Position numbers and translations under genes: made by a program
The notes under the pieces: model-generated
What the model was told of the DNA's origin: nothing
What the model saw: only the letters and a program-made list of their open reading frames with translations
The model's database searches: none
Shown: in pieces, positions 1 to 64,000 of the stretch
Layout of the letters: each line of letters begins with the position of its first letter
Numbering within the stretch: position 1 is the stretch's first letter
Sequence record: MW584153.1
Strand: one strand, 5' to 3'
Source: Mycobacterium phage prophi79-1
Length of the DNA: 64,000 nucleotides

Positions 1-3000
1 GTTACCGGTGCAACGCTGGCAGCTGGAGCAGTGGGCTCGGCTGTTCAGTCACTCTGGCTGCTGCCCGCAGCCACCGGGGCTGCAGCCGCCGGCATCGGCA
101 CGCTGGTGTTGGCGTTCACGGGGTTCGGGGACGTCATTGAGGCGATCGTCTCCGGCGACGTCAAGAAGCTCGCCGAGGAGATCCAGGACCTCGCGCCGAA
201 CGCACAGCAGGCGGCACTTGCGATTCAAGCTCTCATGCCGCTGTTCAGCGAGATCCGAAAGGAAACGCAGAACGCGTTTTTCAGTGGCTCGGTCGATATG
301 ATCCGCGACCTGACCGCGCAGTACCAGCCGATGATCAAGGGGCTGACGGTCAGTATCGCGACATCGTTCAATTCGATGTTCCGCGAACTCACAGCGCAGC
401 TGTTGACGCCGGACACCGCCAACTCATTGCAGGTGATCACCGACAACATCGCGGCATTTTTCCGGGAGCTGATTCCATCGGTCGCGCCGTTCACACAGGC
501 GTTACTGGACATCATGGAGGTCGGCTCGGAGTTCCTACCCGGACTGGCGAAGGGCGGCACCACACTCGCTGAGAATTTCCGTGACTTCATCAGGGAGGCC
601 AAGCAATCCGGCAAGCTCCACGAGTGGCTACAGCGTGGTCTGACCACCCTCGGCGGGCTGATTAAGGGCGTGTGGGATCTGGGCCGCGCCATCATGTCGC
701 TCGCGCCGGCCGCCGAGAAGATCCTGCCCTATGTCGTCAGGGGCTTGGACGCCATCGCGAACTTGCTCAATGAGCATCCGACCGCTCTACCCACGGCGCT
801 TGGCCTGCTCGTAGGCGGGTTTTTCCTCAAGGGTGTTGTCTCTCTGGCTTCGAACCTATCTCTGATCGCATTGTCTTTCGGTACAACGATCCCGCAAGCC
901 ATCCGCAAGATGATCACCACGATGACCGGAATAGGCTCCTTGGCCACCGGTCTGTTCGCGCGCGGTGGTGGCGGCCTCGTTGGCGGTTTGACGGCCGCGG
1001 AGAACGGCTTGGATCGTGTGCAGTCCAAGGCGACTGGCCTTGCGGGGACCTTGAGGACTCTCGGAGGCGGTATCGCGGGTATCGCCGCCAGCATCGGGGC
1101 GGGGGTACTTCTCGATGACGTCATCAGTAAGAACATGGCGTCGACCAGTGCGGTCGAGGGGTATCAGCGAGCCGCGCGAGACGCAACCACCGCTCAAATC
1201 GAGCTCAACACGGCCCTGCTCAACTCCGGGGGAGCCTGGGACGCAGCGGCGAAGTCCGCGGGGGAGACGACTCTCAAGACGGCGTTCAGCCAGCTGGAGG
1301 CACAAGGCAAGTCGCGGGCGTCGTGGCTCGATCAGGTCCGCGACAAGGACGGCAGCGTCTTGGGCTTCATCGGAGATTCGTTCCGTCACCCGTTCACTGC
1401 GGGCGCGGATCTGGACTCACGCAAGAAGGACCTCGACGCTCAGGCCGAGCCGTTTGCGAAAGCCTCTGAGCTGCTCAAGAATCGGTTCGGAGAGAATCTC
1501 AGCGGTCTATTCGATCAGGTCAACGGCAGCCAGGACGTGTTCAACGCGCTGGTCAAGAACCTGCGCGCGGCGGGCGAGGGCGGCAACGAGGCAGCAGATG
1601 CGCTGATCAAGGTACGCACCGAACTCAAGGGCGCCGCCGATGTCGGTGGTCAGACCAACGAAGTGCTCAAGAAACTCGGAGAGGAACCAGCCAAGGCGGT
1701 GCGCGATCTGGCGACCTCGGTCGAAGCTCTGCCGAGGGACGTGCCGCTGAACATCAAATCCGAGGGCGCGCAGACGGTTATCGACGATCTCCAGAAGCTC
1801 GGCGCGCAGATCGAGATCAACAAGGACGGCGAGGTCCATGTCACCGCGCCGTTGGCCAAGGAAGTCCGGGATGCGCTTGAGAAGATCGGCGTCCAAATCC
1901 AGCAGAACCGCGACGGCACCATCAACGTAAAGCTCAAAGGCGTTGAAGAGGCGCAGAATCAGATCACCGGCCTACAACGGGCACTCGCCGGTCTGCCGCC
2001 CGTATCGGCGGTCACGGCGCCTGTACCTGGCCAGAACAGCGCACAAACGCTGCTCGGTTCGGCACTCGGTCCCGGTCTGCCCGTACCGGCTGTGGTCCCG
2101 GCCCTGCCGCCAGCTACCCCGCCGAAGGCGCAGCTTCCACCGCTTCCGCCTGACGGCCAGTACGCCGTTCCTGCCGACCCCGTCAACCCTGCGACGGGCA
2201 AGCCGTGGACGGACACAGAGCGCAAGAAGGCCATCGAAGACAGCCTTAACCCCAAGGATTTCATGGTCGACCCGTGGGCGGGCAGCGGCGCACCCAAGGT
2301 GCTCGGAAGCGGAGCGCTGCAGGTTGCCATTCCGGGCCTAACGCCAGGCACCCAAGGTGCACCCAATGCGCTTCCGCGCCAGTACGAGCCGGGTATGGTG
2401 CCGAACAACGTCAATCTGTTGCGGATCCTGGAGCAGACGTTCCCGGGCATCACCGCGCATGCCGACGCCAACCGAAATGACAAGTACGGCGAGCACGGCT
2501 CGGGTGAAGCGCTGGACATCATGGTGGGCAACAACAAGGCCCTCGGCGACCAGGTCAACGCCTTTCTTCTGCAGAACGCGAAAGCGCTCGGATTGCAGTA
2601 CAACATCTGGCAACAGCATCTTTGGCGTCCAGACGGCTCTGGTTACGACATGGAGAACCGTGGATCGCCGACGCAGAACCACATGGACCATGTGCACGCG
2701 CGGGTCTTGCCGGGACAGGCAGTCAACGGCGCGATCAACGCGGCCATCCCACCACGTTCGTTGAGCCAGAACATGTACGCCACGAACGGTCCGCTCATGA
2801 CGGACCCGTTCAGCGGAAACACCGGGTACTTCCAGGTAGACCAACAGGCGCTCATGCGTGCCGGTCAGGCCGTTGAGAAGGCAGGCCGCGACGTGTCGAA
2901 GGCGGCATACGACTTGGCGGTGGCCACCAAGCAGCACGAACAAAACCTGATCACTGATAGGGATCTGCTCGACGCGCAGGAGAAATACCAAGAGGCACAG

Positions 3001-4977
3001 GAGAAGCTGCAGAACGAGCAGATGGACTACGCCGAGACGCAGCGCGGCAAGTTCCAGACCGAAGACTTCAGCAAGTTGCCGTTCGGCGATCCGCGTCGCA
3101 TCTTGGCTGGCGCGATCTCCGGTGCGGGAGGTTCGTCCGAGGACGTATCGGCACTGGTGGGTATGGCGTTCGGCAACACCATCAAGGACGCTGCGAGCGC
3201 GATCAATTTCGATGTGCGCCAAGCACCGAACGCGGACTACACCGACCTGATCAAACAGCGCAATCCGCTGGCGCCTTTCGCCATGGCGGGGCTCAACGTA
3301 CCGGACTACTCGATCGCCGGTGGCGGGCCTGAAGCTAAGAACTTGCTGGCCAACGTCGGACCAACGGTCACTGCAAACGGACAGATGTACTCGGACACAG
3401 CTGGTCTGCTGGACCGGTCGTTCACGAACCTGCAGGCAGCGCTGGAGGCCAAGCTCGACCAGCTCGAATCGATTATGAACCAGGTCAAAGACCGTCTAGG
3501 AGACGAGCTTCTCGGCCCGGCGGTAGAGAAGGGCGTTACCGCAGCATTGCAGGGAATCGGCGATGAACTCGGCACTGCCATCGGCAACGCCGCCGGTCCG
3601 ATCATCGCTCAAGCCGTCGCGGGCGCTATGCCCAAGGGCGGCTCCGGCGGTGTTGGGGGTCAGCTGGTCAACACCGGTGCCGGAATCATCTTGCCTCCGG
3701 CGGGCGGGGCGCCCAGCGGGGGCGGTGGTTTCTTCGCATTGCCGAATTCACCAGCACTGCAAGGATTCGGACACGACCTACCTCCGAGTGCCGGCATCAT
3801 CGGCGGCCTCTACGACGAGGGCGGGCTCTGGCCGTCAGGCACATTCGGCACCAACCTGTCCGGTTCGCCTGAACGCGTGCTCGACCCGGTGCAGACCAAG
3901 CTGTTCGACGCCGGCCTACTCGGTGGCTGGAACACTCCCGTACACCCGGCCACTGGCATGCGTGCCGTGGGCTTCTCAACGACGGGTAATCCGGTCTGGC
4001 CGGTCATGGGCGGTGCGACCACCAGCGGCGTCAAGGGAAACGAGACCGTCGGTGCCGACTTCTTTGGCGTCAGCCAGGTTCCGATCATCGGCATGATCGT
4101 CAACCTGCTCGTTCGAGTGCTGCTCAAGGTGATCGGCGTCGAGATCGAGGTCCGCGACACTCTCGATGAGATGAGCAAGGACTTCCGGCAATTCCGTGGC
4201 GATTTCCAGGCTTTCGACGCTTCGGGTCGGCTGATGAACGACACGTCGGCGCTACTGGATCGCAGCTCCACCAGCGAGCAGGCCGCGGCCGACGAGCGTA
4301 TCCGCATCTTGAAGATCGTCATCGAAGGTCTGATCAAGTTCATCATTGAGAAGCTCGTCGTGCCGATCGGTAAGGCCATCGCGAACGCGTTCATCAACGC
4401 TGGCGCGGGTGCCGCGGGCGGTGCGATCGGCGCCAGCTTCCCGGGCGGCAGCATCGTCGGCGGCATGGTCTCGTCGATCATTTCCAGCGCAGGTTCCGCG
4501 ATGGTCGAGATCGTCGGCGACATCTTCACCGATTTATCGCTCGCCCTCACCTCGGTGCTCACCGACATGATTGCCGAACTCCTGCAAGGCATCTTCCCCG
4601 GCATTATGAAGGACTTCTTCGGCGGCGCCGGTGCCGCAGCGATATTTGACCCGATCACCTCCATCTTCACTGGGATTTTCGGCCCGATCCTTGGGCTGCT
4701 CAGCGGACTGGGAAGCCTGTCTCTTCCTGGTCTGTCCTTCGACGAAGGCGGTATCGCCCCGGGGATTGGCTTCCTGCCGAAGGCAACAGTGCAGCCCGAG
4801 CGTGTGCTCTCGCCGCAGCAGACCGCGAGCTTCGACCGGCTGGTGTCTGCACTCGACGGTGGTCGTATCAGGACCGGCGACCGGGTTACCCAGATCCACG
4901 CACCGATCACCGTCCACGGCGGTGTCGGGGCAGGCGAGAACGTTCGCAACCATCTGCTGTCACTGATCGATGGATAG
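1..4977 (+). CDS. tape measure protein (5' end cut by window edge; frame is open upstream of first ATG at 31)
   Basis: 1648-aa ORF. Ala/Gly-rich helical N half and hydrophobic Gly-rich C-terminal segments. Lies directly upstream of the minor tail genes. Conserved hydrolase-like motif block around nt 2400-2710. Confidence 0.85.
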   Translation, partial: VTGATLAAGAVGSAVQSLWLLPAATGAAAAGIGTLVLAFTGFGDVIEAIVSGDVKKLAEEIQDLAPNAQQAALAIQALMPLFSEIRKETQNAFFSGSVDMIRDLTAQYQPMIKGLTVSIATSFNSMFRELTAQLLTPDTANSLQVITDNIAAFFRELIPSVAPFTQALLDIMEVGSEFLPGLAKGGTTLAENFRDFIREAKQSGKLHEWLQRGLTTLGGLIKGVWDLGRAIMSLAPAAEKILPYVVRGLDAIANLLNEHPTALPTALGLLVGGFFLKGVVSLASNLSLIALSFGTTIPQAIRKMITTMTGIGSLATGLFARGGGGLVGGLTAAENGLDRVQSKATGLAGTLRTLGGGIAGIAASIGAGVLLDDVISKNMASTSAVEGYQRAARDATTAQIELNTALLNSGGAWDAAAKSAGETTLKTAFSQLEAQGKSRASWLDQVRDKDGSVLGFIGDSFRHPFTAGADLDSRKKDLDAQAEPFAKASELLKNRFGENLSGLFDQVNGSQDVFNALVKNLRAAGEGGNEAADALIKVRTELKGAADVGGQTNEVLKKLGEEPAKAVRDLATSVEALPRDVPLNIKSEGAQTVIDDLQKLGAQIEINKDGEVHVTAPLAKEVRDALEKIGVQIQQNRDGTINVKLKGVEEAQNQITGLQRALAGLPPVSAVTAPVPGQNSAQTLLGSALGPGLPVPAVVPALPPATPPKAQLPPLPPDGQYAVPADPVNPATGKPWTDTERKKAIEDSLNPKDFMVDPWAGSGAPKVLGSGALQVAIPGLTPGTQGAPNALPRQYEPGMVPNNVNLLRILEQTFPGITAHADANRNDKYGEHGSGEALDIMVGNNKALGDQVNAFLLQNAKALGLQYNIWQQHLWRPDGSGYDMENRGSPTQNHMDHVHARVLPGQAVNGAINAAIPPRSLSQNMYATNGPLMTDPFSGNTGYFQVDQQALMRAGQAVEKAGRDVSKAAYDLAVATKQHEQNLITDRDLLDAQEKYQEAQEKLQNEQMDYAETQRGKFQTEDFSKLPFGDPRRILAGAISGAGGSSEDVSALVGMAFGNTIKDAASAINFDVRQAPNADYTDLIKQRNPLAPFAMAGLNVPDYSIAGGGPEAKNLLANVGPTVTANGQMYSDTAGLLDRSFTNLQAALEAKLDQLESIMNQVKDRLGDELLGPAVEKGVTAALQGIGDELGTAIGNAAGPIIAQAVAGAMPKGGSGGVGGQLVNTGAGIILPPAGGAPSGGGGFFALPNSPALQGFGHDLPPSAGIIGGLYDEGGLWPSGTFGTNLSGSPERVLDPVQTKLFDAGLLGGWNTPVHPATGMRAVGFSTTGNPVWPVMGGATTSGVKGNETVGADFFGVSQVPIIGMIVNLLVRVLLKVIGVEIEVRDTLDEMSKDFRQFRGDFQAFDASGRLMNDTSALLDRSSTSEQAAADERIRILKIVIEGLIKFIIEKLVVPIGKAIANAFINAGAGAAGGAIGASFPGGSIVGGMVSSIISSAGSAMVEIVGDIFTDLSLALTSVLTDMIAELLQGIFPGIMKDFFGGAGAAAIFDPITSIFTGIFGPILGLLSGLGSLSLPGLSFDEGGIAPGIGFLPKATVQPERVLSPQQTASFDRLVSALDGGRIRTGDRVTQIHAPITVHGGVGAGENVRNHLLSLIDG

Positions 4978-4986
4978 GAGAGTTGA

Positions 4987-6426
4987 GTGGCGTTCAGGGG
5001 CTATATGACGCTCAACGGCGCCGAGCTGACTAATAGCTCGCGCATCGTCGAGCACCTGGGCGGTGTCGTCCCAACGCTCGACGCCGCGGTGTTCGGGTCA
5101 CCGGGCGACTGTGCATTGGTCGAATCTGCCGAACACCCCGGCCTGTATGAGCTTCCGCCCGAGTGCGTAGAGCTGCGCCCCGGGCTGTTCACGCCGCCCC
5201 CGGGATCCAAGCTCTACGGGCGCGGGCTGGTGGAAGTCGATGGCACCTGCTGGATGGAACCCGGCGTGTGCGGCCTGGCCGAGTGCCTCTCACTCATTAC
5301 CTACGACGACACCTGGCCGGGGCTGCGTGAATGGCTGGACGCTGACGGCGAATACCGGGTTGAACTGGCTCCTTGGTACTCCTCGCGCATTCCCGAATCT
5401 GGGGAGTTCGCCGGAATGTGGTTGATGGATGTCAAAGGATTCGGGCCAACCCCGGTGTCGCGCACGATTACTGAGTCTGTCGGCAACGGCGGCATTGCGG
5501 GTCCCCACCGCGACACCTCACGCACCCTGGAGTTCGAGGCCCTGCTCATCGGCTGCACGAACGCCGGACTTGAGTATGGGCTGGAATGGCTAGCCTGCCA
5601 GCTGCGCCGCACCAAGGACCGCTCAGACTCGGTTCTGCGGTACCTCAATGCGCACCCGAGTTACACCGCTGCCGCGCCCGAAGAACTACTACGCGAGACC
5701 CACGGGGTCGTGCTGACCAAGGCGCCTGTGGTCACCGAACAGATCGTCACCGGTGGTAAGGCGCATCAACAGGCCACGGTGTACCGCGTCTCTTGGGAGA
5801 TGTCCGTGCTCTCGCCGTATAGCTACTATCCCCAGGTCACGATCCCGGTTGTCTGGGACACCATCACCACCAAGCGCGTCAACTGGATCCATGCTGCCGA
5901 TTGCGAGCAGCCCTACACCTGCTTGGACATGCCGGTGATGTTCTCGACAGACTGCGCGCCCGAGGAAATCTCGGTCGTCTCCACGCCACCTCCAAACTGC
6001 GGGGGGTGTATGCCGGTGTGCTCGATGTTGCAGCACAGCTTCGTCGTGCCGAGCCGAGATCTGCCCTACCGATGCCGAGAAACCGCTGTCGGTATCGAGA
6101 TCACCAACAAGAGTGCGAGTTCACTGAGCCTGCAAGCCTTCTGGCGCGTATGCGGTTCTGATGTGCGCTGTGAGAACAGTCTGTTTCCGTTGCAAGTAGC
6201 GGGTCTCCCGCCGGCCACCTCGTTGACCCTGGACGCGGTTACCGGCCGGTTCTGGACCAACTACGATGGCCGTCGCTGGCGACCACGCGGAATCGTCGGC
6301 ACGCCGACCGGTGCGCCCTGGCGACCGATCGTGCTCGATCGCGCCACCTGCTGGGAGTTCGTAGTCATCGCCGCGGACAACACCGACTTCGACATCGCCA
6401 TCACGCTGGCAGACCGGGAGCCGTAG
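4987..6426 (+). CDS. minor tail protein
   Basis: 479-aa ORF, GTG start 10 nt after the TMP stop with a GGAGAG SD. Position in the tail module. Confidence 0.6.
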   Translation: MAFRGYMTLNGAELTNSSRIVEHLGGVVPTLDAAVFGSPGDCALVESAEHPGLYELPPECVELRPGLFTPPPGSKLYGRGLVEVDGTCWMEPGVCGLAECLSLITYDDTWPGLREWLDADGEYRVELAPWYSSRIPESGEFAGMWLMDVKGFGPTPVSRTITESVGNGGIAGPHRDTSRTLEFEALLIGCTNAGLEYGLEWLACQLRRTKDRSDSVLRYLNAHPSYTAAAPEELLRETHGVVLTKAPVVTEQIVTGGKAHQQATVYRVSWEMSVLSPYSYYPQVTIPVVWDTITTKRVNWIHAADCEQPYTCLDMPVMFSTDCAPEEISVVSTPPPNCGGCMPVCSMLQHSFVVPSRDLPYRCRETAVGIEITNKSASSLSLQAFWRVCGSDVRCENSLFPLQVAGLPPATSLTLDAVTGRFWTNYDGRRWRPRGIVGTPTGAPWRPIVLDRATCWEFVVIAADNTDFDIAITLADREP

Positions 6427-7497
6427 ATGATTGGCGGCGAGCGTAATCAGCTGGTCTCGCTCCACACTCACAAGGGAGTTCAGCTCGACCAGTACGATCC
6501 AGATCATCAGATCAGTCTGGGATGGACACGCGAGCAGAACCAAGCCTCCAAGTGTGAGATCAACGTTTCGTCCTCGCTGAATTCGGGCGTTGTGCCGGAC
6601 ATCGTGCCCTGGCTGCACTGGATCAGCGTGTGGGATGAGTATGGTCGGCGCCTCCACTGGACTGGCCCAGTCGTCAAATGGCAGGGGAACCGGGACCAGC
6701 TCTCGTTGACTGCATTCGACATGGGCACGTACTTCAAGAGGCAGCGCAACCCCATCACGAAGCGCTGGGAGGCAACAGATCCGGCGTTTATCGCACGCGA
6801 ACTGATCGAAGCGACGATCGAACGCAAAGGGGTGTACACCACGCCGATCGTGCGTCCAGACCCGCGCGTCGACAAGTTCGACTTCCAGGTCACAGCCGAC
6901 GATCAGATGCTCGACCAGACGATCTCCAGTTTGGTGAACCTTGGCCTGCGATGGGCCGTGACCGGGGGAGTCCCAGTACTTGGGCCTATGTCGCTGAAAC
7001 CTCTCGCATCGCTGGGCGAGCACGACTTTATGGGCGGAAGCCCAGTGATCAGCCGTGACGGTACCAATATGGCCAATGACATCTTGTTGCGTGCCGCCGA
7101 TTCCATCGCGCGAGATCGTGTCGAGATCGAAGGAATAGATCTACAGCGCATCGTGAACATCGATGACATGTTCTCAGTCTCCAACGCCAACAAGGCAACC
7201 CGGCAGCTGGTGCGCAGCACCTCGCGGGTGCGCGACACCTTGGAGTTACCCGGTGACATCCGGCTACACCCGGAAGCTCCCATCGATCTGGACCAGCTGG
7301 TGCCGTCAGCTCGGTTCACTGTCGAGTCCTACGGTGTGCTCGCGCTCATGGAACTCCAATCGATGCAGGTCTCGTGCAAGGAGGGCGACATCGCGGTCAG
7401 CGTGACCATGGACGCGATCTACGACGAGGACGACCCCATCGAGCTGGACAAGGTCGAAGATTCCAAGCACAGTCTGTTCGGGAGAGGCAGCCGATGA
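6427..7497 (+). CDS. minor tail protein
   Basis: 356-aa ORF, ATG one nt after the preceding stop. Tail module synteny. Confidence 0.6.
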   Translation: MIGGERNQLVSLHTHKGVQLDQYDPDHQISLGWTREQNQASKCEINVSSSLNSGVVPDIVPWLHWISVWDEYGRRLHWTGPVVKWQGNRDQLSLTAFDMGTYFKRQRNPITKRWEATDPAFIARELIEATIERKGVYTTPIVRPDPRVDKFDFQVTADDQMLDQTISSLVNLGLRWAVTGGVPVLGPMSLKPLASLGEHDFMGGSPVISRDGTNMANDILLRAADSIARDRVEIEGIDLQRIVNIDDMFSVSNANKATRQLVRSTSRVRDTLELPGDIRLHPEAPIDLDQLVPSARFTVESYGVLALMELQSMQVSCKEGDIAVSVTMDAIYDEDDPIELDKVEDSKHSLFGRGSR

Positions 7498-9860
7498 CAT
7501 TGGCGTTCCCGCGACCTCCGGGCAGCGACGCTGAGTGGGTGCGCGAAACCGAACGCCGTCTGCGAGCACTGGAGAATCCGCGGACAATCCGGGTGGGGAT
7601 GTGGGTTCTGTCCGCGATCGCCGGCCGACTGATGGCGACTAGCCCTGGCGAGGTGCTTGAGGTCGGGCAGGAACCGACTCCTGTTGCGGTTGATTTGAGT
7701 CAGCGTGGTAGCCAGGTTTCTGAGCAGGAGATCGCCGAGGCGGTCACGGGCGGCAATGGTAAGACGTTCACCTCGATCACCGACTGGTTGACGGCGAAGT
7801 GGTCGGAACTCTCGAGTACGACGACGAATGCGAACACCGGGCTCGGGAACTGGACGTCATGGCTCACCGGCGGCTCGTGGGCCACCGTTGGTGCCGCGGT
7901 GTCCGATTTCCTGAGCACCAAGAGCACCGCGACGACAGCGGGGACCAATGCGGCTACGGGGCTGGGCAATTGGACGTCCTGGCTCAGCGGTGGGTCATGG
8001 GCGAGTATTGCGGCGTCTGTTGCTGATTTCCTGGGGACGAAATCAACGGCGAACACCGCGGGTACCAATGCCGCGACCGCGATGGCTGACGCCAGTGCTG
8101 CGTCATCGGCGGCCAGTGCCGCGCAGACCAGCGTTCAGGGCACGATCGATGCCGGTATCAACGCGATCCGCAACACCCCCGGCGTGGCCGGTCAGGCGAT
8201 CGAAGGATTGGCCGAGGCGCTGGCCTCGATCCCGACCCAGCTGTACAACCAGTTCGGCGGCAACAACGTGCCCCGGGCCTCCCAGGAGCAGGCCAACGCG
8301 GCGATGGCCGCGCTGGTCAACACGGTCAATTCCCAAGGCGCGGCGATCAATGCGCTGCAAAACATCCTCTCCGATGTCGGCGGATTCAGTGCCTCTATCA
8401 CGTTCCGGCCCGCGGAAACCACCGTGTTCACCGGTCCGGGCACCGCGCCGTGGACACCCCCGGCGTGGGCGGCAGGCGGGTACGGCGAGTATGTGATCGC
8501 CCCGGCCGCCGGTGGCGGCGGTGCCGGTGAAGGCGGCTCGGGCGCATTCGGTGTCGGCGGCTACCCCGGAGGGTGGGCTACCGGCACCTTCCCCATCGAG
8601 GCTGGGGCGTATTCGATCTTCGCCGGGGGCGGCGGTTTGGGCGGGCAAGACGAGGGTTTGGGCTTCGGTGATAACGGCAGCGCTGGTGATACCTCGACGA
8701 TCACCAGCCCGGCCGGCGCACCGGTGGCATCGGCGGCGGGCGGCGCAGGCGGTGAGGGAGCGCGGCGCGGCGGCAGCGGGCAGAACGGGAAGACCATCAG
8801 CCCCCAAACCTTGTCGGCGTTCGGGGAGGCCTTCACCGCCGGATCCGGGGGCACCGGCAACGCGGGCACCGGTGGCGTGGCCGGTGGCGGTGCCGGCGGT
8901 AACGGTGGCCTGTTCGGCAACTACACCAAGGGTGGCACCGGTGGGCCGGCCAAGATCTGGATGCGCGCCCGCCCGCCGATACCGCCGCAGTTCACCGCCA
9001 TGGGCACCCTGATCTTGCCCACACTCAAACTCAACACCGGGGTCGCTCAAACCGATTCGATGACTGCGGCCGGGCAGTGGCGCACGATCCCGCCCGGCGG
9101 GGCGGCCGGCGGCTACATGCTGATCATCCGCGCCAATTCGGGGTTTACCGATTACGTCTATCTGTGGATCTGGGATGTCTTCGGTGTCACCCACTACGAG
9201 CTGGGCCGGGTGGCTTCCGGGGTCAAGTCCGCGTGGAAAACCGGCACGGTCGGGGCGGCGATCCCGTTCAACGCCTTCACCCTGACCTCCGATACCGCCC
9301 GCACCTTCACCGTCGGGGTCAACGGCACCGCGTTCGACTCCTACAACGACTCGGGCGCCACCTCCCTGATGGGCGCGGCCTACCGCAGCGGCGGCTGGGC
9401 ATCCTCAGACCCGGCGCTGCCCGGCTCGATGTCCCAGTTCGCGTTCCTGGACACCGGCACCCCCGCCCGCATCGTCTCGGGCACCGTCGCGACCGCCCAA
9501 GGCACCAACAGCACCGCCGCCTACGTGGACCTGGCCACCCCCGGGCCTTCGGTCACTCTGAACGTTCCTGCCAGCGGCGAAGTCACCATCGATGTGTCGG
9601 CGGCCTACTCCTCGGGCGGGGCTGCCGCGCAAACCGGATACATGGGCTGTGCGCTCTCGGGCGCCAACACCCGCGCCGCGACCGACGCTACCGCCGCCTA
9701 CGGGCGCACCGTCACCGCCGGACTGTTCGGCACCCTGGCGCGCCGCATCCACCTGACCGGCCTGACCCCCGGCACCACCACGTTCAAAGCCGTCTACAAA
9801 ACCAGCACTGCCGCCGCAACCTTCTCCGACCGCCACATCATCGTCGAACCCAAACCCTAA
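7494..9860 (+). CDS. glycine-rich minor tail protein
   Basis: ATGA overlap with the upstream gene. The upstream part of the track ORF (from 7374) is Arg-rich junk. Extremely Gly-rich central block (GGGGAGEGGSGAFGVGGYPGG...) typical of actinophage minor tail proteins. Confidence 0.7.
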   Translation: MTLAFPRPPGSDAEWVRETERRLRALENPRTIRVGMWVLSAIAGRLMATSPGEVLEVGQEPTPVAVDLSQRGSQVSEQEIAEAVTGGNGKTFTSITDWLTAKWSELSSTTTNANTGLGNWTSWLTGGSWATVGAAVSDFLSTKSTATTAGTNAATGLGNWTSWLSGGSWASIAASVADFLGTKSTANTAGTNAATAMADASAASSAASAAQTSVQGTIDAGINAIRNTPGVAGQAIEGLAEALASIPTQLYNQFGGNNVPRASQEQANAAMAALVNTVNSQGAAINALQNILSDVGGFSASITFRPAETTVFTGPGTAPWTPPAWAAGGYGEYVIAPAAGGGGAGEGGSGAFGVGGYPGGWATGTFPIEAGAYSIFAGGGGLGGQDEGLGFGDNGSAGDTSTITSPAGAPVASAAGGAGGEGARRGGSGQNGKTISPQTLSAFGEAFTAGSGGTGNAGTGGVAGGGAGGNGGLFGNYTKGGTGGPAKIWMRARPPIPPQFTAMGTLILPTLKLNTGVAQTDSMTAAGQWRTIPPGGAAGGYMLIIRANSGFTDYVYLWIWDVFGVTHYELGRVASGVKSAWKTGTVGAAIPFNAFTLTSDTARTFTVGVNGTAFDSYNDSGATSLMGAAYRSGGWASSDPALPGSMSQFAFLDTGTPARIVSGTVATAQGTNSTAAYVDLATPGPSVTLNVPASGEVTIDVSAAYSSGGAAAQTGYMGCALSGANTRAATDATAAYGRTVTAGLFGTLARRIHLTGLTPGTTTFKAVYKTSTAAATFSDRHIIVEPKP

Positions 9861-9889
9861 GACCGCACCGCGAAAGGCACAGAGAAATC

Positions 9890-10201
9890 ATGGGATTCAC
9901 CAACGCGACACCGCTGAAACAGACCACCTACCAGGCCATGTACTTCGACGGCACACCGCAGAGCGCCGCGCAGACCTTGATGATGATTGACTCGCTGCTG
10001 ACCGCCCGAAAGCTGCACTACGGCATCATCCACGGTTCCCAAGAAGTCGAGAACCCCACCGCCTGGCGTATCCAACTCGCGCGCCGCGACGGCTCAGCCG
10101 AACTCATCGCCCTCGCCGACCGCTGGATCGTCGTTTCCTCGACCGGCCAAGTCCGAGTACTCACTCCGGGCGACTACCGCGCCGAATTCGCCGTTGAGTG
10201 A
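9890..10201 (+). CDS. hypothetical protein (tail region)
   Basis: 103 aa, ATG with an AGAGAAATC spacer. The track ORF 9077..10201 is mostly a wrong frame. Confidence 0.5.
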   Translation: MGFTNATPLKQTTYQAMYFDGTPQSAAQTLMMIDSLLTARKLHYGIIHGSQEVENPTAWRIQLARRDGSAELIALADRWIVVSSTGQVRVLTPGDYRAEFAVE

Positions 10202-10461
10202 CCGGCGCCGGCACCGCTGCTCGCTACCCTGCCGCCATGGACGGATACCTGCGCGGTTCGGTGAAGATCCACCCGGACTATCCCGAGAACCCGACCATCG
10301 CGCTGCGCAGCGTGTTTGACGACGACGACGCCACCGGCTGCACCTCGTGGCTGGTCGTCTCGGCGAGTTCTGGGGCGCTCTATCGCACGGAGTCGTTCGT
10401 CGCCGACTGGCCCGACGCAGACGGGCTGACGTTGACGACCACGCTCACCCCAGCTCCGTAG
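10198..10461 (+). CDS. hypothetical protein
   Basis: GTGA overlap start. Alternative ATG at 10237. Confidence 0.4.
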   Translation: MTGAGTAARYPAAMDGYLRGSVKIHPDYPENPTIALRSVFDDDDATGCTSWLVVSASSGALYRTESFVADWPDADGLTLTTTLTPAP

Positions 10462-10470
10462 CCTCCCACC

Positions 10471-11103
10471 GTGGATTGGATCGAGCCGCGCACCTGCATC
10501 GATGAGAATCTCACCGTCGATGACAACGGAGCACTGTGCATGCGGCCGTGGGCGGTTCCGCGCCTCGTCCGGGACGTGAAAGTCACCGCAGCCGTCGCGT
10601 CGGCCGCCAACTTCCCCCAGACCGTCATGCCGGGGTTCCTGGTCATGAACCAGAAAGTCGGGTGGATAAACGACGGTCCGCTCCAATGCGACGTACTCAT
10701 CCGGGTGATTCGTTCGTCCAAAGAGTGGATTACCAGTAACCCCAACGCGATTCAGTTTCGTGACCGGTGGACCCACGCCATTGATTCCGAGCCGGCGGTG
10801 CCAGTGACCACAGGCATCTACAACTCACAGACCGGATCCGCAATCGATGTGGGCACCAACACCGTCGCCGAGCCGATGCCTGGCAGGCAGTGGATATGGG
10901 TTGGCTCGGGCATCAGCGACGAATGGGTGTACTCGGTTGCCCCTGGTGCCAGTCTCAACGTCTGGTATCGGTGCTACGTCTGGACCCCGCCGCCATGGAG
11001 CGACAACGCCAACAAGAACTCGCCCCTGCACAGCGCCAAGGCCGCCTATGCGCGAGTCCAGCTCATGGCCATGGCCAGTCAAGGATCGCTGGTGACCGGG
11101 TGA
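10471..11103 (+). CDS. hypothetical or minor tail protein
   Basis: 210-aa ORF with GTG start and protein-like composition. Confidence 0.5.
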   Translation: MDWIEPRTCIDENLTVDDNGALCMRPWAVPRLVRDVKVTAAVASAANFPQTVMPGFLVMNQKVGWINDGPLQCDVLIRVIRSSKEWITSNPNAIQFRDRWTHAIDSEPAVPVTTGIYNSQTGSAIDVGTNTVAEPMPGRQWIWVGSGISDEWVYSVAPGASLNVWYRCYVWTPPPWSDNANKNSPLHSAKAAYARVQLMAMASQGSLVTG

Positions 11104-11699
11104 GCCTGAAAATCTGCACCTTTGAGTACATGCTGTCCGATCACCGCGGAGTCGGCATGCGCAAGAACTTCTTTCCGCGCGTAGTCGCCGAGGCGTTCCT
11201 GGAGTCCACCCGCGATGGCGAGATCAGCCGTGCGCCAGATCCGGTCACCATGATCGATGGCGACCTGACGTGGAACAACAACACCCCGGACGTGCAGATG
11301 CTTGCCATGCAGATTCATCGCGGACCACGCACTGTCGTGGCGCAGAGTCCTGGCACCGTGGTGATCCACGACGCGTTCAGCCATGACGTAGCGATCAGCC
11401 CGCAAGCTGATTTCCCCTCGATCATGCAGGACGCCAGCGGTGGTCGCCTGCAGATCGACCGCCCCTCTGTCGCACGGGAAGACGTGCTCTACGGTCGGTT
11501 CTTCTTCGACACTGATGACTCGATGTGCTGGTCCCCGATCGGGGAGATCAAGCCTGGATTCTCGATGCACTTCCGGTACCTCGCGGCGGTCCAGACGCCC
11601 GGCGTATGGACCATCCCGAGTGAGTTCGAGCCCCGGTGGGAAGCTCACGCCCGCTGGACGCGGCTGCGCGCGTGGGCCTTCCCGTTGGGATCGTCGTGA
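11100..11699 (+). CDS. hypothetical or minor tail protein
   Basis: GTGA overlap with the upstream stop, 199 aa. The upstream part of track ORF 10890.. is a different gene. Confidence 0.5.
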   Translation: MSLKICTFEYMLSDHRGVGMRKNFFPRVVAEAFLESTRDGEISRAPDPVTMIDGDLTWNNNTPDVQMLAMQIHRGPRTVVAQSPGTVVIHDAFSHDVAISPQADFPSIMQDASGGRLQIDRPSVAREDVLYGRFFFDTDDSMCWSPIGEIKPGFSMHFRYLAAVQTPGVWTIPSEFEPRWEAHARWTRLRAWAFPLGSS

Positions 11700-12985
11700 C
11701 ACAACCCTGCGTCAACCCCGACCACTTCGAGATCGTGGGCGGCGCCGTAGCGCCCCAGCCGTGGATGCAGCTGCGCAATGTGGCCAGCGCCGAGGTTGGG
11801 CCAAAGTCCGTGGAGTACGACAGCTCGGGCGGTGGCGCGAAAAACGAGCTGGTGTACAAGGTTCAGACCGACTGGACGAACAACACCCCGATGCGTCAGA
11901 TGGTCTACGGGCTCGTCACCAACGGCGGTCAGCAGGTGGCTCTACAGGCGCGCAGTCGCGCATACCTCGAGTATCGGCACGGGTTCGAAATCAGTGCCGA
12001 CGGCGAAGACATACCCATGGTGCCGGTCAGCCGATTTGGCGGCGGTGCGGATATTGGTCAGGCGGGCATTCTTTCGGTCGGTACGGGCTTCTGCGTCCAT
12101 GACGTCCGCATGAACTCGACTACTCACATGTTCATGCCCCACATCACTGGATGGTTTCCCGTCGAGCCGGGGGAGAAGTTCAACGCTCGCGTGGAGCTGT
12201 GGTTCAAGAGCGAGAACTGGGAAAACTCGATGATCGACAAGGGGGACCAGGGAACTGAGTCGCTGTACCGAGATGCCGGCACTCGCCTTGACCTGTTCGC
12301 CGTTCCCGTGCTCGGTGAGCCGATCGTGCGATCGACGCCGACAGTGGTTGGAGCGTCGTGGAATATCGAGACCGACACCGCCGTGGCGGTGAACAAGCCC
12401 GCTGGAACTGCCGAGGGTGACTACATGGTCGCGGTAGTCGGGAACGCCTCGGGCAATGCCAGCCAGGTCACCTTGCCGTCTGGATGGACACTGCTCGACC
12501 AGCATGACGGCGGCTTCGGCGTGTTGCACGTGAAGGTTGCCACCAAGGTTGCCGGACCGTCTGAGCCCTCTTCATACACATTCGGGCACAGTGGATTCCC
12601 GTTGTCGGAAGGCATGGCCCAGATCGTGACGCTGCGCGGCGTGGATACCGCGGTGCTGCCGGACGTCGCGCTGCAGTTCACCAAGCCATCACTGCTCGGT
12701 GGAAAGAACACGATGTTGCCGTCGATCGTCAGCTACAACAAGCTGATGCTGGCATTCAGCTTTGTTAACCAGCTCGTAGGTCAGATCTACCAGACACCAC
12801 CACCCGGTATGACGAAGCTGACCGATGACCAGGGCGACTACAACGCACTTTCGATCGCGTACCAGGCCAACCCGCCTATCCCGACGGGTCTGCGGCCGTT
12901 CAAGGCAGACCGACATGTCCTCATCGGTGACGGCCGTGTCAGTGGAGTTATTACGGTGACAGGACCGGTGATTGAGCCGACCTAA
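11696..12985 (+). CDS. minor tail protein
   Basis: 429 aa, GTGA overlap start. Large protein in the tail module. Confidence 0.55.
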   Translation: MTQPCVNPDHFEIVGGAVAPQPWMQLRNVASAEVGPKSVEYDSSGGGAKNELVYKVQTDWTNNTPMRQMVYGLVTNGGQQVALQARSRAYLEYRHGFEISADGEDIPMVPVSRFGGGADIGQAGILSVGTGFCVHDVRMNSTTHMFMPHITGWFPVEPGEKFNARVELWFKSENWENSMIDKGDQGTESLYRDAGTRLDLFAVPVLGEPIVRSTPTVVGASWNIETDTAVAVNKPAGTAEGDYMVAVVGNASGNASQVTLPSGWTLLDQHDGGFGVLHVKVATKVAGPSEPSSYTFGHSGFPLSEGMAQIVTLRGVDTAVLPDVALQFTKPSLLGGKNTMLPSIVSYNKLMLAFSFVNQLVGQIYQTPPPGMTKLTDDQGDYNALSIAYQANPPIPTGLRPFKADRHVLIGDGRVSGVITVTGPVIEPT

Positions 12986-13002
12986 CCTCTGGAGGTCATA
13001 CG

Positions 13003-13365
13003 ATGTACAACCCGCCCGAAGGCTATCTGGACTTTCTCGATGATGTGTCGCGGAGCGTGCGCGAGTACGGGCCGTACGTCACGCACGAGATACCCGGCAT
13101 TGGTCCGCTGCGCGTACGTCGGCCTATCCCAAAGTCATTGGCCGCCCTCGGCAAGGCGGTTGGCGCCAAGATCAGCGACGCCGAGCGCAACAGCTACATC
13201 GGCCTGTTCGTCCAGAACCACGTGGAGCCCGACGATTTCACGCGCCTGCTAGCCGGCATGATGTTGGGGGACTATCCCTCCGACGCGGTGGCCCTGGTCT
13301 GCAAATCGATTAGCACGTGGGGCACCGCCCGCCCTACGGTGCCGTCATCAACCTCGCGTTGCTGA
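13003..13365 (+). CDS. hypothetical protein
   Basis: 120 aa, ATG preceded by a GGAGG SD. Confidence 0.55.
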   Translation: MYNPPEGYLDFLDDVSRSVREYGPYVTHEIPGIGPLRVRRPIPKSLAALGKAVGAKISDAERNSYIGLFVQNHVEPDDFTRLLAGMMLGDYPSDAVALVCKSISTWGTARPTVPSSTSRC

Positions 13366-13658
13366 CGGCTCACAATTGGAGGGCTGTTCGCAGCCACATC
13401 ATCGGTCTCGGCATCGGCGACCCGCTAGAGATGCCGTCCATGCACCAAATCCTCGATATCACCGAGAAACTGGTCCTTGAATCGTTCGTGTCTTCCGACC
13501 ATAAGAAAGACCAGCGCGACCGCGAGCATTTCATCGACACCCTGTATCGACCGAACTTGGAAGAGATCAGCACGGGTGGTGGCGAGCTGGCGGTACCTGC
13601 GGGGTTCGAGGATGGCGGAGAGGATTCGTTCTCGTCGTTCATGGCTCAGGCACGGTAG
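13317..13658 (+). CDS. hypothetical protein (start uncertain; TTG at 13359 avoids a 49-nt overlap)
   Basis: 113-aa ORF, acidic C-terminus. Confidence 0.4.
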   Translation: MGHRPPYGAVINLALLTAHNWRAVRSHIIGLGIGDPLEMPSMHQILDITEKLVLESFVSSDHKKDQRDREHFIDTLYRPNLEEISTGGGELAVPAGFEDGGEDSFSSFMAQAR

Positions 13659-13676
13659 GTCGCTACCCTCACGCCT

Positions 13677-14087
13677 GTGCCACTTGTTGCAGCCCTCGAT
13701 CTCTCGCAGCCGATCGGTGAGCGGCTGCCGCCCGAGGTCATCGCGGAGATCAAGGAAGTGGCCCCGTCGAGCGTCGAGAACGGCGCCATCACGACCGACA
13801 AGCTGCGAGACGGCGCGGTCACATCGCAGAAGATCGCGCCGGGCGCAGTCGACGATCTCGCTATCGGCAACGGTCAAGTTAAGAACGCGGCCCTGGCGAA
13901 CGGCGCTGTCTCGGAAGCCAAGATCGCCGATGACGCGGTGACGCCGGCCAAATGCGGTACCGGAGTGGTGACCGCAGAAGATGCAACCGGCGCGGCGATT
14001 GAGCTGAAAGTCAAGTTCGTCACTTCCACGCAGTATGCGGCTCTCACCACGAAAGACCCCAACGTCCTGTACTTCACAACGGACTGA
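13677..14087 (+). CDS. repeat-containing tail-fibre-like protein
   Basis: 136 aa with about 10-11-residue repeats (NGAITTDKL / DGAVTSQKI / NGAVSEAKI / DDAVTPAK). Confidence 0.5.
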   Translation: MPLVAALDLSQPIGERLPPEVIAEIKEVAPSSVENGAITTDKLRDGAVTSQKIAPGAVDDLAIGNGQVKNAALANGAVSEAKIADDAVTPAKCGTGVVTAEDATGAAIELKVKFVTSTQYAALTTKDPNVLYFTTD

Positions 14088-14803
14088 TGAGCGGGTACCA
14101 CGGGATCGGCCCGATTGCGGGCGCCTACCGCGGGAGCGCCCCACTCACAGCCGCGTATCGTGGCTCGGTCAAGGTGTGGTCACGAAACCGCATGTTCGAC
14201 AACTTCTCCGGGCCAAACATCGATCTCAAAGACACCGGCCGATGGGCTGATCTTGGCCCCTCCACGGACTACCGGGCGGCGATAGTCGATGGGGTTATGC
14301 GCCTCGGCATGCCGGATGGCCTCATCGCCACTACCAACCGATTCAGCCGGGCCCGATACACCGTCGCCCAGCACGCGGCCGACGACGGATACATCGAGTG
14401 CCGCGCTGCTACCAAGGGCAACGGATCTCCACCGCTCGGCGGTGCGTCGTATACGACGATCCTCTATCGCCGGGCCAACAACACCGGCGCGACGCAGACG
14501 CATGGGGTCGGAATCGGACTGCGAGAATCGAAGCTGTTCATCGCCCTGCGTGCGTCGAGCATTGACGCCGAAGTGGTGCAGTGCGGCAGCTTCGGTGCGG
14601 GAGATATCTTCCGACTCAAGCAAGTCGGCAATCTGCACAGCATGTATCGCAATGGCCAGTTCGTCGGCGAGTGGAAGGACACCAACAACCTTGCCGCGAT
14701 GGGGCCGGACTATCGCTCGATGACAGTCCGCGTCGATGCTTCCAAGGACATCCTCGGACCGCGCCGATTTTCGCCGGCACTCGATTACGTTGAGTGCAGC
14801 TAG
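14087..14803 (+). CDS. hypothetical or minor tail protein
   Basis: 238 aa, ATGA overlap. Last + strand gene of the tail block. Confidence 0.5.
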   Translation: MSGYHGIGPIAGAYRGSAPLTAAYRGSVKVWSRNRMFDNFSGPNIDLKDTGRWADLGPSTDYRAAIVDGVMRLGMPDGLIATTNRFSRARYTVAQHAADDGYIECRAATKGNGSPPLGGASYTTILYRRANNTGATQTHGVGIGLRESKLFIALRASSIDAEVVQCGSFGAGDIFRLKQVGNLHSMYRNGQFVGEWKDTNNLAAMGPDYRSMTVRVDASKDILGPRRFSPALDYVECS

Positions 14804-15222
14804 GTCCGCGCGCCCCAGTTTCCCGGTCCGCGACGGTGCCGATTCCAGACGTCGATCGTTTCCTCGGACCAGCCGCGGTACTTACCGATCCGGGCATCTT
14901 CTTCCGGAAGTGCGTACTTGGTGAGTGACGACGCGCCCTTGAGGCCGAGAAACTGCGCTACTTCGGAAATGCCCATGTAGTGGACTGGCGTGCGACGGCT
15001 GGTCTTCGTCGGCTGCTTCTTCCAGTTGCCGGGTCCACGGCGGTTGGCGTTCCACGTCGCGATGGACTCTTCCGTCCATCCCCGATAGCTGCCGATGGTG
15101 GCGTCTTCCCGGGGGAGCCTGTATTTGGTCAGCGACGCTGTGTTCTTGAGCCCTAGGTATTGCGCTACGTCGTTAGCGCTTAGGTACTGCACTACCTTCT
15201 TGCGCAGTGCAGTTGCGCTCAC
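14800..15222 (-). CDS. tandem helix-turn-helix (MerR/excisionase-like) DNA-binding protein
   Basis: Two near-identical about 65-aa repeats (VAQYLGLKNTASLTKYRLPREDATIGSYRGWTEESIATWN / VAQFLGLKGASSLTKYALPEEDARIGKYRGWSEETIDVWN). Confidence 0.6.
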   Translation of the reverse strand: MSATALRKKVVQYLSANDVAQYLGLKNTASLTKYRLPREDATIGSYRGWTEESIATWNANRRGPGNWKKQPTKTSRRTPVHYMGISEVAQFLGLKGASSLTKYALPEEDARIGKYRGWSEETIDVWNRHRRGPGNWGART

Positions 15223-15233
15223 CGTGGTCTCCT

Positions 15234-15632
15234 TTAGCTGCGTCGTGGTTGCCGGTCACCTACGAGTATAGGCAGTATCAGCCCGCTGTCGACCGCAGCC
15301 CGGCCAATCACGGCGCGTTGCCAGTCGGCACGAGGATCGTCGCGGACCGGCATTTCGAACGGATTGTCCTCGCTGGCCTGGGAGTCCTTAGCAACATCGA
15401 TGACCTTCTCGACGTCCCGATCGAATTCTTCGATGACGCCCAGAATGCTATCGATGAGGCCCGGGGGGCAGGCGGATCGGCCAATTTCGATGTCGGAGAA
15501 GCTCTTGGGCTTCATGCCGAGTTTAAACGCCATGGAGTGCGAGCTGAGCCCGATGTAGTTGCGATGCGCACGGATCAGCTCACCGAGACCTTCGGTGTAC
15601 TCCGGGGGTCGTTTTTCGGGCACGTCGTCTCC
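15234..15632 (-). CDS. XRE-family HTH DNA-binding protein
   Basis: GTG start with a GAGGAG SD. HTH segment AFKLGMKPKSFSDIEIGRS. The upstream 50 aa of the track ORF is Arg-rich non-coding. Confidence 0.55.
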   Translation of the reverse strand, partial: GDDVPEKRPPEYTEGLGELIRAHRNYIGLSSHSMAFKLGMKPKSFSDIEIGRSACPPGLIDSILGVIEEFDRDVEKVIDVAKDSQASEDNPFEMPVRDDPRADWQRAVIGRAAVDSGLILPILVGDRQPRRS

Positions 15633-15706
15633 TCGTAGACACGACGACCCCGACGTTTGTGGCTGGGGCGGGCCAACAAACATCGGGGTCGGGGGATCGC
15701 ACCAAG

Positions 15707-16279
15707 CTACCACCCGCGTTTGGCCTTGCATATGGGACCGATACCGGCCTCGATGCTCGCCTCGTCGGTTAGTTCCAAGCCACAGCATATGCAGATGCCG
15801 TAGAGCTTCCCCAACTCTGCACAGCGGTCCTGGTCGTCATCGATACGTTTGCCGGTGGCTCGCACCTCACGCAGGATTCCCACCGCAATGTCGAACCTGC
15901 GCGTCTTGGTGTCTAGGACTTTGCCGTACTGACGTCCAGAGCCGTGGACGGCGTGGATAACCTTGACGATCCGGCCGTCGGCCAGCTCGTAGAAGCCGTC
16001 CTCGATCTCAAGGGCATCAGGTCCGCCGACATGCGATCGCACTGCGTTCACCGCGTCCTGGTGAGCATGCAGATACGCCCTGGTCTCTTCGATACGGGCG
16101 CTGGCACCCGACTTGCTCAATCGATCCAATAGGGCGTCGATCTCCTCCGATGCCGCGTCCTCCCGCTTGCCGTTCAGCTGCGCCTTCTGGAGCAGCAGCG
16201 AGCGCAGATAGCTTCGTTGTGAATCAGTGATGGGGTCAACGTCCACGCCTGATGCGGGTGCGGCAAATGGTGATCGCAT
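15707..16279 (-). CDS. hypothetical protein with C-terminal Cys cluster (ICICCG...ICK)
   Basis: 190 aa. Preceded on the minus strand by conserved promoter/leader module 1. Confidence 0.55.
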   Translation of the reverse strand: MRSPFAAPASGVDVDPITDSQRSYLRSLLLQKAQLNGKREDAASEEIDALLDRLSKSGASARIEETRAYLHAHQDAVNAVRSHVGGPDALEIEDGFYELADGRIVKVIHAVHGSGRQYGKVLDTKTRRFDIAVGILREVRATGKRIDDDQDRCAELGKLYGICICCGLELTDEASIEAGIGPICKAKRGW

Positions 16280-16363
16280 GTCTCGGTCCTTTCCGATTGG
16301 GCGGGTTTCGTCCCTGCCTCTGTCTCAATAATACCTATGGTTGTCGGTATTGAACCTGGTTTA

Positions 16364-16504
16364 GGAGATCAATGCCAGGAACGGAACGGCCACCGCTGAC
16401 CCTAGGGTGACCACGCCAAAGAACGCTGAGAGTGTCCTGTTTTCGGGGCAGCACACCAGGCCAATGAGACCGAGTATGAACACCCCGACGCAGGTCATCA
16501 TGCC
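16364..16504 (-). CDS. small 2-TM membrane protein (46 aa), holin-like
   Basis: Not in the track (<60 aa). High GC3 and ATGA overlap with the upstream gene. Sequence MMTCVGVFILGLIGLVCCPENRTLSAFFGVVTLGSAVAVPFLALIS. Confidence 0.35.
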
Positions 16505-16650
16505 GCATCGGCGCGCACGTCGACGAGCGCGTAGGGGATAGGCGCGTCGGGGTCGCGCAGGGACTCAGCCCATGCGATATGTCGCTGAGCTTCAATGAAT
16601 CTGGTGGTCTTTCGATGCCGATACCAGGTGGTCAATGCTTCGATCATCGG
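16501..16650 (-). CDS. small hypothetical protein (49 aa)
   Basis: ATGA overlaps on both sides, moderate GC3. Confidence 0.3.
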
Positions 16651-16763
16651 TCTGCCACCAGGTCGGCGGAGATATGATTCGGGTTCGGCTCAACCGGTCC
16701 GTAGTAGGGCTCGGGTTCGATGTAGTCCTCGTCGCTCGGTGCGTACGAGAGATAGCTGATCAT
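16647..16763 (-). CDS. small acidic hypothetical protein (38 aa)
   Basis: High GC3 frame. Conserved leader motif and AGGAA SD upstream. The overlapping track ORF 16690..16899 is in the wrong frame. Confidence 0.3.
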
Positions 16764-17031
16764 AGGTCCGTTCCTGTTCTGGCGGGTTCATCCCTGCCTC
16801 GTGGAAATGTTGGACGCCGGGGCCGTCGGGCCCCGGCGGGTACATCCCCTTGTTCCGCGCTGTAACCGCCGACGCGGCGCTGCAGCTGCGCGGAGACATC
16901 TATTAGCTGATCGCCCCCTCGGGGTGGCTCGTCCCTTGGTGTGGCATACGTGGTTCCTTCCACTCGTGAGCGGGTTTCTTCCCTGCCCTCTCCTCTAATG
17001 ATACTACCTATAACAATGGGTAGAGTCAATT

Positions 17032-18273
17032 GTGAAATGGCGTGCACGGCCGATGCCTACCGTCTGCGCTGTGCCACGGTTTCTCCCGCTCAAGGCGGGT
17101 TCGTTCCGGTGGGGTTCGGGATTCGGACCTCGCTCAGGGACAGCGCATCTCGGACAGGACTTCGAGGCCGTTGACGGCACTCCGATCTACGCCGCGCAAG
17201 GTGGTGATGTCGCCTACATAGGCGCGGCTGTCGGATTCGGGCAGTGGATCGTCCTTGACCACCCGGCCGTCGAGGGCGCGGGCACCACGGTGTACGGCCA
17301 CATGTGGAATGCCTTCGCAACGGGCCTCAAACAGGGCGACCGGGTGAGCGCGGGCCAGCTGATCGGCTATGTCGGCGCGAACGGCCAAGCAACTGGCCCG
17401 CATCTGCATTTCGAGGTCCACCCAACGATGTGGCGGGCCGGTTCCCAGATCGACCCCCGGCCATGGCTTGCCGGTGCACTCAATCCAGGAGGAAACGTGG
17501 GCGTCTCAGGCGATCCCATCTGGCTCGAAGATGTTCTCCGTCCGGCGCTCGGCGACCGGCTGCGCACTCTGCCCGGCTGGAAGACCGACGGCGTCGGCGG
17601 CACCATGGGCACGATCTGGGGTGTCATCTGGCACCACACCGGAAACGCTGCTGAGAAGCCAGAATCCATCAGCAAGGGGCGCCCAGACCTCCCGGGCCCG
17701 CTGGCGCAGATCCACATCGCACCGGACGGAATCGTCACGATAGTCGCGGTCGGACCGTGCAACCATGCCGGCCGTGGCTCGTGGCCGGGACTGCCCACCG
17801 ACAACGCCAACGCGTACACGATTGGTATCGAGTGCGCCTATCCGCGTGACACTTCGCTGACGGAGGAGACGATCACGCGCGAGCCGTGGCCTGCCGCACA
17901 AATCATCTCGATGCGTGACGTCGGTGCGGCGCTGACCAAACACCTACAAGTCCCGGTATCTCACAACATCTCGCATGCGCAGTGGGCGCGATTCGGGCCT
18001 GCTGGCGTGCGCCAATACAAATGGGACCCCGGCAATCTCGACATGGACTGGTTCCGGGGCGAGATCCAGAAGGACATCGACGGCTATCAGTTCCCCGGGG
18101 AGACGCCGCCAACCACACTGCCCACCTCACCCGACTACCCGCGGGAGATTTGGGATCAGCTGCGTATCGAGTGGCCGCAGCTCGGTGGTCGCACGCTCGT
18201 CAACGCGGTCGCAGTCATCGGAAAGCAGCTGGGCATCAACGGTTTCGCCCCGATCGGAAAGGACGCCTCATGA
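17032..18273 (+). CDS. lysA: endolysin, lysin A (M23 peptidase + N-acetylmuramoyl-L-alanine amidase domains)
   Basis: GQDFEAVDGTPIYAAQGGDV...GPHLHFEVH is an M23 motif. The C-terminal half (IWHHTGN...TIGIECAYP) is amidase_2/PGRP-like. GTG start. Confidence 0.85.
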   Translation: MKWRARPMPTVCAVPRFLPLKAGSFRWGSGFGPRSGTAHLGQDFEAVDGTPIYAAQGGDVAYIGAAVGFGQWIVLDHPAVEGAGTTVYGHMWNAFATGLKQGDRVSAGQLIGYVGANGQATGPHLHFEVHPTMWRAGSQIDPRPWLAGALNPGGNVGVSGDPIWLEDVLRPALGDRLRTLPGWKTDGVGGTMGTIWGVIWHHTGNAAEKPESISKGRPDLPGPLAQIHIAPDGIVTIVAVGPCNHAGRGSWPGLPTDNANAYTIGIECAYPRDTSLTEETITREPWPAAQIISMRDVGAALTKHLQVPVSHNISHAQWARFGPAGVRQYKWDPGNLDMDWFRGEIQKDIDGYQFPGETPPTTLPTSPDYPREIWDQLRIEWPQLGGRTLVNAVAVIGKQLGINGFAPIGKDAS

Positions 18274-19415
18274 CCTGGACACCGCCCGACGAAATCGGCG
18301 AGAGTGATCCGCTGCTGCCCGCTGCGCGTAAGTACCTGTCGCGGTTCAGCTACGGTGCCAAGCTCAAGGGCACAACCAGCGAGGTCATCGACGCCGACTA
18401 TCTGGAGGCCCAGCGGCAATTCAAGAACAACCGGCACACTGAGGTCGTCAAGGGCTATAAGCCCGGCCCGGACCTCGACCCGAACAGTCCTGCATTCGAC
18501 TGGGCGACGAAGTCGCAGATGCTGCTGATCGGTGGCCCCGAGGCTCCACCGCCCACCAAGCCGTACTACGGGCTCAGCTGGACCGGCACATGGGGTCGCT
18601 GGGACAACGGATTCGGCTGGGACACGATGCAACTGCTCGACCGGAGGCGATTCGATATTCAGGGCCTCGGGTACAACACCAACGCGTTCATGATCGGTAA
18701 CGACCCCACGCACAGCTATCTGGACATGATCGAGGACGGTGTCGCGGAGGGGCGCAAGTTCGCGATTCCCGACCGACGTAAGAAGGTGCTATTCGGGTAT
18801 TCCGGCGGCGCGGGCTGCGTGGTCGAGTTCCTGAATCGATGGCCGGCAGAGCGGCGCGACGAGATCGCGATGGTCGTGCAGTTCGGCGACCCTAACCGGC
18901 CCGAGGGGCCGACGCTGCTCGGCAACAACCCTGGCGGGCACGGGATCTCCGAAGACTTCCCGCCGGACTGGATTCTGAACCGGTACTACAGCTTCACGCT
19001 GCCGGGGGATATGTACCCCAACGCTGCTGGGCTGCTGCCGCTGTTCTACGACATCCTGGTGCGCATGGAGGCGACACCCGAGTTCGCCATGTACCTGTTC
19101 AACCTGTTCGTCGGCCAGTTGGGCTACCTCACCAGCTTCGGCGCCGCCGCCCTTGGAGTCAGCGGCAACCCGTCGCTGGCTGGCTTCGGCCAGCTCGCCG
19201 GGCTGCTGCCCCTGATCACTGGAAGTAGTACCAGCCAGACTCCGAGCCTGCTCGCCATGATCTTCAATATCGGGAACATCGTTGTGTCCCTGCAGAAATT
19301 GCTCAAGTTCGTAATCAGCCAAGACCACAATATGTACAACGACCCCGGCCACCGTGTGTTCGACGGAATGACCGCAGTGGAGAAGGCGGCGCAGCTGGTC
19401 AACGCGCTGCCATGA
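18270..19415 (+). CDS. lysB: lysin B (mycolylarabinogalactan esterase, cutinase-like)
   Basis: ATGA overlap with lysA. GYSGG serine-esterase motif (LFGYSGGAG). The track ORF from 17982 is an out-of-context upstream extension. Confidence 0.85.
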   Translation: MTWTPPDEIGESDPLLPAARKYLSRFSYGAKLKGTTSEVIDADYLEAQRQFKNNRHTEVVKGYKPGPDLDPNSPAFDWATKSQMLLIGGPEAPPPTKPYYGLSWTGTWGRWDNGFGWDTMQLLDRRRFDIQGLGYNTNAFMIGNDPTHSYLDMIEDGVAEGRKFAIPDRRKKVLFGYSGGAGCVVEFLNRWPAERRDEIAMVVQFGDPNRPEGPTLLGNNPGGHGISEDFPPDWILNRYYSFTLPGDMYPNAAGLLPLFYDILVRMEATPEFAMYLFNLFVGQLGYLTSFGAAALGVSGNPSLAGFGQLAGLLPLITGSSTSQTPSLLAMIFNIGNIVVSLQKLLKFVISQDHNMYNDPGHRVFDGMTAVEKAAQLVNALP

Positions 19416-19590
19416 CGAGCCCTCAGAAGCCCTGTACCGCTTCCATTGTGAGATTCAGGCACTAGGTCAAGTTGGACAATATCGTCAGCCTCAAGGCATC
19501 TGATCGCTGTGGCGATACCTGCTGATGTCACTGTGCTTGGTTATGGTGGGAGACGCCTTGGTCGGGCAGATGTCTCGGGAGACAAGAAAA

Positions 19591-19622
19591 TCCCCCGGTA
19601 GCAATCGCTACCGGGGGATTTT
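19591..19622. terminator. bidirectional rho-independent terminator
   Basis: Perfect 12-bp stem TCCCCCGGTAGC / GCTACCGGGGGA flanked by AAAA and TTTT, between convergent lysB and the leftward operon. Confidence 0.65.
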
Positions 19623-19685
19623 CGATGCGGGGACTATCGGTGGTTCCTGTCGCCGGGGGATGTCCGACAGGCCGACGAACTCAGA

Positions 19686-20183
19686 TTACAGCAGGCCGAG
19701 TTCTGTCATCGCGGTCTGGGCCACCGCAACGTCGTCCTCATCCGGCTTGGTGAGGATCCAGGGTGCGCTCTTGCCCTTCTTGGCCGTACCGCGGCCAAGC
19801 CGCCCGAGCACCCAGTCGTTCGGACCGTCCAGAACGCGTCCGAGCGTGCGCAACAGTGCCATCTGAAATACGAGCATGTCCTCGACTTGCTCATTCTCGT
19901 TCTCCAACCGAACCACATCGCAGCGGATGGTGTTGGTCTCGGCGCTGATTTCGGTGCTGATCACGTCACGTTCGAGCGGCTTGATCAACAGCAGCTCACC
20001 CTCGAACTCCGTGAACTTGTAACCTGCGCCTCCACCGCCCGGCATCGCGAACGGATCTTTGGGCTTGGACGTCATGGTGACGGCGCCGCCCTCGTCCTCG
20101 GGGTCAGCGACCGCGACCGCCGATGCCTTCGGCCGCGTGGCGGTAGCGGTTCCGCCCTTGGGACCGGCGAACGGATTGGCCAT
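19686..20183 (-). CDS. hypothetical protein (last gene of the leftward replication operon)
   Basis: 165 aa, strong AAGGAGAA SD. Confidence 0.6.
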   Translation of the reverse strand: MANPFAGPKGGTATATRPKASAVAVADPEDEGGAVTMTSKPKDPFAMPGGGGAGYKFTEFEGELLLIKPLERDVISTEISAETNTIRCDVVRLENENEQVEDMLVFQMALLRTLGRVLDGPNDWVLGRLGRGTAKKGKSAPWILTKPDEDDVAVAQTAMTELGLL

Positions 20184-20226
20184 TTTTCATTCTCCTTTTC
20201 GGTGTGTGCGTGGTGTGTGCGGGGTG

Positions 20227-21393
20227 TTACAGGAGCTCGAAGCACTGGGCTCCGAACTCCATGAGGCCGTCGTCGAGCACGTCCTCGTACTTCTCCATGA
20301 CGTTGCGGGCGTCCGCCTCGTCATGGATGTTCTGGAGCGCCTGTCGGGCTTCGACATAGCGCAGGGCCTCCTTGGAGGGGATCGGCGTGGTTTGGCCGAG
20401 TACCTCTTTCTTGGCCGCATTGCGGGTCTTGCGGACTTCGAGCGCCTGGATGTAGGCATCAGCACCGAAGCGCAGGTTGAACGGGATGACCTGGCTGCGC
20501 TCGGGCTGAGTCCGCGGGACGTGGACGCAGAAGCACATCGGGTCACGCGGGTCGCCGTCCTCTCCGAACACCTCGTCATCGCTGGGATGCGGTAGGCCAA
20601 CCAACTTGGGCATCGGCTCCCAGCTGAGTCGATCCATCGCACACATCAGCGGTGCATAGCCGTACGCCGCGAACTGAATTGCATACTCCAGCAGCGAGAA
20701 GTCGAGCGACTCGGACGTCTTGAGATCACCGAGGTACAGCTGACCGTCGGTGACGCAGCGGTAGATCCGGTCGATACGTCCGCAGATGGTCTCGATGCCC
20801 CGGTTGTTGAGCACCAGTCGCTCGATGTACTCCGGCATCGCGATCAGCCCGGCGCGGGCCAGGCATTCCTGATACGCGACGGCGTAGGGCTGGAACTGCT
20901 CGGGGATCTGGTGCAGCAGGATGCGTCCCGAGTCCAGCTCGCCGAGCCAGTCGTGGACCGCACCGCCCAGCTCGCGGGCATCAGCCCCGCCGGCCAGATC
21001 ATCGATCTTGTCGATAGCCTGGTTGATCGGACGACTCTTGCCGTCGGCCATCGCCTTGAGCAGGTCGTCAAACGCCTCGGCCAAGGTGTCGCCGTCGGCG
21101 AGTACTAGCACGCCGTCGCTCCGATTGTCGGCCGCCGCCTTGGCTTTCAGCACCGCCATGACCTTGGTGCGGATCTTCCACTGCTCCAGGTTGTATTCCT
21201 CGGCAGTGGTGCGCGCGACCGTAGTGGCGCGGGTGAAGCCGGTCAGCTTCCCGGTGGTTGGGCTTGGCACTTTGTAGCGCTGGTATCCGTCCACCGAAAC
21301 CTCCACCTGTGGCGGAATCGGGGGCAGTGGGTACCTGCTGTGCTCGCTGTATCGGGCGACGTCGGGGGAGCCGTCGACCATCATCTCGGTCAT
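20227..21393 (-). CDS. RecB-family PD-(D/E)XK exonuclease
   Basis: ICGRIDRIY ... LYLGDLKTSES ... EYAIQFAAYGY motif order is typical of YqaJ/RecB/Cas4-like nucleases. Starts at MTEMM with ATGA overlap. The N-terminal 300 aa of the 688-aa track ORF belongs to other genes. Confidence 0.7.
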   Translation of the reverse strand: MTEMMVDGSPDVARYSEHSRYPLPPIPPQVEVSVDGYQRYKVPSPTTGKLTGFTRATTVARTTAEEYNLEQWKIRTKVMAVLKAKAAADNRSDGVLVLADGDTLAEAFDDLLKAMADGKSRPINQAIDKIDDLAGGADARELGGAVHDWLGELDSGRILLHQIPEQFQPYAVAYQECLARAGLIAMPEYIERLVLNNRGIETICGRIDRIYRCVTDGQLYLGDLKTSESLDFSLLEYAIQFAAYGYAPLMCAMDRLSWEPMPKLVGLPHPSDDEVFGEDGDPRDPMCFCVHVPRTQPERSQVIPFNLRFGADAYIQALEVRKTRNAAKKEVLGQTTPIPSKEALRYVEARQALQNIHDEADARNVMEKYEDVLDDGLMEFGAQCFELL

Positions 21394-21611
21394 CGAGCCT
21401 CCTCGCTGATGTGCACCGGATGGTTGTGGTTCTCCGTGCACGTGCTCGGATCGCCCGCTGCATCGTGGAAGAAGTGGTTCGGTCGAGTTGGGTCGTACCC
21501 GTTCTTCTTGGCCTGTTCCATCAAGCGAGCCGTTTCCACGTGCATCTGGGCTAGCCGCTTTCGGGTCTGTTCCTCCTGCGCGGAAATTGCTTTCGCCACC
21601 TCCTTTGTCAT
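21390..21611 (-). CDS. hypothetical coiled-coil protein (73 aa), out of frame inside the 688-aa track ORF
   Basis: GC3 about 73% here versus about 45% for the overlapping track frame. Stop overlaps the exonuclease ATG (ATGA). Confidence 0.45.
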   Translation of the reverse strand: MTKEVAKAISAQEEQTRKRLAQMHVETARLMEQAKKNGYDPTRPNHFFHDAAGDPSTCTENHNHPVHISEEAR

Positions 21612-21649
21612 CGGTATACCTGGCTGGCCCGGGGGTGCCGCTTGGTATC

Positions 21650-22122
21650 TCACTGGTGATTCCTTTCTCTTCGGTTCCGGCCGCGGGGTTTTCGGCCGGT
21701 TGACAGTCCTTGCAGCTCGGATGGTTTCCGTGGAGGTAGGGCTCGCCACATCCGCGACACCGGTGGGTGTCGTAGTTGCAGTCCCGGCAGTTCGGGTCGT
21801 AGTTGGCGCCACGGACTACGTCTCGGCCGCCGGTGAAGTCAGCGCGCTCCCACATGCCGGGGAGTTCGGTGTCGGGAACCTCGCAGATATCGATGACCTG
21901 CTCGCTCGGAACGCTGATGCTTTGCAGGCTCCCGGCGTGAGTGACGATTCGTACGGAACCGTCTTGTGACTCGGTGACTTCGACGGCATAGTCCGGGTGC
22001 GCCTGCATCGGGTCGGATGTCCAGCCCCACTGATCGAAGGCGATTCCCTTGGGACGCATCGGCCGATACCAGGTGGCCCCGTTGCCGTCGGTGCGGGCCG
22101 GGTATTCCTCGGCGACGCTCAT
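21650..22122 (-). CDS. Cys-rich zinc-ribbon protein (CRDCNYDTHRCRGCGEPYLHGNHPSCKDC); 3' end undefined, no in-frame stop before the exonuclease, possible frameshift into 21390..21611
   Basis: GGAGGTG SD at the ATG at 22122. GC3 is high until about 21670, then collapses. Confidence 0.45.
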
Positions 22123-22394
22123 CGGTTCACCTCCGCGCATTCCGGATAGTGCTTGCCGACAGCGCACAGGTGGTACGCCTGGATGTCGACGGTCCGCCAG
22201 CCGCGGTCTTTTCCGTTGTCCAGCTCCAGTTCCCATGACTCGGGGTGCGGGATGATGACGACCGTTTTGCCTGTGCCGAGGACCTGAACCCACGCGGGCC
22301 GGTACGCGCTGTCAACGACCTGTCCGCTCTCTGGCGCGCACGCGGTGAGCAGTGCGGCAAGCGCGAGGCTGAGTGCAATGACCTTGGTGCTCAT
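22119..22394 (-). CDS. lipoprotein
   Basis: Signal peptide and lipobox (ALLTAC). ATGA overlap downstream. Confidence 0.6.
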   Translation of the reverse strand: MSTKVIALSLALAALLTACAPESGQVVDSAYRPAWVQVLGTGKTVVIIPHPESWELELDNGKDRGWRTVDIQAYHLCAVGKHYPECAEVNR

Positions 22395-22777
22395 CGGGAA
22401 TCACCACCGTCGCTCCCCATGCCTCCAACACCACGGCAGGGCTCGTCATTGGTGGTGTGGGCTGCCATGACCCAGAACTTCCCGCCGTACCACGCCTTCG
22501 CGCGACGGCGGCACCATGAGCAGGTGGCGTACCCCTGCCGGTAGTGCGACAGGTGCCAATGGCCGGCATCGTCGGGGCAGCGGTACGGGTAGAGCGTCTG
22601 GTATTCACGCCCAGCGGCTTCCACTGTTGCTCGGATGGTTTCGGCTCCTTCGCGTGCCAGCTCGCGTGTGGGGAACTGGCGTTTGGTCGAGAATCGGCAG
22701 GCCGGGGAGTCCAGTAGCCGCTCAGCCTTCGCCGTGTCTCCGGGTGCCGGGTTGTTCCACCAGTCGCGGCTCATCGC
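22391..22777 (-). CDS. hypothetical Cys/Trp-rich protein
   Basis: Start MSRDWWNN with ATGA overlap. The Arg-rich upstream part of the track ORF was rejected. Confidence 0.55.
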   Translation of the reverse strand, partial: AMSRDWWNNPAPGDTAKAERLLDSPACRFSTKRQFPTRELAREGAETIRATVEAAGREYQTLYPYRCPDDAGHWHLSHYRQGYATCSWCRRRAKAWYGGKFWVMAAHTTNDEPCRGVGGMGSDGGDSR

Positions 22778-23064
22778 TGGTCTCCGATCGCCAGTACCGC
22801 GCGGAGCAGCGCGGTGAATGTCCAAGCGGTATCGACCTGAACGCGCTGACCGCCGCGGTCTGCGGATAGCGTCACCGTGACCTCGAATGTCGGTGCGGCG
22901 TTGGGGGAGTCGCCGTAGGTGGGGTCGTAACGGTCGCCGTCATCCCAGTAGACGTCGATGTCGACGATGTCCTCGGGTGTGATCGACCGGTAGACGCCGC
23001 CGTCCCAGCATCTGTTCAGCTCGTCGACCAGGGCAGCCTTGAGGTCGGTTCGGAAGTCGCTCAT
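22771..23064 (-). CDS. hypothetical acidic protein
   Basis: 97 aa, coherent composition. Confidence 0.55.
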   Translation of the reverse strand: MSDFRTDLKAALVDELNRCWDGGVYRSITPEDIVDIDVYWDDGDRYDPTYGDSPNAAPTFEVTVTLSADRGGQRVQVDTAWTFTALLRAVLAIGDQR

Positions 23065-23228
23065 CGCAGTTCCCGCAGTGCGCAGGCTGTCCCGAAGGCA
23101 TAGAGCACTCCGCCGGAGAACGCTAGACCTGCCGCGCCGAAACCTTGGGTTGCTGATAACACCGTCCCGGCAGCCGACAGAGTGCCGCCGATGAGCAACA
23201 TCATCGTGATCAAGAGGGTTCTGTTCAT
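23061..23228 (-). CDS. small membrane protein
   Basis: Start MNRTLLITMMLLIGG preceded by the conserved GGAAGGAACC leader. Its promoter is separate from the helicase upstream. Confidence 0.5.
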   Translation of the reverse strand: MNRTLLITMMLLIGGTLSAAGTVLSATQGFGAAGLAFSGGVLYAFGTACALRELR

Positions 23229-23457
23229 CGTTGGGTTCCTTCCCATTTCGGCGGTTCAGTCCGCCTGCTGTTGTTGATCTAGCTTCCGATTCTGACGTTG
23301 TTCATCGGCGCCACCATTTCCGGCGGTGGCGGCCTTGCCCTGTCTGTGGGGCGGCTACCCTGGCGATAACGATGAATCCGCTGAACGGACCGTCGATTAT
23401 CCGTGCCCAGAAGTAGCCCGATCTCGATGCGAGCAGCTTGACCTCGTAGCTCACCGC

Positions 23458-25212
23458 TCAGCCCTCCATCGCCGCGTCGAGCAGGTTGGCCACGAACGCG
23501 ATGCTGATTTCGTCGCTCAAGCGGCCCTTGGTCATTCCCTCGTAGGCGGGGATGTGCAGCTTGCGCGCCAGCTTCATCTGCAGCTCGCTCGGAGCCTGGC
23601 TGCGCGTACGCCAGGTGGCGTACTTACTGGGCAGGTCGTGCCCCTCATTACGGCACCACTGCTGAGCGGCCCGTACCGCGTCCTCTTGCGGTCGGTACTG
23701 CTGCGCGCCTTCGTCGCCGTCGATCCATCCACCTCTGCCGGTGCGGGTGTTGATCTGGCCGACTGTCCAGAGCGTCCGGTCTTCGTTGGGCCACAGGAAC
23801 ACCGCGGGTCCGCGCTCCAGGCTGATGAACGGAACACCGGCCGGCGTTTGAAGCCAGAGGGTGTCGTCGTTCTCGAGAAGGTTGATGCTGACCATGTCGA
23901 CCGGCCCTTGCCGGCGTACCCGGATGGTCGCACCAACGCCCGTGTCCTCCGGCTCGCAGGTGCACTGTTCGATGTTCCGGCCGCACTCGGGGCATTCGAT
24001 CGGTTCACCGGTCTCATCGACGCTGGTGCTTTCGATGCCCATGCCGTGTACCAGCTCTGAGAGGTGTACCAGCTTCATGCGCCGCGTGCTGCCCGCCAGA
24101 TCGAGCACCAGCCCGTCGACTTTCTCGACACCGGTGACCGGGTCGGTGTACAGCCGGATCGCTCGACCCACCATCTGCGTGTACAGGATTCGGCTCCGGG
24201 TGGGCCGGGCCATCACCACTGCGTCGCACATGGGGAAGTCCGCGCCCTCGGTCAGCACGGCGACCGTGACCATGATGTCGATTTCGCCGGTACGGAATGC
24301 CTCGTAGACGGGCTTGCGCTCCTCGTACCCCATGGCACCGGTGGTGGCCATCGCGCGCAGGTTCCCGCGCTCATTAATCAGGTCAACGATCTGATGGCTG
24401 GCCGCGACGCTCGCGGCGAACACGATAGACCGGCGATCGGCGGCGTGCTTTTCGATCGCATCCACGGTGTATTCGACTGCGGCCTCCATGATCTCGGCCA
24501 GGTCGCCCTGGTGGAAGTCGCCCGCGATGTTCTTGATCTTGTCGAGCGCGTCTAGCTCCTTGATGCGTACCGTCAGTCCGGTCGGCGGCACGAGATAGCC
24601 CTCCTCGATCGCCCACTTGAGGTCTCGCTCGAAGCTGATCTTCTCGATGACATCGCCGAGTCCGATGTCCTCGGTCTTGCCCTTGCTCTTGTCGGCGCGG
24701 TACATGGTGGCGGTCATTCCGCACATCAGCGCGTCGTCGTAGCCGCCCAACTCGCGGAAGGTGGCGTGGTATCCCTCGGCTGGTGCGTGATGTACCTCGT
24801 CCCAGATGATCACGTCGCGCTTCCCGAGTGCCTTGCGCCGGGACGCGTTGGCCAAGGTCTGCAGTGTCGCGCCGACGATAGGGGCATGGTGGTCGTCGAG
24901 CTCGGCGCGGACAACGCCGATGTGCTGGTGGGGGATCGTGTGATCGATGTCCAACAGGTTCTCGATCATCTGGTCGATCAGTTCGCCGCGGTGCGCCAGC
25001 AGCAGCACGCGCTGACCGCGGTGGTAGGCGTTGGATGCCAGCTTGCCGATGACCGTGGACTTCCCGGACCCGGTGGGCAGCACAACGCCTACCCGCCGGA
25101 TGCCTGCGTCCCAGTCGGATTCAACGGCACCGACTGCCTGTGATTGATAGGGCCGCAATGTACGCGGCTGTGAAGTTTGTTGGGGTTCAATCCCCATTTC
25201 GGCGGGTTCCAT
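23458..25212 (-). CDS. SF2 DEAD/DEAH-box DNA helicase
   Basis: Walker A LPTGSGKST, DEAH box IIWDEVHH, helicase C motifs. 584 aa. Confidence 0.8.
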   Translation of the reverse strand: MEPAEMGIEPQQTSQPRTLRPYQSQAVGAVESDWDAGIRRVGVVLPTGSGKSTVIGKLASNAYHRGQRVLLLAHRGELIDQMIENLLDIDHTIPHQHIGVVRAELDDHHAPIVGATLQTLANASRRKALGKRDVIIWDEVHHAPAEGYHATFRELGGYDDALMCGMTATMYRADKSKGKTEDIGLGDVIEKISFERDLKWAIEEGYLVPPTGLTVRIKELDALDKIKNIAGDFHQGDLAEIMEAAVEYTVDAIEKHAADRRSIVFAASVAASHQIVDLINERGNLRAMATTGAMGYEERKPVYEAFRTGEIDIMVTVAVLTEGADFPMCDAVVMARPTRSRILYTQMVGRAIRLYTDPVTGVEKVDGLVLDLAGSTRRMKLVHLSELVHGMGIESTSVDETGEPIECPECGRNIEQCTCEPEDTGVGATIRVRRQGPVDMVSINLLENDDTLWLQTPAGVPFISLERGPAVFLWPNEDRTLWTVGQINTRTGRGGWIDGDEGAQQYRPQEDAVRAAQQWCRNEGHDLPSKYATWRTRSQAPSELQMKLARKLHIPAYEGMTKGRLSDEISIAFVANLLDAAMEG

Positions 25213-25462
25213 CCCGTCCTCCGACTGTGGTGTTTGCGTGGCGTGGTGTGTAGGTGGCTTGGTGTTCAGTTGTCGTTAGGTTGGGCTGTTTGCCTTGCCT
25301 GTATTCATACTGCCTCAGGGCATGGGTAGTGTCAACACCCGTGAGCGTCCAATTCAATTGTATTTAAATAGTATTGGCCGACTTAACAAAGTTTATATAG
25401 CCTAAGTAGACGGCATCTGTGAATTTGCCAACTTACGCAGGATGATTCGGAACCCCCTGACG

Positions 25463-25834
25463 TCATGACTTGGTCTCCGCGTAGCCCAATTCGTCGAGCG
25501 CGTTGCCGATGATCTCGCTCGCGTTCTTGTAGTCGTCACCGATCACGACCCATTCCTCGCCGACGAAGTCGTACTCACGCTTGGGATTTGTCCGAATGAT
25601 GAACGCGCGGCTAAAGGGCATTCGGATCGCCCGAACATGACGTGCATCGAGCAGCTCCAACGTCATCCCGACGATCAAGGACCGGCGGAAAGCCAGCCGT
25701 TTGCCTTCCAGTCTTAGCGGTCTGGTGTATATCCAGCGGGCCCGGCTAATGAGCCATTCGCCACCCACCATGACGCCGAATCCAATCGGAAGGGTGACGA
25801 TGCCGACGAGGTACCAGGCGAGGGATGGCATCAC
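25463..25834 (-). CDS. membrane-anchored bacterial PH-domain-like protein
   Basis: N-terminal TM segment plus a YdbT-like PH fold signature. GTGA overlap with the primase stop. Confidence 0.5.
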   Translation of the reverse strand: MMPSLAWYLVGIVTLPIGFGVMVGGEWLISRARWIYTRPLRLEGKRLAFRRSLIVGMTLELLDARHVRAIRMPFSRAFIIRTNPKREYDFVGEEWVVIGDDYKNASEIIGNALDELGYAETKS

Positions 25835-28611
25835 GCGACCCCCTCACCGTCGACCGGAGTGAGCACCTCAGCGGCGTACGCGGCGCGGGATGCCTCGACG
25901 CCCATGGGGCCCGGGACGTACCGGGCGCCGAGCTTCTGGCCGCTGGCGGTTTCCAGTAGGCCCCAGCGCAGCGCGTTGTCGACGGCCATGTGCACCTTGT
26001 GCTTCCATGCCTTCGGAGAGTCCTTGCGCCTCGCCGTGTACGGGTCCGGCCGGACGCCAGAGGCGATGTCGGCCCGGGTGACGCCCTGCTCGGTGAACTG
26101 GTCGACGAATTTCCGGATCCGTACCGCGGTCTCGATGACGGTCTCTTCGACCGGCCGCGCCATCTCGATGTGTCCCTGCATCGGGTCCAGACTTCCGTTG
26201 GGTCCGGTGATGTACGGGGCGTTGAACTGATCGTCGCTGCGCATCAGCAGCGGCATCGCCTCTTCCATCTGCTCGGCGTTCTTCTGTTTGGTGGTCGAGA
26301 GCTGGATCTTCTTGCCTGAGGGCGGCCGTCCCTCATCGTCAAAAGACTCCGGTGCGAATTCCCAGGTTCCGTCGCTCACCAATAGCTCGGAGTCCAGCGC
26401 CGCGTTGAGCGCCGATGATCCGCGTCCCGAGGTCGGGTTGTTCTTGCCGGTGTGGTGCACGATCAGGACGCCGGCGTTCGTGAGGCGGCGCATCTGGTCG
26501 AACCGCACGACCGCGCGCCCCATCTCGGTGGCGCTGTTCTCTTCGATGCCCAGGCTCATGCGCGCGAAGGTGTCGAAGATGATCAGGCCGATGCGCTCGC
26601 GGATCACGTATTCGGCGAGGGCGCCCCATGCTTCGGTGCTGGCACCGAGTTGGATGATCGAGTTACCTAGGCGCAGACCGTCGTCGAGCGCAGAATCGTT
26701 GATGTCGTGCTGGGCCTCCCAGGCTTTCACGCGTTGGACGGCACCGGACAGGCCCTCGCCGGGAAGGTAGAGCACCCGGGTCTTGAGTACCTTGCGGCCG
26801 CGCCACGCCTTGCCGACGGCGATGTGGCATGCCATGTCTAGGGCAACCGAGGACTTGCCGACACCCGGCGGGCCGATGAGGCTGGCGAGACCGCCGTGCT
26901 CGATGAGTTTGTCGATGACGTACTGCGGCGGCGGCATGTCGCGCCAGTGCGAGAACGGCGCGATCATCGGCACGCCCTGGATGTCTGGCTCGAACACCGC
27001 GGGGTCGCCGGGATCTGCGTCCGCGAACGGCGACTCGGCCTCGTGGACGTCACCCTCGCTGTTGGTGTGAATGAGCGTGTTGTCCGAATCGCGATGCGTT
27101 GCGCCGTGAATCAGTTTCTCGCCGCAGGTGTCACAGCTGGCAGCGGGATCAGGGGTGTCGCGCTCGTACTCACCGAGGTCGCGTTTTATAGCGACGATCT
27201 GGGTTTTCACGGAATCGTCGCTGGGGAACTCGTCATGCTCCATGTCGTCGGCCGGGATCACGGTGCCCGTCACCGAATCTGTGAAGGAAGACCAAGCTAT
27301 GCACGGTGCTCCACCTGCATTCAGAGCCCAATGGTCGCCGTCGTGGCCGCGCTCACGACCGCACACATCGACGCCGTCGGATGCTCCGCAGGCGGGCAGC
27401 GTGATCTCTTCGCCCGGATCGTGCCCGGCTTCTTCGACGCCGATGTCCTTGGTGTTGACTCCGGTCTCGCGCTCGATCTCGTGGACTGCGGGGCTGATCC
27501 CGATGCCGTCCATGGCCTTGCCGACGCTGCCCTCGTAGGAGGTATACGCGATGGCCTGCAGCTTCGAGAGGGTGTTAGTGCCGTGCTCGCTGACGTACTC
27601 ATCGAACGGCTCGATATCGTGGTCAGTCCAGATATGCAGCGGTGCATTGGTTTCGGTGTACCGGCCCAATGTGCACCCGCTGTCGTGCGCGGTAGCGGAC
27701 TTGGGGGAGCTGTGCTCGCCGGGTGCCGTCCAGACCGGGCAGCCGCAGTTGTCCGGCCGCACGGTCGGCGTCCACCCGAGGGGCTCGAGAATGTCGTCCC
27801 ACGAGATCGTCTCGGCCCATTCGTCGATGGAGCTGGAAAGCTCACCATCGACAGCGTTCTCGACGGTCCGGCTGGCCCTGGACGCGGCCTTCTCGTTGAT
27901 GACCTCCAGCAGCCATGCGGGGCACTCGTAGTCGCGCCCCACCATTTCGTACGCACCCTCGGGTCGTGTGCTGGGCGGGATGAGCACGTACCGGCGGTCC
28001 CAGAGGACAGCGAACCCGTCGGTGCCGCCCCAGGTGAGCGAGCCGATGTTGGTGGGCATCTCGACGCCCTCGGGGACGGTGAACCAGAAGTGCCCGCCGT
28101 CGCTGTGTACCCAGTTGCCCTCGGCGTCACGGCTTCCAGGTGTGACGACCGTGGGCGGCAGCTGTGAGTCCGCGTCGCCGGTGGCGATGTCCAGGAAGCT
28201 GCGCTTCTGCGCGAGGGTGTCGCAGTCGACGATCACCAGGCGCGAGCCTCCGACCTCGACGGCGATGTTCACCGCGCAGTCGGCGCCGAACGCCTCGATG
28301 TAGCGGTCCAGGTACCCGCCCTTGCGGGTCAGAGCGGTCTTGGTGGAGGTCGCCAGCGCTAGCCCGGACGGGCTCTTTGCCTTGGACCAATCTCGACGGC
28401 CTGCTTCTTTGGCGGCCAGCTGCGCGGCTTTGTCCTCGGCCTTGCGTTTGGCCGGCGTCCGGCCGTCAAACGGTTGCTTGGTGCCGGGAACGACCAGCAG
28501 GACAGAGAGTCCAGCTTCGCACGCGGAGTTGATGAATGAGCGGACGGCGGCGTGATTGGTGTTGTCAACGCCACTGCCCAGGACAGCAGTTATCGCAGAT
28601 GAACCGAGCAT
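25831..28611 (-). CDS. bifunctional DNA primase-polymerase (Prim-Pol) / RepA-like helicase
   Basis: N-terminal LLVVPGTKQPF Prim-Pol motif. C-terminal P-loop IGPPGVGKSS, Walker B LIIFDTFARM, VLIVHHTGKN. 926 aa. Confidence 0.8.
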   Translation of the reverse strand: MLGSSAITAVLGSGVDNTNHAAVRSFINSACEAGLSVLLVVPGTKQPFDGRTPAKRKAEDKAAQLAAKEAGRRDWSKAKSPSGLALATSTKTALTRKGGYLDRYIEAFGADCAVNIAVEVGGSRLVIVDCDTLAQKRSFLDIATGDADSQLPPTVVTPGSRDAEGNWVHSDGGHFWFTVPEGVEMPTNIGSLTWGGTDGFAVLWDRRYVLIPPSTRPEGAYEMVGRDYECPAWLLEVINEKAASRASRTVENAVDGELSSSIDEWAETISWDDILEPLGWTPTVRPDNCGCPVWTAPGEHSSPKSATAHDSGCTLGRYTETNAPLHIWTDHDIEPFDEYVSEHGTNTLSKLQAIAYTSYEGSVGKAMDGIGISPAVHEIERETGVNTKDIGVEEAGHDPGEEITLPACGASDGVDVCGRERGHDGDHWALNAGGAPCIAWSSFTDSVTGTVIPADDMEHDEFPSDDSVKTQIVAIKRDLGEYERDTPDPAASCDTCGEKLIHGATHRDSDNTLIHTNSEGDVHEAESPFADADPGDPAVFEPDIQGVPMIAPFSHWRDMPPPQYVIDKLIEHGGLASLIGPPGVGKSSVALDMACHIAVGKAWRGRKVLKTRVLYLPGEGLSGAVQRVKAWEAQHDINDSALDDGLRLGNSIIQLGASTEAWGALAEYVIRERIGLIIFDTFARMSLGIEENSATEMGRAVVRFDQMRRLTNAGVLIVHHTGKNNPTSGRGSSALNAALDSELLVSDGTWEFAPESFDDEGRPPSGKKIQLSTTKQKNAEQMEEAMPLLMRSDDQFNAPYITGPNGSLDPMQGHIEMARPVEETVIETAVRIRKFVDQFTEQGVTRADIASGVRPDPYTARRKDSPKAWKHKVHMAVDNALRWGLLETASGQKLGARYVPGPMGVEASRAAYAAEVLTPVDGEGVA

Positions 28612-28724
28612 TCGGGGGAAATGCCTCTCGGGGTCGGGGGATGTATGAAGTTGTGCACCGGCTCAGACGATGGGGTTTGTCGTCTCGGGGTAGAGCTGGT
28701 GCGAGGGAGCTTACAACGGGTCGG

Positions 28725-29222
28725 TCAGGTGATGAGCAGGTTCCGCACACATTCGATTGCGGCCTCCAGATGTCGGTCCCGAATGGCAATGAAGAACCAC
28801 TGTCGGTGGGGGTTGGTTTGTGCTTGGGCTACAACATCTAGCTTTCGTTCGACTTCGCGCTCGACGTACAAGTCCATCCGTAAGAAGATCGGGTCGGCGT
28901 GTCGCAGCGCGTCGTCTAGGTACCATTGCGCTTTCTCGATGTCCTGCCGCCCATTCTTGAAATCGCTGCGCCACAGGTACTTCACGGCATTTCCGGCGCA
29001 GAATGTCATGTTGCGGGTGATCTCGATGCACTCGAACGGTATGCCGGGCTGCGCGCTGTAGTGCGGGGGATGGTTCACCATGTCTGGCTTCGGTCTTGGC
29101 CAGACCAGCCCGTCACAGTTCGAGCCGCCGCAATTGTGTGGAGGCGGCGCCTCGTCGGTGATCGGGAACGTGCAGCGGCACCCGAGTCCCGGATGTCCAC
29201 AATGGCAGATGTATTCGCTCAT
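28725..29222 (-). CDS. DUF3310-like phage protein with N-terminal Cys-rich region
   Basis: HPPHYSAQPGIPFECIEITR...AGNAVKYLWR signature. ATGA overlap with the polymerase stop. Confidence 0.5.
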   Translation of the reverse strand: MSEYICHCGHPGLGCRCTFPITDEAPPPHNCGGSNCDGLVWPRPKPDMVNHPPHYSAQPGIPFECIEITRNMTFCAGNAVKYLWRSDFKNGRQDIEKAQWYLDDALRHADPIFLRMDLYVEREVERKLDVVAQAQTNPHRQWFFIAIRDRHLEAAIECVRNLLIT

Positions 29223-31090
29223 ACCTTGGCCCAAGCCCTTCCCATCGGTGCGCGGTCGGTTCTCAAAATCGGGGCACGCTCCGCCCACCGGATAATGAAT
29301 TCTGGTGGTGTACGCATGATTTGCTCGACCTCAATGGCCTGCTCCTCGGTGGCGTCTATGACCAGCTCATCGTGCATACCGAGCACCACCAGGTCGCCGA
29401 GACCGCGCCGTTCCATCTCGACGATGGTGTGGGCGAGAAAGTCGTACGCCGACCCCTGCACCGTGTAGTTGACCGCGATGTAGCTGCCTTTCGAGTGCAC
29501 GTGCAGGATGCGTCCCGATGCTGTGACGACCTTGCCGTAGTCCTCGGCGATGGACTGAACTTTCGTCATCCAGCGCGCGCTGGCGGGCATAGCCGAGAGC
29601 ATTTGACGGCGGATCTGTGCTGCCTTCTCCTCGCTGGTCTTGGTGCGCCGTGCCAATCCGGGAATGCCCTGGCCGTACATCGTGGCCAGCAGGTTCACCT
29701 TCGCCGATGGTCGATCGATGCCGGCCGCGCGCATCAGTGGTTCGTACAGGTCATCCCCGGCCTCATACGGCGCGACGAACACATCGTCCTTGGCCATCAG
29801 CCCCATGGTTACCGGCTCGATTTGGCTCCAGTCGATGGACCAGAGCTGTTGTCCTGGGCCGGTGCACCGAGACTCCATCTCGCCCTTGTCGTTGGTGAAC
29901 CACTCCACGTTCTCGTCGGCGTTCGGGTTATCGGACAGGAAGATTGGCCGCGCCTTGGCGGAGAACTGCTGGTACGGGGGCTCGCTGGCGGCCATGCGTC
30001 CCGTCGCGCTGGCACCGAGGATGCCGACCTGCGGGTAACACCGTCCCGCCATCTGTGCCTGGAAGTCGACCTTGTTGAGGTACCCGAGCACCTTGTCGGT
30101 CTTTCCGAGGGTGAGCTGTGCCTGTGCCAGCGGATGGTCGAACTCTTCCAGCAGTTCCTTGGTCGCCTGCAGCTTGCCGCCCTTGGTGCGGGGCCAATTG
30201 GGCGGCAGTTCGCCCAGCTGGTGGATGTACTCGATGATCTTGCCGCCCTTGCTCGCCCCGCCGACGAGGCCGTGCTCGGCCAGCAGCGCGGCGGCCATTT
30301 GGCGATCGCCGTCGACAGATTCGGCATACCGGCTCAGGGCCTCTCGGTCGGTGTTGATCCCGCGGGCAGTGCGGCGCAACATGACTCGATGCACAGTCTC
30401 TTGGACCTCGATCAACGCGTCGGCTTCGGCCTCGGTGGTGGCGCCGTAATGCACGAACGGGTGGTCCATCAGCCAGTCCCGGCACAGCTGGCGCATTACC
30501 GGTTCCAGTCGCAACGTTGCGATGGTGTCTGCCATCGCGCCCTGGCGGTAGATGGGGGAGTCGATGTCCATGCCCTCGTACCCGGCGTCCTCAGACTTGT
30601 ATCCAGCGGCCTTGAACGCCTTCTTCATTCCGCCGGCGAACTCACCCATGCCCAGGTACCTGGTCGACAGAGATGACAGGTTCTTGGCCTGCATCACGTC
30701 AGGGATCGCCATTCTGGCTAGCACCAAGGTGTCCACCACCTTGTTGACATCCGCGAGGTTCATGAGGTTGTGGTGGACCAACGCAGGTGCGTCAAACGGG
30801 CTGTTGTGCAGGATCAACCGGCCGGCGGCCCAGATCAAATACTGGACTCGCTTCACGTCGTCGGGATTGCGTCGCGGATCCAAGAGCACTGCGTGCACAT
30901 TGCCGTCCTGATGCACCCACGATGCGGTAACGCAGTTGATCGTGAATTGGTCAATCAGACCAGGCGTCTCGATATCGATGGCAATGTCTGTCCCGGTCAG
31001 GAACACGTCGGCATACACCCGCGCGTCTTCCCCCGTGTGCAGGTAGGCGTCGAGCACTGGGTCGTAGTGAGTGCGGTCAGGGACGTGCAT
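29219..31090 (-). CDS. DNA polymerase I (3'-5' exonuclease + polymerase domains, no 5' nuclease)
   Basis: Exo I motif IDIETPGL. Polymerase motifs RRTAKA-like (RRTKTSEE), YTVQGSAYDF and VLGMHDELV. Preferred start is the ATG with a GAGGAG SD at 31090 (alternative 31144). Confidence 0.85.
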   Translation of the reverse strand: MHVPDRTHYDPVLDAYLHTGEDARVYADVFLTGTDIAIDIETPGLIDQFTINCVTASWVHQDGNVHAVLLDPRRNPDDVKRVQYLIWAAGRLILHNSPFDAPALVHHNLMNLADVNKVVDTLVLARMAIPDVMQAKNLSSLSTRYLGMGEFAGGMKKAFKAAGYKSEDAGYEGMDIDSPIYRQGAMADTIATLRLEPVMRQLCRDWLMDHPFVHYGATTEAEADALIEVQETVHRVMLRRTARGINTDREALSRYAESVDGDRQMAAALLAEHGLVGGASKGGKIIEYIHQLGELPPNWPRTKGGKLQATKELLEEFDHPLAQAQLTLGKTDKVLGYLNKVDFQAQMAGRCYPQVGILGASATGRMAASEPPYQQFSAKARPIFLSDNPNADENVEWFTNDKGEMESRCTGPGQQLWSIDWSQIEPVTMGLMAKDDVFVAPYEAGDDLYEPLMRAAGIDRPSAKVNLLATMYGQGIPGLARRTKTSEEKAAQIRRQMLSAMPASARWMTKVQSIAEDYGKVVTASGRILHVHSKGSYIAVNYTVQGSAYDFLAHTIVEMERRGLGDLVVLGMHDELVIDATEEQAIEVEQIMRTPPEFIIRWAERAPILRTDRAPMGRAWAKV

Positions 31091-31271
31091 CGTTCTCCTC
31101 GGCAGTTGTGAGATTGGGGCACTCGACAAATCGTTCGGGCTCATGTGACCACCGATACCCGTGCGGGCCCGGGGCCATTACGGCGAACAATGCAGATGCG
31201 CAATCTGGGCAGTCGCCGAGGTCTCCGTATCCAGATGGTTTCGGCGGGTATCGCAGAACGTGGGCGCTCAC
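31077..31271 (-). CDS. small CxxC protein (64 aa)
   Basis: GTGA overlap with the upstream stop. GC3 only moderate. Confidence 0.3.
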   Translation of the reverse strand: MSAHVLRYPPKPSGYGDLGDCPDCASALFAVMAPGPHGYRWSHEPERFVECPNLTTAEENDARP

Positions 31272-32059
31272 GCGGCAGCTCTCCGCTCCAGCTCGGCGAT
31301 GATCAGCGGCATGATGTCGCGAGCGAATGACGTTCCCCGCGTGGCGCGAAGCTTCACCAGCACCGCGGTCTCGGCGTCGGTGACGTAACTGTTGTCGTGC
31401 CGGATATGCGCGACTGCCGACTGCAGTACCTCTCGGGTGATCGAGAGGTCCGGCTCTGTCTCGGGTTTCACGATCGGCGTAAGGGGCTCGGTGAGCTCCC
31501 ATATCCCCGTGTCGTTGGCTGGCACCGTGTAGATCGAAGACTTGCCCCCATATTCGCACCGATGTGCGGCGTGGGCGAGGCGGCTGTACGGAGTGCACGC
31601 GGCGACCGTCAGGCCGAGCTTCGGCTTCACGTTGACCAGGTGCAAGCTGTGTCCGTCCGTCGCCCAGACGAACGTGCCGGTTACCCTGCCTCGCCCCATT
31701 CGATCTGAGGGAGCGTCACACCAGTAGCTCAAACCCAGTGCCGCGCAGGCAGCGATCGTCTCGACGGTGCCGCGCGGAATGGGCCGCGGCTTGGGTGACT
31801 TACTCGGCGGTTTCCACCGGTCCACCACGATTTCGTGCTTGCGCCAGCGCAGTCCGGCCGCCGCGAGTCCGTCGTTGAAGCCAGGCGATGACGGCTCTCT
31901 TGGATCCGGTATCCATGCAGACTCGTCGTCGTAGTTGCTCAGCGGTGGCTGATATCTCGTCTTGGTACCTGTGAATTTGGGCGCATACTTCTCGCCGATC
32001 TCCCTAGCGCGCTGGAACTTCTTCTCTCGTGTGGCGATCTCATCGATTACTGATGGCAT
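31268..32059 (-). CDS. hypothetical protein
   Basis: 263 aa, good composition. Confidence 0.6.
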   Translation of the reverse strand: MPSVIDEIATREKKFQRAREIGEKYAPKFTGTKTRYQPPLSNYDDESAWIPDPREPSSPGFNDGLAAAGLRWRKHEIVVDRWKPPSKSPKPRPIPRGTVETIAACAALGLSYWCDAPSDRMGRGRVTGTFVWATDGHSLHLVNVKPKLGLTVAACTPYSRLAHAAHRCEYGGKSSIYTVPANDTGIWELTEPLTPIVKPETEPDLSITREVLQSAVAHIRHDNSYVTDAETAVLVKLRATRGTSFARDIMPLIIAELERRAAA

Positions 32060-32127
32060 GGGTTCTGTCCCTTCGATGTGTCGGTTCAGTCCGACGCTGT
32101 GGTGGAGCGGGATGTGCGGTTATGGCG

Positions 32128-32379
32128 CTATAACGCTGGAACGATCCTGCGCAGTGCAGTGTCGATGTGGGCGTCCCCGTAGTCGCCGTAGGCCCATGGA
32201 CGCTCCCAGCCGCGACGACTGACCTCATTGAGTAGATCCCAGCGGTATCGCATATTCAGGTCTCGGACCTGGTCGGCGCGCGGGAACTCGCCGCTGCGAT
32301 ACCGCTCCCGACGCTCCGCGGTGTCGAGCGGCTCGATGGCGGTGCGCAGCTGGTCGTAGTGTGCGCTGGTCATTTTCAT
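32128..32379 (-). CDS. hypothetical protein
   Basis: 83 aa. Confidence 0.5.
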   Translation of the reverse strand: MKMTSAHYDQLRTAIEPLDTAERRERYRSGEFPRADQVRDLNMRYRWDLLNEVSRRGWERPWAYGDYGDAHIDTALRRIVPAL

Positions 32380-32558
32380 GAGTCACTGTCGTCCGTGCGA
32401 TGGCGGCCGACGTATTGGTTCTGCGAAGACCGCGGACAAATCAGAGGAGCGCGGGTGAAGAAGTACGGAGCCGCATGTCGACCCTCGTCCCATAGCGGGT
32501 GCAAGGGCGTAATACCCATTTCAATGCGGCCGACGACCGTGAATCCAGCGAGGTTCAT
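32376..32558 (-). CDS. hypothetical protein
   Basis: 60 aa, ATGA overlaps, GC3 about 70%. Confidence 0.4.
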   Translation of the reverse strand: MNLAGFTVVGRIEMGITPLHPLWDEGRHAAPYFFTRAPLICPRSSQNQYVGRHRTDDSDS

Positions 32559-32767
32559 CGGCCACCTCCACGGTTGCGAACTCCCTCGATTGCATAACCG
32601 ATCAGTGGACGCGCCACCTCAATGTCGACCCCCGGCGTCAGCCATGTGGCGATCAGTTCTACGATTCCGCGGTCGTAGTCGATGTCACCACGTCCATTGA
32701 ACTCTGAGAGTGAGGCGGCGGCCTCCAGCATCTCGGTGACGTTGGGCGTGGAGTCGTGCGCGCTCAT
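32555..32767 (-). CDS. hypothetical protein
   Basis: 70 aa. Confidence 0.45.
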   Translation of the reverse strand: MSAHDSTPNVTEMLEAAASLSEFNGRGDIDYDRGIVELIATWLTPGVDIEVARPLIGYAIEGVRNRGGGR

Positions 32768-33057
32768 CGTGCACCGTCCTCAAGCCAGCCGATTACCTGG
32801 TCGGTGACATCGGTCCGCGCGACGACGGTTTGACGGCTCGACCGCAGCTGGCCGTCGCGGATGTGAACCCCGACCTGAGTGGTCACACCGTCGCGGGTGC
32901 GCTCGGCGGTGAAGTACCGCGGGTCCCGCCGGCGCACAGCCCATCCGAAGTCGAGCGCCTGGCGCTCCAAGAACATCGACGTGGTGTAGTCGATCTGCGT
33001 TCCGAGATCGGGCGCTGGGCCCGTCGCACCGGGGAACTGGATCACGATGGCGCTCAT
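32764..33057 (-). CDS. hypothetical protein
   Basis: 97 aa. Confidence 0.5.
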   Translation of the reverse strand: MSAIVIQFPGATGPAPDLGTQIDYTTSMFLERQALDFGWAVRRRDPRYFTAERTRDGVTTQVGVHIRDGQLRSSRQTVVARTDVTDQVIGWLEDGAR

Positions 33058-33434
33058 GCGAACACCCCACGTGGCGTGGTGCTGATGGCGTTCAGTGCGC
33101 GAAGTGCCATGCGGTACTCGAACTTCTGGGCCTGTGTCCAGCTGTAGCCGGGGAATGCGCGTTTGATCGTGGTTCGTCCGCGTCCGATGGTTCGGGCTAC
33201 CTCTCGATAGTTCGCACCGTCTTCGAGCAGTCGAAGTGCCGTTGCGCGTTCCTCTTCGGTCAAGGGCGCGGGGGTGGGAGTGACCGGTAGGCCGGCAGCC
33301 TTGCGGTCACGTAAGACGGTGCGATCGCTGACGCCGAGCTTGACCGCGATCTCTTGGTCGGTGTAGCCCCCACGCGAAAGTGTCGCGACGCGGGCGACTC
33401 GCTCTTGGATGCTGCTGAAATGGGCATGAGACAT
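33054..33434 (-). CDS. helix-turn-helix DNA-binding protein (two sigma-region-4-like HTH); first gene of the leftward early operon
   Basis: Start MSHAHF directly downstream of the full conserved promoter/operator/leader module. HTH segments YTDQEIAVKLGVSDRTV and ANYREVARTIGRGRTTIKRA. Confidence 0.6.
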   Translation of the reverse strand: MSHAHFSSIQERVARVATLSRGGYTDQEIAVKLGVSDRTVLRDRKAAGLPVTPTPAPLTEEERATALRLLEDGANYREVARTIGRGRTTIKRAFPGYSWTQAQKFEYRMALRALNAISTTPRGVFA

Positions 33435-33453
33435 AAGGTTCGTTCCTTCCGTC

Positions 33454-33513
33454 GGTGGGTTTGTTCCCTGCCTGACTGGACTGACATTACCCATTACCAT
33501 GGGTAGAGTCAAC
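33454..33513 (-). promoter_or_regulatory. conserved promoter/operator/leader module (TTGACTC, palindrome TACCCATTACCATGGGTA, AGGCAGGGAACAAACCCACC, GGAAGGAAC SD)
   Basis: Same architecture recurs at about 16.3, 17.0, 25.3, 36.9, 43.4 and 50.8 kb. Confidence 0.6.
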
Positions 33514-33656
33514 AACTCGGGCCGATGGGATATCGGCTGTGAGCTGCAATGATGCTGCGCGAATCTACCCGGGTCTAAAGGTAATTCAGTGGGTGCGGCG
33601 GTGCCGACCCTGACGATGACAATGCCATAGGTTCTCGGTGCTGTCGCGCACCGCGC

Positions 33657-33911
33657 CTATGAGGTCGCGGCGAAACCTACCCGCGCGCCCCGTCGCATGC
33701 GTGATTTGTCGAGCTGGATCGCCAGCATGAGTGCCTCGCGCGGGCCGTCGGCGAGAGCGGATAGAAGGTCCGGCAGCACCCCTCGCGCGTCCAGTTCTTC
33801 GGCGAGTGTGGCTAGTGCTCCGGTCTGCCGTTGTGATGGTGGCATCTGGCTGATCGAGCCGAGCCCGAAGGCGACCACAGCAACGGTCTGATGTTCGAGT
33901 GGACGGGTCAT
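33657..33911 (-). CDS. hypothetical protein
   Basis: 84 aa, GC3 about 65%, ATGA overlap with the AP2 gene. Confidence 0.4.
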   Translation of the reverse strand: MTRPLEHQTVAVVAFGLGSISQMPPSQRQTGALATLAEELDARGVLPDLLSALADGPREALMLAIQLDKSRMRRGARVGFAATS

Positions 33912-34468
33912 TTCTTGCGACCTTTCGCCGCGGTGCGTGCAGTGTCGATCGCGGCCTGGGTGAGGCGGTAGGCCCGTTTGTCGCGATGCGGATCAGTGAA
34001 CGGATCTACCTGCGGCGTCCGCGATTTGGTGGGTTTGGCCTGATCAGAGCGGGGTAGTGGCTTGCGTTCACCGGCGTAGACCTGTCGCGCTACCTCGGCG
34101 GCGACGTTCAGGTTCTCGTGCAGTCCGAAGCTGCAGTAGCGGCCGTCGACCTTGATGCGAACGTGGTACTTGCCCGATTGCTGGTTGAAGCTGACACCGC
34201 GTACTCCGGTGCCGCTGCGCGGTGACGCTGACTCGCTCACCGTGTACGGCTTGCGCGGCCCCGCAGCTGGTCTGCGCTCGCTGCTGTACCGCGCCCTGGT
34301 GTTGGCGCCCGGTGCGAGCTTTCCCGCAGCCGCGAGTGCAGCTGTTTGCTCGGCCTCGCCCTGGTCATCGAAGTAGCCGTAGCTTCCGGCGTGCGGTCCG
34401 CGCCGAAGGTGCACACGCCACCGGCCAGCCGAGGGCGCCCAATACACGCCTGGCACAGTGGATTTCAT
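33908..34468 (-). CDS. AP2-domain (two copies) DNA-binding protein, leaderless; candidate lysogeny regulator
   Basis: GVYWAPSAGRWRVHL and RGVSFNQQSGKYHVRIKVDGRYCSFGLHENLNVAAEVAR are AP2/integrase-type DNA-binding signatures. TATGTT hexamer ends 7 nt before the ATG. Confidence 0.6.
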   Translation of the reverse strand: MKSTVPGVYWAPSAGRWRVHLRRGPHAGSYGYFDDQGEAEQTAALAAAGKLAPGANTRARYSSERRPAAGPRKPYTVSESASPRSGTGVRGVSFNQQSGKYHVRIKVDGRYCSFGLHENLNVAAEVARQVYAGERKPLPRSDQAKPTKSRTPQVDPFTDPHRDKRAYRLTQAAIDTARTAAKGRKK

Positions 34469-34969
34469 GTCCCTAACATATCATGTCAAAAATGACAGTG
34501 CTTGACACCAGGTGTTAGGATCAACGCCGAGGAGCGCGGGAGGCCCCAAGGCCGGGAGCGCGACGAGGCGGACATTAGATGTCTGTTATTCATCATCGTT
34601 ATCACGCGCGCGGACGATTGACACTAGTACATCATGTCAATGTCATTGGACACGAGGGTATTTCATAGCAGCTGACCACCGGACTTGTGCTGGATGCCGG
34701 GGGAGAACGCGCGTCCTCGCTCCGCTTGGGCTGCACTCGTCGCGCACCCTCGCAGGCGATAGCGAAGTCACCGTGGGGTCGCGTGAGATGTCCTTGACCG
34801 GTGAGCTGCGCGTCCCTGTGGTCGTCAGCAGCCGTGCAAGACAGCAGTGATGCCTGTAGGGGACAGGGTGAGCTGGATCGAGTGTCTGCGTGGATCTCAG
34901 GGGCAGGAATACCTGTGTGCGTAGAGCTGTGGGAGCAGCTGTGCTGTCAGTTCAGCCCGTACTCGTACC
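34469..34969. promoter_or_regulatory. divergent switch region with TGTCA/TGACA inverted repeats (CCTAACAtatcaTGTCAaaaaTGACAgtgcttgacaccaggTGTTAGG; TGTCAATGtCATTGGACA)
   Basis: About 500 bp non-coding, relatively AT-rich, between the leftward AP2 gene and the rightward RHH/HTH genes. Confidence 0.55.
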
Positions 34970-35176
34970 GTGCAGGACATGGAGGACTTGCCCACCAAAC
35001 GAACAGTCCGGGCGCGCGAAACTATCTGGAGACGGCTGAAATCGGAGGCGTCACTCGAAGGCCGGACGCTCGACGAGTTCTTCGAGTCGGTGCTCGATGA
35101 CCGGGACCGGCGGCGCGAGAAGGCCAAACGGCTGCAGAAGTCCCCGCTGCACCGGGTGGAGGTTGATGCGCTGTGA
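34970..35176 (+). CDS. ribbon-helix-helix (CopG/Arc-like) protein
   Basis: KRTVRARETIWRRLKSEASLEGRTLDEFFESVL. 68 aa. Start could be the ATG at 34979. Confidence 0.5.
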   Translation: MQDMEDLPTKRTVRARETIWRRLKSEASLEGRTLDEFFESVLDDRDRRREKAKRLQKSPLHRVEVDAL

Positions 35177-35772
35177 GCGGTGATATCGAGGCGTTCGTCA
35201 ACGGCACGTCTCCCGAGGACGAGACGCTGTTCGAGCGCCGGATGCGGGTCGTCATGCTGCGCAACGCGGGCGTGACGTTCACCGACATCGCCCGACAGCT
35301 CAAGATCAGCGCCACGCAGGCGCGCAAGGACCTGTCGGCCGGGCTGCGGGATATCTTGGCCGACACCGCCGAAGACATGATCGCCCGCCAGCGCAGCGTC
35401 ACGCTGGACCTGCAGAAGGCGAACTACAAGAAGATGCTCGAAGGCGACATCGATGCGGGCCGGTTGATCCTGGCGGCGCTCGAACGCGAGGCCAAGCTGT
35501 TCGGGCTGGACGCCCCGACGCGCGTCAACGTCGGTGTTAGCGACATCGAGTTCGCCGAGAAGACGGCGGCGCTGATCGAATCGGTGGGCGGCACACCGCC
35601 GGCCGATCTGCTCAAGGCGATCGGGCACCGCGCCGGTGCGACCAGGGACGGGGGAGACGCGGCCGTCATCGACGCCGAGGTCGTGACCGAGGACCGCGCC
35701 GAGCCGGTCGCCGCCCCGGCGCCGGCACCCGGCTGGCAGCCGGTCGCGGCCGACGAGTGGTCCAATATCTGA
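35173..35772 (+). CDS. helix-turn-helix DNA-binding protein
   Basis: GTGA overlap start. HTH VTFTDIARQLKISATQARKDL. 199 aa. Confidence 0.6.
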   Translation: MSGDIEAFVNGTSPEDETLFERRMRVVMLRNAGVTFTDIARQLKISATQARKDLSAGLRDILADTAEDMIARQRSVTLDLQKANYKKMLEGDIDAGRLILAALEREAKLFGLDAPTRVNVGVSDIEFAEKTAALIESVGGTPPADLLKAIGHRAGATRDGGDAAVIDAEVVTEDRAEPVAAPAPAPGWQPVAADEWSNI

Positions 35773-35783
35773 CACACGAGAAA

Positions 35784-35812
35784 GCCCCCGCCACGTGGGG
35801 CATGGCGGGGGC
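35784..35812 (-). terminator. hairpin terminator (GCCCCCGCCA...TGGCGGGGGC) followed by a T-tract on the minus strand
   Basis: Perfect 10-bp stem between convergent genes. Confidence 0.55.
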
Positions 35813-35920
35813 GTGGCACTGACCGTACTGGCTATCGGTCGTCCTCGTCAGCGGTCTCGGCCTCATCCACCTCGGCCGTGATGTCTGCGATCAGACGGTC
35901 TTTGGGATCCACGGGCCCGG

Positions 35921-36142
35921 TCACCGGTCGCCCTCCGGCCCACAGATCCGGTTGCCCATGGTGGCGCAGTCCCAGCCCGGCTCGTCTTCCTCGGGCTCGC
36001 TGGCGGGCACCGAGTGCACCACCGACGGCGTGGCCGGTGTCGGGATCACGGTCGGGGTAGCCCCTGCGGGGTCAGCGATAGCGCCGGCCATCACCAGCGC
36101 GCCCGCGGCCATCGCCAGCGTGAGGCGGTCGTACAGCTTCAT
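35921..36142 (-). CDS. small secreted protein (signal peptide)
   Basis: MKLYDRLTLAMAAGALVMAGAIA signal-like N-terminus. A possible 24-aa ORF is coupled upstream. Confidence 0.5.
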   Translation of the reverse strand: MKLYDRLTLAMAAGALVMAGAIADPAGATPTVIPTPATPSVVHSVPASEPEEDEPGWDCATMGNRICGPEGDR

Positions 36143-36328
36143 CGCCCCACCGCCCAGGAGGCGGTGATCTCGATGCCGAACAGCCGCCAGGTGCGGCTAC
36201 GGATAACGGTCATAGGGTTCAGTCCCTTCTCTGCGGGGTTCAATCCCCGTGTGGCGCTGGCCTATCCAGAGCCCAACCCCGACCTGGTGCAGGCGGTGTT
36301 CCTGTACCAGGGCGAGGCAAGGCACTGG

Positions 36329-36820
36329 CTACTTGGCAGCGGCCTTGTCGACCTTGGGCTCGTCCATCACCTTGATCAGCGCCAGGCCCTTGCCGGACTC
36401 GTACTCGGCGACCTGCGCAGCCGGAACCTTCAGGAAGTCGGTGGCCTTGTCCTTGGGGGCTAGCCAGTTGTGCACGCGCTCCACCTTCAGCTTCGAGCCG
36501 GGGATGATCTGGTCGATGGGCTTGGTGCCCTCCAGCTTCTCGGCCCTGGTCACCAGGTCGCTAGCACCGTGGTGGACGTGCACCACGGTGTCGCCCTTGG
36601 TGTACTGGTCAACGTTGGTGCTGATTTGCTCGAACGCCCAGCCATTGGCCTGAGCTGCGTAGCGCACAGCCACCCGGAACTTGGTCGCGCTGGTGACCTT
36701 CTTGCTCAGCACCACGGGGGCGGGCTCGGGCTTGGGGGCAGCGGCCTTAGCCGGTGCAGGTGTGGTCGCAGCCTTGGCAGCACGGGTGGCAGGCTTGCGG
36801 GCAGGGGCAGTAACAGACAT
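36329..36820 (-). CDS. protein with N-terminal Ala/Lys/Pro-rich histone-H1/HupB-tail-like region
   Basis: AAKAATTPAPAKAAAPKPEPAP tail. ATG abuts the GAAGGGATTGAACCC leader. Confidence 0.6.
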   Translation of the reverse strand: MSVTAPARKPATRAAKAATTPAPAKAAAPKPEPAPVVLSKKVTSATKFRVAVRYAAQANGWAFEQISTNVDQYTKGDTVVHVHHGASDLVTRAEKLEGTKPIDQIIPGSKLKVERVHNWLAPKDKATDFLKVPAAQVAEYESGKGLALIKVMDEPKVDKAAAK

Positions 36821-36962
36821 GGGTTCAATCCCTTCATCGGTGTGCTCACCTCTTGGTGAACTACCTATAACCTACAGTGCTATCCGTCCTCTCGCAAGGT
36901 TTGCCCGACCGAGCCCATAGGACCGAATATGAGCGCGAAAATTTTGACGAACCTCGGAAAAC

Positions 36963-36988
36963 ACACTACCTATTGTTATAGGTAGTGT
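36963..36988 (-). promoter_or_regulatory. operator palindrome ACACTACCTATTGTTATAGGTAGTGT
   Basis: 12-bp perfect arms. Same half-site as the other modules. Confidence 0.55.
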
Positions 36989-37007
36989 CATTTGCGGTGC
37001 CCATGGG

Positions 37008-37303
37008 CTACGGCGTCAGGTGATCCTGCGGAGCCCATGGGTAAGGGTCCTGGCCGGCGCCGGGTACGTCATAGCAGTTGCCGCCACTGATGTATCCGCC
37101 GCCACCGCCCCACGTCGGGGTGTTGTAGAAGCACCGTCGCCACGAACCGTCGGCGCGCACCGGGCCATCGCAGTACGACACCATCGCGCGCGGCTCGCAG
37201 TACTGATCCGCCTTGGCCGGCGCCGCGAATCCAACTGCTGCCACCCCTGACGCTGCCAGCATCGACACGACGAAACCCGCCCTGGCCTTCATGTATTTGT
37301 CTC
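37008..37303 (-). CDS. small secreted Cys-containing Gly-rich protein
   Basis: Signal peptide ...AAPAKA, then CEPRAMVSYCDG...GGGGGYISGGNCYD. The Arg-rich upstream part of the track ORF was rejected. Confidence 0.45.
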
Positions 37304-37458
37304 CCATCATCGCCCGAACGGGCGCCGTATTGCCGGGAATCCTATTGCAGGACACCGACATCGACATCGACTGTGGTAACCGATGTTTACAGGTCCATCT
37401 TGTGCAGTGATCCCACAAGGACGTACTGTTCCTCCACCCCAACGGAGAGGTACGCGCA

Positions 37459-37947
37459 ATGACAACCGACAATTCGCCTCGACTGCCGATCCTGCTGCCC
37501 TTCGTGGCCGGGGGTGTCCTGTTCTCAGCCATCACGGGCGCCGTTGTCTACGGCACGATGAACAAGGAGCTGCGCCGCGTCGAGGCGAAGTACGACGCCG
37601 ACTACAGCCGCAAACAAATGCGGTCGGTCCTGAGCGGTGGCGACTATACGGAACGAACAGTGACCATGACCGTGACGGCAACCCCGGCGCCACCTCCCGA
37701 CATCCAGACGGCTACTGAGACAACGATTCCCGGAGACGGCACGTACCGGGTAGGCCCCGAAGTGACGCCCGGAACCTACAGGTCCCTCGGCAACACCGAC
37801 TGCTACTGGGAAAAGCAGAATGCGAACGGGGGGATCGTGGCGAATCAATTAGGCGATGGGCAGATGCTTGTCATCGTGACCGCCCACGAGGGGTTCTTCC
37901 GCACCCAGCACTGCCAGCCGTGGATGAAGGTCGGGAGTCCTCGCTAG
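37459..37947 (+). CDS. membrane-anchored protein (N-terminal TM, Thr/Pro linker, C-terminal domain)
   Basis: 162 aa. Rightward gene embedded among leftward genes. Confidence 0.6.
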   Translation: MTTDNSPRLPILLPFVAGGVLFSAITGAVVYGTMNKELRRVEAKYDADYSRKQMRSVLSGGDYTERTVTMTVTATPAPPPDIQTATETTIPGDGTYRVGPEVTPGTYRSLGNTDCYWEKQNANGGIVANQLGDGQMLVIVTAHEGFFRTQHCQPWMKVGSPR

Positions 37948-37949
37948 CG

Positions 37950-38570
37950 GTGCTTGGCGCGTCGTTGCACCGGCCTGTCACCGTGATTGCTTACCGTGCG
38001 CGTATGGGACAAGCCCCTACGCAGCAGCGATGGATGCCAGATGACCAGTTGATCCCCGCGGTGCTCGCCGGGAACTCGCGAAGGATGGAAGATCTCGACA
38101 TACCGGATCGCTGCTGGTTGGTCGCGGGCCTGACGCTGGCAGGTCTGACCGCCGAGGAGATCGCCGATCGGCTGTGCTGCTGTCTGCGGCTTGTGCGCTC
38201 GGTCCGTGCCATGGAGCTGACCATGGTCTGCACGCTCATGCAGAAGGACGCGAACAACTTCGCCGATGAGCTGCGTCTGGCGCATGGGGAACTCAAGGCC
38301 CGAGACCATGAACTCGATGAGCTGCGTGCGGAGCTGGCGCGCACCAAGGGCAAGCTGGACCGGATGATCGACGAGAAAATCGTCGGATTCCGAATCTGCG
38401 AGAACGGGCATGTCATGGACCGGTACAACTCTTACGTTCAGGAGAAGACCGGAAAGACCTTTTGCCGCGCCTGCAATCGCGACAAACAACAGGAGTTCCG
38501 CGATCAGCGCAAGGTGCTCAAGAGCAGCATCCCGAACCTGGTGCTGGCCGCGATACCCCCAAATTCGTAA
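37950..38570 (+). CDS. HTH plus C-terminal zinc-finger regulator-like protein
   Basis: GTG start 3 nt after the upstream stop. LAGLTAEEIADRL HTH-like, coiled coil, CENGHV...CRAC. Confidence 0.55.
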   Translation: MLGASLHRPVTVIAYRARMGQAPTQQRWMPDDQLIPAVLAGNSRRMEDLDIPDRCWLVAGLTLAGLTAEEIADRLCCCLRLVRSVRAMELTMVCTLMQKDANNFADELRLAHGELKARDHELDELRAELARTKGKLDRMIDEKIVGFRICENGHVMDRYNSYVQEKTGKTFCRACNRDKQQEFRDQRKVLKSSIPNLVLAAIPPNS

Positions 38571-38609
38571 CAGGCGTTGTTGTTACGTCGTCGGCCCCTC
38601 ACAGGACGG

Positions 38610-39155
38610 TCAGCGCACTAGTTCAGTACAGATGGTGAATCGGCGTATGGGATGGGCATATCCGGTGCACATGTTGCCGTTAGGCGCATTCAGGACAAGG
38701 TTGGTCGCGCGGAATCGGCGTGGTGCCGTGGTGTCATTGCATGGGACTGCGCGGGTGGCTTCGTCGGTGATGCTCAGGCAGCCGGGGTTGGCCCAGTACA
38801 GGTCCAGGCATGCGGTCCATTCGCCAGCCGGGGTGTTCCGGTAGTAGCGCCGATCGACGTCGCGGACACAGTCTTTGGGCTCGACGACCCTCTGAACGAT
38901 GCGGTGTGTGGCGTCGGGGGATTCGCACTTGGTGAGCACCATGGCAGCGTTCGTACGTTTCCCTGTGATCTTGACGCACGAGCCCACCGGGGCCTCCTCT
39001 GCTCCCGCTGTCGTCGTGGTCGCGGGATCGGGGAACTGGTCGGGGATCTTCGCGTAATTCGGTCCGGGCGGCTCTGCCGGCGGGGCGCTCTGGCAGCCGG
39101 ACATGGCGACCATGGAGAGCACGGCCCCGAGCGCCAACGTGGCGGGTCTGATCAA
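38610..39155 (-). CDS. lipoprotein
   Basis: TTGA overlap start. Lipobox VAMSGC. Confidence 0.55.
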   Translation of the reverse strand: MIRPATLALGAVLSMVAMSGCQSAPPAEPPGPNYAKIPDQFPDPATTTTAGAEEAPVGSCVKITGKRTNAAMVLTKCESPDATHRIVQRVVEPKDCVRDVDRRYYRNTPAGEWTACLDLYWANPGCLSITDEATRAVPCNDTTAPRRFRATNLVLNAPNGNMCTGYAHPIRRFTICTELVR

Positions 39156-39658
39156 CGCTCGTCCCCGATGTATCGGTCGACGCTCATGACTTTCCACTTA
39201 CCGCCAGTTCGATACATGTTGTAGCGAACTCGGGCCCCGGGGGAGAAGTAGATATCTTCTGGTTTCGGGTTTTTCTGATCTTCGTACTCGGTGTAGACGT
39301 ATGCGACATAAACGATATCGCCCCGTGCCAGAATGCTGAAATCATGAATATGCATCGGGCCGTGCTTTTCGATTTGATACGCCATTTTACGGACGTAGCC
39401 CGCCCTGGCCTGAGGATTGAGTTCTTCCTCGGCAAGCCCGGTGGACAACGATCCGATGCGTGTCAGATCGCCGGTGTTTAGCGCGTCGATATATTGTTCG
39501 ATCACGGCACGGACTTCCGCATCATTCTTATCGGATGCGTCGCTGGGATGCTGCATGCACAAAACGTATGTCAATAAAGAGGCAACTGCAATAGTCGCGA
39601 CCCAGGCCACTCCGATGATAGCTGCTCGTCGGCTGAACCGTTCTCGGATAGAAGTCAT
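39152..39658 (-). CDS. membrane-anchored NTF2/SnoaL-like protein
   Basis: N-terminal TM segment followed by an NTF2-like composition. ATGA overlap. Confidence 0.55.
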   Translation of the reverse strand: MTSIRERFSRRAAIIGVAWVATIAVASLLTYVLCMQHPSDASDKNDAEVRAVIEQYIDALNTGDLTRIGSLSTGLAEEELNPQARAGYVRKMAYQIEKHGPMHIHDFSILARGDIVYVAYVYTEYEDQKNPKPEDIYFSPGARVRYNMYRTGGKWKVMSVDRYIGDER

Positions 39659-41124
39659 CACGCTCCTGTCACCACGCCTTGAGCTAGGCACTGTGTGGTC
39701 TTGGACCACGGCACCTTCTGCCAGGCCCCCTCAACGAACTCCGTTGCTTGGAAGTCCTCTTTGAAACGATTGGATTGACCGCCGATGGACCAGTTCAAGC
39801 TTGTATCCATCGGAATGACGTCGCGGTCATCGTCTTCTGTTCCCATCCACGTCAGGTCGGGAATATGGCCTGGAGCCTTGTTTTTGAAAGCGTCTGCCCC
39901 GTATCTAAGTATAGCTCTGGCCTTATCGGCATCTTTGCGGCCCTGCATGCCCTTAGTTGAGCGTTTGATCACCATTCCGCCCAACCGTTCATTCCTTTTA
40001 ATTAGGTCGTTGCCGCCATCAATGTATGCCTGTAGTCCCTTTTTAGTGAATTCAGAGGGGGTGACGATATCGCGGGGCAGGCAGATGGCGACCTTGCCCT
40101 TGCAGTTCGGCTTGCCGACCTCGCACTTGTCCTCGAAGTTTTCCATCCAGTCATCGATGAGGCCCTCGCATGCCTGCTTCGCGGCGGGATCGGGTACGAA
40201 CTTGCATAGCGGGTTCTGCGGCTGCCGATCCGGAGGGCAATCCCCACACGAAAGCGGCTCCACCGGCAAACGTCCCGGCGAGCGCTCACCGTCAGGGCCC
40301 AGCGATCCACCACCGCCCTTGGGCAGCACGACCTCGGCCGCGTCCCCGATCTTCTGCGCGACATCGGCGACCTGCCCAGCCGTCTGGGTGATCTGATCCA
40401 TCTGCTGCGACATCGCCTCACAGCGCTGTTGCCGCTGCTGATCCCCCTGGTCCTGCTGTTCCTGCTGCTGCTGTTGCTCGGGCTGGTTCTGCTGCTCTTG
40501 ATTCTGTTGCGGCGACTGCTGCTGTTGCTGCCCCTGTTGTGGAGACTGCTGACCCTGCTGAGGTGAACTCTGCTGCGGTGCTTGATAATCAGGGTTCGGC
40601 TTACCCGGCCCCTGCGTGTACCCCGGCGCCGTGGAGTAATTGGGCATCTGAGTCCCATGAGCGGGCTGATCCCAGCTCTGTTGCGGCTGCTGCCCGCCCT
40701 GCTGACCCGGAACCTGCTGTGGCGCTTGCGGATTGCCGGAATTGTATATTGAGATGCCCGAGTTCTGATCCAGCGGCGGTAAGTTGTTGCCGCCCTGGTA
40801 ATCCGGCATCGACGGCGGCATCCCGGGTGGCTGGAAGGCAGAGCCCCCGCCGTCGGTCATGCCGCCGGTCGGTCCCGGCGGGCCGGTCGGTTCCGCGCCT
40901 ACCGTCGCCAGCGTGGAGAAGCCACTGCCCGGGGCCGTGTGCATCGTCGCGACCTGAACGGTGCCAACCCCAACCGCCAGGACTGCGACCGCGACCAGTG
41001 CGGCACGGACCCGCTGACGTGCGCGCTGAACTACCGGCTTGTCGGGATGATGTTGCAGTACGCGGCACCAGTATGCCTTGTAGTGGTTGCCTGAATCGAT
41101 GTCCCCGGAGGCCATGGGGAACAT
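39658..41124 (-). CDS. large membrane-anchored protein with Gln/Pro-rich low-complexity linker and Cys-rich C-terminal domain
   Basis: 488 aa. TM near aa 40-60, an about 170-aa Q/P-rich tract, then a distinct C-terminal domain with 10 Cys. Confidence 0.65.
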   Translation of the reverse strand: MFPMASGDIDSGNHYKAYWCRVLQHHPDKPVVQRARQRVRAALVAVAVLAVGVGTVQVATMHTAPGSGFSTLATVGAEPTGPPGPTGGMTDGGGSAFQPPGMPPSMPDYQGGNNLPPLDQNSGISIYNSGNPQAPQQVPGQQGGQQPQQSWDQPAHGTQMPNYSTAPGYTQGPGKPNPDYQAPQQSSPQQGQQSPQQGQQQQQSPQQNQEQQNQPEQQQQQEQQDQGDQQRQQRCEAMSQQMDQITQTAGQVADVAQKIGDAAEVVLPKGGGGSLGPDGERSPGRLPVEPLSCGDCPPDRQPQNPLCKFVPDPAAKQACEGLIDDWMENFEDKCEVGKPNCKGKVAICLPRDIVTPSEFTKKGLQAYIDGGNDLIKRNERLGGMVIKRSTKGMQGRKDADKARAILRYGADAFKNKAPGHIPDLTWMGTEDDDRDVIPMDTSLNWSIGGQSNRFKEDFQATEFVEGAWQKVPWSKTTQCLAQGVVTGA

Positions 41125-41223
41125 GGTAAAGCACGTTGAACTGGGGCGAAAGCTGATCCAGAAAACAATCTTGATTCTTTGCCCTTGCAGTGGATGCGAC
41201 CTGCGGAAAGGTAGCCGATCGTG

Positions 41224-41273
41224 TTGAGTGTCCGCAGATGGTCACTCAATTTCGTACCAACCTGGTTGGTACG
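41224..41273 (-). promoter_or_regulatory. paired inverted repeats (TTGAGTG...CACTCAA and CGTACCAACCtGGTTGGTACG) upstream of the 488-aa gene
   Basis: Perfect 10-bp palindrome. Sequence differs from the genome-wide operator. Confidence 0.5.
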
Positions 41274-41291
41274 CGAGTCTGACTACTGCCG

Positions 41292-41633
41292 TCAGAGACG
41301 TCGTCGATACCGCCGCTCAAAGAGGTAGTCCGGACGCTCTAGCTGGAACATGCTGGGCGGCAGCCATAGGGTCATCGTGATGTCATACAGCTCGTTGGAG
41401 CTTTGGGCCTCAACCTTGACGATGCCTAACCAGTGGGAATCGTGTGTCCTTATCCATGCGATTTGATGGCCCCGCATCCACTCCTCGATGCGGAGACCGT
41501 CGGCGCGGACCGAGATGTTGCGGTTCCTGACGAACCCTCCGACGCATCCGGGTAGCGCCTTGCGCATGTCCACGTAGACCTGCCGATATACCCGCTTAAA
41601 TGTGCGCGGATTCTCTGCCCAGCGCTCGAACAT
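41292..41633 (-). CDS. hypothetical protein
   Basis: 113 aa, GC3 about 70%. Confidence 0.5.
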   Translation of the reverse strand: MFERWAENPRTFKRVYRQVYVDMRKALPGCVGGFVRNRNISVRADGLRIEEWMRGHQIAWIRTHDSHWLGIVKVEAQSSNELYDITMTLWLPPSMFQLERPDYLFERRYRRRL

Positions 41634-41675
41634 ACATTCGATTATAGGATTCGGGCATACCTGTTGGCCGGAAGG

Positions 41676-42092
41676 TCAGAAGGCGACATCGCCCATGTTG
41701 ACCGAGGTAAACCACTCGTTACCGTGCTTGTCCTGGTGGAGCCCAACATGGAGGAACGGCTCAATACACGGGCCAGCGCCAAGGGTGCTGGGTCGCTCGC
41801 CGCACAGAATGGGCCGTGATGCCCGCCGCTGCAGCTCGGCAGCCTCGATGGCCTGCTTCGCCTTGAGCGTGCGACGCTCCGAGATCTTGTGGTCAAGCCA
41901 GATCCATCCGAACCCCACCGCCGCGGCGAGCGCAGCCATGAACACGATCACGTACACCACGGCGGCTGCCACCGAGAATGCATCGCGCAGGAAGTCGAAC
42001 CCGTTGAAGAACCCGTAGGAGACCACCCCGGCGGTGGCGAAGCAGACAGCAGTCGTGCCGGCGCTCAGCTGCCCGGTCTTCTTGAGGCTCAT
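41676..42092 (-). CDS. membrane protein (2-3 TM)
   Basis: 138 aa with hydrophobic segments. Confidence 0.5.
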   Translation of the reverse strand: MSLKKTGQLSAGTTAVCFATAGVVSYGFFNGFDFLRDAFSVAAAVVYVIVFMAALAAAVGFGWIWLDHKISERRTLKAKQAIEAAELQRRASRPILCGERPSTLGAGPCIEPFLHVGLHQDKHGNEWFTSVNMGDVAF

Positions 42093-42150
42093 GGCGCGAT
42101 CATTTCACTGGCGTCCGACACGCACCAGGACACGTCGTTAGACTGTTGAT

Positions 42151-42199
42151 GCCAGCCGCCCTACCCCTTAGGGACCCCCTCGGGGTGGCTGGCATTTTT
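42151..42199 (+). terminator. plus-strand hairpin followed by TTTTT, with no called plus-strand gene upstream
   Basis: GCCAGCCGCCCTACCCC...GGGGTGGCTGGC ATTTTT. Confidence 0.35.
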
Positions 42200-42224
42200 C
42201 GTGTCACGTGACAGTTCGGTCTGG

Positions 42225-42428
42225 TCATGGCGTTGTGGTGCTGGTGGTCCACACCGCGGTTTCATCATCGCGAAAGGTCGATGTGAGTCCAGTGACGTGG
42301 TCGATGATCGTCACACCCCGGATGCCACCGAGGTCTGCCGCCTTGAGTTTTCGCCATACGTCTACCGGATTCATTCGCTTCCCGTTGGGCAGCCGCTCCT
42401 GGTCGGTGTAGACGACGATGTCGATCAT
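42225..42428 (-). CDS. hypothetical protein (67 aa)
   Basis: AGGAG SD. The Arg-rich upstream part of the track ORF was rejected. Confidence 0.45.
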   Translation of the reverse strand: MIDIVVYTDQERLPNGKRMNPVDVWRKLKAADLGGIRGVTIIDHVTGLTSTFRDDETAVWTTSTTTP

Positions 42429-42673
42429 CGTGTGGCTCCTGTCAGTTCGCGCACTCGGGCGGGGGAGACGCGTCGGTGGGTAGGGCATAGGTGCGTGTTC
42501 CCGTCCTGCCGCCATCCCGCGCTGCGGGCGCGGGCCTGTACCACGAACCAATCGAGCTTTCCTTCGACGCTGAACTCGCTGTCGCACCCGGCCGCATCGC
42601 AGGTGATGTACCGGCACGTGTGGCGCGACATCAGAAGCACTCTCCGGCATGGTGCAGCAGGCAGTCGGGGCAT
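42425..42673 (-). CDS. zinc-finger protein
   Basis: CRYITCDAAGC...CPTH. ATGA overlap downstream. Confidence 0.4.
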   Translation of the reverse strand: MPRLPAAPCRRVLLMSRHTCRYITCDAAGCDSEFSVEGKLDWFVVQARARSAGWRQDGNTHLCPTHRRVSPARVRELTGATR

Positions 42674-42743
42674 AGCGGCTCGGACTTGGTCACTGCCAAC
42701 GGATCTGGTGTGGGCTCGCCGTCCGCGAGATCGAATGCGCTCA

Positions 42744-43022
42744 TCAGGAAAATCCGTCCAGCCCGAGTTCCGCTACCCAATCACCCTCGTAGTACGCCGG
42801 TGGGTCGATCACCACGGCGTCGTCGTGCTCAAGGATGTACTCGACGCTCGCGCCTTCGCCCACGTTCACCGTGGTTGACCCCTGCAGATGGTAGATCTGG
42901 CGCAGTTCGGCGTCGATGATCTCGGTGACCCTGGTGTTCTCGTTGAACCGCCGGAATCGGATGATGTTGCCGATGTTCGTGCCGTTCAGATCTTTGGCGA
43001 GAACGCAATTTGTCTTGTTCAC
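42744..43022 (-). CDS. hypothetical protein
   Basis: GTGA overlap start (VNKTN...). 92 aa. Confidence 0.45.
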   Translation of the reverse strand: MNKTNCVLAKDLNGTNIGNIIRFRRFNENTRVTEIIDAELRQIYHLQGSTTVNVGEGASVEYILEHDDAVVIDPPAYYEGDWVAELGLDGFS

Positions 43023-43423
43023 CGTGCACCCCGCGACGCGTAGTGCTTGTCGATGAACTTCTGTCGTCGCCCGAACATCGAGCTCACCACAATGTCGTTC
43101 GCGTCCTGTTCGCTCAGGCCGGACTTCTCGTTGGCGGCTTTCACGTAGGACTGGACCCACGTCGCGTCGACGGCCGGCGACGCCGCGGCGAACGGGTAGT
43201 AGCCAGGCTCATTCTCGGTGACCAGTCCAACGCCCATCGCCTCATCGAAGTACAGGCATTGGCGCGGCTCACCGTCCTTTACCTTTCGCAGCATGACCTC
43301 GGCCAGGCCGCACCGATTGCAGATGTAGGTGGAGTTGTCCACCCGCGACAGTGAATTGCGGACAGCTGGTTCAGCCATGATGTCGCCGCAAAGGGGGCAA
43401 CGAGATTGGGGTGACGTGCTCAA
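43019..43423 (-). CDS. zinc-ribbon protein (CPLCG...CNRCG)
   Basis: TTG start after a GGAAAGGAA SD (alternative ATG at 43378). First gene after promoter module 43.4k. Confidence 0.5.
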   Translation of the reverse strand: MSTSPQSRCPLCGDIMAEPAVRNSLSRVDNSTYICNRCGLAEVMLRKVKDGEPRQCLYFDEAMGVGLVTENEPGYYPFAAASPAVDATWVQSYVKAANEKSGLSEQDANDIVVSSMFGRRQKFIDKHYASRGAR

Positions 43424-43438
43424 AGGTTTATTTCCTTT

Positions 43439-43501
43439 CCGGGCGGGTTCACTCCCTGCCTCATCAACTCTAATACTACCTGCTGTTGTAGGTAGTGTCA
43501 A
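43439..43501 (-). promoter_or_regulatory. conserved promoter/operator/leader module (TTGACA, ACTACCTgctgttgtAGGTAGT, GAGGCAGGGAGTGAACCCGCCC)
   Basis: As for the other copies. Confidence 0.6.
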
Positions 43502-43506
43502 TGCTC

Positions 43507-43992
43507 TCAGGTGGTTGACAGAGCCAGAATGATTCCGAGTCCTACACCAAGGGCAATGGATCGTTCGTTCACACGATACGAACGTGTGAAGAGTGTCGGA
43601 ATCGACGCCGCGGCGAAAACGCCTGCATAGGTTGCCATTTTGAAGGCGATTGTGGGGGCGCCGTTGTGAACTGTCTCGGGAAGGCCAGCGACGACGGACC
43701 GCCAGGTCACGATCGCGAATACGCACATTCCTGCAACGATCATCCAGGCGGTGTTGCCGTGCTCTGAATTGTCTTGGCACTTGCGTCGAGCGCGCAGAGC
43801 GAGCATGTCGGATATCAGTGGAATGAGGAGCCCGCAACACATCACCAGAGCCCACATTGCGAGATGGACTTCGGGCTTTGTAACGTCTTTGGCAGCGAGC
43901 GCCGATACCGCCACTGGCGATGCCAGTATCGCCAATGGCGTTGCTGTGCCTAGACAAAACGGTGATATGCAGCCATAACCGAACTTGGCCAC
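43507..43992 (-). CDS. 5-TM membrane protein (candidate immunity protein)
   Basis: GTG start 5 nt after the lipoprotein stop (alternative ATG at 43857). Hydrophobic segments. The N-terminal 175 aa of the track ORF is Arg/Ser-rich junk. Confidence 0.5.
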   Translation of the reverse strand: MAKFGYGCISPFCLGTATPLAILASPVAVSALAAKDVTKPEVHLAMWALVMCCGLLIPLISDMLALRARRKCQDNSEHGNTAWMIVAGMCVFAIVTWRSVVAGLPETVHNGAPTIAFKMATYAGVFAAASIPTLFTRSYRVNERSIALGVGLGIILALSTT

Positions 43993-43996
43993 CGGG

Positions 43997-44752
43997 CTAC
44001 GCCTTGCTGCCCTCGGGCCAGCCTGGGTCCGGCGGCAAGGTTGGCGGTGGCTCCGACACTTTCTTGGGGTTGGGCAGATTCGTTGGCGTTCCCGGCGCAA
44101 ATTTGACGCACTGTGGCAAGGTCGTCGCGATCTGTGGGTCGTAGTCGAAGAGCACCCATGTGCCGAACACGTTGTCCCTGGGCCGTTTGGCTGGGCCTTT
44201 TTGGTGGGCAGGTGGCGCGTGCTGCTGGTCGGCTGAGAGTTTCGGGTCGGGGCCGAAGCTGATCCACTCGCCGCCATTCGTCGGTTTCGGCCCTGGGCCT
44301 GAGTATTGACCGTCTTCGAGCTGTCCTGCCGACTGTGAGGTGTAGGCGCAGACCCCGGCCTTGTATCGGTCGCCGTCACGGCTAAGCGCGACGATTTCGT
44401 AGTAGACCGTACCGACCAAGGGGCGCTCGTATCGGACGGTGCCGCCGACCTCCTCCGGCTTCCATGGGGTGTTTGGGGCGTTGAAGGCGTGGTCAAAGCC
44501 GGGGTATCCACCGGCCCTGATCGCATCTAAGCCATATCCCTGCCCCGCTTGGGCTGCCCGCCAGGATTCCATCGTGGCGCGGATAAAGGTGCCTTCGGGG
44601 GACATGAGGTCTGCGGCGGGGTTGGGTATCCATCGAGCGGTGGTGTGGTCGTTGGAATCCCACGGCGCAGGGGCTTTAGGGCTGTCATGGGTGCACGACA
44701 CCAGCAGGAGGGCAGCGGCGGCGAGCGCTACATGAGTGGAGCGCGGTGTCAC
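43997..44752 (-). CDS. lipoprotein (candidate immunity protein)
   Basis: Lipobox LLLVSC. Stop overlaps the toxin gene (ATGA-type). Confidence 0.6.
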   Translation of the reverse strand: MTPRSTHVALAAAALLLVSCTHDSPKAPAPWDSNDHTTARWIPNPAADLMSPEGTFIRATMESWRAAQAGQGYGLDAIRAGGYPGFDHAFNAPNTPWKPEEVGGTVRYERPLVGTVYYEIVALSRDGDRYKAGVCAYTSQSAGQLEDGQYSGPGPKPTNGGEWISFGPDPKLSADQQHAPPAHQKGPAKRPRDNVFGTWVLFDYDPQIATTLPQCVKFAPGTPTNLPNPKKVSEPPPTLPPDPGWPEGSKA

Positions 44753-46971
44753 TTACTGGGCTCCGGTCCCCAGCCGCGGTATCGGCGTCCCATGTCCTGC
44801 TGGTCGTTCCAGTGCTCCATGTTGAAGTTGTAATCCCGTGGGGCGGTGTGCTGTAACCACCTCGACAGATCCGACTGCGCCTGGCCCCTGCCCTGGGAAT
44901 CCAGGTTCGATATGTCGAAGTGTCCGTTGTGAATGTATTGACCGATGTCGGGATCGTTGGCGATGCCTGGGTGGGCTTGCAGGAGGGCATCGAGGACGCT
45001 GGTTTGGTACGCCTGTATGTTGCCGAAACTGCCTGATTGAGCGAGGTTTTGGGCGAAGCCCTCGGGTAGTTTCGACGCATCGTCGATGTGTTTTTGTGCG
45101 GTGTCAAGGACTTCGATGGCATCGCCCACGTGGGGCAGCTTGCCCAGTAGCTTCTTGGCAGCTTCCATGCCTTCGTCGGCGGGTTTGTCAGCGACCGAGT
45201 CCAGTGCCCCATCGGCCAGGCCCTGAGAGAGTCGCCCGGCGGCGTTGAGATCTAGGTCCGAGCCGGTGCGGGCGGCGTCGTTGAGGAGCTGCTGGTGCTG
45301 TTGATGTCCGGCTTCGTTGATGATGTCGCCGGAGTATTGGCCCTTGTCGAAGGTGGAGATCATGTCCCGCATCTCGTCGGCCTTGGTGAACGGCTTGATG
45401 CCGGGGTCTTGCCGATGGGTGGGGTCCGAATCGGCGAACTGGCTCAGGTACTCACCCTCGACTTTGGCTGTGGTTCCGGCCATTTCGGGGTTGTTCTGGG
45501 CGAAGTTGCCGCCCCCGGCCATGTGCTGCAATTCGTCTTTGTGCTCGGCTATGTAGTGACCCACCTGGTTGGCGACCTCGGCCCCCTTCTGGGAGTGATC
45601 GCCAGCCCAGGCCAGGGTGTCATCGACCTTGCCGGACTGATCCCCGTAGTTCTCACCCAGCACACCGCGGAGGAACTTCTCGCCCTCGGTGGGCTCAGCG
45701 GTGACGATCTCGTGGACCCCCACCTGATCTTGCGCACCGCTCTTATAGATGTCGGCTAGGGCGTTGGTCAGCGGGCCATGGGCATCGGAGGTCAGGTGTG
45801 CAGGTTTTTCGGCCGAGTGGCTGTCGATGTCAGCGTTGGAGTACTGGCTGGCCGCATCCAGCATCGCCTTTCCGGCTTCGGAGCCGTTGAGGTAGGGGCC
45901 AGCGCCGTCGAAGATCTTGGCCATCGCTTGCATGTCGTCAACGCCGCGCAGTTCAATGTTCGGCAACCCGGCCTTGTCGGCGGCGGGGCCAACACCGAGC
46001 GGGCCACTAGCGACCCGATCACCACGGGTCATCTCGGCGACCATGCCATCGGACAAGTTGGCCAGTGATCCGGCGCCGGGGATGAAGTTCTTCTTGGTGG
46101 CCTCGGTGACACCGCTGGTGTTCTCCACACCGGAGCGGACCTGGTCGTTGGCGACTATCGCGAGGGCGCGGGTCATGGCATCGCGTTGCGCGGGCGGTAA
46201 CCCAGCCTTGATGGCGGCGATCTGGTCAGGTGTCTTGCCGTCGAAGGAGTGCGCGAACTGGTACAGGTACTGCATCCGGTTCGACCCAATGTCGATCTTC
46301 TTGCCAGTTGCGAGGTCTTGGAGCTGCTGAGCATCCAGCGTGGACGCGGCCTGCACACGGCCCAACACGTCGGTGTCCCATTGGGTGCCGCCTTGCAAGT
46401 AGGCGCCATCGAGGTGTCCGGCGTTGGCCGTCAGACCGCCGATGGGGTTGTAGGAAGTGTTCAGCTCGCCGATGATCGCCCGGATTTCGCCTTGGGCCTC
46501 CTCCTCGGCAGCCCACCAGGTGTCGTAGGCGGCGCGGATCTCGCGGGTGACGCGTTCGGCGACTTTCTTGCCCTGTGCGATGAGTTCGGGGGTGGCGCGT
46601 GGCGGCACGATCCAGTCCACTTTGAGGTCTTCGGAGACGGTGTAGCCGTGGCTGGTCATATCGTTGTAGATCTGAACTGGCTTGCTGTGGCTCTCTTTGA
46701 CCTTGAACGCCAACGTGTTCAATGCATCGTTGCCTTCATCGCGGACACGCTCGGTGGCTCCGTAGACCACCTTCTCGTCGGCGGCTGCGGTGTCCTGGGC
46801 GGCGGTGGCGGCCTTGCCCTGCCATTCCTGGCCGCCTGGTCTCTCGATGGCGTGTTTGTAGGACTTGGCCTCACCCTGCAATTCAGTGGCCGCCAGGATC
46901 GCCTGGCGCATGCCCTCGATGGCATTCTCCGGCTTGGTGGACAACAGCATCCGCAACGAATACCCGGCCAT
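44749..46971 (-). CDS. WXG100-type (type VII secretion-like) polymorphic toxin candidate
   Basis: N-terminal about 100 aa with a helical hairpin and W-x-G (QEWQGKAATAAQ). Long Ala/Gly/Asp-rich central region. Distinct C-terminal domain. 740 aa. Confidence 0.65.
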   Translation of the reverse strand: MAGYSLRMLLSTKPENAIEGMRQAILAATELQGEAKSYKHAIERPGGQEWQGKAATAAQDTAAADEKVVYGATERVRDEGNDALNTLAFKVKESHSKPVQIYNDMTSHGYTVSEDLKVDWIVPPRATPELIAQGKKVAERVTREIRAAYDTWWAAEEEAQGEIRAIIGELNTSYNPIGGLTANAGHLDGAYLQGGTQWDTDVLGRVQAASTLDAQQLQDLATGKKIDIGSNRMQYLYQFAHSFDGKTPDQIAAIKAGLPPAQRDAMTRALAIVANDQVRSGVENTSGVTEATKKNFIPGAGSLANLSDGMVAEMTRGDRVASGPLGVGPAADKAGLPNIELRGVDDMQAMAKIFDGAGPYLNGSEAGKAMLDAASQYSNADIDSHSAEKPAHLTSDAHGPLTNALADIYKSGAQDQVGVHEIVTAEPTEGEKFLRGVLGENYGDQSGKVDDTLAWAGDHSQKGAEVANQVGHYIAEHKDELQHMAGGGNFAQNNPEMAGTTAKVEGEYLSQFADSDPTHRQDPGIKPFTKADEMRDMISTFDKGQYSGDIINEAGHQQHQQLLNDAARTGSDLDLNAAGRLSQGLADGALDSVADKPADEGMEAAKKLLGKLPHVGDAIEVLDTAQKHIDDASKLPEGFAQNLAQSGSFGNIQAYQTSVLDALLQAHPGIANDPDIGQYIHNGHFDISNLDSQGRGQAQSDLSRWLQHTAPRDYNFNMEHWNDQQDMGRRYRGWGPEPSK

Positions 46972-57881: not shown

Positions 57882-58376
57882 TCATGCCCCGATCGCCTTC
57901 GGCTCGTAGTCGGGGAGAAGCGCCGGCATCCGATTCGTCTCATATGCCTCCGCGACCCATGGCACTATCTCGGCACCGACGGTCTGGCCGTTAGGCAGGA
58001 CCAACTGCGCAAGGAACTCGGAGTCGAACGTCGAGATACCTGACTCCACTGCCTCCAACTTGGCCTTGATCACGAGATTCAGTGCGCGCCAGCGCTGCCG
58101 GACAGCCTGCTCGTACGCCTCTTCTCGTTGCGCAGGAGTGCGTGGGCGAGGTGGTTTGTGGGCGCTCATCGTGAACTCGGGGCTGTTCCTATCGGGCATG
58201 GTGAGCATGAACCGGATCTGACGGTCTCGGACCACGAATCCGACGATGGCCGAGGCCGGGTCGCCCGAGTCCCATCCGTACATGAACTGAGAGGCACCCC
58301 AGCGCGTCAAGGTGCGCTCGATTTCGGCACGAGATTTCTCGGAGCTGACGCTTGTGTTTTCGGCGTAGGTGCCCAT
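57882..58376 (-). CDS. hypothetical protein
   Basis: Start MGTYAEN, TGATG-type overlap with the RuvC stop. Confidence 0.5.
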   Translation of the reverse strand: MGTYAENTSVSSEKSRAEIERTLTRWGASQFMYGWDSGDPASAIVGFVVRDRQIRFMLTMPDRNSPEFTMSAHKPPRPRTPAQREEAYEQAVRQRWRALNLVIKAKLEAVESGISTFDSEFLAQLVLPNGQTVGAEIVPWVAEAYETNRMPALLPDYEPKAIGA

Positions 58377-58936
58377 CAGGCGGCCATCCTCTCGATCCAA
58401 TTGCCCTTGCTCTTACCCGATTTCGAGATGTAGTGATCCGATGTCACTGAGTCGATCGGATGTCCAAGCACGCGGCATCCGATGGCGGCCAGCACCATGG
58501 CGTCGGCAATGTTGTTGTCGACGATGTCCACCTGCGGCCAGCGCCGGATCGACGCGGCGAGCACGACGTCCTTACCGGCATTCCCCGCCCCGGTCGCGTA
58601 CTGCGCGCGTTGGTTGGGCGTCGGGGTGATTATCGGTATGCGGCGGTCCATGCACGCGTCGAAGATCTTGCCCCACAGCCAGCTTCGGTCGTGGTTGTGT
58701 CCGCCGACCTTGGCAAGGGCCGGGGCCTCCAGAACGATCAGCGAAGGCAGCATCTCGAGCTCGGCCACGATCGGAGCCATGATGGTCTTGATTCTGTAGC
58801 TCGTATAGGCGTGGCTGCCGTCTTTTGGCTTAGTCGTCGTCAGATGGGTTTTCGCAGTCCAGCCGGTGTCTTTCCAGTCGACCCGGACGAGTCCAGTTCC
58901 AGTGAGGGAGCTATCGATTCCAATGACTCTGACCAT
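58376..58936 (-). CDS. RuvC-like Holliday junction resolvase
   Basis: MVRVIGIDSSLTGTGL...LIVLEAP RuvC-fold acidic residues. 186 aa. Confidence 0.7.
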   Translation of the reverse strand: MVRVIGIDSSLTGTGLVRVDWKDTGWTAKTHLTTTKPKDGSHAYTSYRIKTIMAPIVAELEMLPSLIVLEAPALAKVGGHNHDRSWLWGKIFDACMDRRIPIITPTPNQRAQYATGAGNAGKDVVLAASIRRWPQVDIVDNNIADAMVLAAIGCRVLGHPIDSVTSDHYISKSGKSKGNWIERMAA

Positions 58937-58944
58937 GCGCTGAT

Positions 58945-58975
58945 ACTACCACACCTTATAGGTAGTATGTGGTAG
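58945..58975. promoter_or_regulatory. operator palindrome (ACTACCacaccttatAGGTAGT, extended CTACCACA...TGTGGTAG) between divergent genes
   Basis: Same half-site. Confidence 0.5.
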
Positions 58976-58985
58976 CCTGCCGAGC

Positions 58986-59339
58986 ATGAACATCGGACTG
59001 GTATTCGCAATCTACGTTTTCGCGGTGATGCGCTTGACCCGGCTGATCAATGCCGACACGATCCTGGATGCTCCCCGGATCGCGGTCGCGCGCAAGGCGC
59101 GTGATGGCGAGCGCTCGGCCGCCGAACGCCGCCGGTGGGCAGTGTTCAGCGATTTCTTGGAGTGCCCGTGGTGCGTGGGGATGTGGCTGTCGCTCGCGGG
59201 CGCCGTTGCCGCCGTGCTGGTCCTCGGGTGGCCGTGGTGGGCAGTTCTTCCGGTCGGGCTCGCGTGCTCCCAGATCGTCGGAATGGCGGCGCCTTGGTTC
59301 CAAGACGATGAGATCGAGTACCAGACTGTAGAGAGCTGA
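58986..59339 (+). CDS. membrane protein (DUF1360-like, CPWCVGMW)
   Basis: 117 aa, hydrophobic segments. Confidence 0.5.
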   Translation: MNIGLVFAIYVFAVMRLTRLINADTILDAPRIAVARKARDGERSAAERRRWAVFSDFLECPWCVGMWLSLAGAVAAVLVLGWPWWAVLPVGLACSQIVGMAAPWFQDDEIEYQTVES

Positions 59340-59365
59340 GCACGGCCCACCGCTACCGTGGCGGC

Positions 59366-61234
59366 GTGGCGGCTCCTGACCTGCGGATCGTTCGGCGTCC
59401 CCGGAGTGCTGCCGGGAAGTCCCTTGTCGCTGCGAGCGCTCCAGTCCACAACCCGGCCAAGACATTTAGGCACCAGGTCGCAGCTGGTCGTGCGGGTTGG
59501 CAGAACGAAGCCTGGGACATGCTCGATTCCGTCGGCGAGCTGCGCTACTACGTGGGCTGGCGATCGGCCGGATGCTCCCGGGTCCACCTGATCGCCTCCG
59601 AGCTTGACGACAAAGGCGCCCCCACGGGGAAGTGCAGCAACCAGCGTGTCAACGACATTGTTAATGCGATGGCGGGCAATCAACTTGGACGCTCGCAGCT
59701 GATCAAGCGTGCTGTGGAGTGCCTCTCTGTCCCCGGCGAGGTCTGGATCTCCATCATCTTCCGCAGCGACTCGCCTCCATCGGGCACCTGGCTGGCGCTG
59801 TCGCGTGACGAAATCAAACGGACTGGTCGAGAGGTCTCCATCGAGCTTCCCACTGGCGAGGAGTACGAGCTGAACCTGGCTCAGGATTCGATCTTCCGAG
59901 TGTGGATACCGCGTCCGCGCCGGGCCAAGGAAGCCGACTCGCCTGTGCGCGCGACTATGGACTCCCTGCACGAGATCGTCCGCACCACAAAGAAGATCCG
60001 CAACGCCGACAACAGCCGATTGATCGGCAACGGCATCGTGTTTGTCCCGAACGAGATGAGCCTGCCGTACTCGAATGCTCCTGTCGGTGCCGACAAACCC
60101 GCTGGCTCGCCTGATTCGGGATTGGCGCTGCAAGGTATTCCGGCGGTACGTGAGCTGCAAGAGCTGTTGTTCCAGGTCGCGAAGGCGTCCTTCGAGGATG
60201 AAGACAGCTTCGCGGCGATGATTCCAATCTTCGCCAGCGTCTCGGCCGAACATATCGACAAGGTGCAGCATCTCCGGTTCGACTCCGAGATCACCGATAC
60301 CGCAATCAAAACGCGCAACGATGCCATCGCGCGTCTAGCCATGGGGCTGGAGGTGAGCCCGGAACGTCTTCTCGGTCTTGGCAGCTCAACGAACCACTGG
60401 TCGGCGTGGCAGATCGGCGACAACGACGTGCAGATGCACATCGCGCCGGTCATGGAGACCATCTGCCAGGCGATTAACGATCAGGTGTTCCACAAAGTAC
60501 TTGAGCGAGAAGGCGTCGACCCGCGCAAATATGTCCTGTGGTTTGACGCCGGTCAGCTCACCGCGGACCCCGACAAATCCGAGGACGCGACCAACGCGTT
60601 TGACCGCGGTGCTATCACCGCCGAGGCGTACCGCGACTTCCTGAACCTTGGCAACACCGGATACGACTTCAGCACTATCGAGGGTTGGCGTCTGTGGGCG
60701 CAGGACAAGGTGTCTCAGGAACCTGCGTTGATCACCACGCTGCTACCACTGCTGGACAACTCGGTCCAGGCAATCGACTTCCCGGCTCTCAATCCCGGCT
60801 CGGATACGGACGGAGGTTCGGATTCTGCTGACAGCGGTGGGGATTCGAGTTCCACCAATGAAGGCAATGACCCCGATACCGAGAACAAGGGCCCAGGCTA
60901 TGACCAGGGAAAACGCGGCCGGAAGGACTCGGTCGGCAAGGAGGCCGGCGGCATCGTCGAACTCCTCGTTCGTCGCGCGCTGGAACTGGCTGCGAAGCGG
61001 CGCCGTGGCCGCTCCCGTGACGAGCTGGATCGACTTCGGGGAATACCCATGTATCGCGCTCACAAGGTGATGGAACCGGTTGCGGATGCAGACGTGGCCG
61101 AGCTGATTCGCGGATGGGACGACATTCTCGACGACGACTTCACCGCGGCGAACGGGATCGACCCTGAGGTACTCCGCGCCGAGGTAAAGCGCCAGGTACA
61201 AGCCCAATTAACCGCCGATGTGGTGGATGCCTGA
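59366..61234 (+). CDS. portal protein
   Basis: 622 aa. Lies after the large terminase and has an acidic C-terminus. Confidence 0.75.
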   Translation: MAAPDLRIVRRPRSAAGKSLVAASAPVHNPAKTFRHQVAAGRAGWQNEAWDMLDSVGELRYYVGWRSAGCSRVHLIASELDDKGAPTGKCSNQRVNDIVNAMAGNQLGRSQLIKRAVECLSVPGEVWISIIFRSDSPPSGTWLALSRDEIKRTGREVSIELPTGEEYELNLAQDSIFRVWIPRPRRAKEADSPVRATMDSLHEIVRTTKKIRNADNSRLIGNGIVFVPNEMSLPYSNAPVGADKPAGSPDSGLALQGIPAVRELQELLFQVAKASFEDEDSFAAMIPIFASVSAEHIDKVQHLRFDSEITDTAIKTRNDAIARLAMGLEVSPERLLGLGSSTNHWSAWQIGDNDVQMHIAPVMETICQAINDQVFHKVLEREGVDPRKYVLWFDAGQLTADPDKSEDATNAFDRGAITAEAYRDFLNLGNTGYDFSTIEGWRLWAQDKVSQEPALITTLLPLLDNSVQAIDFPALNPGSDTDGGSDSADSGGDSSSTNEGNDPDTENKGPGYDQGKRGRKDSVGKEAGGIVELLVRRALELAAKRRRGRSRDELDRLRGIPMYRAHKVMEPVADADVAELIRGWDDILDDDFTAANGIDPEVLRAEVKRQVQAQLTADVVDA

Positions 61235-61276
61235 GCACCGCTCGGCGCTACCGTCGCACCGACCCCAGGAGGACAC

Positions 61277-62755
61277 GTGAAGATCAAGCCCAGCGATCTG
61301 GCGAACAAGGCCGGGACAATCATCCACGCCGAGGATCTGTCCGATGGCTTGAACATCCAGCCCGACGAGTCGCTGACAGCCGGAACGCCGATCGCGACGG
61401 TGGCCAGCACCGATGAGCCCGAGATGTTCCGGACATTCACCGATCAGGCGCTCGCTCCCATCGGGGAGAACACCGATGACCGTCGCCGGTTCGCTAAGGA
61501 CATCGAGATGTCGTTCCGGTCGTTCCCTCAGCCGCTCATGTGGTGCCGACAGTCCAAGGGCGGTCACGACGACTCCTTCACGGTAGGCGTCATCGAAAGT
61601 GCCCGGGTGGAGGGTGACAAGCTGCTGGCTAGTGGGTACCTGTTGAACACTCCCGAGGCCGACGAGATGGCGATGCAGAACGCGCACGGCGTGTCGAATC
61701 CTTCTGTCGATCTCGGTGCGGCCGACTACACCTTCACCGACGCCGATGGTAACGAGCTCGATGATGACGCCATTTTCGATGCTCTGTTCTTCGGCGAGGG
61801 CGAGCTGTATTACAACTTCACGAAGGCCAAGCTGCTGGGAGCGACGATGGTCTCCACGCCCGCATTCGATACTCGCGTGCGTCTCGATGCCGAGCGCAGC
61901 CCAAGGGAGGTGGCGCTTGTGGCTAGCGCTCAGCAGGCATTTGCGCCAAAGGTATACGCCCGCAAGATGTTCGAAGACCCCAAGCTCTCGGGTCTGACAT
62001 TGCCGACCATCGACGATAACGGCCGAATCTACGGGCACCTCGCAGCCTTCGGCACTTGCCATCGCAGTATCCAGGACTCGTGCACACTGGTGCCCAAGTC
62101 AAATTCCGGGTACCGCGAGTTCCACACCAGCCCGGCAGTCCGTCTGGACGACGGCACCCGGCTGCCCGTGGGGCGCCTCACGGTGGGATGCGGTCATGCG
62201 GATACCCGGCTTCCGGCCATCCCCGCGGCGGCGCACTACGACAACGCCGGATCCGCATTCGCCCTTGTGCGCGTCGGCGAGGACAAGCACGGGATCTGGT
62301 TCTCTGGTGTCGCTGCGCCCTGGGCCACTCCCGAGCAGATCGAGATGGGCCTGTCCGCGCCGTTGTCCGGCGACTGGCGTAACTTCGGCCAGGGGCTTGA
62401 ACTGGTCGCCGCGCTGGCGGTTAATACGCCGGGGTTCAATGTCCGTGCCGGCGGAACGACCGACGATGAAGGATTGCCGTTCGCGATGGTGGCTTCCGGG
62501 CGGCTCTCCAGCAAGATCGGCACCACCAGGGGAGCAGCGCTACGAGCGGACCAGATCCAGGACGCGGTGGCTGCGGGAGTTGTGAAGGGAATGGAACGGC
62601 TTTCTGCGGCCAATCAGGCGGCTGAGGAAGCCGCGGCGCGTGCGGCACACATCATGGAAGTGAACAAGGCGATGTCGCGTGTGCGCGAGGTGGTTCCGCC
62701 TCCGAAGTCGGTGCGGGATCAGATCGGCGAGAAGCTGGCGGCGAGGGCGCTCTAG
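61277..62755 (+). CDS. capsid maturation protease (possibly fused with a scaffold-like C-terminal helix)
   Basis: 492 aa directly after the portal. Ala-rich coiled-coil C-terminus. Confidence 0.5.
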   Translation: MKIKPSDLANKAGTIIHAEDLSDGLNIQPDESLTAGTPIATVASTDEPEMFRTFTDQALAPIGENTDDRRRFAKDIEMSFRSFPQPLMWCRQSKGGHDDSFTVGVIESARVEGDKLLASGYLLNTPEADEMAMQNAHGVSNPSVDLGAADYTFTDADGNELDDDAIFDALFFGEGELYYNFTKAKLLGATMVSTPAFDTRVRLDAERSPREVALVASAQQAFAPKVYARKMFEDPKLSGLTLPTIDDNGRIYGHLAAFGTCHRSIQDSCTLVPKSNSGYREFHTSPAVRLDDGTRLPVGRLTVGCGHADTRLPAIPAAAHYDNAGSAFALVRVGEDKHGIWFSGVAAPWATPEQIEMGLSAPLSGDWRNFGQGLELVAALAVNTPGFNVRAGGTTDDEGLPFAMVASGRLSSKIGTTRGAALRADQIQDAVAAGVVKGMERLSAANQAAEEAAARAAHIMEVNKAMSRVREVVPPPKSVRDQIGEKLAARAL

Positions 62756-62955
62756 TGGGTTGCGGGTGCGGTAGCAGTCGCTCGCGCGCAGCTGGCGGCG
62801 AAGAGATTTTGGGCTACCGGGTGATCCGACCGGACGGCACTCTCGTGCCGCCGGAGACTCAGTCCCCGTTTCTATCGGCGCCCGAGGCCCGCGCAGAAGT
62901 ACGGGCCTCGGGCGGAGGGACAGTTCGAACAGTTACACGCGCTGGTACGTCTTGA
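62755..62955 (+). CDS. small hypothetical protein
   Basis: GTG start overlapping the protease stop. 66 aa. Confidence 0.35.
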   Translation: MGCGCGSSRSRAAGGEEILGYRVIRPDGTLVPPETQSPFLSAPEARAEVRASGGGTVRTVTRAGTS

Positions 62956-63961
62956 CAGACGTCAGGCGCGGAGGCAGGGGAGCCGCCACCGCCTCGACGA
63001 CATCGCGGACTTTTCCGGGATACGACGCGGTGTACAGCTGCGTCGTGGCGACGCTCGCGTGTCCGAGGGCATCACGCATCGCCAGCAGGTCACCGGTAGC
63101 CGCCAATCCCAAGGTCGCAAAGCGGTGGCGTAGCTTGTGCATTGACCACCCCTGCGGCATCCGATTGCCGATCAGCTTGCCGACGTAGTGCGCTGACAGA
63201 TGCCCGTTCTCCTGACCGGGGAACAGGTATCCGCCAGGACAGAACGCGATGATCGCATGAGCAAGACTGTCGGTGATCGGCAGTAGCCGTTGACGACCTC
63301 CCTTGCCGTGAACCAGCAGGGCGAAGCCCGTGGAGTCGCGGAGCAGGTCGTCCCGATGGCACACTGCGACCTCGGCCCGGCGCATTCCGAGCTCGCCGGC
63401 CAAACGCACCATCATTTTCTCTCGCGGTGGAGCGGTTCTAACGAGCTCGGACCACAAGTGTTCTGGGCACGGACGCGGATTCGGCGTACCGCCAGGAACC
63501 TTGGGCAGTCCAACGGCCGGATTCTCGTCTACCCGCCCCTCGCTGATCGCCCACTCGAAGAACATGATGAGTGAGCGTCGAACGCCTCGTCGGTGCTCGT
63601 TTGACCATTGGTGTTCGCTGCACACTCGCACCAAGACGCCGAGGTCGACGTGTGCCGGTCCTTTGGTCTGACTAGTACGCGCCACCATGCGAATATGGCC
63701 GCGCCGCAAGCGGATTGTGGTTGATGGTATGCCTGCGATGCGAAGCCACGTAATCCATGCCCCGATCGCACTCTCCCAGTCTTCGGAGAGAGCGTATGGA
63801 TGATTAAACACAGGGTGAACATTTACTATCGGTACGACCGTACCGCTATCACTCTTTCGTTTAGTTACCGAACTGTTAGTTACTCCAGGGGATCTCTTGT
63901 AGTCACGCATGTTTAACACCTTTTGGTCGGGCTTCCCGCTGGTAGCGGCTGTCATGCCCAA
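62933..63961 (-). CDS. int: tyrosine integrase
   Basis: C-terminal catalytic motifs HKLRHRFAT...LGHASVATTQLYT (R...HxxR...Y). 342 aa. Start may be the internal ATG at 63910. Confidence 0.85.
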   Translation of the reverse strand: MGMTAATSGKPDQKVLNMRDYKRSPGVTNSSVTKRKSDSGTVVPIVNVHPVFNHPYALSEDWESAIGAWITWLRIAGIPSTTIRLRRGHIRMVARTSQTKGPAHVDLGVLVRVCSEHQWSNEHRRGVRRSLIMFFEWAISEGRVDENPAVGLPKVPGGTPNPRPCPEHLWSELVRTAPPREKMMVRLAGELGMRRAEVAVCHRDDLLRDSTGFALLVHGKGGRQRLLPITDSLAHAIIAFCPGGYLFPGQENGHLSAHYVGKLIGNRMPQGWSMHKLRHRFATLGLAATGDLLAMRDALGHASVATTQLYTASYPGKVRDVVEAVAAPLPPRLTSVKTYQRV

Positions 63962-64000
63962 CCACCGGACGGTTCTTGGTTCGAGTCCAAGCGGGGGAGC
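63940..64000 (+). other. attP-like core: 3' part of a tRNA gene (T-arm CTTGG-TTCGAGT-CCAAG plus acceptor 3' strand), truncated by the window edge
   Basis: T-loop/acceptor-like sequence immediately beyond the integrase start. No complementary 5' acceptor strand upstream. Confidence 0.45.

Follow-up and report, generated by a model that had tools for sequence, protein, structure and literature searches.

A conserved, putative two-way promoter/operator region flanked by genes for DNA-binding proteins in the Mycobacterium abscessus prophage prophiGD79-1

Results

Genomic setting and features of the locus

The DNA analysed, hereafter the window, is a stretch of 64 kb that makes up the right-hand part of prophiGD79-1, a prophage of cluster MabQ in M. 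abscessus, and its proteins match those of prophiGD79-1 exactly. Both attR, at the end of the window, and a tyrosine integrase gene lie inside it, and prophiGD79-1 is a genuine integrated temperate phage. The genes and elements considered here are as follows:

33054–33434, minus strand: two-HTH DNA-binding protein (GenBank QSM01846), first gene after the promoter-and-palindrome module and head of the replication gene block
33482–33512, minus strand: promoter-and-palindrome module (TTGACT, 17-nt spacer, TAATGT) with TACCCAT-N4-ATGGGTA inside the spacer and −10 box
33657–33911, minus strand: DUF7423 protein, 84 aa (PF24198 at 3.7e-6), overlapping the end of the AP2 gene
33908–34468, minus strand: tandem AP2-domain DNA-binding protein, 186 aa, with AP2 domains at about residues 5–47 and 89–131
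34475–34483, minus strand: extended −10 box TGaTATGTT of the leftward promoter P_L, read from the sequence; predicted start, the A of the ATG at 34468
34484–34507, no strand: operator-like inverted repeat TGTCAA-N12-TTGACA between the two −10 boxes, enclosing TGTCA-N4-TGACA
34513–34521, plus strand: extended −10 box TGtTAGGAT of the rightward promoter P_R, from a promoter scan; −35-like ATGACA at 34492–34497; predicted start near 34528
34618–34652, no strand: second site cluster TTGACA-N11-TGTCAA-TGTCAT-tGGACA, about 90–125 nt into the P_R leader
34925–34971, plus strand: elements proximal to the RHH gene, AGCTGTG twice (34925, 34937) and TACCGT (34966–34971), the latter 7 nt upstream of the ATG at 34979
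34970–35176, plus strand: ribbon-helix-helix (RHH) protein, RHH_10, 68 aa from a GTG or 65 aa from the ATG at 34979 (PGAP call)
35173–35772, plus strand: 199-aa HTH DNA-binding protein (phrog_645 at 8.9e-51, historically 'RNase E'), overlapping the RHH stop codon
35784–35812, no strand: GC-rich hairpin with a 12-bp stem between convergent units, from a terminator scan and the sequence
62933–63955, minus strand: tyrosine integrase, inside the window

All coordinates and sequences of an original prediction, which had read this locus as a lysis/lysogeny switch, recurred in the sequence, and the features are present and non-random. The integrase had been placed beyond the window, as a possible seat of immunity; this was wrong, and immunity beside it is unlikely, because int/attP sits by itself in the head-gene operon with a head gene on either side, and the capsid gene is gene 1 of the GenBank record, so that no linked repressor is found at the int/attP locus.

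Genes of the leftward arm

The AP2 protein scored below the Pfam threshold for that family (25.6 against 33.3 bits), and the AP2 identity claimed for it is borne out by an AlphaFold model predicting two beta-beta-beta-alpha folds, with best Foldseek matches to 7wq5 (WRINKLED1) and 7et4; the best PDB matches of the model are the DNA-bound tandem-AP2 WRINKLED1, the TEM1 AP2 domain, and Plasmodium AP2 domains. As modelled, it resembles plant WRINKLED1 and ANT in having two AP2 domains of this fold joined by a linker, and its PHROG matches land on the AP2 part of phage HNH homing endonucleases; it differs from these proteins in having no nuclease domain and no sequence similarity outside the domain, a disordered linker of about 40 residues, and an extra C-terminal helix. 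DUF7423 also follows the AP2 gene in the Cluster B3 phage Pipefish (gp66, 3.8e-26) and in the distant relative L097, and is the first leftward gene in the relative L100.

Farther left, the two-HTH protein matches HTH_23 at 1.7e-13 (in two stretches) and phrog_664 at 7.5e-32; homologous DNA-binding proteins are encoded in the early regions of Cluster F/J and Gordonia phages, of which it is an ordinary early gene. The conserved module predicted upstream of it is real and belongs to a repeat family (D1) of at least nine intergenic promoter-and-palindrome modules; TACC-N10-GGTA has 10 exact sites in the window and, with one mismatch allowed, 26 against 8.6 expected.

Genes of the rightward arm

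The first rightward gene is an RHH gene, as predicted, with RHH_10 (PF23807) at 43.2 bits, above the gathering threshold of 27, and a weak match to the MatP RHH domain. The 199-aa HTH gene is apparently translationally coupled to it, and its product matches 496 phage records, almost all of Cluster B mycobacteriophages, with a conserved C-terminal W-S-N-I and a model consisting of an N-terminal HTH and a helical hairpin. The unit runs against the direction of its neighbours and ends at a strong hairpin, as an insulated unit would. This hairpin is the "perfect terminator" of the prediction. Its T-run is on the minus-strand side, which makes it a canonical terminator for transcription of the convergent leftward unit; for the RHH/HTH unit it is a hairpin without a tail.

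The spacer and its promoters

The AP2 and RHH genes are separated by 501 bp (34469–34969), in which CCTAACAtatcaTGTCAaaaaTGACAgtgcttgacaccaggTGTTAGG stands at 34472–34519. Six TGTCA/TGACA pentamers fall within 190 bp, the highest count of any 190-bp stretch in the 64 kb (0.24 expected; Poisson about 2e-7, about 8e-5 after correction), and the spacer holds 4 of the window's 19 TTGACA/TGTCAA hexamers and both window copies of the 8-mer TTGACATG. The nested inverted repeats of the prediction are present, but the unit that persists in distant relatives is TGTCAA-N12-TTGACA and not TGTCA-N4-TGACA: the former keeps its spacing in all MabQ-type relatives and in L097 (46% identical at the protein level), where TGCCG replaces the inner TGACA of the latter. 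Likewise present is TGTTAGG, which, as well as being the outer repeat's right arm, is the extended −10 box of the rightward promoter. A second near-palindrome was recovered as TTGACA-N11-TGTCAA-TGTCAT at 34618–34646; in the relative L006, the half-sites are retained and the intervening nucleotides changed, and a copy of ATGTCAA lies 145–152 bp from the first site in all relatives including L097. With no Rfam match, and a leader whose folding did not surpass that of shuffled sequence, the region is not an RNA element.

Read on the minus strand, TGaTATGTT stands 6 nt before the ATG of the AP2 gene; a start site 7 nt past the box would fall on the A of this ATG, the signature of the leaderless mRNA that had been proposed. 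The TANNNT boxes are kept despite substitutions among relatives: for P_L, TAAGTT in L006 and L008, and TATGGT, 6 nt, and GTG in L097; for P_R, TGtTAGAGT in L097, TGaTAGGCT in L100, and TGtTAGGCT in L103, 7–8 nt downstream of TTGACA. A second, leaderless promoter possibly lies proximal to the RHH gene, where L097 has TAAGCT, 7 nt, and ATG. P_L and P_R both lack the palindrome borne by at least nine other promoters.

Conservation among relatives

Among six MabQ-type relatives, the spacer is 94–98% identical, the AP2 coding sequence 87–93%, and the HTH coding sequence 82–91%. The cassette of L097 has the order HTH, RHH_10, 445-bp spacer, AP2, DUF7423, and retains the inverted repeat, the P_R −10 box, and the second ATGTCAA site. 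In each of four independent distant relatives (L097, L100, L102, and L103), the HTH gene comes straight after RHH_10, and a 404–692-bp spacer precedes the pair wherever the spacer is visible; the gene arrangement marks RHH_10-HTH as an ancestral overlapping pair. RHH_10 occurs as well in the Gordonia phage Evaa, whose 85 annotated features include no integrase or repressor.

The divergent junction was present in 3/3 sequenced relatives examined. It corresponds to the right-arm junction of Cluster B phages (Stinger gp60 to gp61–72, Pipefish gp68 to gp69–76) and of Evaa (gp58 to gp59–70), which likewise lies downstream of DNA polymerase I, with the 199-aa HTH gene in the rightward operon and long intergenic spacers containing TTGAC-bearing inverted repeats. 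In contrast to these phages, prophiGD79-1 is an integrated prophage and its rightward operon is reduced to two genes; the operator layout of TGTCAA-N12-TTGACA with TGtTAGGAT is specific to the RHH_10-bearing sub-lineage.

Discussion

A proposed mechanism and its known counterparts

The sequence points to a real, conserved two-way promoter/operator region flanked by genes for DNA-binding proteins. From its anatomy, its conservation, and the protein families, we infer the start sites, the pairing of proteins with sites, and expression in the lysogen. Two SigA-type extended −10 promoters would stand back to back, their −10 boxes 35 bp apart. P_L would fire leftward from the A of the AP2 ATG, giving a leaderless mRNA for the tandem-AP2 and DUF7423 proteins upstream of the replication genes; P_R would fire rightward through a leader of about 440 nt into the overlapping RHH_10 and HTH genes, and a proximal promoter may supply a leaderless RHH mRNA too. 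As TGTCAA-N12-TTGACA covers the −35/spacer region of P_R and abuts the P_L −10 box, one bound complex should shut both promoters, and a cooperating role could fall to the second site, which contains ATGTCAA and lies about 150 bp away. RHH_10, perhaps with the HTH protein, would be the likeliest binder and autoregulator, and AP2/DUF7423 would form the opposing early arm; by position, AP2 probably takes the Cro-like place and the RHH/HTH pair that of the repressor.

This arrangement recalls immI of phage P22, where the small RHH regulators Arc and Mnt act at the overlapping divergent promoters Pant and Pmnt: both have RHH regulators and, as predicted here, two close divergent promoters with a shared operator at which one complex controls both directions, in a secondary regulatory node apart from the integrase. 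The two are unrelated in sequence, however, and in prophiGD79-1 a 199-aa HTH gene is apparently coupled to the RHH gene, a tandem-AP2 gene opens the other arm, the rightward leader would be about 440 nt long, and the operator is a predicted one. Phage lambda has its cI/Cro switch at OR (PRM/PR), with a leaderless transcript from PRM, and resembles the layout predicted for prophiGD79-1 in its back-to-back promoters with operators between them, its short insulated unit facing an operon directed towards replication genes, and its leaderless transcript; prophiGD79-1 has no cI/Cro folds among its regulators, which are RHH, AP2, and unclassified HTH proteins, and its module is unlinked to int, occurs in lytic relatives, and gives no evidence of bistability. 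The L5/Cluster A stoperators and the BPs immunity system share the host group and leaderless regulator genes, and no homolog of the L5 or BPs repressor was seen in prophiGD79-1; L5 stoperators are asymmetric and 13–14 bp long, whereas the prophiGD79-1 sites are symmetric 20-bp palindromes inside promoters, and, in contrast to BPs, prophiGD79-1 immunity is not integration-dependent (Table S2, PMC8092301).

Alternative explanations

Much of the spacer, with its iteron-like repeats and AT-rich patch, could act in cis as a replication origin or packaging site instead of as operators; this reading would be compatible with the promoters, but we consider it improbable. Non-coding spacers of 290–692 bp occupy the junction across the group and adjoin replication genes, this one is better conserved than its flanking genes, positions 34571–34670 have a G+C content of 43% (among the window's lowest), the spacers of L100 and L102 carry tandem repeats, and across five related spacers no 6-mer is more enriched than GCTGTG (10 observed against 0.86 expected). 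Its best-conserved elements are nonetheless promoter-like, repeats are few in the window itself, GC skew gave no signal at the spacer, and there is no adjacent initiator-type gene. Still less credible is that the RHH and HTH genes make up a type II toxin-antitoxin pair that the prophage expresses for defence. Antitoxins are often RHH proteins, and the two genes overlap in a small unit whose direction is opposite to that of the early genes. In GenBank, the RHH protein is called 'toxin' and the HTH protein 'antitoxin', and they are listed among prophage toxin-antitoxin systems (PMC8092301); this label is not supported, since neither protein matches a toxin or toxin-antitoxin family in Pfam, NCBIfam, or PADLOC and the pair is vertically conserved in the phage lineage rather than a sporadic cassette. 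The 199-aa model, moreover, matches generic HTH folds only, and the protein is conserved at this position in about 500 phages, most of them lytic.

If this were a dedicated lysis/lysogeny switch with the leaderless tandem-AP2 protein as immunity repressor, one could point to the conserved leaderless signature, to a very small family almost confined to MabQ-type prophages, and to an AP2 promoter free of the genome-wide palindrome; we think it unlikely, as AP2 has the place of Cro at the head of an operon towards the replication genes, which has just a weak hairpin ahead of the next promoter, accompanies DUF7423 in Pipefish, and is the most dispensable part of the junction, missing from L100, Evaa, and Stinger, which retain the remainder. 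Phage AP2 domains, too, typically occur within homing endonucleases. Less doubtful, if still tentative, is that the region serves lytic development only, through early-gene timing, and that maintenance and immunity come from another regulator binding CTACCyAT-N4-ATrGGTAG, for which the candidates are an Xre-type HTH protein (15234–15788, minus strand) or a protein without a recognisable motif; 20 additional ORFs contained no further recognisable DNA-binding protein. At least nine intergenic SigA-like promoters have the 20-bp palindrome across their −10 box and spacer, the layout expected for global silencing, and the Xre-type gene, of the class that actinophage repressors use most often, sits in a leftward island amid rightward late genes; every part of the region at 34.5 kb is also found in lytic relatives, and the spacer is no divergence hotspot. 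Yet the island is equally ancestral (Evaa gp38–40 match at 44–48% identity) and lytic Evaa has analogous promoter-embedded palindromes, so neither is lysogeny-specific, and the Xre-type gene lies downstream of one palindrome promoter (16332).

Early control and the lysogeny decision

We somewhat favour reading the locus as a divergent early-control region of prophiGD79-1 that is the leading, though unproven, place of the lysogeny decision, with RHH/HTH and not AP2 in the repressor position. The divergent promoter/operator anatomy, the temperate phage, and the lack of an int-linked repressor uphold the predicted switch to this extent; against it, the module is not lysogeny-specific, because AP2 and DUF7423 occur in Pipefish, RHH_10 in Evaa, and the HTH gene in about 500 mostly Cluster B phages. 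All the protein parts are also carried by phages annotated as lytic, so the region may act in the lytic cycle alone. Its spacer has stayed conserved among relatives, in contrast to the diversification of classic heteroimmune immunity regions. TGTCAA-N12-TTGACA with the same spacing is missing from L100 and L103, and the site-to-site distance varies (145 to 152 bp). The prophage paper, for its part, assigns the immunity group Imm-30 with the gene unnamed and calls the RHH/HTH pair toxin-antitoxin (PMC8092301).

Cluster B is absent from the list of temperate clusters (PMC9262239), and prophiGD79-1 appears to be a Cluster-B-like phage turned temperate via an int/attP cassette acquired in the head-gene operon. 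Because the parts of the region come from relatives regarded as lytic, it would serve primarily in early-gene control.

Results

Prophage identity and the integrase locus

Exact matches for seven proteins of the window were found among the prophiGD79-1 proteins and on Mycobacterium abscessus chromosomal contigs. According to PMC8092301, prophiGD79-1 measures 76,148 bp, is the sole representative of cluster MabQ, is assigned to immunity group Imm-30, and is integrated at attB-4, which corresponds to the 3′ end of a tRNA-Asn gene. The published att core was located at 63967-63999, which identifies the window as the right-hand 64 kb of the prophage, ending at attR. This core, a tyrosine integrase gene and the exact chromosomal matches confirm that the element is temperate. 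Its genes are those of a Cluster-B-like phage in circularly permuted order, with a DNA polymerase I at most 58% identical to those of JAMaL, Nigel, Cooper, and Pipefish, and a megablast of the region against a phage collection from which the source record was absent produced no nucleotide-level match. The backbone features are as follows:

1-15 kb: tape measure and tail genes, followed by the lysin
14800-16279, minus strand: island of three leftward genes, with tail genes on one side and lysis genes on the other
Long leftward replication block: helicase, primase/polymerase, DNA polymerase I
Further genes of the window: ParB-like proteins, PAPS-reductase-like protein, methyltransferase, terminase, portal
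62933-63955, minus strand: tyrosine integrase, inside the window

Between terminase and portal, the plus strand carries an Rpf/transglycosylase-like ORF (57384-57818) and the minus strand a gene for a RuvC-like resolvase (58376-58936). Also recorded were a gene for a small secreted protein near 37008-37300 on the minus strand and an already published EspA-like TPR polymorphic-toxin cassette at 43997-47282.

The genes for the major capsid protein and a head protein of 492 aa flank the integrase gene and attR, which stand there alone (61277-64000). The GenBank record starts its gene numbering with the capsid gene (PROPHIGD79-1_1, labelled 'hypothetical protein PROPHIGD79-1_1'), so its annotation leaves no gene between attL and capsid; with head genes on both sides of int, a repressor adjoining attL or int was excluded. 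The portal, protease, and capsid genes of the lytic Gordonia phage Evaa are contiguous save for one small hypothetical gene, with no integrase among them, and the int/attP cassette of prophiGD79-1 therefore looks inserted into a Cluster-B-type backbone without a linked repressor. Neither an integrase nor a repressor is present among the 85 annotated features of Evaa, and Cluster B is not among the temperate clusters of PMC9262239. Judged from gene order, prophiGD79-1 looks like a lytic-type Cluster-B backbone turned temperate through integrase capture. Since no repressor is linked to int, immunity must be encoded among the regulators of the right arm.

Anatomy of the 34.5-kb junction

The regulators flanking the spacer at 34.5 kb are arranged as follows:

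33054-33434, minus strand: two-HTH protein
33657-33911, minus strand: DUF7423 protein (84 aa), downstream of AP2
33908-34468, minus strand: AP2 protein
34970-35176, plus strand: ribbon-helix-helix (RHH) protein
35173-35772, plus strand: 199-aa HTH protein
35784-35812: hairpin with a T-run on the minus-strand side

Every feature that the original prediction had listed for this region was recovered at its position. The leftward promoter of the AP2 gene (P_L) has an extended −10 box, TGaTATGTT (minus strand, 34483-34475), and the rightward promoter (P_R) is an extended −10 promoter on the plus strand composed of ATGACA, an 18-nt spacer, and TGtTAGGAT (34492-34521), with a predicted start near 34528. 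The outer inverted repeat joins the two: its right arm, TGTTAGG, is the −10 region of P_R, and its left arm, CCTAACA, overlaps the −10 box of P_L, so that the junction has in silico the form of divergent promoters with overlapping operator repeats. These repeats exceed chance on three counts. With six TGTCA/TGACA pentamers where 0.24 are expected (Poisson about 2e-7), the interval 34469-34660 reaches the highest number for any 190-bp stretch of the 64 kb. The AP2-RHH spacer contains four of the window's 19 TTGACA/TGTCAA hexamers and both of its copies of the 8-mer TTGACATG.

Transcripts were regarded as leaderless where a TANNNT −10 box ended 6-7 nt before an A/GTG start without a Shine-Dalgarno sequence. 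At P_L, six bases separate the last T of TGaTATGTT from the ATG at 34468, which places a start site at the usual distance on the A of the AP2 start codon; the pattern is kept in relatives, and the AP2 message is predicted to be leaderless, as had been proposed. The claim that the rightward genes end at a perfect terminator survives in part: the hairpin is there, but its T-run lies on the minus-strand side, making it a canonical terminator for the leftward genes that converge on it and, for the RHH/HTH unit, a hairpin without a tail. An Rfam search of the spacer gave no match at E ≤ 1 and the leader folded no better than shuffled sequence (z-score +0.59), and a riboswitch or sRNA in the spacer was dropped on these two results. 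A 112-aa ORF in the spacer was ruled out as a hidden gene by 1-nt indels among close relatives.

The DNA-binding proteins

The RHH protein belongs to RHH_10 (PF23807; 43.2 bits against a cutoff of 27), a family also matched at orthologous positions in a distant relative (contig L097) and by Evaa gp60. Its homolog search returned four clusters only, all near-identical, and tblastn against phages returned none. The AP2 protein scored 25.6 in Pfam, below the gathering score of 33.3 (PF00847), a family that is precomputed for the AP2 cluster representatives. Its structural model, built from seven homologs, has two beta-beta-beta-alpha domains (residues about 5-47 and 89-131) with a disordered linker in between, and the best PDB matches were DNA-bound tandem-AP2 WRINKLED1, the TEM1 AP2 domain, and Plasmodium AP2 domains; the top entries, both AP2 domains, were 7wq5 (WRINKLED1; probability 0.99) and 7et4 (rmsd 2.2 Å). 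The fold of the predicted model supports an AP2/ERF domain, in keeping with the AP2 call of the original prediction, with Pfam remaining sub-threshold. The protein carries no nuclease domain, and a scan of the genome collection with it gave no match. The two-HTH protein matched HTH_23/phrog_664 strongly, and its homologs are an ordinary early gene in Cluster F/J and Gordonia phages. The 199-aa protein falls in phrog_645, a family that in Cluster B phages has historically carried the name 'RNase E'; its model consists of an N-terminal HTH and a helical hairpin that matched generic HTH folds only, and fold and sequence searches gave no terminase, toxin, or repressor match.

GenBank names the RHH protein (QSM01849) 'toxin' and the 199-aa protein (QSM01850) 'antitoxin' (34970-35772), and the pair was counted among the prophage toxin-antitoxin (TA) systems in PMC8092301. 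Searches of the pair with Pfam, NCBIfam, and PADLOC found no toxin, TA, or defence family, and structure matching of the 199-aa model yielded HTH folds only, with no toxin-like fold. A TA pair would be expected to have a sporadic, mobile distribution; here the pair, or the HTH gene alone, is syntenic across the lineage. A type II toxin-antitoxin reading is unlikely given the lack of a recognisable toxin domain and this conserved distribution, and both product names appear unsupported.

Conservation across relatives

Homologs of the 199-aa protein were found in 496 phage records, of which nearly all belong to Cluster B mycobacteriophages. The divergent junction was found in all three phages examined, Evaa and the Cluster B phages Stinger and Pipefish: Pipefish has an AP2 gene (gp67, 39% identity) followed by DUF7423 (gp66, 3.8e-26), and the rightward operon of Evaa contains an RHH_10 gene (gp60, 8.9e-20). 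The operator layout of the window was not found at these three junctions. Uncultured relatives further removed, whose HTH protein is 51-60% identical, again have RHH_10 overlapping HTH as a two-gene rightward unit, preceded where visible (L100, L103) by a spacer of 404-692 bp; DUF7423 is the first leftward gene in L100, from which the AP2 gene is absent.

In a comparison of six MabQ-type relatives, no stretch was better conserved than the spacer (94-98% identical, against 82-93% for the flanking genes). This conservation indicates constraint on the DNA itself, unlike the diversification typical of heteroimmune immunity regions, and divergence profiling for an immunity hotspot revealed general mosaicism around a conserved spacer. 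One of the close relatives (L002, IMGVR_UViG_2802429148_000001), otherwise 98% identical, has a run of about 32 G aligned to 34857, which may reflect faulty assembly or a hypervariable homopolymer.

The distant relative L097 preserves the gene order (HTH, RHH_10, a 445-bp spacer, AP2, DUF7423), with an AP2 homolog 46% identical. Its spacer has mostly diverged, yet TGTCAA-N12-TTGACA is kept at the same spacing, together with a P_R box (TGtTAGAGT) 8 nt right of TTGACA, a GC-rich hairpin just past this box, a second ATGTCAA copy, and TANNNT hexamers 6-7 nt before the probable starts of the AP2 and RHH genes. The inner TGACA is not kept, and TGTCA-N4-TGACA, the repeat first described, does not hold up as a conserved unit; a scan of the viral collection for CTACCTAT-N4-ATAGGTAG returned mostly chance single matches. 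L100 and L103 likewise have TTGACA followed after 7-8 nt by TG-n-TAGGCT. The two ATGTCAA sites are 151 bp apart in the window and in L097 and 145-152 bp apart among close relatives, a range showing that the second site is kept in place without rigid phasing; we withdrew 'exactly 151 bp' as a sign of such phasing after this control. Across five spacers GCTGTG was the most enriched 6-mer, and their RHH-proximal half is rich in it (10 observed, 0.86 expected). Two AGCTGTG copies lie 12 bp apart at 34925-34943 of the window, and iteron-like direct repeats occur RHH-proximally in L100 (5517-5560, 3.5 × 14 bp) and L102 (1-60, about 3 × 20 bp).

The genome-wide palindrome and the Xre-type gene

A second promoter-associated element recurs in the window, always in intergenic positions:

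16332, 17005, 25311, 33488, 36967, 43477, 50788, 55694, 58947: promoter and palindrome module

On the minus strand the module reads TTGACn-CTACCyAT-N4-ATrGGTAGTAT, its palindrome, the 20-bp CTACCyAT-N4-ATrGGTAG, filling the space between the −35 and −10 boxes and extending over them. P_L and P_R are not among the at least nine promoters that carry it. The most symmetric copy (36961-36991) is the predicted promoter of the gene of a 163-aa protein (36329-36991, minus strand) that matches no family and whose N-terminus is histone-tail-like and rich in Ala/Lys/Pro, a gene that shares the terminator at 35784-35812 with the RHH/HTH unit. Three proteins are encoded in the island that separates tail from lysis genes: an Xre-type HTH protein (15234-15788, minus strand), a DUF6011/DUF3072 protein, and one of 140 aa in which an Evaa gp38-like HTH is internally duplicated. 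Each has its homolog among Evaa gp38-40. A Pfam scan of 20 further small ORFs detected no DNA-binding domain besides the Xre-type HTH.

Discussion

The best-supported reading of the 34.5-kb junction is that of an ancestral divergent early-control region, in which two putative extended −10 promoters would share an inverted-repeat operator, with a second site downstream and regulators on either flank. That this anatomy is functional we consider highly probable, and no regulatory site of the right arm is more elaborate than this junction. The original prediction went further and took it for a dedicated lysis/lysogeny switch. The temperate nature of the element and the divergent promoter/operator anatomy agree with that proposal, but the module is not specific to lysogeny and recurs in relatives regarded as lytic: AP2 and DUF7423 are found in Pipefish, RHH_10 in Evaa, and the HTH gene in about 500 phages. 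It is possible, at somewhat less than even chances, that lysogeny is decided at this junction.

Immunity could instead act through the palindrome, whose placement inside promoters is the layout expected of an operator for global silencing of lytic promoters, and the Xre-type HTH gene would be a further repressor candidate. Both are shared with a lytic phage: Evaa carries an analogous module, TTGACA..TACCG-N4-CGGTATTCT, before at least four leftward genes (upstream of gp54, gp72, gp73, and gp77; 4336, 10858, 11742, and 13464 in its record), which makes the palindrome module a feature of the lineage too, and the Xre-type gene and its neighbors have their homologs there. If the decision is nonetheless made at the 34.5-kb junction, RHH_10/HTH, a short unit opposed to its neighboring genes and closed by a strong hairpin, would occupy the position of the repressor and AP2/DUF7423 a Cro-like position. 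AP2 is the least likely immunity repressor among the regulators originally considered.

A fuller scenario, which we offer as speculative and on balance improbable in its entirety, is that a phage of the Cluster B lineage, considered strictly lytic, became temperate by capturing only int/attP between its capsid protease and capsid genes and that lysogeny re-uses an ancestral early shut-off circuit. The coupled RHH_10 and HTH proteins would be made from their own palindrome-free promoters at the junction and would silence P_L and the palindrome-bearing promoters, of which there are at least nine; the leaderless tandem-AP2/DUF7423 arm would serve as the Cro-like or anti-repressor side.

Prophages of M. 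abscessus are mined for therapeutic phages, and rendering them obligately lytic requires removal of the repressor. For prophiGD79-1, which has no repressor beside its integrase, the search for immunity is narrowed to a few regulators, for two of which the database labels 'toxin' and 'antitoxin' are suggested to be wrong. A tandem-AP2 protein acting as a regulator in a bacterial virus would be an unusual use of the AP2 domain, and if the ancestral early-control circuit of a lytic lineage does double as an immunity system after the gain of an integrase, this would constitute a simple route between the lytic and the temperate lifestyle.
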